A stretch of DNA of 64,000 nt from Psammoneis japonica (lineage: Eukaryota). The stretch covers positions 124,001 to 188,000 of the forward strand of contig QPGO01000051.1 of the NCBI GenBank assembly GCA_008632985.1, written 5' to 3'. This document shows, one piece after another, positions 1 through 64,000 of the stretch. The position numbers were made by a program, and so were the translations under genes. Every line of letters starts with the position of its first letter. Position 1 is the stretch's first letter. The notes under the pieces were generated by a model that saw only the letters and a program-made list of their open reading frames with translations, did no database searches and was not told the DNA's origin.

Positions 1-143
1 TGTAGGCGGTTGGCTTGCAGCTAATGCAGTAATGGGATACAGCATGTTGGACCATTTGTACTTGAACAAGAACATCACGTCGGATTTGGAACGTTTCTTG
101 TTCATGCTCCTTCGTCGCTCGAACAAGAGGATTTGGCTGTCCG

Positions 144-1541
144 TTACGCCCACCGTTTCAGAGGTCCCCAAAGAAGACGCGAAACAGTCATGAATACAGG
201 ACTGAAATAATAGCCAGGCACGCATATAGGCGATAAAGATAAACAAAGAAACGATTCAGAACATGTAAATTCAACGATTATCAACGATCTATTCACGGGT
301 TTTAAGAACGCCCATGACGACCATCCTCCTCTAGGCAGGACAAAGAGGAATCCTTCTTCACCCAATTCGCTCAACACCGACCGAATGGCGTGCTTTGAAA
401 GAACTACACTCCGTTTCCATTTACCAGCAGCGTTTGCCTCTCGAGCCCTTTTCAGCTTGTTCGTCGGTAAGGCTTTTAGGAAGTCATCATTCAGTATACC
501 CTCACCTAAGTAACGATTGATGAATTCATCCACAAGATCGATTGCGCATGTGCTCCCGGATTCGCCAATGATGTCCGCGAAACTTTGGGCATCCTCCCTA
601 TCTCTGCGTAAACCCCTACGGTCGATTAACTCTATCGATTCCATTGCCGTCTTGAGCCGATCTAGTGAAGGGAGGACGCGGCCATGCTTTCTCAACCGAT
701 TCTTGGATATCTTTGTATCGAGAAGTGCCTTTGCAGTCAGTTCATCCAGCCTCTCATCATTAAATTTCGGACTAAACTCCTTGAGTACAGTATTAATACA
801 TGCAAGGTAGCTACATGATGCCTCATCCAAATCTGCAGGGAACGGTGTCCTCTCGTTGCACCGGCCGTCCTCGTAGATAAGATCATCGAAACCAAAGTTA
901 AACGGAACGAAGGAATTACTGGACATCTGTATCATCTTGATATTGGGTTTGTCACTCCTTACAGCTGCGAACACTGGTCGAATTTCTTTCAAATTCAGAT
1001 TGTATGCGGTAATCTTTTCCACCACCTTGCCTGTATCGTCAAAGGCCACAATCTGGAAATCCGCTTTGCCTGAAATGATTCCTTCTGCTCCCACAGACAT
1101 GACGGGAGGATCAAATGTGATTGTCATTGAATTGGCATTTGGGCGGCACTTGTTTTGTTGTACAAATGCATCATTTGGAAGTGAACCGAATGTCGCATCG
1201 TCGAGGTGCGTTCTTGCGCAGACTTGACACGCTCCGGGCACATCAAAGGTGACTCCAGGGAACTGGTTTGAAATGATGTCTCCATCGCATCTAATTCCTC
1301 CACCCTTGAGGTCATCAAAGTCAAGTGTGGTTGCACAGCTACCGAAATCGCCACGAGTCAAAGGTTTAGCTGTCGCTCCTCCAGCACTATTGACATCTGC
1401 TGCCTGCGAAGGAAAAAGAGCCGCCCCCGTCGCCTCTGCAAAGAGCGGATTACCAAGGGCATCAAGCTCCTCTGCATTCACAAACCAAACCTGTCTTGCT
1501 AAGACTAGCGCAACACCGACAAGGCGCCTGCGGAAGATCAT
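144..1541 (-). CDS. Secreted hypothetical protein; N-terminal beta-rich domain and helical C-terminal half
   Basis: 465-aa ORF with hydrophobic N-terminus (LVGVALVLA). The TTLDFDDL...IISNQFPGVTF...ITFDPPV...FGFDDL segment resembles bacterial extracellular domains. The 3' end may be spliced. Confidence 0.5.
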   Translation of the reverse strand: MIFRRRLVGVALVLARQVWFVNAEELDALGNPLFAEATGAALFPSQAADVNSAGGATAKPLTRGDFGSCATTLDFDDLKGGGIRCDGDIISNQFPGVTFDVPGACQVCARTHLDDATFGSLPNDAFVQQNKCRPNANSMTITFDPPVMSVGAEGIISGKADFQIVAFDDTGKVVEKITAYNLNLKEIRPVFAAVRSDKPNIKMIQMSSNSFVPFNFGFDDLIYEDGRCNERTPFPADLDEASCSYLACINTVLKEFSPKFNDERLDELTAKALLDTKISKNRLRKHGRVLPSLDRLKTAMESIELIDRRGLRRDREDAQSFADIIGESGSTCAIDLVDEFINRYLGEGILNDDFLKALPTNKLKRAREANAAGKWKRSVVLSKHAIRSVLSELGEEGFLFVLPRGGWSSWAFLKPVNRSLIIVEFTCSESFLCLSLSPICVPGYYFSPVFMTVSRLLWGPLKRWA

Positions 1542-1845
1542 CTTGTTTGTGCAAAGAGAGTGTCATCGCGGTCTCCCTCTTCCTATGCCGTGCCGTGAAT
1601 CCGCAAATTGTGACCTCAATTTTTCACAGCGCCGCAGAAACATTTATTGTGACATCACACAAGTCATTAGTTCGCTTTTAAATGTTTGGTCGTGGTCCGC
1701 GATCAAAAGATTTTGAGTCGTGCGAATCATCAAGGACTCGCAAACCTTGAACCCGGAAGTGCGATAGGCAGGATAAAAAAAATCTTTCATGACAATGACA
1801 TCAATGACAATACGCGTACTGTAAGAGAAAACACACCGCAGAAGA

Positions 1846-4328
1846 ATGAGTGAGCCCGTCCCGTCATCCTCAGCAATGCTCAGTCCTAATGTGTCCGAAG
1901 CTCTAAACCTCAAGGCCGCAGGGAATACGCTTCTGGCTGCAGGAGACTACTCTGGAGCGATTGATTCATACTCTGAAGCGCTGAAGCTCATACCAGCAGC
2001 GTCTTCTGGTACATCAGACGTCGGAGAAGAGCCGTCACTCCGGTCCATCCTCCTCTCTAATCGAAGTCATGCATATCTCTCATCTGGTCGCGTGGATAAG
2101 GCCTTGGAAGACGCTGAAAGTTGTATCGCGATGGAACCTACATGGCCTAAGGCTCATATCCGACGCGCAACGGCGTTGCAGAAGAAGGGCAACCGGTACA
2201 GACGGAACGCGCTCGATGCTTACGACGACGCCCTTGCTGCGGCGAAGCTCTGTAAGAGTAGCAGTGGTACAAGCATGACAATTAAGGATATCAAGAAAGC
2301 TCGAAAACAGTGTAAACATGACCTTCGAGAGACTGGTTCCTCCCAACTATCCAAAGAGGTGGAGAGGTTTGGCTGTTTACTGGCAGTTCCAGAGAGTGCG
2401 AGCATTACTGAAAGTCGCTGTTTGGCGGCTACGCTTTGCCCTGCCACTTATGATGGTGTGGATGATCGGACAAACACACCCATCCATGCTACCTTCCCCG
2501 GAGAAGCGGCTGGATGGCCCATGTTTGTACCCACCATCACTTACAAGGCTACACAGGAACGACACACATTTCCACTGTGTTACTACATCATTGGGCCTTG
2601 CATTCTTACAAGGGCGTGTAGCAAGGAAATAGATGACATTTTTCGGCCCTCGCCGAATCACGCATGTCGTTGGCCAGGTGGCGAATCGACGCGAACCTGT
2701 CCCTTCTGTGCTGGAGCTTGCGTTCCGGGTCGAGGAGGAGAAACCTTTACCATGGTAGTGCACTTACTTATGGGCACGGCAAATCGTGGGTATGGTAATA
2801 AGTTGATGATGCAACTAGTGTGCGAACGTGTACACGAAAAAGACTCCTCAGGGCCAAACATCGAGATGACGGTATTGGCGACGAGCGAGCTAAGGAGATG
2901 CAGATGTTCTTCGATAACGGAAGGTCGGGAGGAGAATCTGGTGTGGATCCCATGTCCCGACACCGCATGCTTACAGACGGTAGTCATGCTATAAAGACGT
3001 CTTCACTTTGGAACCGAGCTTCTAATACGGGTCTCATATCGAGTATCACAATCCACGCAACGGATCGGTTCCAGAGAATGCTGGCTTTAGGTGGCCTTGC
3101 AGTGAAGAAGGAGCATAACACAGGAGCACGAAACAGTGTGGCTGAAGCCAAGGGCACAGAAACATTCTTTGATGACTGGATGGCAAGACTGGATGAACGC
3201 GCGATTCATATTGATTATGAGGACACTTCGTTTGGTGACGGGACATCGGCTATCAACTATTCCGCCCACATCAAGAATCAAATGTCCCGCCCGGATTGCG
3301 GCTGCTCTGTAGGCAATCAGCAATTTCATATTCGCCAAGTCGCAAGGATCAAGGATCTACGCCACGCACTGAATCGCTTCTGGGATCGACACGGTGCTGA
3401 TTTCCGCTTGCAATGGTCGACTTGGGACACCGAAGAGCAACAGTCTTTTGCCTTTGAGACGGGCCGTGTCTTTGTGGAATCTCGTGTGGAGCACTACAAT
3501 CGTCGTCACACGCAGTATCATCATGTGCAGGATCCCCGTTTGCTCGTGAACAAGCCCTTGGGTAACATTCCAAAGGATAAGTTATCATTCCTCCCAGAGC
3601 TGACGGACTCGGCAAAATTGGACAAAGAGTGCGACCTGCTGCAGTTGTTTCGAGACCGCATCACGTGCTCGAAGACATGGGTGGCCGAGGATGTGGCTCT
3701 GGTTGCCAAACTCAAGAATGAGGATCTTCTCCCGAAGCTCCAATACAACGAGAAAGACGGTAGCTACCTCTGCGACTACATGGGGCTAGAAGATCCAAGC
3801 ATTGGACCCTTTGTTGTTCTGGTTGGAGAAAGAGAGGCAGAGTACAATTCCACTGGAAAGATGTCTGACGAAAGGTTCATGCACCCTGAACAAGTTGTAA
3901 AACTTGCCGAGTATCGCAGCTTGCAAGAACCATTTCTAGAGAACATCACCATACTGAACGCAGCCGCCGATGGTCCAGTACGAAGCGCTCTGAATAATCT
4001 CCTGAGCAGTGGTGCTGCCACGTGTTCTGTGTCCTACATCTACGCCGCTTTGAGACAAATGTTGCTGCTAGAATATCTCCAGACCGCAGCGGAGCACTAT
4101 TGTGTCTATGCCGGAAAAGACGACCAACTAGAAATGGAACGCTGGAACTATCAAGGAACGGCGGGATGCTTCGTTTGTGCTGCCCGGACAAAACCGGATG
4201 GCAGCAAACTTCTCTGCTGCAGCAAATGCCGCAGTGTCAGTTATTGCAGTCCAGAGTGTCAAAAGAAGGATTGGAAGAGACACAAGGTAAGCTGCTGTAT
4301 CCAACTCAATCGGCGTCTACATGGTTAA
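1846..4328 (+). CDS. TPR-repeat + MYND zinc-finger protein, split by a frameshift near 2822
   Basis: TPR motifs (LKAAGNTLLAAGDYSGAIDSYSEAL; SNRSHAY; WPKAHIRRA) and a C-terminal MYND finger (CFVC...CSKCRSVSYCSPECQKKDWKRHKVSC). Adding one base near 2822 joins the two ORFs and gives LVCRTC, pairing with the upstream CPFC. Confidence 0.75.
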
Positions 4329-5365
4329 ATCCGAAAGGCTCTCACATTTGGATTGTGTGTTTTTCTTGCCTCCTTGTAACCTTCGCTCGGGCCATTAAAG
4401 GCCGAGTCATGCGTCACCAGCCCGAATTTTGTATCAAGGGACGGTCAACCCAAACCACCGGAACAAAAGAGGTCGCAAATTCAAAAGAAACTGAAAAGTA
4501 AAAAGAAGGGCAAGAAGAAAGGTAAGGGGAAGCGAAACTAGTATTGAGGAAGGCGGCGGCGTAGGAATAGCAAAGAATTTATCATAGGCCTTGTACATGT
4601 GTATTCAGAACTCACCTGTAGTACATGCCGACGCTTTGTTGTGACGCCAACAAACAAAGTCAGAGCCTCGGGATATTCATTTACTAATGGGCATCGCCAA
4701 CACAGCACATACAGGCGGCGGCACGGCTCATAAGCAAGTTTTTGAGTTCGGTCGCAATAAAAGGAGATGCGCCGTTTCCTGTTGCTTGACTTCCCCTAAA
4801 GACAAAGCTGCTCTCTAGAGTAGAGAGGAGAGCGACCTCTAGCTAGCACTTTATTCTTAAGGCCCTCTAGCGCGCTTCTGTTCCTACGCAGGGACATTGT
4901 TGTGGCCTCGCCGCACCTCTCTAGCTAGAAGTAGAATAGAATCATGTCAGTATAACCGTCGCACGTAACTCTTGCTTTGTTTAGTAGTTTTTACTTTTCG
5001 ATCCTGGAGCTGCCATGAATCAATCTTCTGTACCCTCTTGAGAAGAGCTCAAGGTAGAGCTTGGTCTGAAATAGAGCTGCGCTTCGCACAAACCGACAAG
5101 GAGAAGGGAACTTTCTCTGATGCGAGCAAAACAAACGGGTAGAACGGGTGCAAGTGAGTGCTACACCATCAGCAACTCTGTAGCGTGGACTAGAAAAAGC
5201 AACCGTACTTGAATCGTTCATTGCAAATTTGCTAAAGGAAGTGAACTGTTATTCTGATAATAATACACTTATCACAATCTTACAATCACCACACCACAGC
5301 GAGGACAACGTCAAGAGAAAGTTCCACGCAAGACAGCTTGGCGCCAACTCGTTACAAAATGCCAA

Positions 5366-6121
5366 TCAGTGACCCATCAATATCTTGATACAAGCAGTGG
5401 TACTCTCCTTGATAGATGGATTATCAGGGAAGTTATACTTTGCTTCGGATAGCACCGTCAAGGCCTTGCAGGCATTCGCCGCGTCAACATAATTCTTCGT
5501 ATCCTTCTCGCTCGTCAAGAGCCTCACAAGCAAAACGGAGCCATCCCATTGCATTTCCTCATCTTTGACGAATCTCTTCATTCGTTCAACAGCTAATGGA
5601 ATCACCCCAGCTTCAAATAATTTGACCTTGAAGTTGTCATCATTGAACGCAAGCATCCCCAACAGGCCGCAAGCGATGGTACAGCAGCCAGCGTGGTCCG
5701 CAAAGTAGTGCATGATCTTGACAATGGTGTCAACGATGACCTTTGGAGTCTTGCGCAAATGTTCAGCACTTGTGAGCGCAAGAGCCTCTAGAACCTCAAG
5801 ACTTGTGTAGACGAACTTGTGACGATCGTTGTCGCCAAGAGACTTTTCAAGATTCTTCAGCACGATGACATGCCCGGCGGTTTCGACAACTCTTTTGCAA
5901 TTCGCTTCTGCATCTGCAAAGTCATCACTCCACAAGTCTTCCCAAACAAGCTGCTCAATCGAGCGCTCTTCTTCTTCATCTGAGATTTCCTTGGATTCTT
6001 CCACGTCGCCTCGACCACCTTGCTCCTCTGCCTTTCGCTTACGATTGTTGGCGCTCCTCACTTCGTTGGGAGCGACATCATCATTGTTGTTTGTGGCCCC
6101 TGCTTCGGCGGCGGTGGACAT
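5366..6121 (-). CDS. Armadillo-repeat-like protein
   Basis: ATG at 6121 (MSTAAEAG...). The ORF-track extension upstream runs into the MITE. ARM-like helices: ACGLLGMLAFNDDNFKVKLFEAGVIPLAVERMKRF. Confidence 0.65.
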   Translation of the reverse strand: MSTAAEAGATNNNDDVAPNEVRSANNRKRKAEEQGGRGDVEESKEISDEEEERSIEQLVWEDLWSDDFADAEANCKRVVETAGHVIVLKNLEKSLGDNDRHKFVYTSLEVLEALALTSAEHLRKTPKVIVDTIVKIMHYFADHAGCCTIACGLLGMLAFNDDNFKVKLFEAGVIPLAVERMKRFVKDEEMQWDGSVLLVRLLTSEKDTKNYVDAANACKALTVLSEAKYNFPDNPSIKESTTACIKILMGH

Positions 6122-6379
6122 GGCATTCAAGGTTTTGTTGCAAAAAGCCAGGGACACACGGCATTTTGTCGCCAATTGCGACATTCCCATAAATGAATTG
6201 GACGATTTGTCGTGAAAAACGCCCTTTGAGACAAATTTCAACCGTTGGCGATAAATAAGACAAAATCATCATTTAATTGGCGATGGCGTGTCCTAAACAC
6301 ACACGTTATATCAACTACAGTGCTATATGATGAATTTAACTTTCGGCGAAGACTGTACTTATTAATTAATGTTTTGGCG

Positions 6380-6600
6380 ATTTTGTCGTACGTACGACAA
6401 ATTTTGTCGGATACGACAAATTTTGTCGGATGTACGACAAATTTTGTCGGACGTACGACAAATTTTGTCGTATCCGACAAACCCCGACAAACCCCGACAA
6501 GCCCCGACAAACCCCGACAAGCCCCGACAAACCCCGACAAACCCCGACAACGTACGACAAACGCCGACAAGAGCCGACAAGAGCCGACAAACGCCGACAG
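6380..6600. repeat. MITE-internal arrays: palindromic CGACAAATTTTGTCG units and 10-bp (A/G)CCCCGACAA tandem repeat
   Basis: Directly visible tandem repeats. Confidence 0.9.
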
Positions 6601-6872
6601 ACGGACGTTTGCGACATACCGATAACGCAACGCTCCCCAACATTCAGAAGTGCCCAGTCGTACTGATAAAAGGTACAGTACAGCAATACATACCGGTACA
6701 TTCCGTTGCACTATGTAGAAGTGTTGTTGTCCCGGTATTGACGAGAGTATGGAGACCGCCGAGAGCGGCATGATCGTCGCTTTGCATCATCGCGCAAAAG
6801 AGACATACCGGTAGTGTCAACGGAGACGTTAGCGGTTAGCGTGTGCGGGGGGCGTGGGTGTTTCGTTCGTGA

Positions 6873-6985
6873 GTCGTCGTGTCGTGACGTGTCGTGTCGT
6901 GTCGTGTCGTGTCGTGTCTTGTCGTGTCGTGTCGTGTCGTGTCGTGTCGTGTCTTGTCGTGTCGTGTCGTGTCGTGTCTTGTCGG
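6873..6985. repeat. (GTCGT)n pentanucleotide microsatellite inside the MITE
   Basis: About 20 GTCGT/GTCTT units; a shorter inverse array occurs in copy B (~37140-37205). Confidence 0.9.
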
Positions 6986-7289
6986 ATGCCGACAAATTTT
7001 GTCGTATACGACAAATTTTGTCGGATGAATTTTCGTCGATGACATCGATCGCCAAATTCTGTTAATTACCCCACTTATTGAAACGACATCGCCAAAGTTC
7101 AGGTTGGTTATAAATGACATTAATCATTTCATAACTTAATTAAACAATGTTTCTGTCCCGTTTATCGCCAACCCGGACATTTTGTCGCAATTCGCGTCTG
7201 TTCGCGACAAATCATCAATTCATTTAAGAAAATGTCGCCAAATGCGACAAAATGCCGTGTGTCCCAGTGCAAAAATAGTGTGCAGTTTT

Positions 7290-10200
7290 GCGGGGAGCGG
7301 GGAACCTTCGAGAGATTTTCGAGCGAAGAAGATCTTTCCTCGTCAGTCGACAGATCAGATGATTTCGAGCAAACCCAACACGTCGCAGCCAGCAAGCAGA
7401 TGAATGGCGACAGTGCCACCAGTTTCCTGTGTCGCTTCATTTTGCACTCAAATCTCATCGGAGCTGATGTTGCTTCTGACACAGAAAAGACACGTTTGTC
7501 GCCGCGTGACGAATTAATTCCCGGTTCATTGCACGTCTTTTCATTGATGCGATTTGCTTGCCCATCCTTCGCTCTTTGTGCTGTCTCTGCCATGGTGAAA
7601 TGTGCCTCCCGATTTGAAGCACTCATTGTTCCACATGTGGCCTTGATCTTTGATTTTGCCACTGCGACCCAGTTTTGACCATCACCGCACATGGGACATG
7701 GGCCAATTGTCAAACTGATTCAAGAATTTAGGAAGAGCCCAATGAGAGGTGTGAGAGACATGAGAGGCAGCAGAAGCAGGCATTGAAGCAGCTGCTGAAA
7801 CAGAAGGGGAGTGTGGGATGGAGAGGCAGCAAAGGGTGGGTCAACCACAGCAACATCGGGGGTGCCGAAAGAGCTCTCACGGCAGTTGTCAACACACAGA
7901 AGAAAGTTGTTAAAGGAGAGAAGGGAGGTGGGAACCTGAAATGCAAAAGGGAAAGTTCAAGGAGGTTCGCCATCAGCTTCATGGTCACAGAGGCGTGCAC
8001 AAATGGAAAAGGCAAGAGCTGGGGATGGCATGCAAACAACAGTGCAAGCAACAAGTGCCAGGAAGGGAAAGAACAATGGGCTGAAAATGGCACCAAGATT
8101 GTGGAAGAAGCTGCAAACTGGAGGGGGGGGCAGGGAAAGGATGAGAGCCTGGGGGGAGCAGGGATGGGGTGAAGCATCAAAGACAAACCAGGAAAAATGG
8201 GCTGACAGTGGAAGGGTCACAAACGGAGAAAGACAGGGAGCAGAAAGAAGGCCCGGGTGAATGTGGCAATCAGAGAAAGGGTGGTGCAATGCCAAGTGAG
8301 GTCTGGCAAGCCCATGTTGGAGAGAGATCAGCACAGCAGAGGCAGAGGTGTGAGAGGCAGTGAGTTTTGAGGACATCAGGTCTGAGCAGAGTTGAAGGGT
8401 GGGGTGCAGGAATGCAGCCACAGTGGTGACAGGGCACACTGAAGAGAGAAGGTGGAAGGTTGTCAGGGTGGCAGAGAAGCTGGGGGGTGTTCGTTGATGG
8501 CAGTCAGCAAAGTGATTCACAGAAAAGGAGTTGGCAGCATGGCAGACCAAATGAGAAGAGGCGTCAATGGAATTGTCAGGAGCATCAATGGCAAGATTGT
8601 CAAGAAGAGAGTCAGAAGCAGGATTGTCAAAAATCAAGTTGGCAGGATCAACAAAAAAAAGGTTGGCATGATCGTCAAGAGAAATGTCATCCACAGCAAA
8701 GAAGCACTCAGCAAAAAGAGAGCTGGTGGGTGTGAGGTCAGAGACTGTGTTGAGGGCACACTGCTGGCTTTCAATCCAGCCAAGAGTGACACACCAGGCA
8801 GTGACCAGCGCAACTGCAGATGGCAATGATGTGGCCATGAAGGAGGAAGAAAGCAAACAGGTGGCTGCAGAGCTTGACAACAGGGAGCATTGAAGAAGAG
8901 CAAAAGGCATTTGAGGGTCTGGGGGGAAGCAGGGACAATGGCATTGGGAAGATTGAAAGGGGTCACAGAAGGAAGGGCAGTGAAGGAGGGGACAGCAACC
9001 ACACAAAAAGGCTTGTGGCACAAAGGACATTGAAATGATCACAACATTGATTGCAAACGATCACCAGATCTGAGAAATGATGATTGCAATTTGCGTTTGC
9101 TGTGCACGTTCAATCAAATTGCATGTGCTGTCATCACAAGACACGCTCCAGCTCCAGGTGAGACCTTGCACTGCTGCACTTTGACATCAAGAACTTTTGG
9201 ATTGCACTGCATGTCGCGCACACAGATGGCTGTGTGTGATGTTCTACAAAATTGTTTCACACTCCCTGTTTTGCAAAGCCAAATGCTTTCTGTTTTCAAC
9301 ATTTGTGAGAATGAAAGTGTGCAGGGCACATTCTTCAATGTCTGCAGAACACACCCAGACAAATTGTCAATGATGCACATCAAGTGTGAAGGAGGAGATT
9401 GGTGCACAAAATTGCCTCTTTTTCTGTTGGCAGTCATTCACATTTTCATTGCTCAACAAATTTGCTGTGGAGCTCACACATGGAATTCTGTGGGCCCAAC
9501 ATCACACGGAGTCTTGCCTGGGGCTGGAACCCATCTTGCACAACTTGCTTTTTTCCATGCACCACATGAGGGGTGTGGTTGCCACCCTTCTCATGGGAAG
9601 TTCGTTTGCCCAGCTTCTCATTTGCCTTTTTAACCAACCATTTCAAAGTCATCAATCCACGTGTCTTTCTCAGTCACGCCATCATGGAAACATGGCCAAT
9701 TGATGCTCTGAAGAAAGGAAACCAGAAAGTCTTCCAAGTTTGCTCACCCAGAAGCTCTGCTGAAGCCAAAGGACAGAGTTCTGAAGAGGTTCCTTCCAAG
9801 CAATTCATCAAGAGTTGTGTGTCGGGGCTTGCCTGTGTTCAGAGCAAATGAGAAAACAAAGGAAGCAAGAAAGGGAGTGGAGCTTTGGCACAATGCATCC
9901 TGTGTGTGACTCTGAGACACACTGGTGCTGCTCTGGCTGTCAACAATGGCATTGTTGCGATGGCCACCTTCCAGAAAGTGCTGGTGGGGTCCCATGCTTT
10001 CAAGATTTGTCAATGCGCCGTGATGGGAAAACAGGGATTGACCAATCGCTGGTGTGCGCACTTGCTTCATGCACTGCCACCCATCCATTGTGAACCAGGG
10101 ACAGCACCATGTGATTGCAGCAGTGAACAATGTCATCTGGGAATGTCATCTTGTTGATGAGAGACGTGTGGCGCTTGCATTGATGCTTCAACAATTGGAG

Positions 10201-13200
10201 CCGAGACGTTGTTGGTTCAAACTTTTCACTCTTGTTCACTTGTCTGCAACTGACCTCAGGATCATCATTGCTGGAGGCTGTTTTGATGGCCCAACTCTCG
10301 CCATTGAAATTCCCATTTTTTTGAATCACAGAATGTGCAATTTTTGATGCCAGTTTAGACCCACATGCAAAATCCAGCATTGGCGACATGCCGGCAATTT
10401 TTTACATGCTTTTTGCACCAGAGAAACTGCTGCTTTCTTCCTTTCCACTTTTTTGCCATTTCCTTTCACAGATCACTTTTTCAGTCACTTTTTTTTCTGC
10501 CCATCTCCACACCGCATTGACTTTGTTTGATCATTTTGGTCAGACTGACCCGCGACAGAGAGATTGAACTTTGCCATGTTTGTCGTTGCTCGTCGTGCCA
10601 CTGCCAGTGTGATCATGATGATCCGCGCTGGCTTTCTGAGCACACAGCAGGCCAAATTTCTAGCCAACAAGAATGTGGAATTTGACTGCAGTCTGGGCTG
10701 GCTTGTCTTGACCATGGCACACCTGACAGCTTTTGTCAGCCTTTTCAATTTCTTCTTGCTGGTGTGGCTCTGTGCAACACATGAAAGTCTTGGTTGGATG
10801 TTTGCTTGTCAATTCCTAAACTGGAGCCCCAAGAACAAGACGGTGCACCAACAGCACCGCCAGGCACAACAGAAGGATTGTTCCAAAATTGTCCATGATC
10901 GTGCCAAAACCAAGAGCCGTTTGGTCATTCCCATCGTGTCGAGAGGACTCCACCCTCAATTGCTTGAAAACACAGGAGTGATTGTTGCTTGAGATGTGCT
11001 CAGGGCTTGTCTTCCTCATGACCAATGGTCTGTTGAAGTTGTGATTGACACCAAGTTTGGTGCCTTTGCGGCTGACAAGAGTGACAAGAATGTTCACATC
11101 CTGCAGGTGTCCAAATCACACAAGACCAAACAAGGCGACACTTGCAGCATGCCAGCGCACAAGCAAGCCCGAGCCACCACAATGATTGGGTGGTGCATCC
11201 AGACGAAGAGACCAAGTTTGACAACAACTGTTTGAAAAAGATGCTGCACTGTGTTGCACTGGAACAGGAGCAAGTCGATGCACGCATCAAAAAGTGTGGA
11301 AACATTGTGCAGGGTGGCATCTTGCTTGGTCCAAGCAGAGCAGAGAATCAATTCATCACCATGATGGAGTGCATGCATCCTGGCATTGACCAGGCTCAGA
11401 TTTGGTTTCAGTTTGGGAGCTGCATCATTGTCCCCAATGTGGTCAAGCAAGACGTTGGCTGGGACAATGGCCATGCCAGGTCCATTTTGGAAGACACATG
11501 CTTTGGACTGCATTCCACCTGCATGGGCATTGGGTTCTCGTGATTGTTTGTCAAAATGCATGAGCCACCCATGTTCTTGCTGTTTCCTCCAGCAGGAGAG
11601 ATGGGCCACGGGAACCTTCTTGTGGCTTTTGGCTTGCTCTGAATTTCCCCTCTCTGGTGACACCCGTGCATTGGAGCACACAGGTTGTCCAGATGTACTT
11701 TGGATGGACGTTTGCATTGATCAGCATGGCTTTGGACATTGTCCCAGTCCACAAGCTCCTGGACACTGCAACCGGGGTGCACATGAAGGCTCTTTGGGAC
11801 ATTTCACTCACCTTGCATCTGCTTGCATGCATTGTTGGCTTCAATGCAACGCACTCCCTGCAGAACGTTGGCTCCTGGTCTTGCTGCATGCAATTGGTTG
11901 TGCATCAGATGTTGGCCATTCCTGTGGCGGGACTTCTCCTGGAGTGCCTTGCTCCTGTCATGGCCTTGTTGAAGTTTCCATTTCTTTGCCTGGGCATTGC
12001 CAAAGGAGGCTTTTATCTTGTTGAAAAAGAATGTGGCAGTGGTGAAGAATCAACAACCCCTTTTGCAACAAAAAAGATTGATCAGTGTGCTGTGTCTTTG
12101 CGCAGCATGCATGTGCATTTCGAGTCAACCAGCAAAAAGGTTGCATCAGATGTTCATTTTGTTGGGATCTGGCAGCATTGGCTGCCACAATCAGCAAAAA
12201 AGCAGCGCTGTGTGGCCCAAATGTTGAGTCTTGAATTTATGTCAAAAACTCAACATCGCCAGCCACACAACCAGACTCTGCACGTGGTTGCACGCTGTGA
12301 GACTCCTCATTGCCAGCACAGCAGGGGGCAACAAACAACTCTTCTGCAGAGAGCTGTCTGTGGAGTTCATCATCATTTGAAAGTTGGAGTTTCCATTTTT
12401 GTCTTGTGTTGGCTGAAATGGAGGAGCAGACTTGCTGGCTTAAGTTGTGTCTTCTGGACAATGCAAATGTGGGTGCCACCAGCTGGAATGATGTGGATTG
12501 GAGCAGCCACAGTTGCGCGCAAACAGCTTGATTAAAATTGGCAATTTAGTCTGTTGTTGATTTTAACATGTGTGTCCATGTGGAACACCATTGTCCCAGC
12601 TTCATCCTCTGGCACGGGCCGGGAGCAATGGGGTTCTGATCAAAGCTTCCTTGAAAAGGAAAGTGAAAGGGAAACAATGGTGCATTCACGGTGAGACCAA
12701 GTTCCCACCACAGTGTGGAGTTCTTCACCTGCTGCTCTCACTGCTCCACACTCAAGAACAGGTTTTTGATTTCCTGCTTTCCCCTGGTCAGACATGATGC
12801 TGCAAACCTCTTTTGAGAACACCCAAGGAGAAAGCAGCTCACAAAAGAGTGCACTGGTGCATCCTGTGGAGGAAGTTGCACACCATTGTGACTGCATCAT
12901 CAACTGCTGCTCTGAGTCAGATGGCCAGCCAAACAATGATGGCATCTGAAGAATTTCTCAAGGGTGGCAATGCACAATGCAAACAATGCAGCAGACTGCT
13001 TGCCTCAATGTGTGCATCCACAACTGACATGTCAAAGTTCGTTGGCACCCCAGCTTTGCTGATTTCCATGTCAACAGCAATCTTTCACACTGCAGAGTTG
13101 TTGCACAGCCAGAAACTGTGTGGAATTTTGTCTCCATCAAAAATGGACTTGACTGCAAACTGATCAGAAGCACTTCAGACAAACACGCTGCATTTGCAAC

Positions 13201-14580
13201 AATGCTCCTGATCAGTTGACAGCCAAGTCCATTTTTGCACAAATTGTGAGATGTGACAGCTTTGGCACAAAAAAGGAGCAAACTCTGCAGAGGTCCATGA
13301 GCAACCACCACAACAGCAAGAACAAGCTTGTGTGGAAGTTTCTGTTTGCGCCGGCTGCAGCGTGAGGCAGCTTGGCAACAACCATCACAGAATGCAAGTC
13401 AGCTGGTCAATGTCTTGACACAAACTGTGGCGCCAATTTTTTTGACACTTCAGCAGCCATCAGGGAACTTGCACCTTGCTTCAAAAAGTGCTGGCTCCAC
13501 CCAGCAAACATTTGCCATGTGGACAATCTTCCTTGTGTCCTTCTTGCATGTCAAAAGACTGCATGTCCCTGTTGCCATCAAATCTCTTCATGCCTTCAAA
13601 AGCTTGCAGAGTCACCCCAGCTTCAAACAATTTGGCCTTTCTCAACACACACTTGTTTGAAGTTCCTTCAATGTCCCTCCATGACAACAAGCAACTCTCT
13701 CTTTGTTGTTGTCATTCAGCTTGGGTGTGTGCTGCCAAACTTTCTGCTGTGGAAAGCAACGGGCTTGTCATCCTGCAGAGCGCCAACCACAAACATGTGC
13801 TGGTTCTTTGCTGACTTCAAACAACTTGTCCTCAGTGGGCACCCAATCTCACATTTGGAAGTCTGGCCTGCAAGTCTTGCAAGTGGCGCCAAAGCTGCAG
13901 AGTGTCTTGGCCACACACAATGGGAGCAGCTCACCTCCCATGCCAACAAATGAGCCAAATTGTCACACCCATTGGTGGGCTTCACAAAAAGGCAAAAAAT
14001 CAACTGTGCTGCTGTCTTGCTGCTGCCCATGCCAATGACAACCATGGTGTGCACGCATCCCCAGCACCCAAAAGGGTGGCAGGAACAACTCAAGCACTGT
14101 CAGCAGCCACACCGTTGGGAAAACAATGCCCGTCATGCACGCCACAACAGTTTCAAGTTGAAATGGTGCCCAACTGGATGCTTGTTGCATGGCAAACCAG
14201 GTTGCTGTGCTTTGAAAAATGGACAAGCCCAGCCACGCCACATGGGAGCCACCAAAAACAAGCGCTGCAGAAAAGCCAAACCCTCGACCATCTCCAAAGA
14301 TGAAGCGTTTGAAAGTGCGAAAAATTCCCAGGGAGGAGAAGCACCCAAGAAAGCCCAACAATTGGAAGATGGCAGTCAGCAAGAGAAAATGCCACCATGT
14401 GCAGAGCTGCACAAGGAGTTTGTGCTGAAGCTGAGCAACGAGATGCAAAAGAGCACTCTTCAATGCGCTGATGTTTCTCAAATGAGAGCGTGCCACAAAA
14501 TCCCACCTTAAGATGCCAGACGACACTGCTCATGAGCTGAAAGTCTGTTTGCACCATTTCAGAGCCATCAATTGTTGACA
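7290..14580. other. TpA-depleted hypermutated domain 1 (degenerate TE/gene relics)
   Basis: Roughly 20 TA dinucleotides by eye in ~7.3 kb; TG/CA excess; CpG rare in the interior; six-frame ORFs almost Tyr-free and Cys/His-rich. Confidence 0.9.
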
Positions 14581-15216
14581 AGTCTACGTGTACAAGCTGC
14601 TCAAGCAATCAAGTGCCCTGGAGGTGGACCTGTGATGAAGCCTTGTGAGCCGCACACCCACGCCACCTGCCTCGCTCGCTGTCTCAGCCTTGCGCGCCGC
14701 CGCCCCGGACGGACGGAGTCGCATCATCATTGGTGTTGTAACGTCAGCAACAGACACTCCGCGTCCGAATTTCTGAAAGATGGCGATGACGTAAGCAAGG
14801 CAATATAGATTTCTTCTCTCAACGCATGTCTTTAATTGACGTGGCACATTTTGCGGGCACCTCAGCTTCGCCGCTGTCCACGTCTCACACAAAAACCAAT
14901 CTTCGAAAGTATTCTCGATTCGTGAAGAACACCGCAACGAAGCGGGAGAAAAGTTTAGCTTATTGACCCATCGGCGTTGGCTGCGTTGAATATGAACCCA
15001 TAACGGTCTCTAGGTCTATCGCATATTCATAAAAACTGCGATAGAAAAATCGAAATACATAGAGGAATTAAAATCAAAAAAGGCCGCGTCATACTGCGTC
15101 ACTCGAATCCTCTTCAACTTTGATGGGAATTGATTTCCAGATTAAACTCCAATGCAAACGTACCGTATCAAATAATTCACCAGATACTCTTAAAGGAGAA
15201 TCGATTTCTTTTCATC

Positions 15217-15717
15217 ATGGATACTGCCAAGAACATGAAAAATGGCAATAAACGACGAAGCATTATATTTGGTAATCGCAAGGCGTCTCCGTCTCCTCCA
15301 TCTACGCTTCAGCCGGTACCATACCCTTCTCGTCATGAAGAAAGGATTTTCGACAGTACCGATTATCAGTTTCAACGTGCGACCTCTAAGTATGAAGTAC
15401 CGATTCACCATGAGATGCAATCAATGATCTCTACGTCTTGCAGCAGTGACACTTCCACTTTGAGCACGATGTCGCCTCTTCTCTCCTCGTCGTACATGAA
15501 GAGCGCATGTCAAGCCTTGTGCAGTCTTGATACTCAAGGACATATCAAGGAAAAGGATTATCAGCAAGAGATTCAGGACTTGTGTCATCAGTCTCGTTCT
15601 GAAACTGACGATGACTGGGGGCACTTTGTCGACGTCCTCGCACCTGGGGAAGAGAATTTTCGTGGAAAGGGATTTCTACAGCGCCGTGGCATGGCGCATG
15701 GACCTCTATGGCATTGA
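15217..15717 (+). CDS. Hypothetical Ser-rich protein with DDDWGHFVD motif
   Basis: ATG at 15217. The C-terminal acidic DDDWGxFVD motif resembles small diatom hypothetical proteins. Confidence 0.5.
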   Translation: MDTAKNMKNGNKRRSIIFGNRKASPSPPSTLQPVPYPSRHEERIFDSTDYQFQRATSKYEVPIHHEMQSMISTSCSSDTSTLSTMSPLLSSSYMKSACQALCSLDTQGHIKEKDYQQEIQDLCHQSRSETDDDWGHFVDVLAPGEENFRGKGFLQRRGMAHGPLWH

Positions 15718-16762
15718 TGCTGTAGAAGTTGGAAGACCGCACGAAAGAAACAAAGTTACACGGTCAATCAGGACGACGGATATCGAAGTTCAAGCTGCCT
15801 CACGACACTGTGCTTTGCAGGCACCGTGGAACTCCAAAGACAGTCTTACACCGGCAATACGCAAGACACAAGTTTTCCCCAATAGATAGATGTATGTAGA
15901 TAGATAGATAGAGTTTCCTTTTTTACTTTTATAAAGTAGACGTCTACTGTCTTTATTCCTTACGGGCGAGTTCCGCGTCAGCAATAGATAATCTAGGATG
16001 TTGTCAACACGTTTTTGGGAAGCAAGTTTTTTTGCACACAAGGCTACAGAAGTTGTATCATGCGTGGGCACAATTAACGGCGAGAACCGTGCGAGGCAAG
16101 AATCAGTGTGAGTTACACTGAAAGGTCTAATACCTGCTGTCATTGACTTAAGTTTCGATGAAACTAAAGTGCCATCCTTGTGCTTTGTCGCTGTCCTTCA
16201 ATTGGAATTGTTCAAACCGAATAATCTCAGATCACCCTCTTCCAACCATCCCTCGATCACAACGAAGAAGAGACGCCATGCGGTGCTGTGCATAGAAGGA
16301 ACCTCCGCTTACGTAGCAAGTACAGCAAAATTCCTGTGATTCAATGGGAGGTCCGCGACGAGCTGTCAGATAGTCAAGAGACGAAGCGTTGAGACTTCGT
16401 GGAGTAGTATCGCATCTCATATGAACCATCATCTGAACCTTACAAAAACACATCCATAACCAATATGTCGGTATTTCACAGCGCCAAGGACGCTTGGATC
16501 TTGACCCTGGGATGAGCTATACCTGTCCTTCGGTCTTGCACATTCATGAACACCGTGAAACAAAACAGGGAACCCGCCGTCCACTGCACGACATTGGTTC
16601 TGGCCGTTCAAGGCTGCCAACTTTTTGTTCCTCTGAGTTGCCAGCGTTATTATTGACGGCGCCCCGTTGCGCTTGTTTCGCAGTCTTGTAGACAACCGAG
16701 GAAATTGAACGTTTTTGCCCAAAATTACAATGTAGTACTCATCGCAATTCTAAAGTCATTTG

Positions 16763-18623
16763 TCACAGCTTGGCGTCGGACGACTTTCGTTCCTGTCGTT
16801 TTACCTCGGCTTCCAGTACTCTTGTCCGCAAGTCTGGCGGCAGCTTTTTCACGACACGTTCGAGGAATCGCTTTCCTTTGCCTTTACCCCATTTTTTGAG
16901 CAGAGTAGCTACATGCCGCAATCGGATCTTCTCGTCTGTATCCTCAGCGACAACGGCTGCGGCCGCAACTTCTTTGCCCCACAGCGGAAGGACAGGTTCG
17001 GAAGCAGCATCGATTGTCAGCGCGCACCCTGCACTCCACTTTTCGGCAAGAGAAAATGGAACGTCCAGGCGTTTGGCAATGCCTTTGAGCAGCACTGTAG
17101 CTCGTCCAAGCAAAACGAGTTCTTGAGGGAACGATGCGACTAGTTTGATGGGTGACATGTCGTCTAGCTCATTGGTGGAATAACCGCCGGGGAGTTCCTG
17201 CTCAGCGTCTCCAAACAGAAAAAGTGCAACCGCACATGCCAGATCCATATCGTCTTGCTTTTCTTCTACAAGCTGAACGCCAAAGCGTAGTACCAAGTCA
17301 GCTAGCTTCTTTTTACTTGCCGCTTTGTCAGCGGCCTCTTGGTATTCGGCTACTGCCAAAACAACCTCGGCAAGCTGCAAGCGCTGTTTTCGTGTAGCCG
17401 ACTTGAACTGACCACAGTCGATGAGCGAAACCTTTCCTCCTTCGCCAACAAAGATATTTCTGTATGGAAAGGAGAGAAAACGTTGGATGTGAGCCTTGAT
17501 GAAAGATGCCAAACTATCGCCAGATACGCCATACTCACCCGGGGTGCGGGTCACCATGTATAAACCCACTGCCGAAAATCATACGACCAAAGGCAAGGGA
17601 GAGCGAATCCAAAATTCGACGACCAGCCAATTTTGATTCAGGAGAACCAGGTTGAATGCCTTTCTTCTCCAAGGTCTCCTTCAATCTGTTCAAGGGTACA
17701 CCTTCGACAAAATCCATCACCAAGACACGTTTCGAAACGAGTTCTCCAACGGGAAGAGGTATCGTGACAGGCCGCTCCGTAGGCGTGCCATCTGTGGAGT
17801 GAGAGACTGCAAAATCAATCTTTCTCATGGCTTGGGCTTCACTAAGAAAATCTAGCTCGTTGACAAGGGCGTCCCCCAGTTCACAAAAGACTGTGTAATA
17901 GTCAACTGGTAACGACTTGGCAAGAGCTTTGCTGATTCGTTTCAGGTTTGCGACATCTCCCAACAATTTGGGTTCCACGTTTGGCCTCTGTAGCTTGACG
18001 GCAACCACTCTACCATCCAATAGCGTAGCACGATGGACCTGAGCAATCGAAGCAGACCCCAACGGTTCCTCCTCAAAGGTTGCAAACAGCTCCGACAGGG
18101 GTGCCCCATCAAGCAGTTCTTGCGACACAACCTTTTCAACCAGCTCAAATGGCATGGGCTCTAGGCCATCCTGCAGCGCCTGTAGTTTACTTGTATAAGC
18201 CTCTGGAAACAAGTCGACTCGTGTGCTAATCACTTGTCCCGTCTTTACGTAAAATCCCTTCATGTCTTGAATTGTTTCAGCGATACGTGTCGAACCCCAT
18301 TCATCGAGATCTTTCCAAATCTGTTCTTCCTCGGCACTGTCAATGTCTTTCTTGAGAGCTTCCCTTTGAAACTTAAGTTCCAGCTCTTTGGCCTTGTACG
18401 CAGCTAGAACAGGAAGGACTCGCTTGTAAAATTCAATCGCACGTTTTGTTCTTTGCACGGGTGTCAAGGGAGGAGGAAAGTCTGCCTCCTGGATCACTTG
18501 TTCGGTTGAGCGCAACGAGGTGGCTTTTGGGCGCGCAAACATTTCCCCACCAGCCCCCTGGAAGGAAAAGGCAGCGGAATAGGAACCGAGACACAAAACT
18601 AAGGCAAAGACGGAGGTTTTCAT
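16763..18623 (-). CDS. ABC1/UbiB (ABC1K) atypical kinase, probably plastid-targeted; intron 17460-17538
   Basis: KGFYVKTGQ, PLGSASIAQVHRA, VAVKLQRP, ELDFLSE and HGDPHPG|NIF joined across a GT-AG intron, then LIDCGQ. Signal peptide ends SAAF. Confidence 0.9.
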
Positions 18624-18868
18624 GGTCTTACAGTTTACAGGAGAGTTGTCAAGAGACGCAACATCAAACTGTGATGTTTTGATGCGATGTCATGTGCGTG
18701 AAAAAAGATTTTCAATTTGATGGAAACTGAAAACTAAAAACACAGAACACACGTCAGGGATCTTTGACTAATCGGACTAAACGTTAGAGTTTTGGTCGCG
18801 CATCGCCGCGCGATCCTTATTCTCTCGCTCATTTTTTCACTTTTCTTGAAGCCGTCGAGAGCATCACC

Positions 18869-20268
18869 ATGACAGAACATCCTGTTATTCCTAAGGATTC
18901 ACGAAGCGACAATGCCGCCTTATGGATTACCTACGTCAATATTATTCTGTACGCGCTGTGTTTCCAACTTCAACGCCCCGTCGAGCCTTTTCTGATCAAG
19001 AGTCTCGGTCATGATTCCGATGTGACAAAAACGTACGGCGTGCTTCAGTCTTTCTTTTCCACCATTCAAACGATTGGATCGCCTCTTGTCGGAATTCTGT
19101 TGGACCGAGTTGGTATTCGAAAAACTTCTGCAGCGGTTTTCTTGGCATCAGCTTTGTCCTATGCTATTTTGGCAAGTGCCACTGACTTGAAGTTGCTCTT
19201 TCTCTCCAAAGTACCTACAGCGTTGCAACATGCCTTTTTAGTGGCACAAGCCACAGCAGCCACATCTACCGGAGATAACGCTGCCGCTAGAGCACAAGCA
19301 TTAGGACGCATGACGACGGCTTATACCATTGGGGCCACGATTGGCCCTGCTATGGGTGGGTATCTAGTTGAGGAGATGAACGATTTATTTCTAGGCGCTC
19401 GATTGGCCGTGGTTGGTTCCTTGCTTTCCGTAGTCTTATCGATTGTCTACTTGCCAGACGCAAAAGATACCTCCTCAGATTCTTCATCCTCTTCCACCAA
19501 GATTCACTCACAAACTTCTTTTATGGACGACGTGCGAAACTCTATAAAGATTGCTTCCAGGTCTCACTTGTGGCCCTTGCTCGTGGTCAAGGTCGTCGGT
19601 GGGATTGCCGCCTCGATGCATTCGACGGCTCTTCCCTTGGTATTGACAGAAAAGCTCAAGCTTGATCCATCTCATTTGGGATTGACAATGTCGTGCAGCA
19701 TGTTTAGTGTTGCAGCCTTTGGTGCCGTGGCAATGGCGCCGCTCACTGCAACAATGGGACCTGCCGGCATGACAACGGCTGGCTTGTCGATTCGAGTCAT
19801 GACGACCATTGCCATGGCTGCAGTCATTGGGACTGCCAATCCCGGAAACTCTCTTGGGCGTATCCTTGTAGTGTCGGTTCTGCATGCCTTGGCTTCGCAT
19901 GTCTTGGCTACGGGACTAACGACTCAAACTACCGGAGCTGTGTCAAAGCACGAACAAGGATCGTTGTTGGGCTTGGAACATGGACTCTTTAGCCTTGCGA
20001 GAATCGGTAAGTCATCATTGATGCTCCTCGTTTCTGTTTGGGGACGTTTACTCACACGTTTGATACTGCTTTTTGACCTGACACAGGAGGACCACCATTG
20101 GGTGCAGCGTTGCTCACACTTGGAGCAGGAGGATTCGGGCCAGTGGCCGCGTGTTCTGCTGCTGTCGATATCTTCTTGATTGTGTCTCTTGATGTGTTTC
20201 GCAAGCGTCGTGGGAGGAACTCCTCAGTTCAGAGCCATCTCTCAAGGGACAGTGAGCATTCCGATTGA
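18869..20268 (+). CDS. MFS transporter (SLC22A18/TetA-like); intron 20007-20086
   Basis: Multiple TM helices; motif A (GILLDRVGIRK); GATIGPAMGG. Splicing restores ARIGGPPLG and a stop at 20268. Confidence 0.88.
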
Positions 20269-20474
20269 CGAAGTGCATAAGCTGCTTCACAAACGGCGAC
20301 CTACGGGCAAGCGTACTGTCCTACCGTTATGTTTGTTACAAACTCACAAAGAAGAAGACCGTTTCATACGAAATCATATGCATTATTGTTACTACCGGGA
20401 GTTGACGCGCTTGCCCCTTGACAAGCCCGTTAATGAAAGAACCTTACCTCCGGCAACCCTTACGGTCTGTCTGC

Positions 20475-22139
20475 TTAGCTCATCGTTGTCTCCAAGGCCG
20501 TCTCTTTTACCTTCTTTTGGACCTTCTGGAGGCGACGCTGCTCCTTCTTGCACTTCCTGTCGAAGTTTTCTTTCAATTCTTCCAAGTGAGCAGTGTGCTT
20601 GTCGTGAGATGCATTACACTTCTTCTTGTAAGTTCGCTTGAGCGCCTTGATCGATGCCTTGTCATTATTCAAAGCGGACTCCTCATCAAACTTTTTCTTT
20701 GCGTCAGCCAGGCGCTCTTGGTTCATGATATGGGCTGCCTTACGCTTCTGCTTGTAGCGGTCCTTCAACTTCTCCATTTTGGCCTTGAACTGTTTCTCGG
20801 CTTCGGCAAGTGTTTCCTTTGCAGTCTTGGGGGGCGGCTCGATCTTTGTGCTTTCCTCAATCGCAGGCTCGGTCGTTGAAGACTTGAACCGTTTCGCTTT
20901 GCCGCCACGCTCGGTCTTTTCAGACCTGGACCTTTTCGATTTGCCTCCGTCCATGCGTCCTTTAATCGGTGGTTGGATTGATGGTACATCTTGCGAGGGG
21001 ACAGTTGGACCTTCTTCGCGGAGGGCCGGCACGGTAGAGCTTGGTGGTTGCTCAGGCGAGACGTTCTTCTCAAGCTTTCGCTTCTTCGGCTGTGTCCCTT
21101 CCGGCTCATGTGAAGATTTATCTGGCGAGCTTGCTCCTTCGGGGTCAATGTCTCTGCTGCGTTTCTTGCTGGTATCTTTGTCATGGAGTTGACTGGTCTT
21201 AGAACGCTTGTAGTCCTGCTCCGGGTGTTTGCTGTCATCATCGATGACAGGTTGGTGGATCACCGTCTGCTTCAAAGCAAGAGTGTCGCCTTGGTCTTCG
21301 AGAGCATCCACGCCGGAATGCACGCCCAAGATTACGCCTCTGGTAGGCCCAATATGGGCAATGGCACGCTCCTCCTGCTCTCGGATATTAGTAGGTGGGA
21401 TCATCACCGCCGTCTTCAAAGCATGAATGTTTGCTTGGTCTTCGTGATGCTCTCTCTCAAGCCGAAGAAGGAAATCATCAATCTCCTTCATATCCACGCC
21501 GGGATCTTCGTCTTCGTTTTCTGAGACAACTTCGCTGGTAGCAACGGCGCTCTCGTCCTGCTCTCGGAGAGGTGGGGTCGTCTCCGTCTTCATAGCGAGA
21601 GTGTCGCTCTGGACTTTATGGTGATCTCGCTTGAGGAAATCAACAGTCCCCCTTATTTCCACGCCGGAATCTTCGTCGTCGTTTGCCGAGACAACCTCTC
21701 CGGCAGCAGGCCCACTACGAGCAACGGCGTTTTCGTCCTGATCTCGGACAGGTGGGCTCGTCACCGTTGTCTTTATAGTGACAGTTTTACCTTGGTCCTC
21801 GGGATGCTCTCGCTCAACCTGCGGAGGGAAATCATCGACCTCGTTCGTATCCATGTCGGGACTCTCGTCGTCGTTCGCCGCGACAACGTCTTGAGACCGA
21901 TTAGAAGCAACGGCATCCTCAGCTGCCACAAAAGGACGAGATTCTTTGCTTGCGAGCCCTTCGACGCTGGCTTGAGAGATCCGCTTGATACCAAAGTTTG
22001 GAATTTCAACGGTTACCATCTTGGCGTGAACTTTTACGACTTTGGCTTGATTGTACTCGTACGCTCCCTTGACAATGTTGACGTACTGACCCTCCGAGAG
22101 CTTCGGTCTAGGTCTACCACCTTTGCTTTTGATAGCCAT
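20475..22139 (-). CDS. Hypothetical protein: KOW-like N-terminus, 3-4 internal ~60-aa acidic repeats, coiled-coil C-terminus
   Basis: GQYVNIVKGAY..AKVVKV (KOW-like); repeated VVxxNDDE...DF...EH..DQ...KT...PP.R.Q.E.A.A units; basic NLS-like stretches. Confidence 0.6.
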   Translation of the reverse strand: MAIKSKGGRPRPKLSEGQYVNIVKGAYEYNQAKVVKVHAKMVTVEIPNFGIKRISQASVEGLASKESRPFVAAEDAVASNRSQDVVAANDDESPDMDTNEVDDFPPQVEREHPEDQGKTVTIKTTVTSPPVRDQDENAVARSGPAAGEVVSANDDEDSGVEIRGTVDFLKRDHHKVQSDTLAMKTETTPPLREQDESAVATSEVVSENEDEDPGVDMKEIDDFLLRLEREHHEDQANIHALKTAVMIPPTNIREQEERAIAHIGPTRGVILGVHSGVDALEDQGDTLALKQTVIHQPVIDDDSKHPEQDYKRSKTSQLHDKDTSKKRSRDIDPEGASSPDKSSHEPEGTQPKKRKLEKNVSPEQPPSSTVPALREEGPTVPSQDVPSIQPPIKGRMDGGKSKRSRSEKTERGGKAKRFKSSTTEPAIEESTKIEPPPKTAKETLAEAEKQFKAKMEKLKDRYKQKRKAAHIMNQERLADAKKKFDEESALNNDKASIKALKRTYKKKCNASHDKHTAHLEELKENFDRKCKKEQRRLQKVQKKVKETALETTMS

Positions 22140-22470
22140 GGTTGATGATTAAAACTCGTTATATGACGACTGCGAGCGCTTCGATGTTCCTAGCTTCTTC
22201 TTTGTGTTGTTTCGAAAATTGTGAATGAGAAAAGCGCTTTGGATTTTGCGGAATAGATCCGTTACCTTCAAAATATAAACTTCCCTCGTCAATGAGTAAT
22301 ATTATATAAAGACATTTCCAGTATGACGTCAGAGACGTTATTCGTGCTCCTTGCGATGGTATCTTTCATTTTCGAGCTCGCAACATGTGGATTTTGAGGA
22401 CTTTGAACTTTTTCTTGCTTCGGTGTCACAATGGCGCTGCGAGAGAATTCGACTTTCGTCTGATTGAGCA

Positions 22471-23031
22471 ATGTCACGCAAAGAAGGCAAAAAGCCCACG
22501 ACAGTCTTGGAAAAGATTATATATGCTATTCGCAATCAGCCGCAGACCGCAAACGGTGTGTCTCGAGCAGCTATTGCAAAATACCTCAAGAACGAACTCG
22601 ACTATGATAACGCTCGAGCGTTGAAGACAGCTCTGAAGAAAGGTGTTGATTCAAATAAGCTGATTCAAACTGGCCAGAGCTTTCGCGTTGCAGGTGACAA
22701 AGTAGTAGTACCGAAAGAGGCAAAGGTAGACATGGAGGATATAAAAGAAGGCAAGGGAACTGAGGCTTCACGAGGCGATACCGTCGTCGTCAAGTACGAG
22801 GGAAAGTTGGAAGACGGAACAGTGTTTGATGCAGCAAACTCCTTTGAATTTACATTGGGAGCCGGAGATGTGATAAAAGGATGGGATATTGGGGTTGCCG
22901 GGATGAAGATCGGAGGGAAACGAAAGCTCCATGTTCCTTCAAAGCTTGCGTACGGCAAAAGGGGAAGCTCTCCCGACATACCGCCGAACTCTGACTTGGA
23001 CTTTGTAGTCACGCTTAAGGCCATAAAGTAA
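22471..23031 (+). CDS. Linker-histone H1 (H15) globular domain fused to an FKBP-type peptidyl-prolyl isomerase
   Basis: IIYAIR...GVSRAAIAKYL...LKTALKKGV...LIQTGQSFRV (H15-like), then GDTVVVKYEGKLEDGTVFD...FTLGAGDVIKGWD...LAYGKRG...IPPNSDL (FKBP). Confidence 0.9.
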   Translation: MSRKEGKKPTTVLEKIIYAIRNQPQTANGVSRAAIAKYLKNELDYDNARALKTALKKGVDSNKLIQTGQSFRVAGDKVVVPKEAKVDMEDIKEGKGTEASRGDTVVVKYEGKLEDGTVFDAANSFEFTLGAGDVIKGWDIGVAGMKIGGKRKLHVPSKLAYGKRGSSPDIPPNSDLDFVVTLKAIK

Positions 23032-23221
23032 GAGAAAGTCGAAAGCTAAATAATGGGATAGAGGGTGGTCGAAGCACCATACTCCACACTATGCGAAACT
23101 CAGAAAGAGGAACATGAATTCGCAACAACACACGTATGTTCCGTAGTTGGAAAAAAGTCCAGAAAAAATGCGCAAGAGCCACCTATATTCTACATTTCTC
23201 ATACCAGGTCGAACATGCTCT

Positions 23222-25264
23222 TTACGCTTGCTTTACGGTCGTCTTCGATTCGTCGGCGTCGGCACTGTCAAAAAATTTCGCCCTTTTGACACTACCACAG
23301 CCAGCGGCATATGCCGCATCTCCTCTGAATGCACAAGCCGTTCCTTCCCTACGCGCAGCTTCCTTTCGCTGTTGATAGTTGGCATAAATATCTCCAACGC
23401 CACCCATATTACCGTTGCTTGGCTTGTGTCCACATTGCCAATCGAGATCGGCGCAGTCCGGAGGTGGAGGAGGACCATCCTGATATCCTATCGCCTCGAG
23501 CCAGTTACCAGGGTAACCGGGCTTGTCTGTGACCTGAGGTTCCTTTGTGGTGGCACCTGCAACATCATACTCTCGAGGTGGTGTTGATGTGCTCATTGGT
23601 CCTGTGGTCCCATGTATCATGCCATCGGCGTACTTGAACATGAGGTGATCACACAAATCCCAAGTCTTTGAGACAATGCTCTCAGCATTCTCTGCATAAA
23701 GATTGAGAATCTCGTCTTTGGGAGAATCAGCCTCTGCCAGAAGATTATCCACAAGAGACTGTAGCTCCAAATTTTCTTGAAGCATGGCACTCTGAAAACT
23801 TGCAACCTCCTTCATCATGATATTCCATTTCAACTGGACATAATTTCCGAGGAAACGATTGGCCCAAAAAAGTGTCGCCTTGTTCAAAGTCATGTGATGA
23901 CCGAGGGTCGCGTTTGGTAGGAACGTCATACCCGACGCAAAGGGAGTGTAGACAGTATAAGGGGCAGCATAAGCGCCAAACCACAGTGCTCCCTGTTTGG
24001 AATCCGATCGACTCTGTGAGATGTACGTGTCTGACGATCTGTACAAACCAATTGTTCGTTCCCAGTTGCCAGCTATACCGTGCCGATTCAAACCGTTCGG
24101 CATTGCTGTGCTGTTGCCACCTCCAACATGGTCTGGGCTCTTCCAGGGGCCTCCAGGAAGAATCGTTGCTCCATCTCCAGCCTGAGAGTATTCTGTACCT
24201 TGGTAAAAATAACGCATGGCCTCTGCTACGGCTGCGAGCGAAATCTTTTTGTCCGGCTTGGCGGCAAAGGGATACGGCTTGGAAATTCTCCATTCAATGT
24301 ACTCAGCCGAAAGGTCCAGAGAGGGCGCAAACAAATGAAAGATGCCCCATGATCTGCGACCCGAGTAGTATTTGTTTGCGTACTCCCCATCGGAATAAAC
24401 GGCGGTAAAGTCGAGAAGCCCGTCGCTTTCCGACCACCATCCAAGATCTTGAGCTACAGAGTACACGCTGTCTGAAAACATAAAGTTTCCATTGTCTGCA
24501 TCTGCGTCATTTGTGTCAATTTCTCGAATAATAAATGCATTTGGTACCACAGCAAAACTGTCATCCGGTACTCGCTGTGCCGCCCAAATGGCTGACGTTC
24601 CCGTCGGGTCGGGCAGAACGTGGAATACCCAAGCTTCATCAACATCTGTCACAATCAAACTCTCGGCTGATCCTTCAAAGAGACCCGCTCCATAAAAGCC
24701 CATTTCCTCTGCCAGAGCTCCAATTTCTTTGATTGCATCTCTGGCTCGGTCGTGTCGTTCCATTGCAATCTGAGTGAGAGCGTCAATGGAAAAACACGCC
24801 TTGCCCGTTCCGTCGTATCCGTCACCAACCGTGTTTATGGGGGCTGCTCCAAAGACTCCAGAGCACGTACTCTCGGCAATTCCTAGTTGCTTTTCATTGT
24901 GAGCGCCATAGGTCTCTTCAAAATACTGATACGTATGAGGAACTTGAGGAATTTCACAAATTCTATTGAAAGGCTTCTGCCCCTGAGAAGCTTTGTAAGC
25001 TGGAATCGGATCTACAGAACGTTCGGTACCGACATATCTGGGATAATCTTCAGGAGAGAAAAAGACGGGACGCATGGTACCTTCAGGCCAGTCGGCAGCA
25101 GGGATGAAAACGAGGCGAGGATCAGTAGCTCCTTCACCATCGTTGGAGTGCGAGCACATGACCGATCCATCAGCTGATGCTCCTTTGCCAACGGCGATAG
25201 TTGTGCAAGCTCCAGCAGATGCCCATAGTAAGCAAAACTCAGAGAGAAGGAACGTTTTGTGCAT
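23222..25264 (-). CDS. Secreted peptidase family C69 (dipeptidase/secernin-like Ntn hydrolase)
   Basis: Signal peptide followed by the nucleophile motif AC-TT (CTTIAVGKGASADGS); NEKQLGIAEST; WAAQRVPDD; YYSGRRSW. Confidence 0.88.
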   Translation of the reverse strand: MHKTFLLSEFCLLWASAGACTTIAVGKGASADGSVMCSHSNDGEGATDPRLVFIPAADWPEGTMRPVFFSPEDYPRYVGTERSVDPIPAYKASQGQKPFNRICEIPQVPHTYQYFEETYGAHNEKQLGIAESTCSGVFGAAPINTVGDGYDGTGKACFSIDALTQIAMERHDRARDAIKEIGALAEEMGFYGAGLFEGSAESLIVTDVDEAWVFHVLPDPTGTSAIWAAQRVPDDSFAVVPNAFIIREIDTNDADADNGNFMFSDSVYSVAQDLGWWSESDGLLDFTAVYSDGEYANKYYSGRRSWGIFHLFAPSLDLSAEYIEWRISKPYPFAAKPDKKISLAAVAEAMRYFYQGTEYSQAGDGATILPGGPWKSPDHVGGGNSTAMPNGLNRHGIAGNWERTIGLYRSSDTYISQSRSDSKQGALWFGAYAAPYTVYTPFASGMTFLPNATLGHHMTLNKATLFWANRFLGNYVQLKWNIMMKEVASFQSAMLQENLELQSLVDNLLAEADSPKDEILNLYAENAESIVSKTWDLCDHLMFKYADGMIHGTTGPMSTSTPPREYDVAGATTKEPQVTDKPGYPGNWLEAIGYQDGPPPPPDCADLDWQCGHKPSNGNMGGVGDIYANYQQRKEAARREGTACAFRGDAAYAAGCGSVKRAKFFDSADADESKTTVKQA

Positions 25265-25603
25265 GGCTCTTCTGACTTTTATCTGTGATGCCTCGCGATG
25301 ATTGTTGCTTGCCGCTGTCACCTCGCCATTGCCATCGACGCACTGAGCACGTCGCATCGCCAATACTAACGCCAAACCGAACTTTCAGACACAAGAACAC
25401 ATACAGACATAAGGACAACTTCCTAGCTAGAGTACGGTACTGTACTGTGGCGCTAGCTACTACTCTAGAACTACCTTCGCTTCAGCAAGTTCACATGGCT
25501 TGCTCTAGAACATAAGCTCACATGGCTTGCTCTAGAACATGGAGTAGTGCCTAAACTGTAAGAAGTGACGTCCTATTCTTTTACGTTGAGTCACTCAGAG
25601 TCC

Positions 25604-27015
25604 CTATCTCCGTCCCTTGCGTCTACCTCCTTTCTTTTTGCCCGACCCCAATCTTGCCAAGGCTGCCATGGCTGCCTTGTCCACCACTGGTTTGACATCC
25701 ACATAGTATCCAAGCCCCTTTGGTCCGCTACGGAAAGCATAACCTTTCTTAGACCCCTTGAACTTTTTGGAGGCGATAAAGGATTCTTCGGTCTTCGGCT
25801 TTTCTTCCTTCTCTGTAGCAGACTTTTTCTTTTTCTTTGGTTCCTTCTCTTCCGCGGGAGACTTGTCCTGTTCCTTGTCCACCTTTTTCGATTCTTCTTT
25901 TTCCTTTTCCTTCTTTTGTTTCTTTTTCTTTGTGGATGTTTCCGTTCCACCGGTGCTCTCTTTTTGCTTCTGCTTCTTAAGTGCCTGAATCAGAGGACTC
26001 TTGGAAGCTTCCTGCTTTCTTTTCTTTTTGTTCTCAGTCGAGGTATTCTTCTTGGCTTCTTCAGTAGAAGTTTTAGTATCTTCTTCGAGAGGCTTCTCAT
26101 CCTTGAGCTCCAACAGTTCCAAGGGAGTCTTGCTGTATACAGGAAGGGACAGACTATCGGTGGTCTTGACTAATACGGAACGAATGTTGGACCACCTTTT
26201 CGGGATACGCTCTGCGGCATTACGTACAATGGCCTCTACGTTTTCCACCAACTTCTTTTGGTCCATACCAGTGTTTCCGGCGCTTTGGAAACAAAACAGT
26301 CATGGATTTGTTAAGAAAAAAATCAGAGAGTATGTATGGTGAGTATGCATGCCAACTGACAGACAGCACTTACCGAATCGTCAAACACGTTCCAGGAGAC
26401 ATGTACATGTAGGTCGCAGACAAGTTTCTAATGATCGTCAGTGGCAATGCTTCTTTTCGAGTCAATCGAATCGGGATGGGTTGTTTCTTGGTTTTGAAAA
26501 ATGTCTTTCCGAGACACTTGGCCAACATGGGGAGGATACGATCGTCCGCCATGAACACGTCAAAACGATGAAGCAGTTCTCGTTTTTGCTGAAATTGCTT
26601 ATACTTGGTTCTCAACGATTGTAGTCCCAGCACTTTTTGCACGTGCTTCATTTCCTTTGGGAATTTAGAAATCAACTCTTGCACCCACGGCTTGGACTCT
26701 TCCTTGACAATCAGACACACGGATGGTTCCTCGGTTTCGTCGGATAAATAAATTGAATGAGGAATCATGATACGAATCGGTTTGACCGAGGGATTTTCTG
26801 GGACTTTATCGAGTCCAATCTGAACTTGAACGTCGACATCGGAACCAAGCAACTGCTGCTTGTCGCTCGCTTCTGTTTTTTTATTGTGATGCTTGAGCAA
26901 GGCATCCATAGCTCGGTTCACCTGAGCAGAATCCACGCCATGTTCTGTACCGGGCTTTTTGACAATACTCTATCTTAGCAGCTCTGTCGTTGGCAGTAGC
27001 CGTCTCTGCCACCAT
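25604..27015 (-). CDS. RSL1D1: Ribosomal L1 domain-containing protein (RSL1D1/UTP30-like); intron 26283-26373
   Basis: KPIRIMIPH, VCLIVK, FDVFMADDRILPML..LGKTFF..KKQPIP, WSNIRSVLVKT..SLPVY, Lys-rich tail. The probable ATG at 27015 is out of frame (indel near 26970). Confidence 0.8.
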
Positions 27016-27347
27016 TTTCTATTATCAAATAGCAACAGAGCCGAGACCAAGAATGAAAACAGTTGTGTTTTCTTCTTGCGGTGGAGCAGAAAAAATGTGA
27101 GCGATGATGATGCATGGATGAGGCCGCGAGACTCATATCCCAAAATACAAAAGGGAATGTGGAATCCAAAGGTGTCATTTTTTGTTTTCGAAGATAGTCC
27201 TGTGCTTTCTGCGTTGCCTCAAAACTCGAGCCTCGCTCAATCAAACAAAATACAAGTTGCAAGCGACACAGTTTACTGGAGAAGACAGCTACAACAATAC
27301 TTACCGTTGCTTGCGGATTTCATACTATAGATCAGTCATAGACAGCA

Positions 27348-28509
27348 ATGGAGAGAAACGAAAAAGAAAACATGGGAGGCTACGATTCTGATCAAGAACC
27401 TCATCAGCCCAATCTCAGCTGGAGGATGAACCAAGAGGAGAGCCTGAGTGATTGGTGCATTCGCATCGCGTTCGTGGAAGAAGCGTCGGGAGAAAACATA
27501 TAGACGAATACCACGTGCACAAGAGTATACTAGCTGCTGGGGCCAGAAAGAGTGACTACTTTTGCTCGCTCTTCAAGAATAATTTTGCCTAGCAGCAAAC
27601 AGCGAAGAGTAACATTGATCTTCCAGAGCTCGTCGCCAAGGCGTTTCCTGCGTTTTTGGACTACATCTATGCTTGTGACGATGCGTTAGAGATTAACACG
27701 GAGAACGCAACGTCTCTTATCATCTATCTCAGTACTTTGGCGTGGAACGTTTGCGCTGGAAGGCCAAGCAATTCTGGACTGAAGATATGCGTAGTGGAAC
27801 ATGTGGCACATACATTGAACATGCAATAATCCTTAATGAACACAAGGTGACGGTGGCTGCGCTCGAAACTTGCTGTGCAAATATCCTGAAAATCGATACG
27901 TCATCCCGGTTGGTGCATGTCAACGACCCGGACGTTTGGTGCCCTTTGCTCAGGAGACACACACACTTTAGCTTCGACGTCAAGGCGATGCATCTTAGTG
28001 TATTACTCTCAGCTCTATTACGAAACGTGGATATGGACCCTGAAAACTTCAAACGCCTTACTTCAAAAGATCTCTTGCCGTTTTTGATTGTGACGCAGCT
28101 CTTCCGCTGTTGTACGCAGAGAAAAGAATCGTAGCCCGGCTGGAAATGAAGCGACCTGTTTACAGAAGCGTTGTGTTATTGGACTGGCTGCCACTTGGAC
28201 GTCCATGTCTTCAGAGAGATCGACCATATCAAGCGACATCACACAGCAATCCTTGTGGAAATCATTGCACATCTCACTGAGGAAAGAACTGGAATGAAGG
28301 AGCAGTTGGCAACTATGCAAGGAACTCCATCGCTTTCGCAGGGTCCCACGCCGATCTTCATGTGTTGATGGAGGATGACAGATCGATCGGATCTACCTCC
28401 GATACCATTCTTCGTGCGAAGTGAAGGGATGCAAATGCATCTCTTTAACGAAGTAGATGGGTCTTTCGAAAGAGATGCTCCGCTCTTCTACTACGACAAG
28501 CTCTATTGA
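27348..28509 (+). pseudogene. BTB/POZ-domain gene, disrupted
   Basis: LSWR...SLSDW, YHVHKSILAAG.RKSDYF, FPAFLDYIY, YFGVERL and terminal PLFYY motifs; frameshifts near 27500 and 27720; in-frame TAG near 27590. Confidence 0.8.
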
Positions 28510-28712
28510 GACTTCACTGTGATGCCAATTTGAGGCTGGATGGGTCTGTGAGCCAATTTGAAATTAGAAACACTTATATTGTAATCTTTAGTTTTTCTTG
28601 CTGCATTGAATCTGCTTTGTATTTCATTTGTTTCCGAGTTTGTAATACGGCCTTCCGAGACTCACGCTCGACCTGGAAACATCGTCAGCACCTCCACTGT
28701 CATTCCACGTAT

Positions 28713-31230
28713 CTACACACCAGAGCACAATGTAACAACTTTCAATTTCTCCTCGAGTTCTTCCTTTGCGTTATATTTTGGTAGATCAAGCCGGTTACAC
28801 CAAGACCTAAAGAACAAAGAAAACCGAGTGAGATGCGTGTCGGCACGTGCGACAAAACGGAGATTACAAGACAGGCTTCTTACTGAGCACGCGGATATCT
28901 AATGATGTCTGCGTCGACACCATGAATTGAAAATCTCTTTGTATTACCATCATTTCCTTGCAACATCGCAAAGCCACCCACAGGAACAGCAGCGGTGCCT
29001 AGAGCGAGAGGACGACGGAAAATTGATAGAACAGAATGATAGACGACGGAAAAATAATGGAACAGAAATGATATTAGAAGCATCATTGCCAACAGCTTCT
29101 GCCAAAAATTACATTTTGATCACAACTTACCAGTTGCAAATTGAAGCAACCGCGCCTTCATTTCCTCATCAAAGTTTTCTCGCACAATCTCCCAGAACCA
29201 AGTAACCGTCTCACAAGTTTTCTCTCTCCTTCGAAGAGGCCAGAGTATTCAGTGTTTACTTCCCAATCGTCCAAATCAATCGCGGGTAGACCGCATATCA
29301 ACAACTCGATTTCTCGAAAGTCGAAGACGGCCAGTGGAGCTTCAGGAATTACATCAAAGAAACCAAGCAGCACTTCTGTCAGTTGCCGCTCCACACAACC
29401 GAGCATGCGGTATTTTAGGTTGGCCTCCAGATATTGGACGAGATTGTCTTTTGTGACTTTCCGCTGGGCGCCGCCCTCAACTAGATCTATCTTGGTAGAG
29501 CACTTGCCAAGCATATTTTCAGGAATATGTGGTATATCGTCCATTTCAGTGAGTTTCTCGAGGGACCTGTACAAGTCGTTATCTTCGTGCTCCAGATCTT
29601 CAAATGTGACGGGGAACCCCAGGATGTGCTTGTAGATGTGCCTTGACAGATGACCCGAAAGTAGGCGTTGATCAAAAAGCGCCCGGCCCATCATTCGTCC
29701 AAGGAAACGGAAGTAGACCAAGTGGTCTTTCCCGCAAGCTACATCTGGAGATGATCATGTTTTCCATACAAATACTCGTGTAAGGCCTTCGTAGCATTAA
29801 TCTCAGAAGCCAGCACGGAATCAATCAACAGCATATTACTTACTGCTCTCAGGATTGATAGCCATGCTCACTTGATTTTGAGGGAGCCAAAGCCCTATCT
29901 CTGGATCAAAGATTTGTTCGCTGACAAGTTGGAACCATTCTTGAGCAAGACCAGTGGTTTCAACACTGGGCTCGTCCAGAAAGTCAATGCGCCACACTTT
30001 GCGCATGTCTTCTCTACCTAACGCCATTACGGCTTCAACAGAATCTTGAAGCAAGTTTCGTCGCCGAACACATATCTTTACAAGCCCCACTTCCCAATCT
30101 ACCGTCAATCTTGAGCATATGCCTCGGAACCAGCTAGCCTTGGCATCCAGCGTCTTTCCCTGAACCGACGCAATGTCAGAATAGGACACGGCCACTCGAT
30201 TATTTGCCACCAGCTTACTCTCTGCGACTGCTTCAGAAGCCGGACAGAATTCAATCGTACCAGTTCGCATACGAGCGTCGTTGCCTTCCAACAAGTTCAG
30301 TTTTCTCACATAGCCTGCCTTTTTGAAAGAAAAATTTTCGTCAAAGGCAACAGGATTGCTCTCATCACTTCCGTGGCCTACCCAGACCCATTGGAATTTT
30401 AGGTTATCGACTCGCAACATTCGGCACCAACCACCCCTATCCCCGCCATACGAGAGGCGTACTCCGGCAGCGGCTTCCTGGTTGATCGGAAGCTGGAACC
30501 GAATCTTTTGCCCCGGAACTGCATAGGCCGGGCACTTCAACAACACTCGCTGGCCATTTGCGGAGAGCGAGAAGTGCTGGTTGGGACGAACCTCTGGTGG
30601 AATGGAAACTTCAAAGACTTGGGTGTTTGGAGCTGCCGAGGCTGAATCTTGTCTGGTGGGAGGAACAATACGAACTTTCATGTTAGGGCCTGCATTATCG
30701 GGGCAGGTCACAGTAAATCGCTTTCCTTCGAGCATTACGGTAAATTGCATGCCAGGATAAGTATCTGCTGGAATCGTAACAAGAAAGGTTCGTGGTGTCT
30801 CTCCTTTTTCTGCAGCCGCGGTATTCAAATTTGCCACCTCCTCTGTCATCTTCACCGCACCTCCTTCACCATCTCCTTTGGGATCCGTGAGTGGAGCCAT
30901 GCTCATAAGAGTCGTCTGAAATGTGACTGGATCACGAGGGAGCGTGATTTGGAGCGACTCGCCGGAATGAACGTTTGCTGGGCATCGAACCCTTACTCTA
31001 CAAGACCCTGCATGCACAGAGAACTCTGATCCAGGTTCCACCCCTGATGGAACTGTGACCTTGAATATATTTGCCGGGCCACCAGGAGCCCGACTCACGA
31101 CATATGCACCAGGACGAGTCGTTGTTTCGAGTTCCGATTCCACATTCGATTCTTGAGAAGATGGGGTAGAGGCTCCCTCATCAGATGCGCCAATCGAGGT
31201 TGTATCTTCTACTGTTGTAGGAGTATCCAT
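28713..31230 (-). CDS. HECT-type E3 ubiquitin ligase (NEDD4-like), multi-exon, divergent or possibly pseudogenised
   Basis: VRRRNLLQDS, EWFQLVSEQIFDP, YFRFLGRMMGRALFD, ELLICGLPAIDLDDW, VPVGGFAMLQG. The last exon reads PRAQSWCNRLDLP. Confidence 0.8.
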
Positions 31231-31698
31231 GTTCTGACTACGGCAAGCCTGAAGTTAGAACTGATTTTAAGTGTATACCAACTTATTCTCCGGATCAAGC
31301 TACTTTGAACACACCGCCGCTTGCGCCATTTGCCATTTTGGCCATTGGCCAAATATTTCAGTCCCGCACGTTTCAGATTTTCGAATGCGCCAAGAGCCAA
31401 GTAAGAGGGTGGCAGTGGAGCGCTCTTCTCTTATCGATTCTTTCATGCTAGACTATCTGAAGATGCCCGATGGACAGCATTGAACAGAGAAGTGCAAAAC
31501 AAAACGTGATAGTTGCAAAAACAGGACGTGGGATACAAGTTACCGTTTAAAGAAATGTCATACAGTATGAATATGATTATAGAGACGCCATCTCTTTACT
31601 CTTCATGATCTGTCGAGTATTCTGGGATAAATACTCTATTTGAACAATTCTACAAAAGATATGGCCAATCTATTCATCGCCTCGAGCCCAAGACATGC

Positions 31699-32898
31699 TC
31701 ACTCATGGAACAAATCGACTACCGCTTCATCTGCGGCGGACAATTTTTCTTTTGCCTCCTGTGGTATACCAAAGAAAGTGAGAGTGTTTGGATCTTGCAA
31801 AATAACACTGTATGTGGCCTCCAACGAATCACTAGTGGCCGCAATTTGAAAAGGAAAGAGTCGACAAGACACATCCCGTGTGGCAATAGCTCGGGGCATG
31901 GCTTTAAAGATAGAACGCCAGGGCCAACCGTGTTCCAGAGCCAAATGCAGCGGCAAACGACCGCCTTGGATGCGTCTTTGCGCCGACTCGGGATGCATGG
32001 ACACGACGATATCCATAATTTCCTGCTTGGTTTCCGTCGTGAGATGAACGTGAAGCTTATTCTGAAGCAAAATATCGAGAGGATAGCATCCTTGACTGTC
32101 ACTGCGAGTAAAGCATTCAGGTTGCTCGCGAGCGAGACGTTTCAGAGCAGGCACAACTCTCATCCCGTCCCCAAGAGCACGTTGCAGGACAATCTTGAGG
32201 TCTTGAGAAAGGATCCGCCTGAGTAAGAAATGCGCTGGGCAATCCTTATTTTCATCGTCTCCAGCCGAAATGTACATCAGGAGCTTTCTCCAAACAGCGC
32301 TATTGCTTTCCAAATCGATTGTATGCCTGTAATGTTTTCGTACCAAGACTTCGTCGAGAGGACTGCAATGATAGTGCTTGCTCTTGCACGTTGATCCTTC
32401 TGGATAGATGCTTAAAAACATCTTCACGTGCTGAGATGTGCAATGGGAATGATTCATAAATCGTAGCGGATTCTCGAAATCTTCGCCTTGATTTTCTTGT
32501 TGCATGTAACTTAGCTGTTCTTGCAAAAGCAGCTGCAGTACATTGGGAGACTGAGACGGCGTGGTAATACACGTTGCAGTCATCAAAGGCGTGCACTTTT
32601 CTTCTAGACCCCAATGCCCCTTTAAAACAGCGGGACAAGCCCGAATCAGAGCTCGCACCGCATGAGTCGGCGGCCGATGAAAAAGCAACACCAACACCAG
32701 CACGGGACAACTCGAATACATGGAGTGACGACGAAAGACATTCTCGCCAAATTGATCGAACTGAACTTCAGGCGGGTGAGATTGGGCACGCTCGATGACC
32801 GCGTTCCAATCGCACTGAGCATTTCGAATCAAATAAGGAATTGATCCGACTTCAGGACTGTATCCTTCCTCGTCTTGAAGAACAGCGATATGATTCAT
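31699..32898 (-). CDS. Ankyrin-like repeat hypothetical protein (diatom-expanded family)
   Basis: GRLPLHLAL, TRD...LFPFQIAA, YSVILQDP and TPLMTA motifs. Confidence 0.7.
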   Translation of the reverse strand: MNHIAVLQDEEGYSPEVGSIPYLIRNAQCDWNAVIERAQSHPPEVQFDQFGENVFRRHSMYSSCPVLVLVLLFHRPPTHAVRALIRACPAVLKGHWGLEEKCTPLMTATCITTPSQSPNVLQLLLQEQLSYMQQENQGEDFENPLRFMNHSHCTSQHVKMFLSIYPEGSTCKSKHYHCSPLDEVLVRKHYRHTIDLESNSAVWRKLLMYISAGDDENKDCPAHFLLRRILSQDLKIVLQRALGDGMRVVPALKRLAREQPECFTRSDSQGCYPLDILLQNKLHVHLTTETKQEIMDIVVSMHPESAQRRIQGGRLPLHLALEHGWPWRSIFKAMPRAIATRDVSCRLFPFQIAATSDSLEATYSVILQDPNTLTFFGIPQEAKEKLSAADEAVVDLFHE

Positions 32899-33389
32899 CT
32901 TCCTTATGGTAATTCTACGAAAAGAGTGTTACTGATGCAATAGACCGTCTCTTTTGACAGTCGTATCATTGTCGGCGGCAGAGAAAATGCCGTTGATGTC
33001 AGCAGAGTTAGACCTACCGAGCATATGGATACGTAGACACGACGTCCTATCTACCGACTTGAGAAAAAATGAGGCGACAGCTGTTTTTGGCTTTTGGTGT
33101 TCTTTTGGCGGGAACTTTCGAAATAAATATTTGTCTCTGTAGCCGTAGATGATCAATTCAACGATACAGCATGTCATACTGACAATCTTATGTAGCCTCC
33201 ACGTACGTACCGCTCCTACAGTAAGAGTGAACTCACCAAATCTACATACAGTGTCCAACACGAGCGGTCTGTCCAACATCAACCAAAGGTGTGCGTGGAC
33301 GGGGCGGGGAGAGGACCTTCGAGAGGACCAACATTACGAGCACAAGTGAGAGATGAAACTTTTTCTCTCAAACGTAATTCGATAACTGT

Positions 33390-36300
33390 TGCAATTGCAA
33401 CACTTTCTGGAGATGCGTGTGCCATCTTAATTGTGCAAAATGCAATGTTGAAAACCAACCGAGATGAGTGCAAAACATTTGCAAGGCTGACGTGCATTGT
33501 TCTTTCCAAACGAAAAAGCCTTTGCTGTGCAAGAAAACAAATTTACCTGCATCCAGGAACAAGCTCAAGTTCTCCTGCAATTGTTCATCAATGTGCAACA
33601 CAGAGCCAGACTGGAGAGCACTGTGCACTGGACGTTCAGTGCTGGAATAAATTTGACAGCGCCTTCAGTGCCGCTGCACACCGGCCAAGTCCAAAAACTG
33701 CATCTGGCACTCTGCATGAAGAGCTGGTGCCACATGGCTTGCTCCTTCATCAAGTGCTTTGTGACATTCATCACAAAGCTCAAATCCAAGAAAAAATTCT
33801 CCCTCGCAGTGCAACTCACAGAGTCCATCGCCATCTGCCGTGTCCTGTGTTTTGGGGTGGTGCAAAGCATCGGGGAACTCAACCCAGACACAAAATTCAA
33901 CCGGAGATTTCCACATGATTCCCTTGCATGTCAAACAGTTCAAATGATTTGGCACTTCTCTCAGGCTTTGACCAAAATGTTGTTTGCAAAACGAAGAGAA
34001 ATGGCTCGGGCTGCCGGGATCAACAAGTGTTGCCACCTTGTTGTCGGACTTTCGGAGAATTGAAAGCACAAGTGCATTGCTTGGCATGTCATGCATCTTG
34101 TCAGATGCTTTTCTCAGAATTGGGCTTGAAACAAACTTGCACAGTGTTCACAAATGTGGTGCCTTGTGGTTGCAACTGGCATCTCCGCAACTGCACATTG
34201 TCTTCATCCAAGGAGAGTCACCATCAGGCCTGTGGCAGTTTGCGTTTGTGGCAAGACTTTCATCCAACTTCACACATCGAGCAAAAGGCTGATGCTTTCC
34301 ATCATCTGTGACCTCCATCAGCTTTGGCATTTCACACAAGAGACACTGCTCCTCATTGCCAAGTCTTCTGCTCACCTGTTTGTCACAATGTGGAAGGGAG
34401 AGGTGTGTTTCGCATGGCTTCTGGGTGACCACACTGCAGCAGAATGGGCGACAGTCGTCAATGTCTAACGAGGAAGCATGAGGCCACCTTGCCTCTGTGC
34501 AAGCCTTCCAGAGCTGTGAATCACGTCTGAAGGACATCCACTCACTGCAGACAGACACCACGCGTCCAAGGTTGAGTGGGTTGAGAAACGACAGAATGCC
34601 ATGGTCCTCATCAAGAAGGATGTGTCCTTGTTCAACAATGCCACCTTTGCGACATCTTGATCTGACTCATGCCCCACAGTTCTTTGACCTGCCGTTCTGC
34701 CTCCTTGAGAGCCTGCTCTGCCTCTGTCAAAGCACATGACAAAGCATGTCTTTCTTGCAAGAGCTGCTCACCAGGACGAGCAGCCCTGCTTTGATGTGAC
34801 TTTCATCTTGACCATGATGTCAGCACATCGGAACCACCTTCCAGGGCAATCCTTTTCATTCTGACAACCGGCTTTGACTTGCGTCATTGCAACATCTGTG
34901 CTTGCTTTCTCCCACAAAGAAGCCGATCCACACAAAATGGAATGAGTTGTGATGCTTTGAACAGAAATGCTGGTGTGAGTCAACTCATTTCAGTGCTGCC
35001 CATTCTTGAATTTCAGTCCCGCGTGAGTGGCATGGGACTCACCAACTCAAAAGATGTGAGGAACCTTTGACTTTCTGTCCCAACGCCTTCTTTCTCACAA
35101 AAGCTGTGCATGTTCATTTGAGTGGCCTTGTTGGTTTGAGCAACTGAACAACCGTTGATGATGGCGGCAGGATTGTTGAATGTAAATCGCCAAAGAAATG
35201 CATGGTCTCCGCCATCACGCTGCGACCGTGTCACTCACAATTGGACGACATTGGCTGTTGGTCCATGCCAAGCCATTGTCAAGTTCTTGAACAAAAGGGA
35301 GAATGGGGTGAGAGCAAAGGGCAAGCCACACTCGTGGTGACGATGACTCCTTGACAACTGCAAGTTTAACATTTTTCTGCAATGAATTGGTTGAGATGGC
35401 AAAATCAATTTTTTTGCTTCACTGTCCTCAATTGAGTTCTGAATCCAAAACCCCAACATTGACTTGATGCTTGCTTTGAAGATGTTCTCATCTGTCTGAA
35501 CAACTGATCACACCTCTCCTCTTTCGAGCGAGAGAATGAGCGCTTTCGCTTCATTCTGTCTTCAGTTTTGTGGAGTTCAAAGTTGATGGCGTGTGATCTC
35601 GCGCACGTGTGCGCGGTTGTTGGACTGTGCAGGCGTGTGCACGTGTGTGAGGTGTGAGCAGAACACATGCAGAATTGCTGCTGAGTGATTGACATGCCGT
35701 GGATTTTCCACCGGTGCACAATCTACGTGGTCTGCGTGGAAGACATGTTTGTGCTCATCTCTGAGGCTTTCACATGTCATTGAATTTTGTTGAGCCTTTG
35801 GAACATGCATGCCCGAATTCAAAAGTCTCGCAGAACAACCCAAAAGAACTCTGGAATCTGGATAAAAAAAATTCCATTTGACGGTCCGAACAGGGTTGTC
35901 ATGAAGCGCTTCTCAAAATGTCTTTAGATTGCAGCAGCAAAAAACCGAATTGAGTCCTTGTTTTTGCCACATGTTGAATCGCCAATGGTTGCCTCATGTT
36001 GGCCTAAAACTGACCATTTCTTTCCATTTCCCAGCTTTTCATCATCTCTGAACAAGTTCTTTGATGACAGTTGGTTGTGGAAAGGGCTTGGGATTGGCTT
36101 GATCTTGCTTCAAAAGTTGCACCTTTTTCGCGCAATGACTCAATTCGGCACCCCTGTAAATTTCTGCGTGTCAAGCACCAGAAGAAATTCAACAAATCTC
36201 CGAAACGATCAACACACGGAGGAGTGATGACACGTGACGCACGTGTCTTGATAAAAAAATTGCACGAGAATTGTTGAATCTCGTTTTCGCTTCAAAAAAT

Positions 36301-37490
36301 GCAGACGACCATGTTCGACGGCAACGGGAAGCCGGAGAGAAAACTGAAACACCCAAATCCAAACACATGGTCAGAAGCAGCAGCGATTGAAGATTGTCAC
36401 AGCAACAAAAGCTGTTTGATTGCTTGTTTTTTCCATCATTTTATCGATCGATTCAACACATGGGTCGGATGAGGACTCAGCTCAGTTGCAAGGGCTCAAC
36501 TCGGTTTTTTGCTGGTGTGCAGTGAAACAGCGACCACAGGCAAATCAGAAGGACTGTCGGCAAAATGGCTCCCCATCCTTGCGTGCAACAGCAACGCCCC
36601 ACACACCATGGCGAGCAACGCAACTCGAGCGCTGTTCTCTGACCCACTCGCCTGCAGTGCCGGCATTTCCAGATGCGGTCAAATCGATCGGACAACATTT
36701 GTGCACTGTGTTCATGGGTGAAGCTGGATTTCTTCTCACTGCTTGTTGTCGCGTCATTGTTTTACAACGTTTTGACCCACGCCATGTTTTTTGCTTTGTT
36801 GCTTCTGCTCGCAGCGCGCCACCAACAGCTTTTCCTGCAGGGTGTGGCCAGGGACACACGGCATTTTGTCGCATTTGGTGACATTTTCTTAAAAATGAAT
36901 TGATGATTTGTCGCGAAAAGACGCGAATTGCGACAAAATGTCCGGGTTGGCGACAAACGGGACAGAAACATTGTTTGATTAAGTTGCAAAATGATTGATG
37001 TCATCATTTGCAAACAACCTGAACGTTTGGCGATGTCGTTTCAACAAGTGGGGCAATTGACAGAATTTGGCGATCGACGTCATCGACGAAAATTCATCCG
37101 ACAAAATTTGTCGTGCACGAGGCCAACAAATTTTGTCGGGACACGACAAGACACGACACGACACGACAAGACACGACAAGACACGACACGACACGTCACG
37201 TCACGACGACTCACGAACGAAACACCTGCGCCCCCCGCACACGCCAACCGACCGCTGACGTCTCCTTTGACACTGCCGGCACTGTGTCTCTTTTGCACGA
37301 TGATGCAAAGCGACGAACATGCCGCTCTCGGCGGTCTCCATGCTCTCGTCAATGCCGGGACAACATCGTACGCTTCTACACAGTGCAACGGAATGTGCCG
37401 GTGTGCATTGCTGCACTGTACCTTTCATCAGCACGACTGGGCACTTCTGAATGTTGGGGAGCGTTGCGTCATCGGCATGTCGCAAACGTC
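33390..37490. other. TpA-depleted hypermutated domain 2
   Basis: About 20 TA by eye in ~4.1 kb; extends into the inner two-thirds of MITE copy B. Confidence 0.9.
33660..34740 (-). pseudogene. F-box protein relic inside the hypermutated domain
   Basis: ...GRVVSVCSEWMSFRRDSQLWKACTEARWP (F-box-like C-terminal signature), then LVLSILRKSDNKVATL; frameshifted and Tyr-free. Confidence 0.6.
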
Positions 37491-37951
37491 CGTCTGTCGG
37501 CGTTTGTCGGCTCTTGTCGGCGTTTGTCGTACGTTGTCGGGGTTTGTCGGGGCTTGTCGGGGTTTGTCGGGGCTTGTCGGGGTTTGTCGGGGTTTGTCGG
37601 GGTTTGTCGGATACGACAAAATTTGTCGTACATCCGACAAAATTTGTCGTACGTCCGACAAAATTTGTCGTATCCGACAAAATTTGTCCTATCCGACAAA
37701 ATTTGTCGTACGTACGACAAAATCGCCAAAACATTAATTAATAAGTACAGTCTTCGCCGAAAGTTAAATTCATCATATAGCACTGTAGTTGATATAACGT
37801 CTGTGTTTAGGACACGCCATCGCCAATTAAATGATGATTTTGTCTTATTTGTCGCCAACGGTTGAAATTTGTCTCAAAGGGCGTTTTTCACGACAAATCG
37901 TCCAATTCATTTATGGGAATGTCACAATTGGCGACAAAATGCCGTGTGTCC
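36852..37951. mobile_element. MITE copy B (inverted relative to copy A), TpA-mutated in its inner part
   Basis: Same TIRs; CAG TSD at 36849-36851 and 37952-37954; colinear with the reverse complement of 6152-7264. Confidence 0.88.
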
Positions 37952-38045
37952 CAGTTGCACGGCTGCATCGAACCCAAACGTGCGCGACCAACTAGCCCCA
38001 TACCCCGGCTATCTCATGCTAGCTAGGCTCGTAGAAATCCATTAA

Positions 38046-38448
38046 GGGGGACCGCCGACCTATTTTTTCCGCGTTTATCCTAAAATTAGCAATGTGTTTG
38101 AATACGTTTATTTATAATTATTAATTTTAAATACAAGAATTGTTCGATCGCCCACGAAAACGAGAACATCAGGCACCGCGATCGAAGCACGACGATGACG
38201 GCAATTACGCTATCTCTCAAAATTGGCCCAGTGGCACGAGGGACGAAAGCATATAAATCAATCTGCACTATATGACGATAATAAAACCAATGAGTATCCC
38301 TCGTGAGGTGATACTTTGCAACTCACCGCTCGTCGCGAACATCATCATTGTCGCTCGTGCTTTTGTCGTGTTATTTTCTGTCGCGACCCGTCAAAAACGC
38401 GTAAAAACCCGGAAAAGACGTGCGAAAAAAATAAGCCGACGGCCCGCC
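38046..38448. mobile_element. Kolobok-like non-autonomous element (~400 bp)
   Basis: TTAA on both flanks (38042-38045, 38449-38452); imperfect TIR GGGGGACCGCCGACCTATTTTTTCCGCG versus GGCGGGCCGTCGGCTTATTTTTTTCGCA (21/28); RR..YY termini. Confidence 0.6.
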
Positions 38449-38735
38449 TTAAATTTTCGAAATTTGGCGGGAAATGTGAATTCGTTATATACGTCGTTAC
38501 AGATAATTCATTCAAAGATCTATCGTGGTACGATCTTTCGTAGGCTTTACATACGTAGAATTTGTACCAATTCAACGAGTGTCAACGTCGACATCATGCA
38601 TCCCCACAGCCACACACACAAAGACGACAGGCACACAACGCAAGCATCACAACACACCTCTCACTTCTTTCTCGAAGAGATTCCTCATTTTTCTTATTTC
38701 TCACCATTCGCCCTACATTGTCCCGATCCTCACCC

Positions 38736-40637
38736 ATGAATGTCGACGGCGAAGACGAAAAGACCGCTGTGTCTGGCAGCGCGCATGTAGAAATGGAAGA
38801 GGAAAGTCCCGTGCAAGAAGCTGTAGGTATGGGTATGGCAGTTGATAGCGAGAAACCGCCGACAGAGGACGATGCTGTTGAGGCGGCCGCACCTGACAAC
38901 TTGGAGGCAGAAAAGGAACCAGGGCCACCTGTAAATGAGGAATCAGGGAGTATGGCGATGGCTGAGGAACATAGACCGCAAGAAGATGACGCTGATAAGG
39001 CTACAGAGTCTGGCAGCATGGAGGCAGAAAAGGAACAAGAACCTCCCGTCGAAGAAACGGCCAGCATGGCGATTGACAGCGAGAAACAAAACGACGATGA
39101 ACCTGAAATACCAGAGCCACCATCTCTGGATAACGTCGATAAAACTGGTGACGACCTGTCAATCTCTTCCTCCTCTACAACCTCGACTGAAGGAAGTGAC
39201 AAGAACGATTCTCCTGATGGAGAAGGTGATGGCACGCAGGATCCCCATGAAGCCATGGTCAAGGCTGTATCGTTCAAGGAAGAGGGGAATGCCTTCTTTA
39301 AGGAGGGCGATTATATCAAGGCTTCCCGCATGTATCGACGAGGTGTGTCGATTCTGAAGAAGTTAAATCAGAATGATGAACAAGTCCTAGCCTTGCTGCT
39401 CACCCTACAGACGAATCAGAGTATGGTTTGTTTCAAAATGGGAAAATATAAGCAGAGTCGTGATGTGGCGACCAAGGCACTCGAATTAGATTCATCCCAC
39501 GTCAAGGCTTTGTACCGACGTGCCGTGGCTCATCGTCAACTCGGGGACTACGACAAGGCCAAGGACGATCTCAGGGCTGCCTTGGCGCTGGATGAAAACA
39601 ACGTCAGTGTCAAGAAGGAACTCGTATCGCTCAAAAAGCATTTACAACAAGTCCAAAAACGCGAGAAGATGCAAATGCAAAAAGCATTCTCGTCGTCCGT
39701 CTTGTACAAGGACAAGCAAGAAGAGGAAGCGAAAAAGTTGCAACGACAACGAGAGGAAGAACGGCGGAAAAGGGAAGAACTGGAAAAACGCAAGCTTCAG
39801 TGGGAGGATGAGTGTGTCAAGCGAATGGCCAACAACGAAGAAGCCATTTCGTTTGAAGATTGGGAAGAAGAAGAAGACGAACGTAAGAAAGAGGAAGCGA
39901 AAAAGGAGGAAGAAAAGCGAAAACAGCAGGAAAAGGAGCGAAAGGAAGCGCGGCGCAAAGCACGACTGCAACGAAAAGAGGAGAGCGATGACGACAACGA
40001 GGAATTCACAGCTGAAGAGTTGGCCTTGATGAAGGGATACAAAAAGACAAAAGACGGACGCACCACCAGCTACTTTACGAGAGAACAATCGGACCATGAA
40101 AAGAAGTTAATTGGTGATATTGCTCCGAAACGCATTACGGAACCTGCGGCCAACCTGCAGACGTCCAATACTAGCAGTGCTTCGTCAGCATGGAATCAAG
40201 CTGGGACTTGGGAAGAACGAGACACAACCGACTGGTGTATGGAGCGTCTTAAATCTCACTTGAGGGGTGCGAAACATGCCAATGATGATTCGCAAGTAGC
40301 TGCGGTCACGGCCGTCAAGGACTTGACGGGACACGCGTCCGTCGCTGTGTTGGCGGGAGAAAAGAAGAGATACATTTTTGACTTTCATGCAAAACTTGAT
40401 TATGAAATCAAAAGCACTGATGATACAGTTGTTGCGAGCTCCCAGTTACATCTTCCGGATATTTCTAGCGTATCGGCATCCTTGCACCACGAGCTAGAAA
40501 TCCTTCCTCAATCTTGGAAAACTCTAGACACAGAAGAGATTGGAATGGATGTCATCAGCCAGTGTCGGGATGGCCTTGTCCAAGCTGTTCGTGACTCGGT
40601 ACTGTCGTTTGTCAAGGATTTTAACGAGCACTATTAG
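38736..40637 (+). CDS. TPR + AHA1 N-terminal-domain protein (Hsp90 co-chaperone)
   Basis: FKEEGNAFFK...KALYRRA TPRs; GYKKTKDGRTTSYF; SAWNQAGTWEERD...KKRYIFDF (Aha1_N-like). Confidence 0.85.
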   Translation: MNVDGEDEKTAVSGSAHVEMEEESPVQEAVGMGMAVDSEKPPTEDDAVEAAAPDNLEAEKEPGPPVNEESGSMAMAEEHRPQEDDADKATESGSMEAEKEQEPPVEETASMAIDSEKQNDDEPEIPEPPSLDNVDKTGDDLSISSSSTTSTEGSDKNDSPDGEGDGTQDPHEAMVKAVSFKEEGNAFFKEGDYIKASRMYRRGVSILKKLNQNDEQVLALLLTLQTNQSMVCFKMGKYKQSRDVATKALELDSSHVKALYRRAVAHRQLGDYDKAKDDLRAALALDENNVSVKKELVSLKKHLQQVQKREKMQMQKAFSSSVLYKDKQEEEAKKLQRQREEERRKREELEKRKLQWEDECVKRMANNEEAISFEDWEEEEDERKKEEAKKEEEKRKQQEKERKEARRKARLQRKEESDDDNEEFTAEELALMKGYKKTKDGRTTSYFTREQSDHEKKLIGDIAPKRITEPAANLQTSNTSSASSAWNQAGTWEERDTTDWCMERLKSHLRGAKHANDDSQVAAVTAVKDLTGHASVAVLAGEKKRYIFDFHAKLDYEIKSTDDTVVASSQLHLPDISSVSASLHHELEILPQSWKTLDTEEIGMDVISQCRDGLVQAVRDSVLSFVKDFNEHY

Positions 40638-41329
40638 TCCGAGGGTGCTGAGGTTATGATTTGCTTGTGGATGGACAGGGCTGACTAGGCATACGTTAGC
40701 GGGGTGAGTGAGACACAGAAATTTGAAATTAGAAATCTCTAGAGAATCTCCCATAGTGTACGATGTCAATTCGTTCGTGGTTATACTTCTGGAGAGAAGT
40801 CAAATCTACTGGAATAGCTCAAGATGCGAGAGTGCAGCAAGCCACCGGTAATAGCTTCACTTATGGTACCCGAAAAAATAGCTTCACTTATGGTACCCGC
40901 GGCCCCTCCTCTCTCTGGAGAGAGCAAGTACAACACTGCAATAATTTTAGGGATACACAGATAACGAGATTCTCTTGATGCCAAAAGGGTTAAGTAATGT
41001 TGTAGGAAAACTATTGATTCCGCCACTCGCTTGGCCGAATGGGTAGAACAGTCGTTGGTATCCTCTCGTCGCTCTTTGTCTCTCTCTATTCCATCTGTAC
41101 TTGGTCAGTACAGCCCACCAAGGTCTTACGGAGGAGCGCCTATGGAATAGGATCTAGACAGAACAGGAGCAGAAAGAATCAATGGGTGCAACTAAGACCA
41201 TCATATCTTTCATAGTTTCACATCTTAACAGTTACAAATATGGCTCCCGTTCAAGCATCATTTCGATACAAGCGCATCACTGTTAACGGTCTCATCCTTA
41301 TCCACTTACAAACGAGCACAAACGGTCAC

Positions 41330-42244
41330 TCAAGCGTCATCAGCGGTCGTTCGGGCCCTTTTCTTCTTTGGGGTAGCATTGCCGTTTTCACCAAACGCAT
41401 TCTGAAAGGCTCGAACCTTTTCCTGCTGCGTCTTCACGTCTTGCTGTGCCGCCTTTAGCTTGGCCTCGCTTTCCGATACTTTCTGCTTGAGCTTGGCTTC
41501 CGCTTCCTCCATGGCTCCATCTACCACTGCCTGATCAAGTTCGGCCATTTCGTCATGAAGCTTCTTCATGAGATAGCCACCGTAAAGAGACACACGAGAC
41601 GGTGTCTTCCTGTCCTGGATCTTGGACAAGAGTGAGGGAAACCTGTGACTCTTTTCCGCTGCCTTGATTACGTCGACCGCATTGTATTTGATCGCCCTTC
41701 CAACCTTTTCTCCGTCGACATCTTTGAGATTGCTGTCATGGAGGAAAAAGTCGGATTTTGCGGCAGTCTTGGAAAGCTGGTCGGATTTGATATCTTCTTG
41801 GATGGTGGCTCCATTGACGCCGTCGCAAAGGGAGAAAATCGTCTCGATCTGTTGTACAACGTTGCGTCGATCCTCCTTTGCTTTCATTTGCACCTTTGCC
41901 GCTTCTTGTTCTGCCAGCTTTCGTTGCTCTTCTTCCTTTTGCATTCGTTCATATGCTTCTTCACCAAGTTCCGCAATGAGCTTCTTGCGTTCTTATTCCT
42001 TCTTTTCGTTGACAAGCTTTTGCTTGAGAGCAAGAACATCCGAAACTTTGACGACAGCATAGCAATTTCCATAGGCGGATCGCCACTGGCATTTGAGTTT
42101 CCCATCAACGCACTCTTGTTCCGTCACGCCATACATGTCACATGCATTCTTCAAGCTCATGGTTTCTCCTTTCCTTTGCCATGCCGATGTTGACGGAGCA
42201 ACACGACGAGCACTGCTGTACGAACCGCGATATCCCCAGCCCAT
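41330..42244 (-). pseudogene. Hypothetical coiled-coil protein with in-frame TAA at 41993-41995
   Basis: ORFs 41993-42262 and 41330-41944 share a frame and are separated by a single stop (EKKE*ERKKL). Confidence 0.55.
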
Positions 42245-42439
42245 TGTTTTCTTGATGGCCAAAGTTAGTTTGATGAATTTTGTGAATGCGATGAATGATG
42301 ATGGATTTGCACGGCAAATTCAAAATAGTGAAGGCGCGCCAAAAAAAAAAATCGTTTCCAGTGCTTTTCAAATCAGTCTTGCCACTGCCAATGCAAAAAA
42401 GCACGCATGACGCAAAGTACAAAAAAACACTGTAAAATC

Positions 42440-45400
42440 ATGATTCAGAAAAGGTGATGATGGTTGTGATGCCAATGACAATGAGCCACTGAGATGCAAC
42501 AAGCATCATCAATGAACATGCAGGTGGAGAAAAGCCGTTGTGTCGTCTTCGTCTCTGGAAAACACAGCTGCTCTTGTTGTTGCTCTTGTTGTTCAGAACA
42601 TTGAGATTTTTTTTACCAGAAGCATGTGTTCTCTTTGAGAACTCATTCATTGTGAACAAATTGATTTTGACAATTGGCCAAATCAGTGAAGCAGAAAAAC
42701 TGGACTTAAGGAAATTTGGTCTGACAGTGCATGGCCTCTTGACAAGACTCATTTTGAACTTGGCACCAGCAACCACACAGCACAAAACAACTGGGTTGTG
42801 AAAAATCGGCTGCCAATTGTTGATCACCAAATTGTCAAGAAGCAGAGTCCACAATGAGCAAGAAACATGGCTCATTTCTTGGCACACATGCCCAAGTCAA
42901 CCCAATCAATTGTTGATGTTCGCTGGCTCCATGCTGACAATTTGAGTCACTCACTTGCCAGCTGGATGGTGTGCATTTTGCAACTTTGGTTTCTGACAAT
43001 GTTTGCTTTCAGCCCTGGCAACATCTGATGCATGCTCTCATGCTCTCGTTCCATGCTGTCATTCTGTTGCGCTTTTGCTCCCTCTGTTTTTCAAGCTGTG
43101 CCATCCAATCATCTGCCCCATTGCCTCTTGCATTCTGTCTCACATGTGTTGGCATTCTTGGCTGTGCTGAAATCACATCATGCCCCAATTTTTTGTGTTT
43201 CAAAAAGGAGAGTCACTTTTTGTGACAGTTTTTTGTTGTGAGATGTGAGAGCAAAATCTCTGGCAAAACACAGCAGAGAAGTTGTCAGCTCAACATGTTT
43301 CCTTTGGCAATTGTGGCACAAATGCTGCTGTTTCTTCTCACCTGTGTGCAACATTGCAGCACTTTGGTTTTTGTCCTTGGCTGTTTTTGTCAACTTGTCT
43401 GAGCTTTAACAAATGAAAAAAAGCATGAAAGAAAAGCGTCAGTTTGTTGTTGTTTGTTGCAAGCTCATTTCTGACCTCTTGCCTTTCCTGCGGCATTTCT
43501 TTGCTGGGGTGTGTGTGGAGTTCTTCTGGGTGTTGTTGGTGCCTCTTCCTGCAATGTCGCCATTGTTTGTGTGCAGCTTGTGGACACATCCTGTGGCTTT
43601 GTGTTGCTTTTTGTGACAGCAATGTGTTTTTTGGGACAGAGCCAAGCCAGTTGGCTTGGCAATCATTGTTTGCATCATTTTTTAAGTTGAGATTTTTTGA
43701 AGCCTTTTGCTGCATCCCAATCCTTTGAATCAACTTGAATGAGTCATTTTGTTGGTCTTCATTGCCAAAGCATTTCACTTGTGAACTCTCACTCACTCAG
43801 CAGCTGGATGTCAAGCATTGTTTCAATCAGATGCAGCACATTTGTTTTCAAAGAAGATTTGTGTCTCAGGAGTTTTCATTGTCTCAGTCAGCTCTTGTCA
43901 CTCTCAAGAATGAAATTTCACATTTGCGACAGTCCACGCAGTTTGTTTGTTTGTGTGAGGGTGCCATTGCTGCTGATCTTTGCAACCAATCCACACTCAC
44001 ACACAAGCTGGGTGTGTGCCTGCAAAGAGCCAGAGCAGCAGCTCCCAGAGATGTGGGGGCGCTGCAGCACCTCCTGTCAATGTCAGTCCTCCCCAACAAG
44101 CACTTGCACATGCCAGTGTGGTCTTGTCCCCAGCATGTCACAGTGCAGACTTGAGCTTCACAGTTTCAGAGCAAAGTTTCTCCATGATGGCATCAACCAA
44201 CCCAACAAGCAACAGCAACAGACTGAGGGCACCTGGCAGTCTCTGGTGAAACTGTGGCTGAGCATCCAGCAGTGCAAGGCTGATGGTGTTTTGCACCTGT
44301 GGCACCCTGTCATGCCCTCCCACCAGCCAGAAGCACACTTCAAACTTGCAATTCCAGAATGAAATGACCCCATGATGGCACCAACCAGCCTGACAACTGC
44401 AAGCTGAGGGTGCTGGCAGTGTGTGGTTGACTGCAGGTGACACCTGGAGAGCTGTGATTGAGTGTTGCAAGGTTGATGTTGTTGTGTTGGGGCCCCATGT
44501 CACCTTGTCCCCAACAGCAGCAGACTTGACTTTCCAAACTCCAGAGTGCAGAGATCTCATGACGATGCCCAGCCAACCTGATGACTGCAAGCTGAGGGCA
44601 TTGGTGCTGTCCCTGGTGGAACCCAGATGACAAAGAGCTGTGGGCCAGCTGGACAACACAAAAGGTTGGTGTTGTGGCTCCATGTCACTTTGTCCCCAAC
44701 AAGAGCAAACTTGAACTTCCAAACTCCAGCAGAGTGAAAGGACCCCATGATGACAGCACCAACAAACCTGCAACAACAACAGGCTGAGGGCATTGTGGCT
44801 CCACATCATGTTGTGGCAAACAGCAGCAAACTTCTTGAGCTTCCAAAATTCAGAGTGAAAGGACCCCATGGCAGTGCCAACCAACCTGCCAACAGCAAGC
44901 TGAGGGCATTGGTGATCTCTGGTGGACTCCAGGAGGAGACACTCCAAGAACTGTTGCTGGGCACTGCAACAGGTCAATCTTGAAGTGTTGTGGCCCCAGC
45001 ATGTCACCTTGTCCCCAACAGGAGCAGACTTGGACTTCCAAACTCTAGAGTGAAAGGACCCCATGACAGCGCCAATCGACTTGAAAACAGCAAGCTGTGG
45101 GCATTGGTGGTCTCTGGCTTGTGCCAGGTGACACTTTGGGAACTGTGGCTGGACATTGCAAGGTCCATGCAGAATTGTCATGGCCCTGTCTCACCTTGTC
45201 CCCAACAGCAGCAGACTTGACTTTCCAAACTCCAGAGTGCAGGGATCCCATGACAGCACCAACCAACCCAACAACTGCACCAGCAGAGGACACTGGCAGT
45301 GTCGGATGGACGAAGGATGAGACTTCAAGATCTGTTGTTGGGCATTGCAAGGTTGATCTTGTTGTGACATTGTGAGCACATTGTGTCACCTCTTGTTCCC

Positions 45401-48400
45401 AACAGCAGCAGGCTTGACTTTCCCAGCTCCAGAGTGCAAGGATCCCATGATGGTGTGAACCAACCTGACAACTGCCAGCAGAGGGCATTGGTGATCTCCT
45501 CCAGTGGACCCCAGGGGATGCGTTTTGAACTGTGGCTGGTCATTGCAAGGTTGATCTTGAAGCGTTGTGGCTGCATGTCATGTTGTGCCCAGCAGCAGCA
45601 GACTTGAACTTCCAAGCTGAAGAGCAACATGACCCCATGACAGCACCAACCAACCAACCTGTCAACAGCAAGCTGAGAAACACCTGCGGTGTCTGGTGCA
45701 CACCAGATGACACTTTGAGAGCTGTGGCTGGACATTGCAAGGTTGATCTTGTGGTGTCATGACCACATGTCACCTTGCTCCCAGCAGCAGCAGACCTGAA
45801 TTGCTCTTTCAAAGGTTTGATTGCTGAGTGGCAGCATGTGAGCAAAACTTCAAAAAGCAATGGAGCAGTGCCAGAAATGCAGAGTTGTTTTGCAGTGGCA
45901 AAATGACTTGAGGAGGAGAATGGAGAAATTTGCAGTGGCAATTTTAAAACAAGTTTCTCTCTTTGTTGGAAGCAACAAGAAAGAACTGCAATGAATGGGC
46001 ACCCTTCTTCTTTCATTTCATGACCCTGATCCAGCAAAGTTCAAGCAAGAGTGGTTCTTGTGCAGGAGGGTTGGTTGGGATGTGAGACAGAAATCAGAAA
46101 TGTGAAAAAACTGAGCTTTGTTGATTGCATGCCACTCAATTTTGGTGGAGGCCATTGCAGCCTTGCCAAGCTTTCCTGCTGTGAGTTGTTGAGAGTGAGT
46201 CTTTGTGGCAAGTCTCATTGATGACACACTTGTTCTTGCAATGTGGTGTCAATCATCCATGCTGACTTTGCTTGAAATTTCAATGTTAAATGAGTGTTCT
46301 GTCTCACCAAAGAGCCTTGGTTGCAGCAACTGCCACTCATGCAATCTGGCTCCTGGAGCCAAGTGTGCCAACAAGCAAGTTGGCACCAGTGTTTGGACAA
46401 GCATGGCATCCAAAGAACCCTCTGCAATCTTCTGAGAAGAGACAAAAATGATGAATCATTCACAGAGCAACAAGAAAGAGCTGCGCAGACATTGGAAATG
46501 ATTTGGAGCTCACTGGCTGAAATTCACTGCTGCCACAGGAGCTGAAACAGAGAGCAGTGTGCAAGCATGGACCAAAAACAAAAAACACAAAATCAAATTC
46601 CAGCCATGTCAGCCCAGACAACTTCTTGGCACCCCAAAAAGTGTTTGTGGGTTGCCAGTCAACAGCTTCAAAATGGCATTGAATGAAGTGCAGATTGGCC
46701 CACACACTGTGATCTGGGTTGGTGTTGGAATTTGTCAGATTGTGATGTGACGACAAGGTTGAGCCAGTTGATGAGCATTTCTGGCAACAGGAAGCATGAA
46801 TGATGATGGGGGTTGAATGACATGGCAATTGTGGGGGCTTTTTGACTTTGCAAATTGGGCCCTGCAGTGCAAATTGACATTGGACAGAAGGAAAGAATTC
46901 AAGTTTGCAATTGCATTGTCTGTCAAAAGGAGATTGGCTCAACAAGAAGCTCATTTTGAATGGAGAGTCTTTTCATTTTGCAGCAGGGGTGCGCCATTGT
47001 CATGCAAACAGCAGATCAGTGGCTGAGTTGTGTGGTGCCCAATGCAACAAAAAGACAAATGCAGCAAAAGAAGACTGAAAACACACACAATGGGCAATCA
47101 AGCTGAAGCTCTTCCAAGCTCACAAATCAACTCAGATGAACAAGATGATGCTGGGCCACAAAACAAAACATTGCAAATCCACCACCATTGGAAAAATCAA
47201 CTCTCAGCAACCTTGAATGACAACTTTGGCAATGCCAGATTTGTGGCTGAAAATGAGGCAGTGACAGAACATTGTTCAGAGTCATCATGGTCACAGAGAC
47301 CGCCGTGGTTGAATGTTGAAAAAATGTGACACTTGTGGAGAGTCAATCACAGGATTTTGTGGATCTTCTCATCAAGAGCAGGAACATGTCACAGGTTGAA
47401 GACATTGTTTTGAGCACTCTTTTGACTGGCTGCCTCCTGAGCACAGCTCCTCACAGCCCTCACTTCTTGTTTGTCAGCATTGTGGGTTCAGCCCTTTTGG
47501 TGTTTGGAGCAAACTGGAGCTGCTCTTTTGCCTCTGCTGCTGGTTGTGGTGATTTTTGCAATGGCAAGCACTTCTGCTGTGCTGCAACAAGCAAAAGACC
47601 AGGCAAGAAAGGCCATGTTGTGGCATGGCAATGGGTGAAAGCTGAAAGGTGACAAGAACATGAGCACAGCCATTGCCAAAAGGAAAGAGAGATGCAAAAG
47701 GAAAAAGAGCTGCAAAAAATTAAACGAACACACTGCTGGGCCAAGAGCAGTGAAAAAAAAACCTCTGAAAGCCGCAACAGGGGACACCAAGGTGTGGTCC
47801 AACAAACCTTCCATGTGGAGGGGAAACAGCACAATGCAAATGACCCATGCACCATGCTGGGACCTGGGGCTGGAGAGCAACAATCAGCAAAGAACTGCCC
47901 TTTTCAGAGGGCACTCATTTGCCCTGCTGCTGAGTGGCAACAAGTTTGCCATTTCTCCCTGCCCAAGCTTGACCTCTTTGTGTTCTTCATCCCAAATGGC
48001 ACAAACACCCACAAGCCATGGAAGCCTTGTGGAGGTCCAGAGTGCCGCTGCCGTTTTGCACTGGATGCTCCATCAAATGGTGGTGTGTGGCCAGCTTGTG
48101 CAAAACAAGAAAGAACGGCACAGCAGAGCATGCACCAGTCATTGAGAAATGCAAGACTTGCTCATCCAAGTCTGAAGGCAACTTCTCTTGTTCTTCTTCA
48201 CTCATGTTGTTTTGATCAGATGTCCCACCCAAGTCATTGCTTGTGAACGGCGCAGACTCTGTGACTGTCCAGTGCTGCCACAAACTCCTCTTTCCTTTGC
48301 GGTGGCAGGCCTGATGAAAAAAAAGGCAAAAATGTCTTGTCCCAAAGCCAGATCTCTGAACAAACAACCACACATGCCATTTGCCCAAGTGGCTGAAGTC

Positions 48401-48585
48401 TCACAAAGAGAGCCCTCCATCCCATCCCCCCCAACTCCTTGGTGGCAATCTCCAAGCCTGTCCTCCTCTCACGAGCAAGAGGCCTGTGTTGTGGTTTGAA
48501 GTGCCCTCAGCTCCAAGCCTCCCCACAGGACACACAAGAAGGTTTTGAGACATCTGTGGTCCTCCTCCCGCGAACCCTCTCGCCT
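42440..48585. other. TpA-depleted hypermutated domain 3
   Basis: About 10 TA by eye in ~6.1 kb; CpG also very rare. Confidence 0.9.
44100..45805. repeat. Diverged tandem array of about 9 units of ~190 bp
   Basis: Anchor (GAC)CCCATGA recurs near 44181, 44368, 44556, 44743, 44864 (short unit), 45058, 45246, 45443 and 45633; TCACCTTGTCCCCAACAGCAGCAGACTTGA recurs in most units. Confidence 0.85.
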
Positions 48586-48780
48586 CTCTCGCTAGCTAGA
48601 GAGAGCATTCAAATGCTGCAACAGGCAGGGATGGGGCATTTCCCCGAGACAATGACGACTCGCGAGAACGCGATTCGCGCGCGTTCGCGGGCGGGGCAAA
48701 AAATTGCACACTTATCTTTTTCTTTGTCACCTTCTTTGCTCTCTCTACACTCATAGACGAAAAGTTAAATGGCTTAAAGA

Positions 48781-50475
48781 ATGTTTAGAAGAAGAATGGC
48801 ATGCTCCACGACTTCGATTCTTCAGCTTTTGCTTCTTCTTTGCCGCTGCTCCATCGCCTCCTTCGCACAAGAAACTCCTGCCATTCAAGTAGAAACGTTT
48901 GATGCTTCAGAAGTATTGCGACAAAATGTTTGTGAACGGCAAGTGTTATTGCATAATGGGACGGTACAGTTGCGAGACGCCCTGAAAGGGATACAACTTC
49001 GACCCCGTGTCAGTGGCGAAATCAAGAGAGACGCAGATACTGGCGCCATCAATGCCGATTATCCGGGTATTATTGGAGTTTTACTGGATGAATTAGCACT
49101 GCGGGGAGGATTTACGTGGCGTGATTCATATGGAATTGGGACTGGCGGGCGAAGATATCGGACCTTTGATGAATTATTAGAATGGAGTGTCGAACACTTT
49201 GATCTCATGGCAGGTGGTTGGACGGAAACGCTAGAAAGAATGAATCGAGGCATCATTTTCCCTGAAGGATGGAGGGATGGGAGCATTATTATGGTGGGAC
49301 TGGACGATTCGAAACAAAGCGAGCTGGATATATGGAGCTTTCTTGAACCATTTACAGCTGGCCTTTGGACCATGATTGGTGTTACCATTGTCGTGTCTGG
49401 ACTGGTGTATTATGCTTTGGAGCGTTTCAACCCAGATTCAGATGTACAAGTCTTGACAAGGCCCTCACAGTCAATATACTTGACTGCTCTGAGTTTCACA
49501 CAGCAGAGTGATTTTCAGCCACAGACTAATTATGCTCGAGTGTTTACCTGGAGTCTCATGTTTTGGTCTCTGATCATGGCGTCTGCATACACGGCAAATC
49601 TGGCGAGCTTTCTTGTGATTGACAACACGCCCGCTATACAAATCAAGACACTTGGAGATGCTGTTCGTCTGGGATTTCCATTGTGTGTTTGGGCTACGAC
49701 CGCTGATGATCGGATCGTTTCAACGGCGTATCCTCAAGCCAAACTCGTCCGAAAGACAAATTATCAAGAAATTTTCGATGGAATTCGACAAGGCGAATGT
49801 CGTTTGGCCGTTAGTTCGCTGAGTGATTGGGAAAGTCACAAGCAGCTGAGTGAAGTAAATGGAGACTGCACTCTCATTTGGATAGGAAGAGTCTTCAAAT
49901 TCGTACAAACTGGTTTCGCCACAGTCTCAGATTCAGGAACGCTTTGCACATCTTTGATAAGAGACGTTATTGACTTGCATATGAAAGAAATGAAAGAGGA
50001 AGGGGTCCTAGACAGAGAGTGGAAAAGTTACTTGGAGCGATCCGCAGATGTCGACTGTGAAAGTGAGGCCGACCTGGCCTCGGAGGACGGAGATTCGATT
50101 CGACTGTCGCTCCGAGACATGGCAGGCCTCTTCATTTTTCATGGCATATTGACAGGAGTGGCTGTTGTGATGTTTGTGTTTACTGCATATTTTGACAGGA
50201 AGAAATGTCGCTTTGTCAAAAGGGAGCCGAAAGGAAAATCCAGGAGGCAAGCGGCAGCATCAATCACTGATGCTCAAGGCATTGAGACTGATGATGACAT
50301 GGCCGCGACGGCGGCTAATGACGGTGTTCCAGTCAGTAGTTCGGTTGTTGTAAGTGAGCAGGCTTCGGATGCCAGGGCAGATGATCAGGAACTGCTAGAG
50401 TTACGAGATCAAATGCGCAAATGGGCCGCACTGCTGGACGAAAAGGTGCAGCAGCAAAAGGCCAACACCGCCTGA
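48781..50475 (+). CDS. Ionotropic glutamate receptor-like (GLR) channel
   Basis: Signal peptide; WSFLEPFTAGLW (pre-M1/M1); SAYTANLASFL (M3 gating motif); LSLRDMAGLF (M4). Confidence 0.9.
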   Translation: MFRRRMACSTTSILQLLLLLCRCSIASFAQETPAIQVETFDASEVLRQNVCERQVLLHNGTVQLRDALKGIQLRPRVSGEIKRDADTGAINADYPGIIGVLLDELALRGGFTWRDSYGIGTGGRRYRTFDELLEWSVEHFDLMAGGWTETLERMNRGIIFPEGWRDGSIIMVGLDDSKQSELDIWSFLEPFTAGLWTMIGVTIVVSGLVYYALERFNPDSDVQVLTRPSQSIYLTALSFTQQSDFQPQTNYARVFTWSLMFWSLIMASAYTANLASFLVIDNTPAIQIKTLGDAVRLGFPLCVWATTADDRIVSTAYPQAKLVRKTNYQEIFDGIRQGECRLAVSSLSDWESHKQLSEVNGDCTLIWIGRVFKFVQTGFATVSDSGTLCTSLIRDVIDLHMKEMKEEGVLDREWKSYLERSADVDCESEADLASEDGDSIRLSLRDMAGLFIFHGILTGVAVVMFVFTAYFDRKKCRFVKREPKGKSRRQAAASITDAQGIETDDDMAATAANDGVPVSSSVVVSEQASDARADDQELLELRDQMRKWAALLDEKVQQQKANTA

Positions 50476-50878
50476 CGACGACCAAGCAAAGTATGGGCTA
50501 CTAGTAGAGAGCTATCTTCTTTGACCATGGCTTGGCTTTGTTTTCCTTCGTCCCATTCGATCTTTCCTCTCAAGCACTCCATCATACAAATCTCGTTTCC
50601 AGATCTTCGAAGGCGTACTGTGTTCATCGATCAAATATTCGACATGGACTTATTACCAGAGCAATCTCCCGAAAGTACGGTGGCATTCTTTTGAACATGG
50701 ATGGTTATATTACAGGTATCATTACACAGCTTCAGCTCTCAAGCGCATCGCAGAGCTTGCTGATAACTAAATCTACACGAATTCCATCGCATCTACTGCC
50801 ACGAATTCCGAGCACACGAATTCCATCGCATCTACTGTCACGAATTCCGAGCAGTCCACGGATCCTTGAATCTTGGAA

Positions 50879-53030
50879 CTAACTAGATTCAGCATTCGCG
50901 GAGGAAGACGAGCTACTTCCTGATTCCTCATCATGGTTGTCAAGGCGACCGTTTTCTTCTCCGGGAGTGTCGTGGTCATTCTCGGAGCAACCGGTCGCGA
51001 CGTCTTCATTAGCGGCGCTCTCAGAGTCGTGTGCGGTGCGACGCACAACCTCGCGTTTAAGGCCCTGCGGTGCATCCGTGTCTGATCGAAGCAAGTATTT
51101 GTCAAGCAAGTCATGTGTGACGTCTGAGTCGAATGCAATGTCAAAACGAGACAGTACTTCCTTCACGATTTCCTCAACCAAGTGATACCTATCATTGACA
51201 CCTCCTTCGCGCACAATCGCACCTTCTTTCTTTAGGAGAGAGTAATCTGGATTGCCTATCAGCTTTTTGCTTTGATAACAACAAAGCAAACTAAGTCCCT
51301 GGCCAGCGCTTCCAGATTTTTCTTTTCGTTTGTATAAGGTATTCAACTCTCGTCGGCACCAAATGGATTTCAAAAAGTTTTCACTGATGATGACAAGACC
51401 CAGTTCACAACTATGTAGGCCGTGAGCGATCTCCTTTTTGACCTTGGCACACTTTGGAATGGACTTTTGGTCAAAAAAGGATGTGATACCCAATTCCTTC
51501 AAAATATAGTGCAACGGTTTAGCAAGATTGGGCTTTGTATCGTCTCCATAGTGGGAGATAAATACCCTCACCGCTTCATTTTCTGAACTATCGTTTGGGG
51601 ATTCAAACACTGCTGCTCTCCACCACTTGCGACTCCACTTTATGTAGATGAGAAGGAGCCCGAGAACCACAAGAAAGCCCACAGAGAGAGGAATTTGTTG
51701 ATGAAGAAAACGGTTCAACTGGTGGCGTCAAACAGTCTTCGTCAGAAAGGTCTAACACATTCACCTGTCCAGCGTTTTCTGACAGTTCTCCCAAACTGCG
51801 CATTGGTGCACCAACAATCAAACGATTGCCATCGCCCGACAGAGAAAGAGCGAATCCAAACTGCGCAAACTCAGCTTCAGCAACAAGATCGTTCCCATAT
51901 GTCCACCATTTCGAGGACTTGGACTTGAAAACCCGGACAAGTCCATGGGGCGCCAACGCAGTTGGTTCCCCTTTGAGGGGAAGCGCGTACAGCGGCGCCC
52001 CATATGCAATAGTGGACGCGTCCGCCGAAATGGCTACAGCCCAGCCAGCAACAGCACGATGCTGTGGACCATCTAATCTCGCTCCAACTAATTTCCACTC
52101 CGATTCATCCTCGTTTAAGCTATAGATCCAAATGTGTCCACTAGCATCCCCGTTTGCGTCGTTGGATCCGATTACGACAGTACTCCCATCGGCGGATAAC
52201 GAAACAGCATAGCCAAGCTGATCGCCAGGCAGTTCTCCGTAAATGTCTTGCCCAATCTGATTCCATGAAAAGGTGATATCGTCAAACCGAAACACTCGTA
52301 ACTGTCCTGTTCCGGTTCCACTTCTGCCATTGAATGGTGCTCCTACAGCGATTGTCGTGCCGTCGGCTGAAAGATCACAGGCGAACCCAGCCTGGTCATT
52401 AGTTGCCCCACCGTCAATGTCACTTCCCATCTGCCTGAGACTGTCCATGACTGAATCATACTTGAATACTCGTGCGTGACCTCCAGTGACAAACGATGCG
52501 GAGTTAAAAGGCGCACCAATAGAGATAATATTCCCGTCTTCTGATAATTTGATTGAGTAGCCGGATAAGTCCGCTTCACCTTCTCCCACAATGTCAACCC
52601 CAAGGTGCATCCAGGCAAGTCGATCCTCGTCAAAACGAAACACTCTCACGTATCCATTGCCGCTGTGGACACCGTCATTGATACCAAAGGTGAAGAGAGA
52701 GCCGGATGCCACAGTCGTACCGTCACCCGAAATGGCCACAGCAAACCCGAATCGATCACCTGCTTTGGAGCCTTCCAAATCTTCACCAAGCTGAATCCAC
52801 GTTTCATTATTTCTATCTAGAGAAAGCACTTGAACGTGCCCGCTCCAAGTTCCCGCATCTCCTTCATGCAGACGAGACCCTGTAATAATGGTTCTTCCAT
52901 CGTTGGAGATATCTACTGCGTATCCGTACTCGTCTGCCGGATTATCTCCATACAAATTCTGACCAACTTTCGACCAAGAACACGCCTCGTCTTCTTGTAG
53001 TAGCCGTGTGCCAGCAAATTCTTTAGGCAT
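50879..53030 (-). CDS. Putative FG-GAP (integrin-alpha-like) beta-propeller + TM + TIR receptor; 1-nt frameshift near 51697
   Basis: About 7 repeats of G..V.LS.DG....GAP.....G.V.V; TM segment IPLSVGFLVVLGLLLIYI followed by KWSRK; TIR motifs VFISH...FFDQKSI...VIISENFLKSIWCRREL. Confidence 0.8.
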
Positions 53031-53358
53031 TGTGATTGAATTTTGATGACGATACTAAAAGACAACTGCGATCATTTGATTGGACGCACACCAACCGTCG
53101 GAACTACTCTATGAAGCAATAATAAGATAGAGAGAAGAGGTCTGATCCGCGATTCGCGGATCGTGGATCGTGATGCGGTCAAAGTTGAAGTCCAGCCCGG
53201 TGGTCGCGGATCTGTAACGGCCACGACTCCGAATGAAGGTGCGTCGACGCGATCCAATCCAAAAAAAAGGAAAGATCGCGCGACCTTTCTTGGCCATCAC
53301 TTTTTTTTGTTCTTCTTTCATGCGCTGGACGAATACATTTTAACAATTCGCATTGACA

Positions 53359-55342
53359 ATGGCTGGTTCTTCTGTTGGAAAGTCGAGTACCTTGACGTAT
53401 GCCTTGGCAGCATGGGGAGGTATAGCTGCCACCACATTTGTTACCCGGTGGTACAAGCGCAGGTCAAGTCGGGCACGGGAAAGAGACGTTGCCCAGCAAA
53501 TGGGCTTGATGCCAGAGGTAGTAAATGCTGTAGATGCGCTCGCGTGGAGAGCAATTCATACACCAGACGCACTTGCTCTGGAGGCCGCTGATGGTGCATC
53601 GTATTCGTGGAAGGAATACAATGAGCAAGTGCAGCAGTTTGCTCGAGCCTTGTTGGCGACCAACTCCAGCGAGAGCAACGAACAAGCTGGTGTTGCTGTT
53701 CACGCCTTTAACGAACCTCGTTGGTTCTTTTCTGCGGTTGGAGCCTTGGCAGCTGAATGGACAATCTCTGGCATATACCTGACCAACTCGTATGCTCAAG
53801 CCGCTCACGTCTTGAAAACATCCCAAGTCAAGGTTTTGGTGCTGGAGTCGGAAGCCTTGCTCAGCACCACATACTCAACGGTTTTGGAGGATTTTCCGAA
53901 CTTGACGGTTGTTCTGCTGCAAGGTGGACAAGCAGTTCAAGGACGAGTATTCTCGTATGAAGCTTTCCTGGAACAAGGAAAGACTGCAAGTGTCTCGTTG
54001 CCTGAATCCCAAAGAGATTTCGCCCTCGACGGTAACCTCGCTTGTCTACACCTCGGGCACGACGGGCAATCCAAAGGCTGTAGAATTGACAAACGAGAAC
54101 GTTCGTTCCGTTTGTGCCATGATGCATGCTCGTATTCCTCTCTCCAAAAAGACAAAGGTGGTGTCGTACTTGCCCCTCAGTCACATTGCAGCCATGGGTA
54201 TTGACATTTACTCTACCCTCTTTTGCGGAGCTAGCGTTCATTTTGCCGATTCCAACGCACTCAAGGGGAGTCTCAAGGATACTCTTTTAAAGGTTCGACC
54301 GACTCTCTTCTTTGGTTGTCCCCCGAGTCTGGGAGAAGATGGCAACCGCCATGCAAACAGCGGCTGCCAAGTCATATGCCAAACCAGTGTCTGGCAAGAT
54401 TCTGAAATCCATTGGAACCGCGGCCAAGACGGTGGGAAAGGCCTGGTGGAGCGCCGATACACCCGAGTGGATGCGCTGTACCCTATTGGTAATTCCCTTT
54501 GGATTCTTCAAGATTCTGCGTACAGAAAAGTCCGAAAGGCCTGTGGGTTGGACCGTTGCGAACTCTTGTACACGGGTGCGGCACCCTTGTCGCCCGACAC
54601 ACTGTGGTATCTCCGCTCGCTAGACATGCCGCTCCTAGAAGTATTTGGCATGTCGGAATCGACGGGAGCCATTGCGGTTTGTGGTCCCTTGGATTGCAGT
54701 AGGCCTATTGGGGCTTGTGGAAAAGCATTACCAATGGGAGAATTGGTAATTGCTCCTGAAGATGGCGAGATTTTGTGGAAGGGATAAAACAATATGGTTG
54801 GATACAAGGGGCTGCCTGCCGCTACGACTGCTGCTCTTGATCCAGACAAGGGCTACTTGCACACGGGAGATTTGGGAAGGGTTGACGAGTCAGGTTATCT
54901 ATTCATTACTGGGCGCAAGAAAGACATTATCATTACAGCCGGCGGAGAAAACGTAGCGCCAAGTCCGATTGAAGAAACCATCATGTCGCTGCTGGGCGGG
55001 TCCGCTGGCCATGTTGTGCTAATCGGAGACCAGCGTAAGTTCTTGTCGATTCTGATTGCTCCTACAGAATCAGGGGACATTCCCACCGAAGATCAGGTAG
55101 CACAAGCCATGAAGGAGTACAATGAAAACCATGCCAAATCTCGCGCCCAACGTGTCCAAAAGGCTCACTGTTTGGAGTTTCCTTTGGACGTTTCAACGGG
55201 AGAACTGACTCCAACCATGAAGCTGAAGCGCCCCGTTGTCATGCAAAAGTTCTTGAAGGAAATCGACGCAATGTATAAAGAGGGAGGAAAGCTTATTGGA
55301 TACTCCAGTATGAATATCGGGGCAATTTCGTCGGCACTCTAA
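53359..55342 (+). pseudogene. Long-chain acyl-CoA synthetase (ACSBG-like) with 3 frameshifts and 1 in-frame stop (pseudogene or assembly error)
   Basis: YTSGTTGNPK, SYLPLSHIAA, VPRVWEK, FGMSES, LHTGDLG, GRKKDIIITAGGENVAP, ELTPTMKLKR. Lesions near 54010, 54316 and 54518, plus TAA at 54785-54787. Confidence 0.85.
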
Positions 55343-55473
55343 GAGTCTTCGGTCTGGTTTCAGTGTTGAGTATCGCCTTCAACTGCAGAATAATTTTAAA
55401 ACTTGTCTGAGCATCGCCTTCAACTGCAGAATAACTTTAAACTTGTCTGTCGGTACAACTCGAAATTGCGTCT

Positions 55474-56088
55474 CTATCGTGGACTTCTGGCTGGTCTCTT
55501 TCTTCGATTTGTAGAGTTCTCGGGCAATTGTCCTGTCACATGCGCCTTCTTTCTCAACATTGGTGCTAATCCCCCGTAGTGAACGAAGAACATACGCCAG
55601 TGAAACGCAGCATCCGTCTTGCCCTGCAGCCATTGTCGAAAGGACGGGCACCGCTTTGATTCCTCCACAACTTCTGCTGTCAAACCCAGCCACTCTCGAC
55701 ACGCTCTACGAAATTCCATTTCTTCGTGGTCTGTAATTCCATAATCCACATCCTCATGGAAAGTCTTGTACTTTAATTCTTGTTGCTGCAAACACTCGTA
55801 TGCTTCCGTCACAAGACGAAATTGCTTGGCTGCATCAATTCTGTTCTTTTCCGACTTTTCGCCGTTTGACGTTTTAGCCAAGACATCGGGGTGGCTCTTT
55901 TTGGCAGCCATGAGGTATGCCGTTCTCAACTGTTTAGGTGTGAACTTTTCCACATCCGTTAGGCCAAGAACCTGTTTGGCAGAACTTGTCGTAATGGCAC
56001 GACGCCGTAGCGATAGACAAACATCATGCCTGCTTATGAAACTCCTCCTTAGTGACAGTGCGCATATGCTTGCATAGGCGTTCATCAT
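55474..56088 (-). CDS. DnaJ-domain protein, probably mitochondrial
   Basis: VLGL...LRTAYLMAAKKSHPD...FRLVTEAYECL; Arg/Ser-rich presequence. Confidence 0.85.
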   Translation of the reverse strand: MMNAYASICALSLRRSFISRHDVCLSLRRRAITTSSAKQVLGLTDVEKFTPKQLRTAYLMAAKKSHPDVLAKTSNGEKSEKNRIDAAKQFRLVTEAYECLQQQELKYKTFHEDVDYGITDHEEMEFRRACREWLGLTAEVVEESKRCPSFRQWLQGKTDAAFHWRMFFVHYGGLAPMLRKKAHVTGQLPENSTNRRKRPARSPR

Positions 56089-57533
56089 TTACCATAGAAG
56101 TATCTGTGTTTTGAGTGGCTATGCTGTATGCTTCTCTACCCTCATGGTCGAGTCAGAATAATTAGTGAGAGATCCAGATCTCAGATCGATCGCTGAGTAA
56201 TCGTCACCGTGTCAGCGCGCGTTCCGCCGGCGGACGGACGGGCTTACTACTTCTAATCTAACTTCTACTACTCGCTACAGTAAGAGAGCTAGAGAGTCCA
56301 ACTATACACATGGTGAGAATCTCTACTCTAGACTTTGGGATTTGGATCGCCACCAGCTACATATAGCATGGCTTTCGGGCTGGCATACAGGAGAAGTCTT
56401 AAAGAGCGATAGTACTGGAGAAATCGGCATTTGTTTATTTTCGTTCTCTACTAGGGACCCTACTCTTTCGACACTAATCGGAGGCATGCTTTATCTTTTC
56501 GAATGCTATACTCGAGGGCGTCTATTTCCAATCATCTAGACAAAGAGACACTACAGTACCATAATGAAACATACATTTTGGAGCCAATGACAACAATAAC
56601 CTATGGGGTACTTTCAGGTGTTTTCTTACGACTATAACTTGAGATCAAAGGAAATCCCGGACGACTGAACACACCATGAGACTGTCACCTCTCTATTGGA
56701 ACTGTTGGAGATCGGTGGCAAGCTCACAGAAATCCAATAAGTCGCAATGATGATGCATGTAGCGATCGTGGCGAGAGGCTTGCAAGCTGTAGGCTGTGCT
56801 GCAGAATTCCGCTTGATGACTCTTGATTTGAACACCCAACCGCTCACACAAAGCAATGCTGCGTTAGGCTTTTTCCGAATAGTCACGCTTGTGGTGCTTC
56901 TTGATATGAGGCCTCGAAACGCCAGATGTTGTTCTGATTGGCTGTTTGTTCTGAGGAAAGGTGTCTTTTTCGTCATGAGGAACATCAATGGGCCACTGAG
57001 TCTCTGTTGTTACTGTCGGCTGAATCAAATCGGGCCGAAGTACTGCACTTCCGAGAATAAAACCCAGCACGATTTGAACCACATTTGCCACCATCTTTTC
57101 GTTTTCGACAAGAAAAGAATACCCTCTCTTATTCTCATTGGTCATTGGGAAATAATGAGAAAGGACGAGAACAGAACTCGGCGCCATCTGCGCGCTTCTT
57201 CGCGTGTTGTCGACTGCGTTTTTTGTCTGTCATGTCCGTGTGTCTTTGTTGCGTGGTTTGCCGAAGTGGAAGAATCGCGACCCGAGATGACCATGGCGAA
57301 GAGGCATGTGGCAACAATGGAGGCATCCCAATTTTTTCTATATCACTGCCCAAACCATTGTTAAATGAACAAGTGGATACTTGCACAAAGAGAAGACACA
57401 AAGCTAACTGCATTTGGCAACTAATTCAAATTATTCCTGATGTAACAGTGAGGAGAGAAATCCGCATTTTTCGTCGCAAATACTGCTTGCACTTCACGGC
57501 TGCTTGCCCGTTCTCGATTCAATAGTCCGGTCA

Positions 57534-58601
57534 TCATTTATAACTCTTCACCGGATCAAAAGTTTGCACATGCCGTTGACAAGTCCATTCTGCGGCATGG
57601 CACTTGATTACCAACGTATCAGGTTTCTCCTTGTCTACTTGCATCCGATGCAAACCATTCAACGATTTTTCCAAATAATTCTCCACAGATACCAGAGGCA
57701 AAGGTGGCATCATCATTGTACTCGTCACGTGTCCCACTTCTACCTTTTCAGTTACGATATTCTTGTCCACCAACATAGATGAGGAAGACGGCGTGACAGT
57801 TGTCAACTTTGTTCGGAAGGTATTGAAAACCTTCAATTCCAAGTCGTACTCAAGCATCAGCGCTCGTTCCTCCTTAGCGCCCTGAGGGGATGGCTTGTGT
57901 ACGACAAGGTGCACCTCCTGCTGTTTTGGCAGAGCGAATTTAACGAAACCGCCACCGCTAAACGCTGTCATTCGCAATGCGCTCGTCATGATATAATCGC
58001 CGACAAATGGATTTGTTCTTGTCGGTTCCTGTCTTTCCACAACATTGGGAATCGATTTCGGTGCACTATAGTGACACACAATATGCCCATCGACTTGAAT
58101 GCAAGGTAAATACACGGCGTTATCCACAGTGACATCAAACCCCGAACCCAAACATCGTCCGTTCAAGTAGTACACGACGTTCAGGCGACGTTTGCCATTG
58201 TCTTCCTTGTCCAATATACAGCATACGCCTACGGTGTCACCTGTCGCTGGTAGATCACTGAAGCCGACAAGCAAGCGAACCATTCCGTTTGTAAGTCCGC
58301 CGTTGTACAACAGACCCCTGATTCGAAAGCCAGGAGCAAATTCCTCTGGGTCGCACACTCCGACTGCTAAAGTTCCAGTCAATTCTTCGATCGACAGTTC
58401 GAAATACGATACCGTTTTTTCAGTAGTGCTAGTCTCAGCGACAGCGTTCTCGGATGGCTTTAGAATGAGATTGACTGGCGTCCCCTTCTGATTGGACGAT
58501 GCTTCCAGCGAAGAGGATGAGGCCGAGATCAACGACGAATCTGCCGAACCGTCAGAGGTCCATTCGGCTGCATTCACCGTGGTGAAGAAAGAGTTACTCA
58601 T
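57534..58601 (-). CDS. SPRY-domain protein with possible C-terminal META-like domain
   Basis: YFELSI...LAVGV...GDTVGV...YYLNGRCLG (SPRY); VTSTMMMPP...VENYLEKSL (META/HslJ-like). Confidence 0.7.
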   Translation of the reverse strand: MSNSFFTTVNAAEWTSDGSADSSLISASSSSLEASSNQKGTPVNLILKPSENAVAETSTTEKTVSYFELSIEELTGTLAVGVCDPEEFAPGFRIRGLLYNGGLTNGMVRLLVGFSDLPATGDTVGVCCILDKEDNGKRRLNVVYYLNGRCLGSGFDVTVDNAVYLPCIQVDGHIVCHYSAPKSIPNVVERQEPTRTNPFVGDYIMTSALRMTAFSGGGFVKFALPKQQEVHLVVHKPSPQGAKEERALMLEYDLELKVFNTFRTKLTTVTPSSSSMLVDKNIVTEKVEVGHVTSTMMMPPLPLVSVENYLEKSLNGLHRMQVDKEKPDTLVIKCHAAEWTCQRHVQTFDPVKSYK

Positions 58602-59650
58602 TATCTTCTAATTTATGGAGAGGAACAATATTCTTTCGCAACAGCTTGAGAGTTATGGTAGAACCATCGACCATCGATGCGTCTCCACGCACAGAAAAAA
58701 TGGAAAATGAGACGGAAGGGGAATAAAATCGAACACAATGAATGAGAGACGGAGAAGTGTTGGCGCAGTCGTGGAATGAAAAATTTCAAAATCGCGTAGA
58801 AACTGTACCAGTTCCAACGTTGCAATGTCCGTTGAATATATATATTCAAGGCATTAACGGTTTAAAGTAGCGCGACCAACCTGCGTTGCACGATTGAGCG
58901 TCGCTGCTTTTTAGTAGGGCCCTACCGGTAACAAGTAACACTCCGTCGCTCACTTTCTCTATCTCCGTGCCTACTCACAATATGATGTTCCCCGACATTT
59001 TCGCAGAGGGAAAAAACTACAATAAGAGCTGGAATTATCCTTCGGCTTCTAATTTCTCCTCGGAGCTTCAACACGTCATGAGAAGGAAGAATCGCAAAGC
59101 AAATGGTCCTCCAAGAAGTGAAGTCGTGCCAAATATGGCATGTGCTAGTCAAAAGGCCTGCATGGAGGAGCATAAAGCTAACTTGTAAATACGAGATCAT
59201 CGGCGCCACCCTCATAGACAAGGAATTTCAGTGACAAACCAGGAGTGTACAATGTTTCAGCGTTTGTGCGCTTATGGCGGCGTCAACGATTTGTCCTACT
59301 GCGCGACCAGCCACAGTGGAGATGCGCGGGAATCAACGACGCTATCCTTGATAAGCAGTTATTGCGTTCTGATCAAGGTCTAGTTCAACCGAAAGTAGGT
59401 TTAAATATGGGGCTAGAACTGCGTTTCATTCAGACGACACAATCCTTGACAATCGTGTTCTTGCGAGTAGCTTGCTTGCTGAATTGCAGACTCTAGCGTG
59501 CGACAAATCTATCAGGTATAATTTCCATTTTGACCGTTGTAAGGCTCTTGGTAATCAATTTGTCCAATCGGCATATGGCCAGTTCGGGGATTATCATGTT
59601 TTCCAAAAAGGGCACGACACGGCATTGTGATGAATCGCAACACGTGACCA

Positions 59651-62056
59651 CTAGACACAACTGCCACTCGACATATACTGCATAAATAATGGAAACCAAA
59701 AGGTGAGATGAGTGTGCAATGAAAAAATGGACATTCGAACACTAGTAGCAGAGAACCACGTTTCGGGCTTGCAAAGTACGCACCTTGCATAAATGCCATC
59801 TGGGAATTCCTGCATTTGATAGGCTGTAAAAATCATTCCTCCAAAGGCAATCAATATCCACAGCCCCAAGCCTATACCGGCCGCCTCGCGTTCTTCTTCT
59901 CGAATAAGGATCTCTTCCATTTCCAACTCAAACTCAGGATCGCACAAGGCCTGTGTCGACTTTGATGGAGAGACACCCGACTTTCTAGACAGAAAATCCA
60001 CCATTACTGTACAGAACGCTTGGGCATCATTGACTTGTCCCTGTAGCATGGTCAAAATCTCTTCATGTCGCTTGTCTCCGCCGTCGTTGTCGTCAAACTG
60101 CAACTCTCCAAACCGCTGTAAAATATTGTCCATCGATCGAACTCCTTGCGCATGTGCCTTGTACAAGTATTCAAGCAAGGCCATATTGTCGTGACTTGCA
60201 AGCTTGTGGCCCCAGCCGACATGATGGAAAAAGAGCAACACTTCTTCCGGACATGTCGTTGACTTGTCCAAGGTGCTGGCTATCGTAGGATCATATTGTC
60301 CCACAAACCCACTGCCGGTAGACATGGTACGATCGTAACCAATTCCGTCACTGCCAGCATGAAGATACAAATCATTCTGTCCACTTGGATCGGCTTGGAG
60401 CGGATCATTGTTTGAAACACATGGCCCCATGCCGAGTGGACAGGTATAATTCTCGTACACCTCCCACGACGTGAGCATCATGTTGAGCAACTCCACTCGA
60501 GTGTTCTCTTCCCATCCAAAGGTCATCATGATCCATTCATCTAAAACTTGCTCGGCCGTCAAGTATGGATCCCATGCCATGCGTCCCCACGCGTACGCGT
60601 TGGCCATGCCCAGGATGCTGCCGCCCGACCAACACGAGGAGTTTTGAAAGTTGCCAATACCCGCAATGCCAGACGATACCAAACCTCGCAAAGTGACATT
60701 GTCGCTCGACAAGGAAAAGTGTGAGAGAGCATACTCCCATTGAGACGCGAGGGCTACAAGAGCCTTGTCTTGACCAAGATATTTTTGGGAAGTGTCCAAT
60801 TCAAGCATTATATTGGTCTCTGCCATGCTGGTAAAGAGCGGCGACGGTACTTGTCGTACGTTTCGACGTCCACTCTGTACTTGCAAAATGACATTGTCAT
60901 CAAATTCGCCATCAAAGGGAGCAAGCACCGACTCGTGTACTTGAATGGCACGATCTTGAGTGGCCACTCTCCAAATTAACGTCCCGTTGAAGGGTTGCAA
61001 GGCTCGAGCCAACATGTTGGCACTGACGCTATGGTTTCTCCCGTGCGTGTCCGTCTCGGAATCAATCACGAAACCCCGAAAGGTTGGTACACGTCGACTT
61101 AGATTACCCACAGTGGTCTTCCACCAATTTAACACTTGCCCATCCATTGGATCGGCTGAATTCAACTGTTGCAGGTGCATGGGAGAATCAAAGCACGGTG
61201 CCAAGTAGAGTCCAATACCCCATTCACCAAATAGTTTTGCCAACTCGGCCACTTTGGAAAGCATGGTTGTATTGAGCAATCCCTTGTTGGTTGCAGAACA
61301 CGCATCTACAACATTGCCAATCGATATTCCGTTGCACCCCACCGACGCCAAGAGCCTCGCATAATCCTGATACCGTTGATTGGAAACGTCCGGCAACTGT
61401 TGCCAATCAAACACGGATCCTCCTCCTAAATTAGTCGTGCCATTTAGATTATCCCACGCATTCCAAATTCGTAAATTCGTTTTTGGTTCACTATCAAATT
61501 CCACAAGAGTATGATTGTAATCGTTATTGATTTCACCCGGATGTGTCTGTAGATACCGCAACAAGCCAAAGACTCCCTGCAACAATCCCTCTTCTGTCGT
61601 GGCATGAATAATCGTCTTGAAGGTACACGTTGGTTCATCGACATTGGAACATCCCGCCACATTGGTCTTGATGCGGTATCCGGCATAATCGTCGTGTGGT
61701 TTGATTTCTAAAATGAGTCCGTGTTCTCCACCTCCTCGTCGACACGCTGCCGAAAAGTAATTGCGAATTTGTTCCGGTTTGATTCCAAACAAACCAAACA
61801 AACCACGGTACCATTCGCTCTGGAGTGAATCGAGAAGAACCGAGTCTTGCAACGATTGTGGCATGCAAAGAGCCGACCAACGCCTTGTCTGAACTTGATG
61901 GTATGTTTCATCGCCAATCGAACGATACCGTAACCATCCCTGATCGTAGTAGTAGTGAGGCTGCTGTTGTTGTTGTTGATCCTGACTACTAGCAGAGAAT
62001 GGAGTAGTAGTAGCAATCAATAAGAATAAGGCAGTGTAGAGTCGTAGACAAGTCAT
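59651..62056 (-). CDS. GH67 alpha-glucuronidase-like protein with signal peptide and C-terminal TM helix
   Basis: WLRY, WDNL.G, RYQDYARLLASVG.NG, ANMLARALQPFNG..IWR, ANAYAWGRMAWDP, YENYT.PLG, GIGYDRT..GSG, CPEEVLLFFHH. The extreme C-terminus may be spliced. Confidence 0.9.
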   Translation of the reverse strand: MTCLRLYTALFLLIATTTPFSASSQDQQQQQQPHYYYDQGWLRYRSIGDETYHQVQTRRWSALCMPQSLQDSVLLDSLQSEWYRGLFGLFGIKPEQIRNYFSAACRRGGGEHGLILEIKPHDDYAGYRIKTNVAGCSNVDEPTCTFKTIIHATTEEGLLQGVFGLLRYLQTHPGEINNDYNHTLVEFDSEPKTNLRIWNAWDNLNGTTNLGGGSVFDWQQLPDVSNQRYQDYARLLASVGCNGISIGNVVDACSATNKGLLNTTMLSKVAELAKLFGEWGIGLYLAPCFDSPMHLQQLNSADPMDGQVLNWWKTTVGNLSRRVPTFRGFVIDSETDTHGRNHSVSANMLARALQPFNGTLIWRVATQDRAIQVHESVLAPFDGEFDDNVILQVQSGRRNVRQVPSPLFTSMAETNIMLELDTSQKYLGQDKALVALASQWEYALSHFSLSSDNVTLRGLVSSGIAGIGNFQNSSCWSGGSILGMANAYAWGRMAWDPYLTAEQVLDEWIMMTFGWEENTRVELLNMMLTSWEVYENYTCPLGMGPCVSNNDPLQADPSGQNDLYLHAGSDGIGYDRTMSTGSGFVGQYDPTIASTLDKSTTCPEEVLLFFHHVGWGHKLASHDNMALLEYLYKAHAQGVRSMDNILQRFGELQFDDNDGGDKRHEEILTMLQGQVNDAQAFCTVMVDFLSRKSGVSPSKSTQALCDPEFELEMEEILIREEEREAAGIGLGLWILIAFGGMIFTAYQMQEFPDGIYARCVLCKPETWFSATSVRMSIFSLHTHLTFWFPLFMQYMSSGSCV

Positions 62057-62358
62057 GGTCGATCGATAGATAGGTGTGCAATGGCCGCCGCTAGTTCAAC
62101 ATACTCTCATTGTGGCATTTTGCTCTCAACGGTCACGCACAAAAATCTTCGCAGACACTTTCGTTCGAGGCGCCGCGTCTGTCCATCGACTACATGATGT
62201 GAGAGCACTGAAGCCTGATTTCCAAAACTGATGAAACTGACGGAACGATGACAATGACGACGGGAACTTACAATAGCCTCTACTGACATACCGTAATCAT
62301 GATACTAGCTCGCCAAAGCGCAATCCATCGTCGTCGTTATTTCAGCTGTCCTTGTTTG

Positions 62359-62652
62359 ATGTCAGTGTTTGACTCACAGCAGCAGCAAGAAACAACAAAA
62401 AGACGGCGGCGGCGGCACATTCATGCCACCACAAAGCAAGAAATTCTTCCCCTCGTGGGTGCTGTTGTGGTGGGTGGAATGGGCTACGTGGCGTACAAAA
62501 AATTCAAGGGACAAGGTGTTTTACCAGACGAAGCCGTCAAGGCACAAGAAGCATACAAGCAACAGCAAGAAAGAATACAACAACAGCAGCAGCAGCAATC
62601 TCATGATGCTGCTGGCAAGAAGAAGGGAGAAACAGACTCCAACAAACAATAA
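62359..62652 (+). CDS. Small single-pass membrane protein
   Basis: ILPLVGAVVVGGMGYVAYKK TM segment plus poly-Q tail; start uncertain. Confidence 0.5.
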   Translation: MSVFDSQQQQETTKRRRRRHIHATTKQEILPLVGAVVVGGMGYVAYKKFKGQGVLPDEAVKAQEAYKQQQERIQQQQQQQSHDAAGKKKGETDSNKQ

Positions 62653-62761
62653 TAAGAATCACACATGAGAATAGCATAAGACCCACTATTGTCGCAACTA
62701 TTGTATCCTCAAATCATACCAAAAATACCACACAAAATCCATATCAATATCATAAAAACTA

Positions 62762-63596
62762 CTAAGCATCCGCATCATCGGCAATGGCATTGAGATGAAC
62801 TTCAATCTCATCTTGATTCAACACGGTAAATCCTTTGGAAGACGAAGCCGCAACAGTGGCAACTTGCAGTTCATTGCCACGAAAGTCACTTCCCAAGACA
62901 CTTCCCAAACAGGTAATGGCGGTTCGAATCACTTGATTTTCATCATAGTCCTTCAATTCGTCCACTCGCTTTTCCAAAAAGTTGACCGCTTCTTGTTCCT
63001 TGGGACCCGACGCGGCAGCAAAGAACGGCAAGACATGTCCCGCACAATCCACCTTGCACACTTGTGGTTTGCCATCCGTCAAGCCCACCACGAGTGCAAT
63101 ACACGCCAGTGGCCTCATACTGGCCGATTGCGTATTGACTTGGGCCAAATCCGCCATGCGCTTGGCCAACACAGCCACGGGCATTTCATAGCCATTGTCA
63201 AACGCAAAATTGGCCGCTTCGTATCGTGCTCGTTGAACCCAGGCTTGTCCATCCGCAAAGTTGTTTCCCGTCACACAGACACCGACGCGTTTGCTCAATG
63301 CGTGCAAGTGCTTTACAGAAGAAGGTTCTTGAAGACGATCGGGAACCTTTTTCTGTGTTACAACCACCACCGAATCCTTACCGCGGACCGCCACGCCTGT
63401 CAAACCGGAATTGGCAGCCTTTAGGGCGTATTCCATTTGATAGAGACGGCCTTGAGGAGAAAAGATGGAAATGTGGTGATCATAGTTGCTGTGTGTGTGT
63501 TGAATAGGGTGGGTGGGTGGGTGAGGTATGCTATCAGCATGTAATTATAACAACAGCAAAAACAACAACAACAAACACTTACGAATCGCGACTCAT
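62762..63596 (-). CDS. PSMA6: 20S proteasome subunit alpha type-6 (alpha1); intron 63489-63582
   Basis: Spliced N-terminus MSRDS|NYDHHISIFSPQGRLYQMEYALKA; VAVRGKDSVVVVTQKKVPD; RARYEAANF; KEQEAVNFLEK. Confidence 0.95.
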
Positions 63597-64000
63597 GATT
63601 GATACTATACTGGAACAATAAGGATATCAGATAGATTAGAGAGTAGTGGGTATTGTAGTAATGTGTTTGCTTGGACGACGAGAACAGCAGCAACAACAAC
63701 AACACACAACAGCGACGGCAGCTTTGTCAATGACAGCGTCGTGGATTTTTGTTCGGCTGAGATCGATCGGATTCGATGCGCTTTGAATAAAGAAAATCTT
63801 GAATTATTCATATTTAATAATAACATTTGAAATTTGTTATTAGCTTATTCTTTTTCGTTTTCGTATTGCAGCAGATCCTATTCGTCCGAAAGAACCCGGA
63901 TCTATTACAGCCACCCGCCACCAATAAATAAATAATTGATTCGTGCTCACGACCACCGGCGCATCCACAAAATTTCTCCACAACGCATAAAATGCGAAGC

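Follow-up and report, generated by a model that had tools for sequence, protein, structure and literature searches.

A putative receptor gene joining an FG-GAP propeller, a membrane helix and a TIR domain in Psammoneis japonica, probably broken by a frameshift in the assembled haplotype

Organization of the locus

The window analysed here is a 64,000-nt stretch of contig QPGO01000051.1 in the Psammoneis japonica assembly GCA_008632985.1 (genome 91 Mb), and the feature under study occupies positions 50879-53030 on its minus strand, on which all parts of the gene described below lie. Two ORFs overlap there at 51603-51727, the frame of ORF2 being one base on from that of ORF1. ORF1 (51603-53054) has 483 codons from stop to stop; its first ATG is at 53030, and the 475 aa read from it (51603-53030) comprise a propeller followed by an out-of-frame tail ending at a TGA. 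ORF2 (50879-51727) holds a membrane helix and a TIR domain, and since none of its 282 codons is a methionine it cannot be a stand-alone unspliced gene. Pfam matches were obtained for both ORFs, FG-GAP_2 (PF14312, E 1.7e-16) for ORF1 and TIR_2 (E 1.8e-12) and TIR (E 3.5e-10) for ORF2, and the architecture is intact in five relatives, which bears out the claim of an earlier reading of the letters alone (hereafter the sequence-only reading) that a fused propeller, transmembrane helix and TIR domain lies at 50879-53030.

Upstream of ORF1, at 53055-53075, an in-frame ATG opens six codons that end in a TAG (53057-53055), as the sequence-only reading had described for an ATG near 53075, and no intact signal peptide is evident in the window. 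The same TAG can be read as a splice acceptor rich in pyrimidines (ttgtcttttag), and it is possible that an upstream exon feeds this acceptor. Directly ahead of the propeller lies an R/L-rich motif, RLLQ (52995-53006), with the counterparts RRLQ, RRQLQ and LRGLQ in the relatives P0004, P0001 and P0003, respectively, which we take to resemble the processing-site motif of secreted diatom proteins. The propeller itself (51744-52976), of seven FG-GAP_2-type blades and of bacterial type, was recognized from Pfam, blade pattern and model, and is flanked by Cys17 (52980-52982), present in all four relatives that have the region, and Cys433 (51732-51734), kept in all five. It is followed by a stalk (51694-51727), along which homology to the relatives passes from the frame of ORF1 to that of ORF2, by the transmembrane helix (51641-51694) with a basic, Trp-rich juxtamembrane stretch after it (positive-inside), by the TIR domain (51143-51565), recognized from Pfam, alignment and fold model, and by an acidic, Ser-rich C-terminal tail with the stop (50879-51142), which is unconserved among relatives.

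The neighbouring genes are a glutamate-receptor-like ligand-gated channel gene (48778-50475, plus strand), which converges on the 3' end of the TIR, and an acyl-CoA synthetase-like gene (53344-55342, plus strand), in which a stop at 54785-54787 remains after the corrections given below, perhaps within an intron. Neither of them ties the gene to defence, and the adjacency of the channel gene is taken as chance. The observed/expected ratio of TA was 0.50-0.54 in the gene versus 0.48-0.57 in its neighbours, and TpA hypermutation thus does not touch the gene. A TpA-depleted block at 46000-48500 (TA observed/expected 0.01, CG 0.10) ends about 2.4 kb from it.

The fused relatives and the types of the two domains

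With the helix and TIR as query, a phmmer search against 1.84 billion representatives returned 2386 matches, of which the best 150 were examined. The fused relatives rank 1-4 and 8 among these best 150, with 38-49% identity to the window query, and FG-GAP_2, helix and TIR were found in one open frame in 5 of the 15 matches scanned by domain, namely P0001 (672 aa), P0002 (557 aa, partial), P0003 (917 aa), P0004 (739 aa), and P0008 (1152 aa). All five are unnamed singletons from Logan and ENA and are 30-52% identical to each other, and with them the homologues of fused architecture, whose lack would have spoken against the sequence-only reading, were at hand. A BLAST comparison of the window propeller with 154 proteins gave a strong match to the same five and a weak match to one other, and tblastn of the relatives on the window showed a switch from frame -3 to frame -1 at the stalk. 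The TIR of P0003 holds a 20-residue insert resembling a retained intron, which would point to eukaryotes.

A quick tree of 137 TIR rows (P0001-P0060, that is 60 of the best 150, together with own-genome rows and four metagenome loci, and with no animal TLR) placed the window TIR in a 10-row clade with all five fused relatives (SH-aLRT 95). The clade also holds the TIR-only fragments P0005 and P0015 and the long-branch outsiders P0056 and L077, while the other own-genome TIRs stand apart. In a quick FastTree of 56 propeller rows, from which P0001 and P0008 are absent since their propellers fell outside the 55 best rows, the window propeller grouped with P0003 and P0004 with a support of 100, all three on long branches, and its best match among 143 sequences was again P0003. 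Of the 26 matches to the TIR query in the genome, all but that of the gene itself (25) covered only the first 92 of its 147 residues. Both halves of the gene are therefore closest to the same fused foreign proteins and not to paralogues, which argues that they came down together and are no fresh collage. We have little doubt that the fused family is real, and the window copy is very probably a member of it that is broken in the assembled haplotype: both domains group with the family, and the single open frame is absent in the window.

When longer proteins were sought with ORF2 by word index, none turned up among 1716 candidates, and the alignment version of this search recovered two of the five fused proteins, being too insensitive to bound the family. 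In a full-length alignment search, three of the best 120 of 1742 matches carried a TIR, all of them already in the query, and the family TIR profile matched none of the 117 proteins that were new. A metagenome scan gave 13 loci from 118 stretches, and none of the four loci read carries a propeller; five variants of the window ORF were likewise absent from the protein collection. A full-text literature search, outside which lie most subscription papers and some preprint supplements, found no description of an FG-GAP-TM-TIR protein, and the family, with at least five intact members, is apparently undescribed. The sequence-only reading had called such a receptor unusual, and this holds for the architecture in the literature searched; for a surface receptor to carry an enzymatic TIR is less exceptional than was assumed, since the TIR of TLR4 can make cADPR according to the accessible part of a preprint (bioRxiv 10.64898/2026.04.20.719644).

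Elsewhere in the genome, the search gave 208 propeller and 32 TIR matches, and none of the propeller loci coincides with a TIR match. Seventeen of the 19 propeller loci fetched were read, and in 14 of the 17 the helix comes before the propeller, the reverse of the order in the window gene. Such a helix-then-propeller (type II) FG-GAP family is large and clustered on a few contigs (L022-L040). The TIR genes include a TIR-helix-LRR gene (L067, 1114-2931, plus strand), which inverts the order of a Toll-like receptor, some twelve proteins of ROC-COR-like type with a C-terminal TIR (L051-L078, translations read by eye), and other fusions such as TIR-kelch-TIR (L071, with the foreign relative P0006), ankyrin-TIR (L054), a TIR with a U-box-like end (L068), and TIR-helix-NTPase (L077).

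The fold model of the window TIR (pLDDT 92.6, pTM 0.88) is nearest by Foldseek to RUN1 (E 2.2e-7) and AbTir (7uxu, rmsd 2.4), and the sequence comparison gave E values of 8.6e-9 for AbTir and 6.5e-7 for Roq1 in comparison to 0.16-0.17 for TLR2. Sequence and predicted fold both place the TIR with the enzyme type known from plants and bacteria, and not in the animal TLR lineage. The glutamate to which the sequence-only reading had drawn attention in a WCxxEL motif is kept, as WCRREL of the window aligns with WTNYEL of AbTir, Glu with Glu, and this catalytic-position residue (51347-51349) is invariant in 7/7 aligned family TIRs, as are F-x-x-H-x-G-x-DTK, WCR-x-EL, and VR. At 51449-51451, presumably the BB-loop position, the window has a Cys where 6/6 relatives and AbTir have the conserved Gly. 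The BB-loop Gly is needed for TIR assembly, and judging from the alignment the change may impair the window copy. In the accessible part of a published screen, 25 of 154 Glu-bearing eukaryotic TIRs gave detectable product, the figure for unicellular eukaryotes being 4 of 29, and the active ones include cryptophyte, oomycete and amoebozoan TIRs and TLR4 (bioRxiv 10.64898/2026.04.20.719644). The conserved residues suggest, at slightly better than even odds, that the TIR is enzymatically active in the family. The prokaryote genomes searched held no close match to the family TIR, with four weak loci from 23 pattern stretches (best E 1e-5), and in the ESM Atlas the window TIR fell to generic TIR clusters at 0.89 and P0004 had no usable match, which is no evidence either way.

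For the ectodomain, seven regularly spaced blade starts were found by pattern in ORF1, in agreement with the propeller of about seven FG-GAP blades proposed at the outset. A single-sequence AlphaFold model was all-beta (pLDDT 65.8, pTM 0.76) and matched WD40-type propellers with a TM of about 0.5; its quality is modest, and it confirms the class of fold and no more. The description of this ectodomain as integrin-alpha-like was overstated. Integrin alpha chains have leg domains and a GFFKR tail, and the stalk of the family, 10-20 residues long and rich in proline, is too short for leg domains. A motif scan of the window propeller gave 0 Cage matches and 0 DxDxDG loops, as these motifs are defined for the integrin propeller in the accessible part of PMC3192720, and no GFFKR-like motif; among the relatives, Cage and DxDxDG occur once each in P0008 alone and in none of the other four, and a GFFKR-like motif was found in none of the six proteins scanned (window and five relatives). 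Among the best 120 of 1742 matches, the propeller relatives that have a name are for the most part secreted proteins of bacteria, a good number of them with a T9SS tail, and a Chaetoceros protein is also found among the propeller relatives. On these motifs and relatives, the window propeller is bacterial-type rather than integrin-type. Four proteins of 1202 aa (P0244-P0246 and P0251) join the same propeller type to PF16903/PF04451, which we take to be capsid families of large DNA viruses.

Common to the family are a Cys directly before blade 1 and a Cys directly after blade 7, and a C-x(0-2)-W start was seen in 3 of the 56 propeller rows, all three of them family members; the pair is a candidate disulfide clasp around the propeller. 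P0008 carries before its propeller an extra Cys-rich, twice-repeated extracellular region (residues 25-460) with no Pfam match, which indicates that the family varies its ectodomain.

The membrane helix of the window is a hydrophobic 18-19-mer at 51694-51641 (mean Kyte-Doolittle 2.3), next to which stands KWSRKWWR, and K/R is richer after the helix than before it in five of the six proteins, being equal in P0008. The 9-residue hydropathy at the N-terminus was 2.47 for P0008, 1.66 for P0003, 1.02 for P0004, 0.92 for P0001, and -0.04 for the window. P0008 begins with a hydrophobic signal-peptide-like stretch, that of P0003 is weak, and P0002 is partial; by hydropathy alone, neither the window nor P0001 and P0004 at their called starts show an evident signal peptide, and these three starts may follow an intron. 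A signal peptide was seen in one of the six proteins. Among 74 upstream-exon models for the window none gave a clear signal peptide, the best 9-residue hydropathy being 1.81 in comparison to 2.47 for P0008. Taken together, the Cys pair, the RRLQ-type motif, the stalk, the K/R bias and the TIR motifs agree with a propeller that is oxidised and lies outside the cell and with a TIR on the inner side. An outside-in receptor topology is thus likely as far as sequence features can tell, and the intact protein would most likely be a type I surface or endomembrane receptor.

The frameshift and the two haplotypes

Contigs of three runs (X1, X2 and X3) of one sample were compared over 48700-56200. An X2 contig spans 49222-53042 at 60x with seven substitutions and no gap, and as it crosses the frameshift, the shifted junction exists in DNA; the contig comparison has no indel row near 51697. 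As a control, the indels at 54005, 54316, and 54516/7 in the neighbouring acyl-CoA synthetase gene were corrected in both runs, and the correction of these three joins its frames into 480 codons versus 293 as assembled, which indicates that the comparison reveals assembly errors where they are present. The sequence-only reading had named the shift as a caveat, and the gap-free crossing argues for a haplotype that is broken and not mis-assembled. The proposal to restore the frame by removing one A near 51697 stands in so far as the frame switches there, but a single extra A is not required: in the window, some 36 residues separate the last Cys of the propeller from the Trp next to the membrane, versus 42-49 in 5/5 relatives, and a small deletion therefore fits as well.

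In X1, cover by long contigs breaks off at 51695 and begins again at 51722, leaving between two of them a gap at 51696-51721 with about 35x excess depth across it, and the excess in both bins equals one 86-base branch at 34.7-34.9x. An X1 bubble at 55433-55573 has two branches at 36.5x and 38.2x, close to the depth of the junction branch. The half-depth break at the junction suggests a heterozygous site, the other branch of which is not among the contigs seen, being perhaps too divergent to align or removed by a filter. Judged from depth alone, the second allele probably differs at the junction, and the chance that it is intact lies a little below even. The 5' end is also heterozygous: over 52939-53205 one of the haplotypes has a depth of 32.7x, and at 53151 there is a loose end. 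This loose end, the X1 insertion site, is the end of a 208-base MITE (a copy is, for example, L042 1501-1708) with long terminal inverted repeats, 4-base target duplications in three of the five copies read, and 120 end matches in the genome. The insertion is polymorphic: in the other haplotype it sits within the divergent promoter of 300 bases that the gene has in common with the acyl-CoA synthetase gene. Cover of the second haplotype is missing at 52969-53150 in X1 and at 53043-53327 in X2, and X3 has no contigs over the locus; nothing can be concluded from such holes. Neither the junction nor the 5' region was found a second time in the assembly.

Apart from the frameshift, there is no other stop in about 720 codons, and the family-invariant columns broken in the window number 2 of 29 in the TIR and 11 of 71 in the propeller, in comparison to ranges of 0-8 and 0-18 in the relatives; the Gly-to-Cys change is one of the two in the TIR. 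The lesion thus looks recent and there is no general decay. In general, the analysis suggested that the haplotype in the assembly carries a real frameshift in the stalk and would make a truncated propeller only, and hence is probably a dead allele. Introns bridging the two frames were enumerated and rejected, an 82-nt one dropping the conserved helix and a 46-nt one the last strand and the Cys.

Comparison with known systems and proposed function

An ectodomain, one helix and a C-terminal cytoplasmic TIR make up the layout of TLRs and IL-1Rs in the accessible parts of PMC6040629 and PMC2939053, and in this the window gene and its relatives resemble the animal and choanoflagellate TLRs and the IL-1R family. 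Unlike TLRs, however, ORF1 and 5/5 relatives carry FG-GAP_2 and no LRR family, the window TIR is far closer to bacterial/plant TIRs than to TLR2, and only one of six proteins shows a signal peptide; unlike the IL-1 receptor family, neither window nor relatives have an Ig ectodomain. With the NAD+-cleaving TIRs (AbTir; RUN1, Roq1, RPP1, L6/L7) the family shares the fold, the FISH strand and the catalytic-position Glu, but AbTir and the plant TIRs are soluble or NLR-linked, whereas the family TIR is attached to a membrane helix that follows a propeller. Among protists, a TIR NADase tethered to the membrane is described in the accessible part of a preprint on Dictyostelium TirC (bioRxiv 10.64898/2026.04.30.722052), which has an N-terminal helix only and no ectodomain, in contrast to the propeller of the window gene. 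The seven-blade FG-GAP-class propeller on a single-pass protein recalls integrin alpha and the brown algal and Pirsonia integrin-like proteins, but the window has no Cage, DxDxDG or GFFKR-like motif and no room in its stalk for leg domains; in the accessible parts of the publications on stramenopile FG-GAP proteins, TIR is not among the partner domains listed. The layout is thus TLR/IL-1R-like, yet membership of the TLR, IL-1R and integrin groups fails on the ectodomain and on the TIR lineage.

The explanation that best covers these observations as a whole, to which we assign a probability of roughly 0.6, is a single-gene receptor family with NAD+ cleavage switched by clustering, and a dead allele at this locus. 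The sequence shows the locus to be a single gene that has long belonged to a small family of proteins crossing the membrane once, in the order of a seven-blade propeller with a Cys pair that may close it, a short Pro-rich stalk, a helix, a TIR predicted to be cytoplasmic and a disordered tail. A ligand outside, most plausibly a microbial or cell-surface polymer, would bind and cluster the propellers. Self-assembly and NAD+ cleavage are established for plant and bacterial TIRs, and by analogy the clustered TIR domains would self-assemble and begin to cleave NAD+, the output being either a messenger of the cyclic ADP-ribose type or the loss of NAD+, without MyD88-type adaptors. An immune role is the likeliest single guess, resting on the record of TIRs elsewhere, and is proposed tentatively, at something short of even odds.

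The same architecture could be put to other use, with the TIR as a non-catalytic scaffold recruiting other TIR proteins or the receptor serving adhesion, mating or wall sensing. We regard this as unlikely, given that the family keeps F-x-S-H, WC and EL with little or no variation and that the nearest solved relatives of the TIR are enzymes; in its favor are the varied partners of the 32 TIR matches in the genome (ROC-COR-TIR, TIR-kelch, TIR-U-box and ankyrin-TIR), the large surface-propeller family, whose 14 helix-then-propeller loci out of 17 read are without TIR, and the silence of most Glu-bearing TIRs in the accessible part of the screen (10.64898/2026.04.20.719644). Other alternatives bear on the window copy. 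It might function in an altered form, as a cytosolic sensor after removal of the helix by an 82-nt intron (51719-51638), the GT-AG pair of which is in phase, or through a +1 ribosomal slip at CCG-TTT-TCT; the missing signal peptide would be coherent with a cytosolic sensor, and both ORFs are stop-free and undecayed. Such an intron, however, would skip a helix whose homologue is kept in 5/5 relatives, with a donor (GTTGAA) and an acceptor (AAG) that are weak against the consensus, the 46-nt alternative (51764-51719) deletes the last strand and the conserved Cys, and slippage is no family trait as 5/5 relatives are in frame, which makes the altered form improbable.

An intact gene with a sequencing or assembly error is more improbable still: although three such errors lie in the neighbouring gene and the X1 break at 51695 sits where the loss of one base of a three-base run would place it, the X2 contig at 60x and the X1 branch deduced at 35x both match the window without a gap, and no indel row was seen at the junction. 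The 208 propeller and 32 TIR matches would give ample material for two separate genes or a recent chance juxtaposition, but this is largely refuted, and hardly credible, in view of an ORF2 with no Met and of halves that share their closest relatives in the same fused foreign proteins. That both alleles are dead and the gene is a young pseudogene in the lineage, which bears on the copy and not on the family, is a possibility with the odds somewhat against it; the frameshift, the lack of a signal peptide, the Gly-to-Cys change and, in the other haplotype, a promoter with the polymorphic MITE point that way, against which about 720 codons show one clear lesion only.

A broader proposal is that diatom-like algae independently built Toll-like pattern-recognition receptors, in which a bacterial-type FG-GAP propeller stands before a catalytic TIR and a cyclic ADP-ribose-type messenger is made at the membrane. 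We consider it unlikely at present. If true, this family would form, together with the TIR-TM-LRR gene, a microbe-sensing receptor layer in a group where pathogen-specific recognition is described as poorly evidenced, and a live/dead allele pair at the locus would be natural variation in that layer. The family matters more than the window copy, its five intact sequences being concrete TIRs for an E. coli/LC-MS assay, and if conserved, a propeller-TM-TIR family would add, outside animals, a third kind of ectodomain to the designs of TIR receptors.
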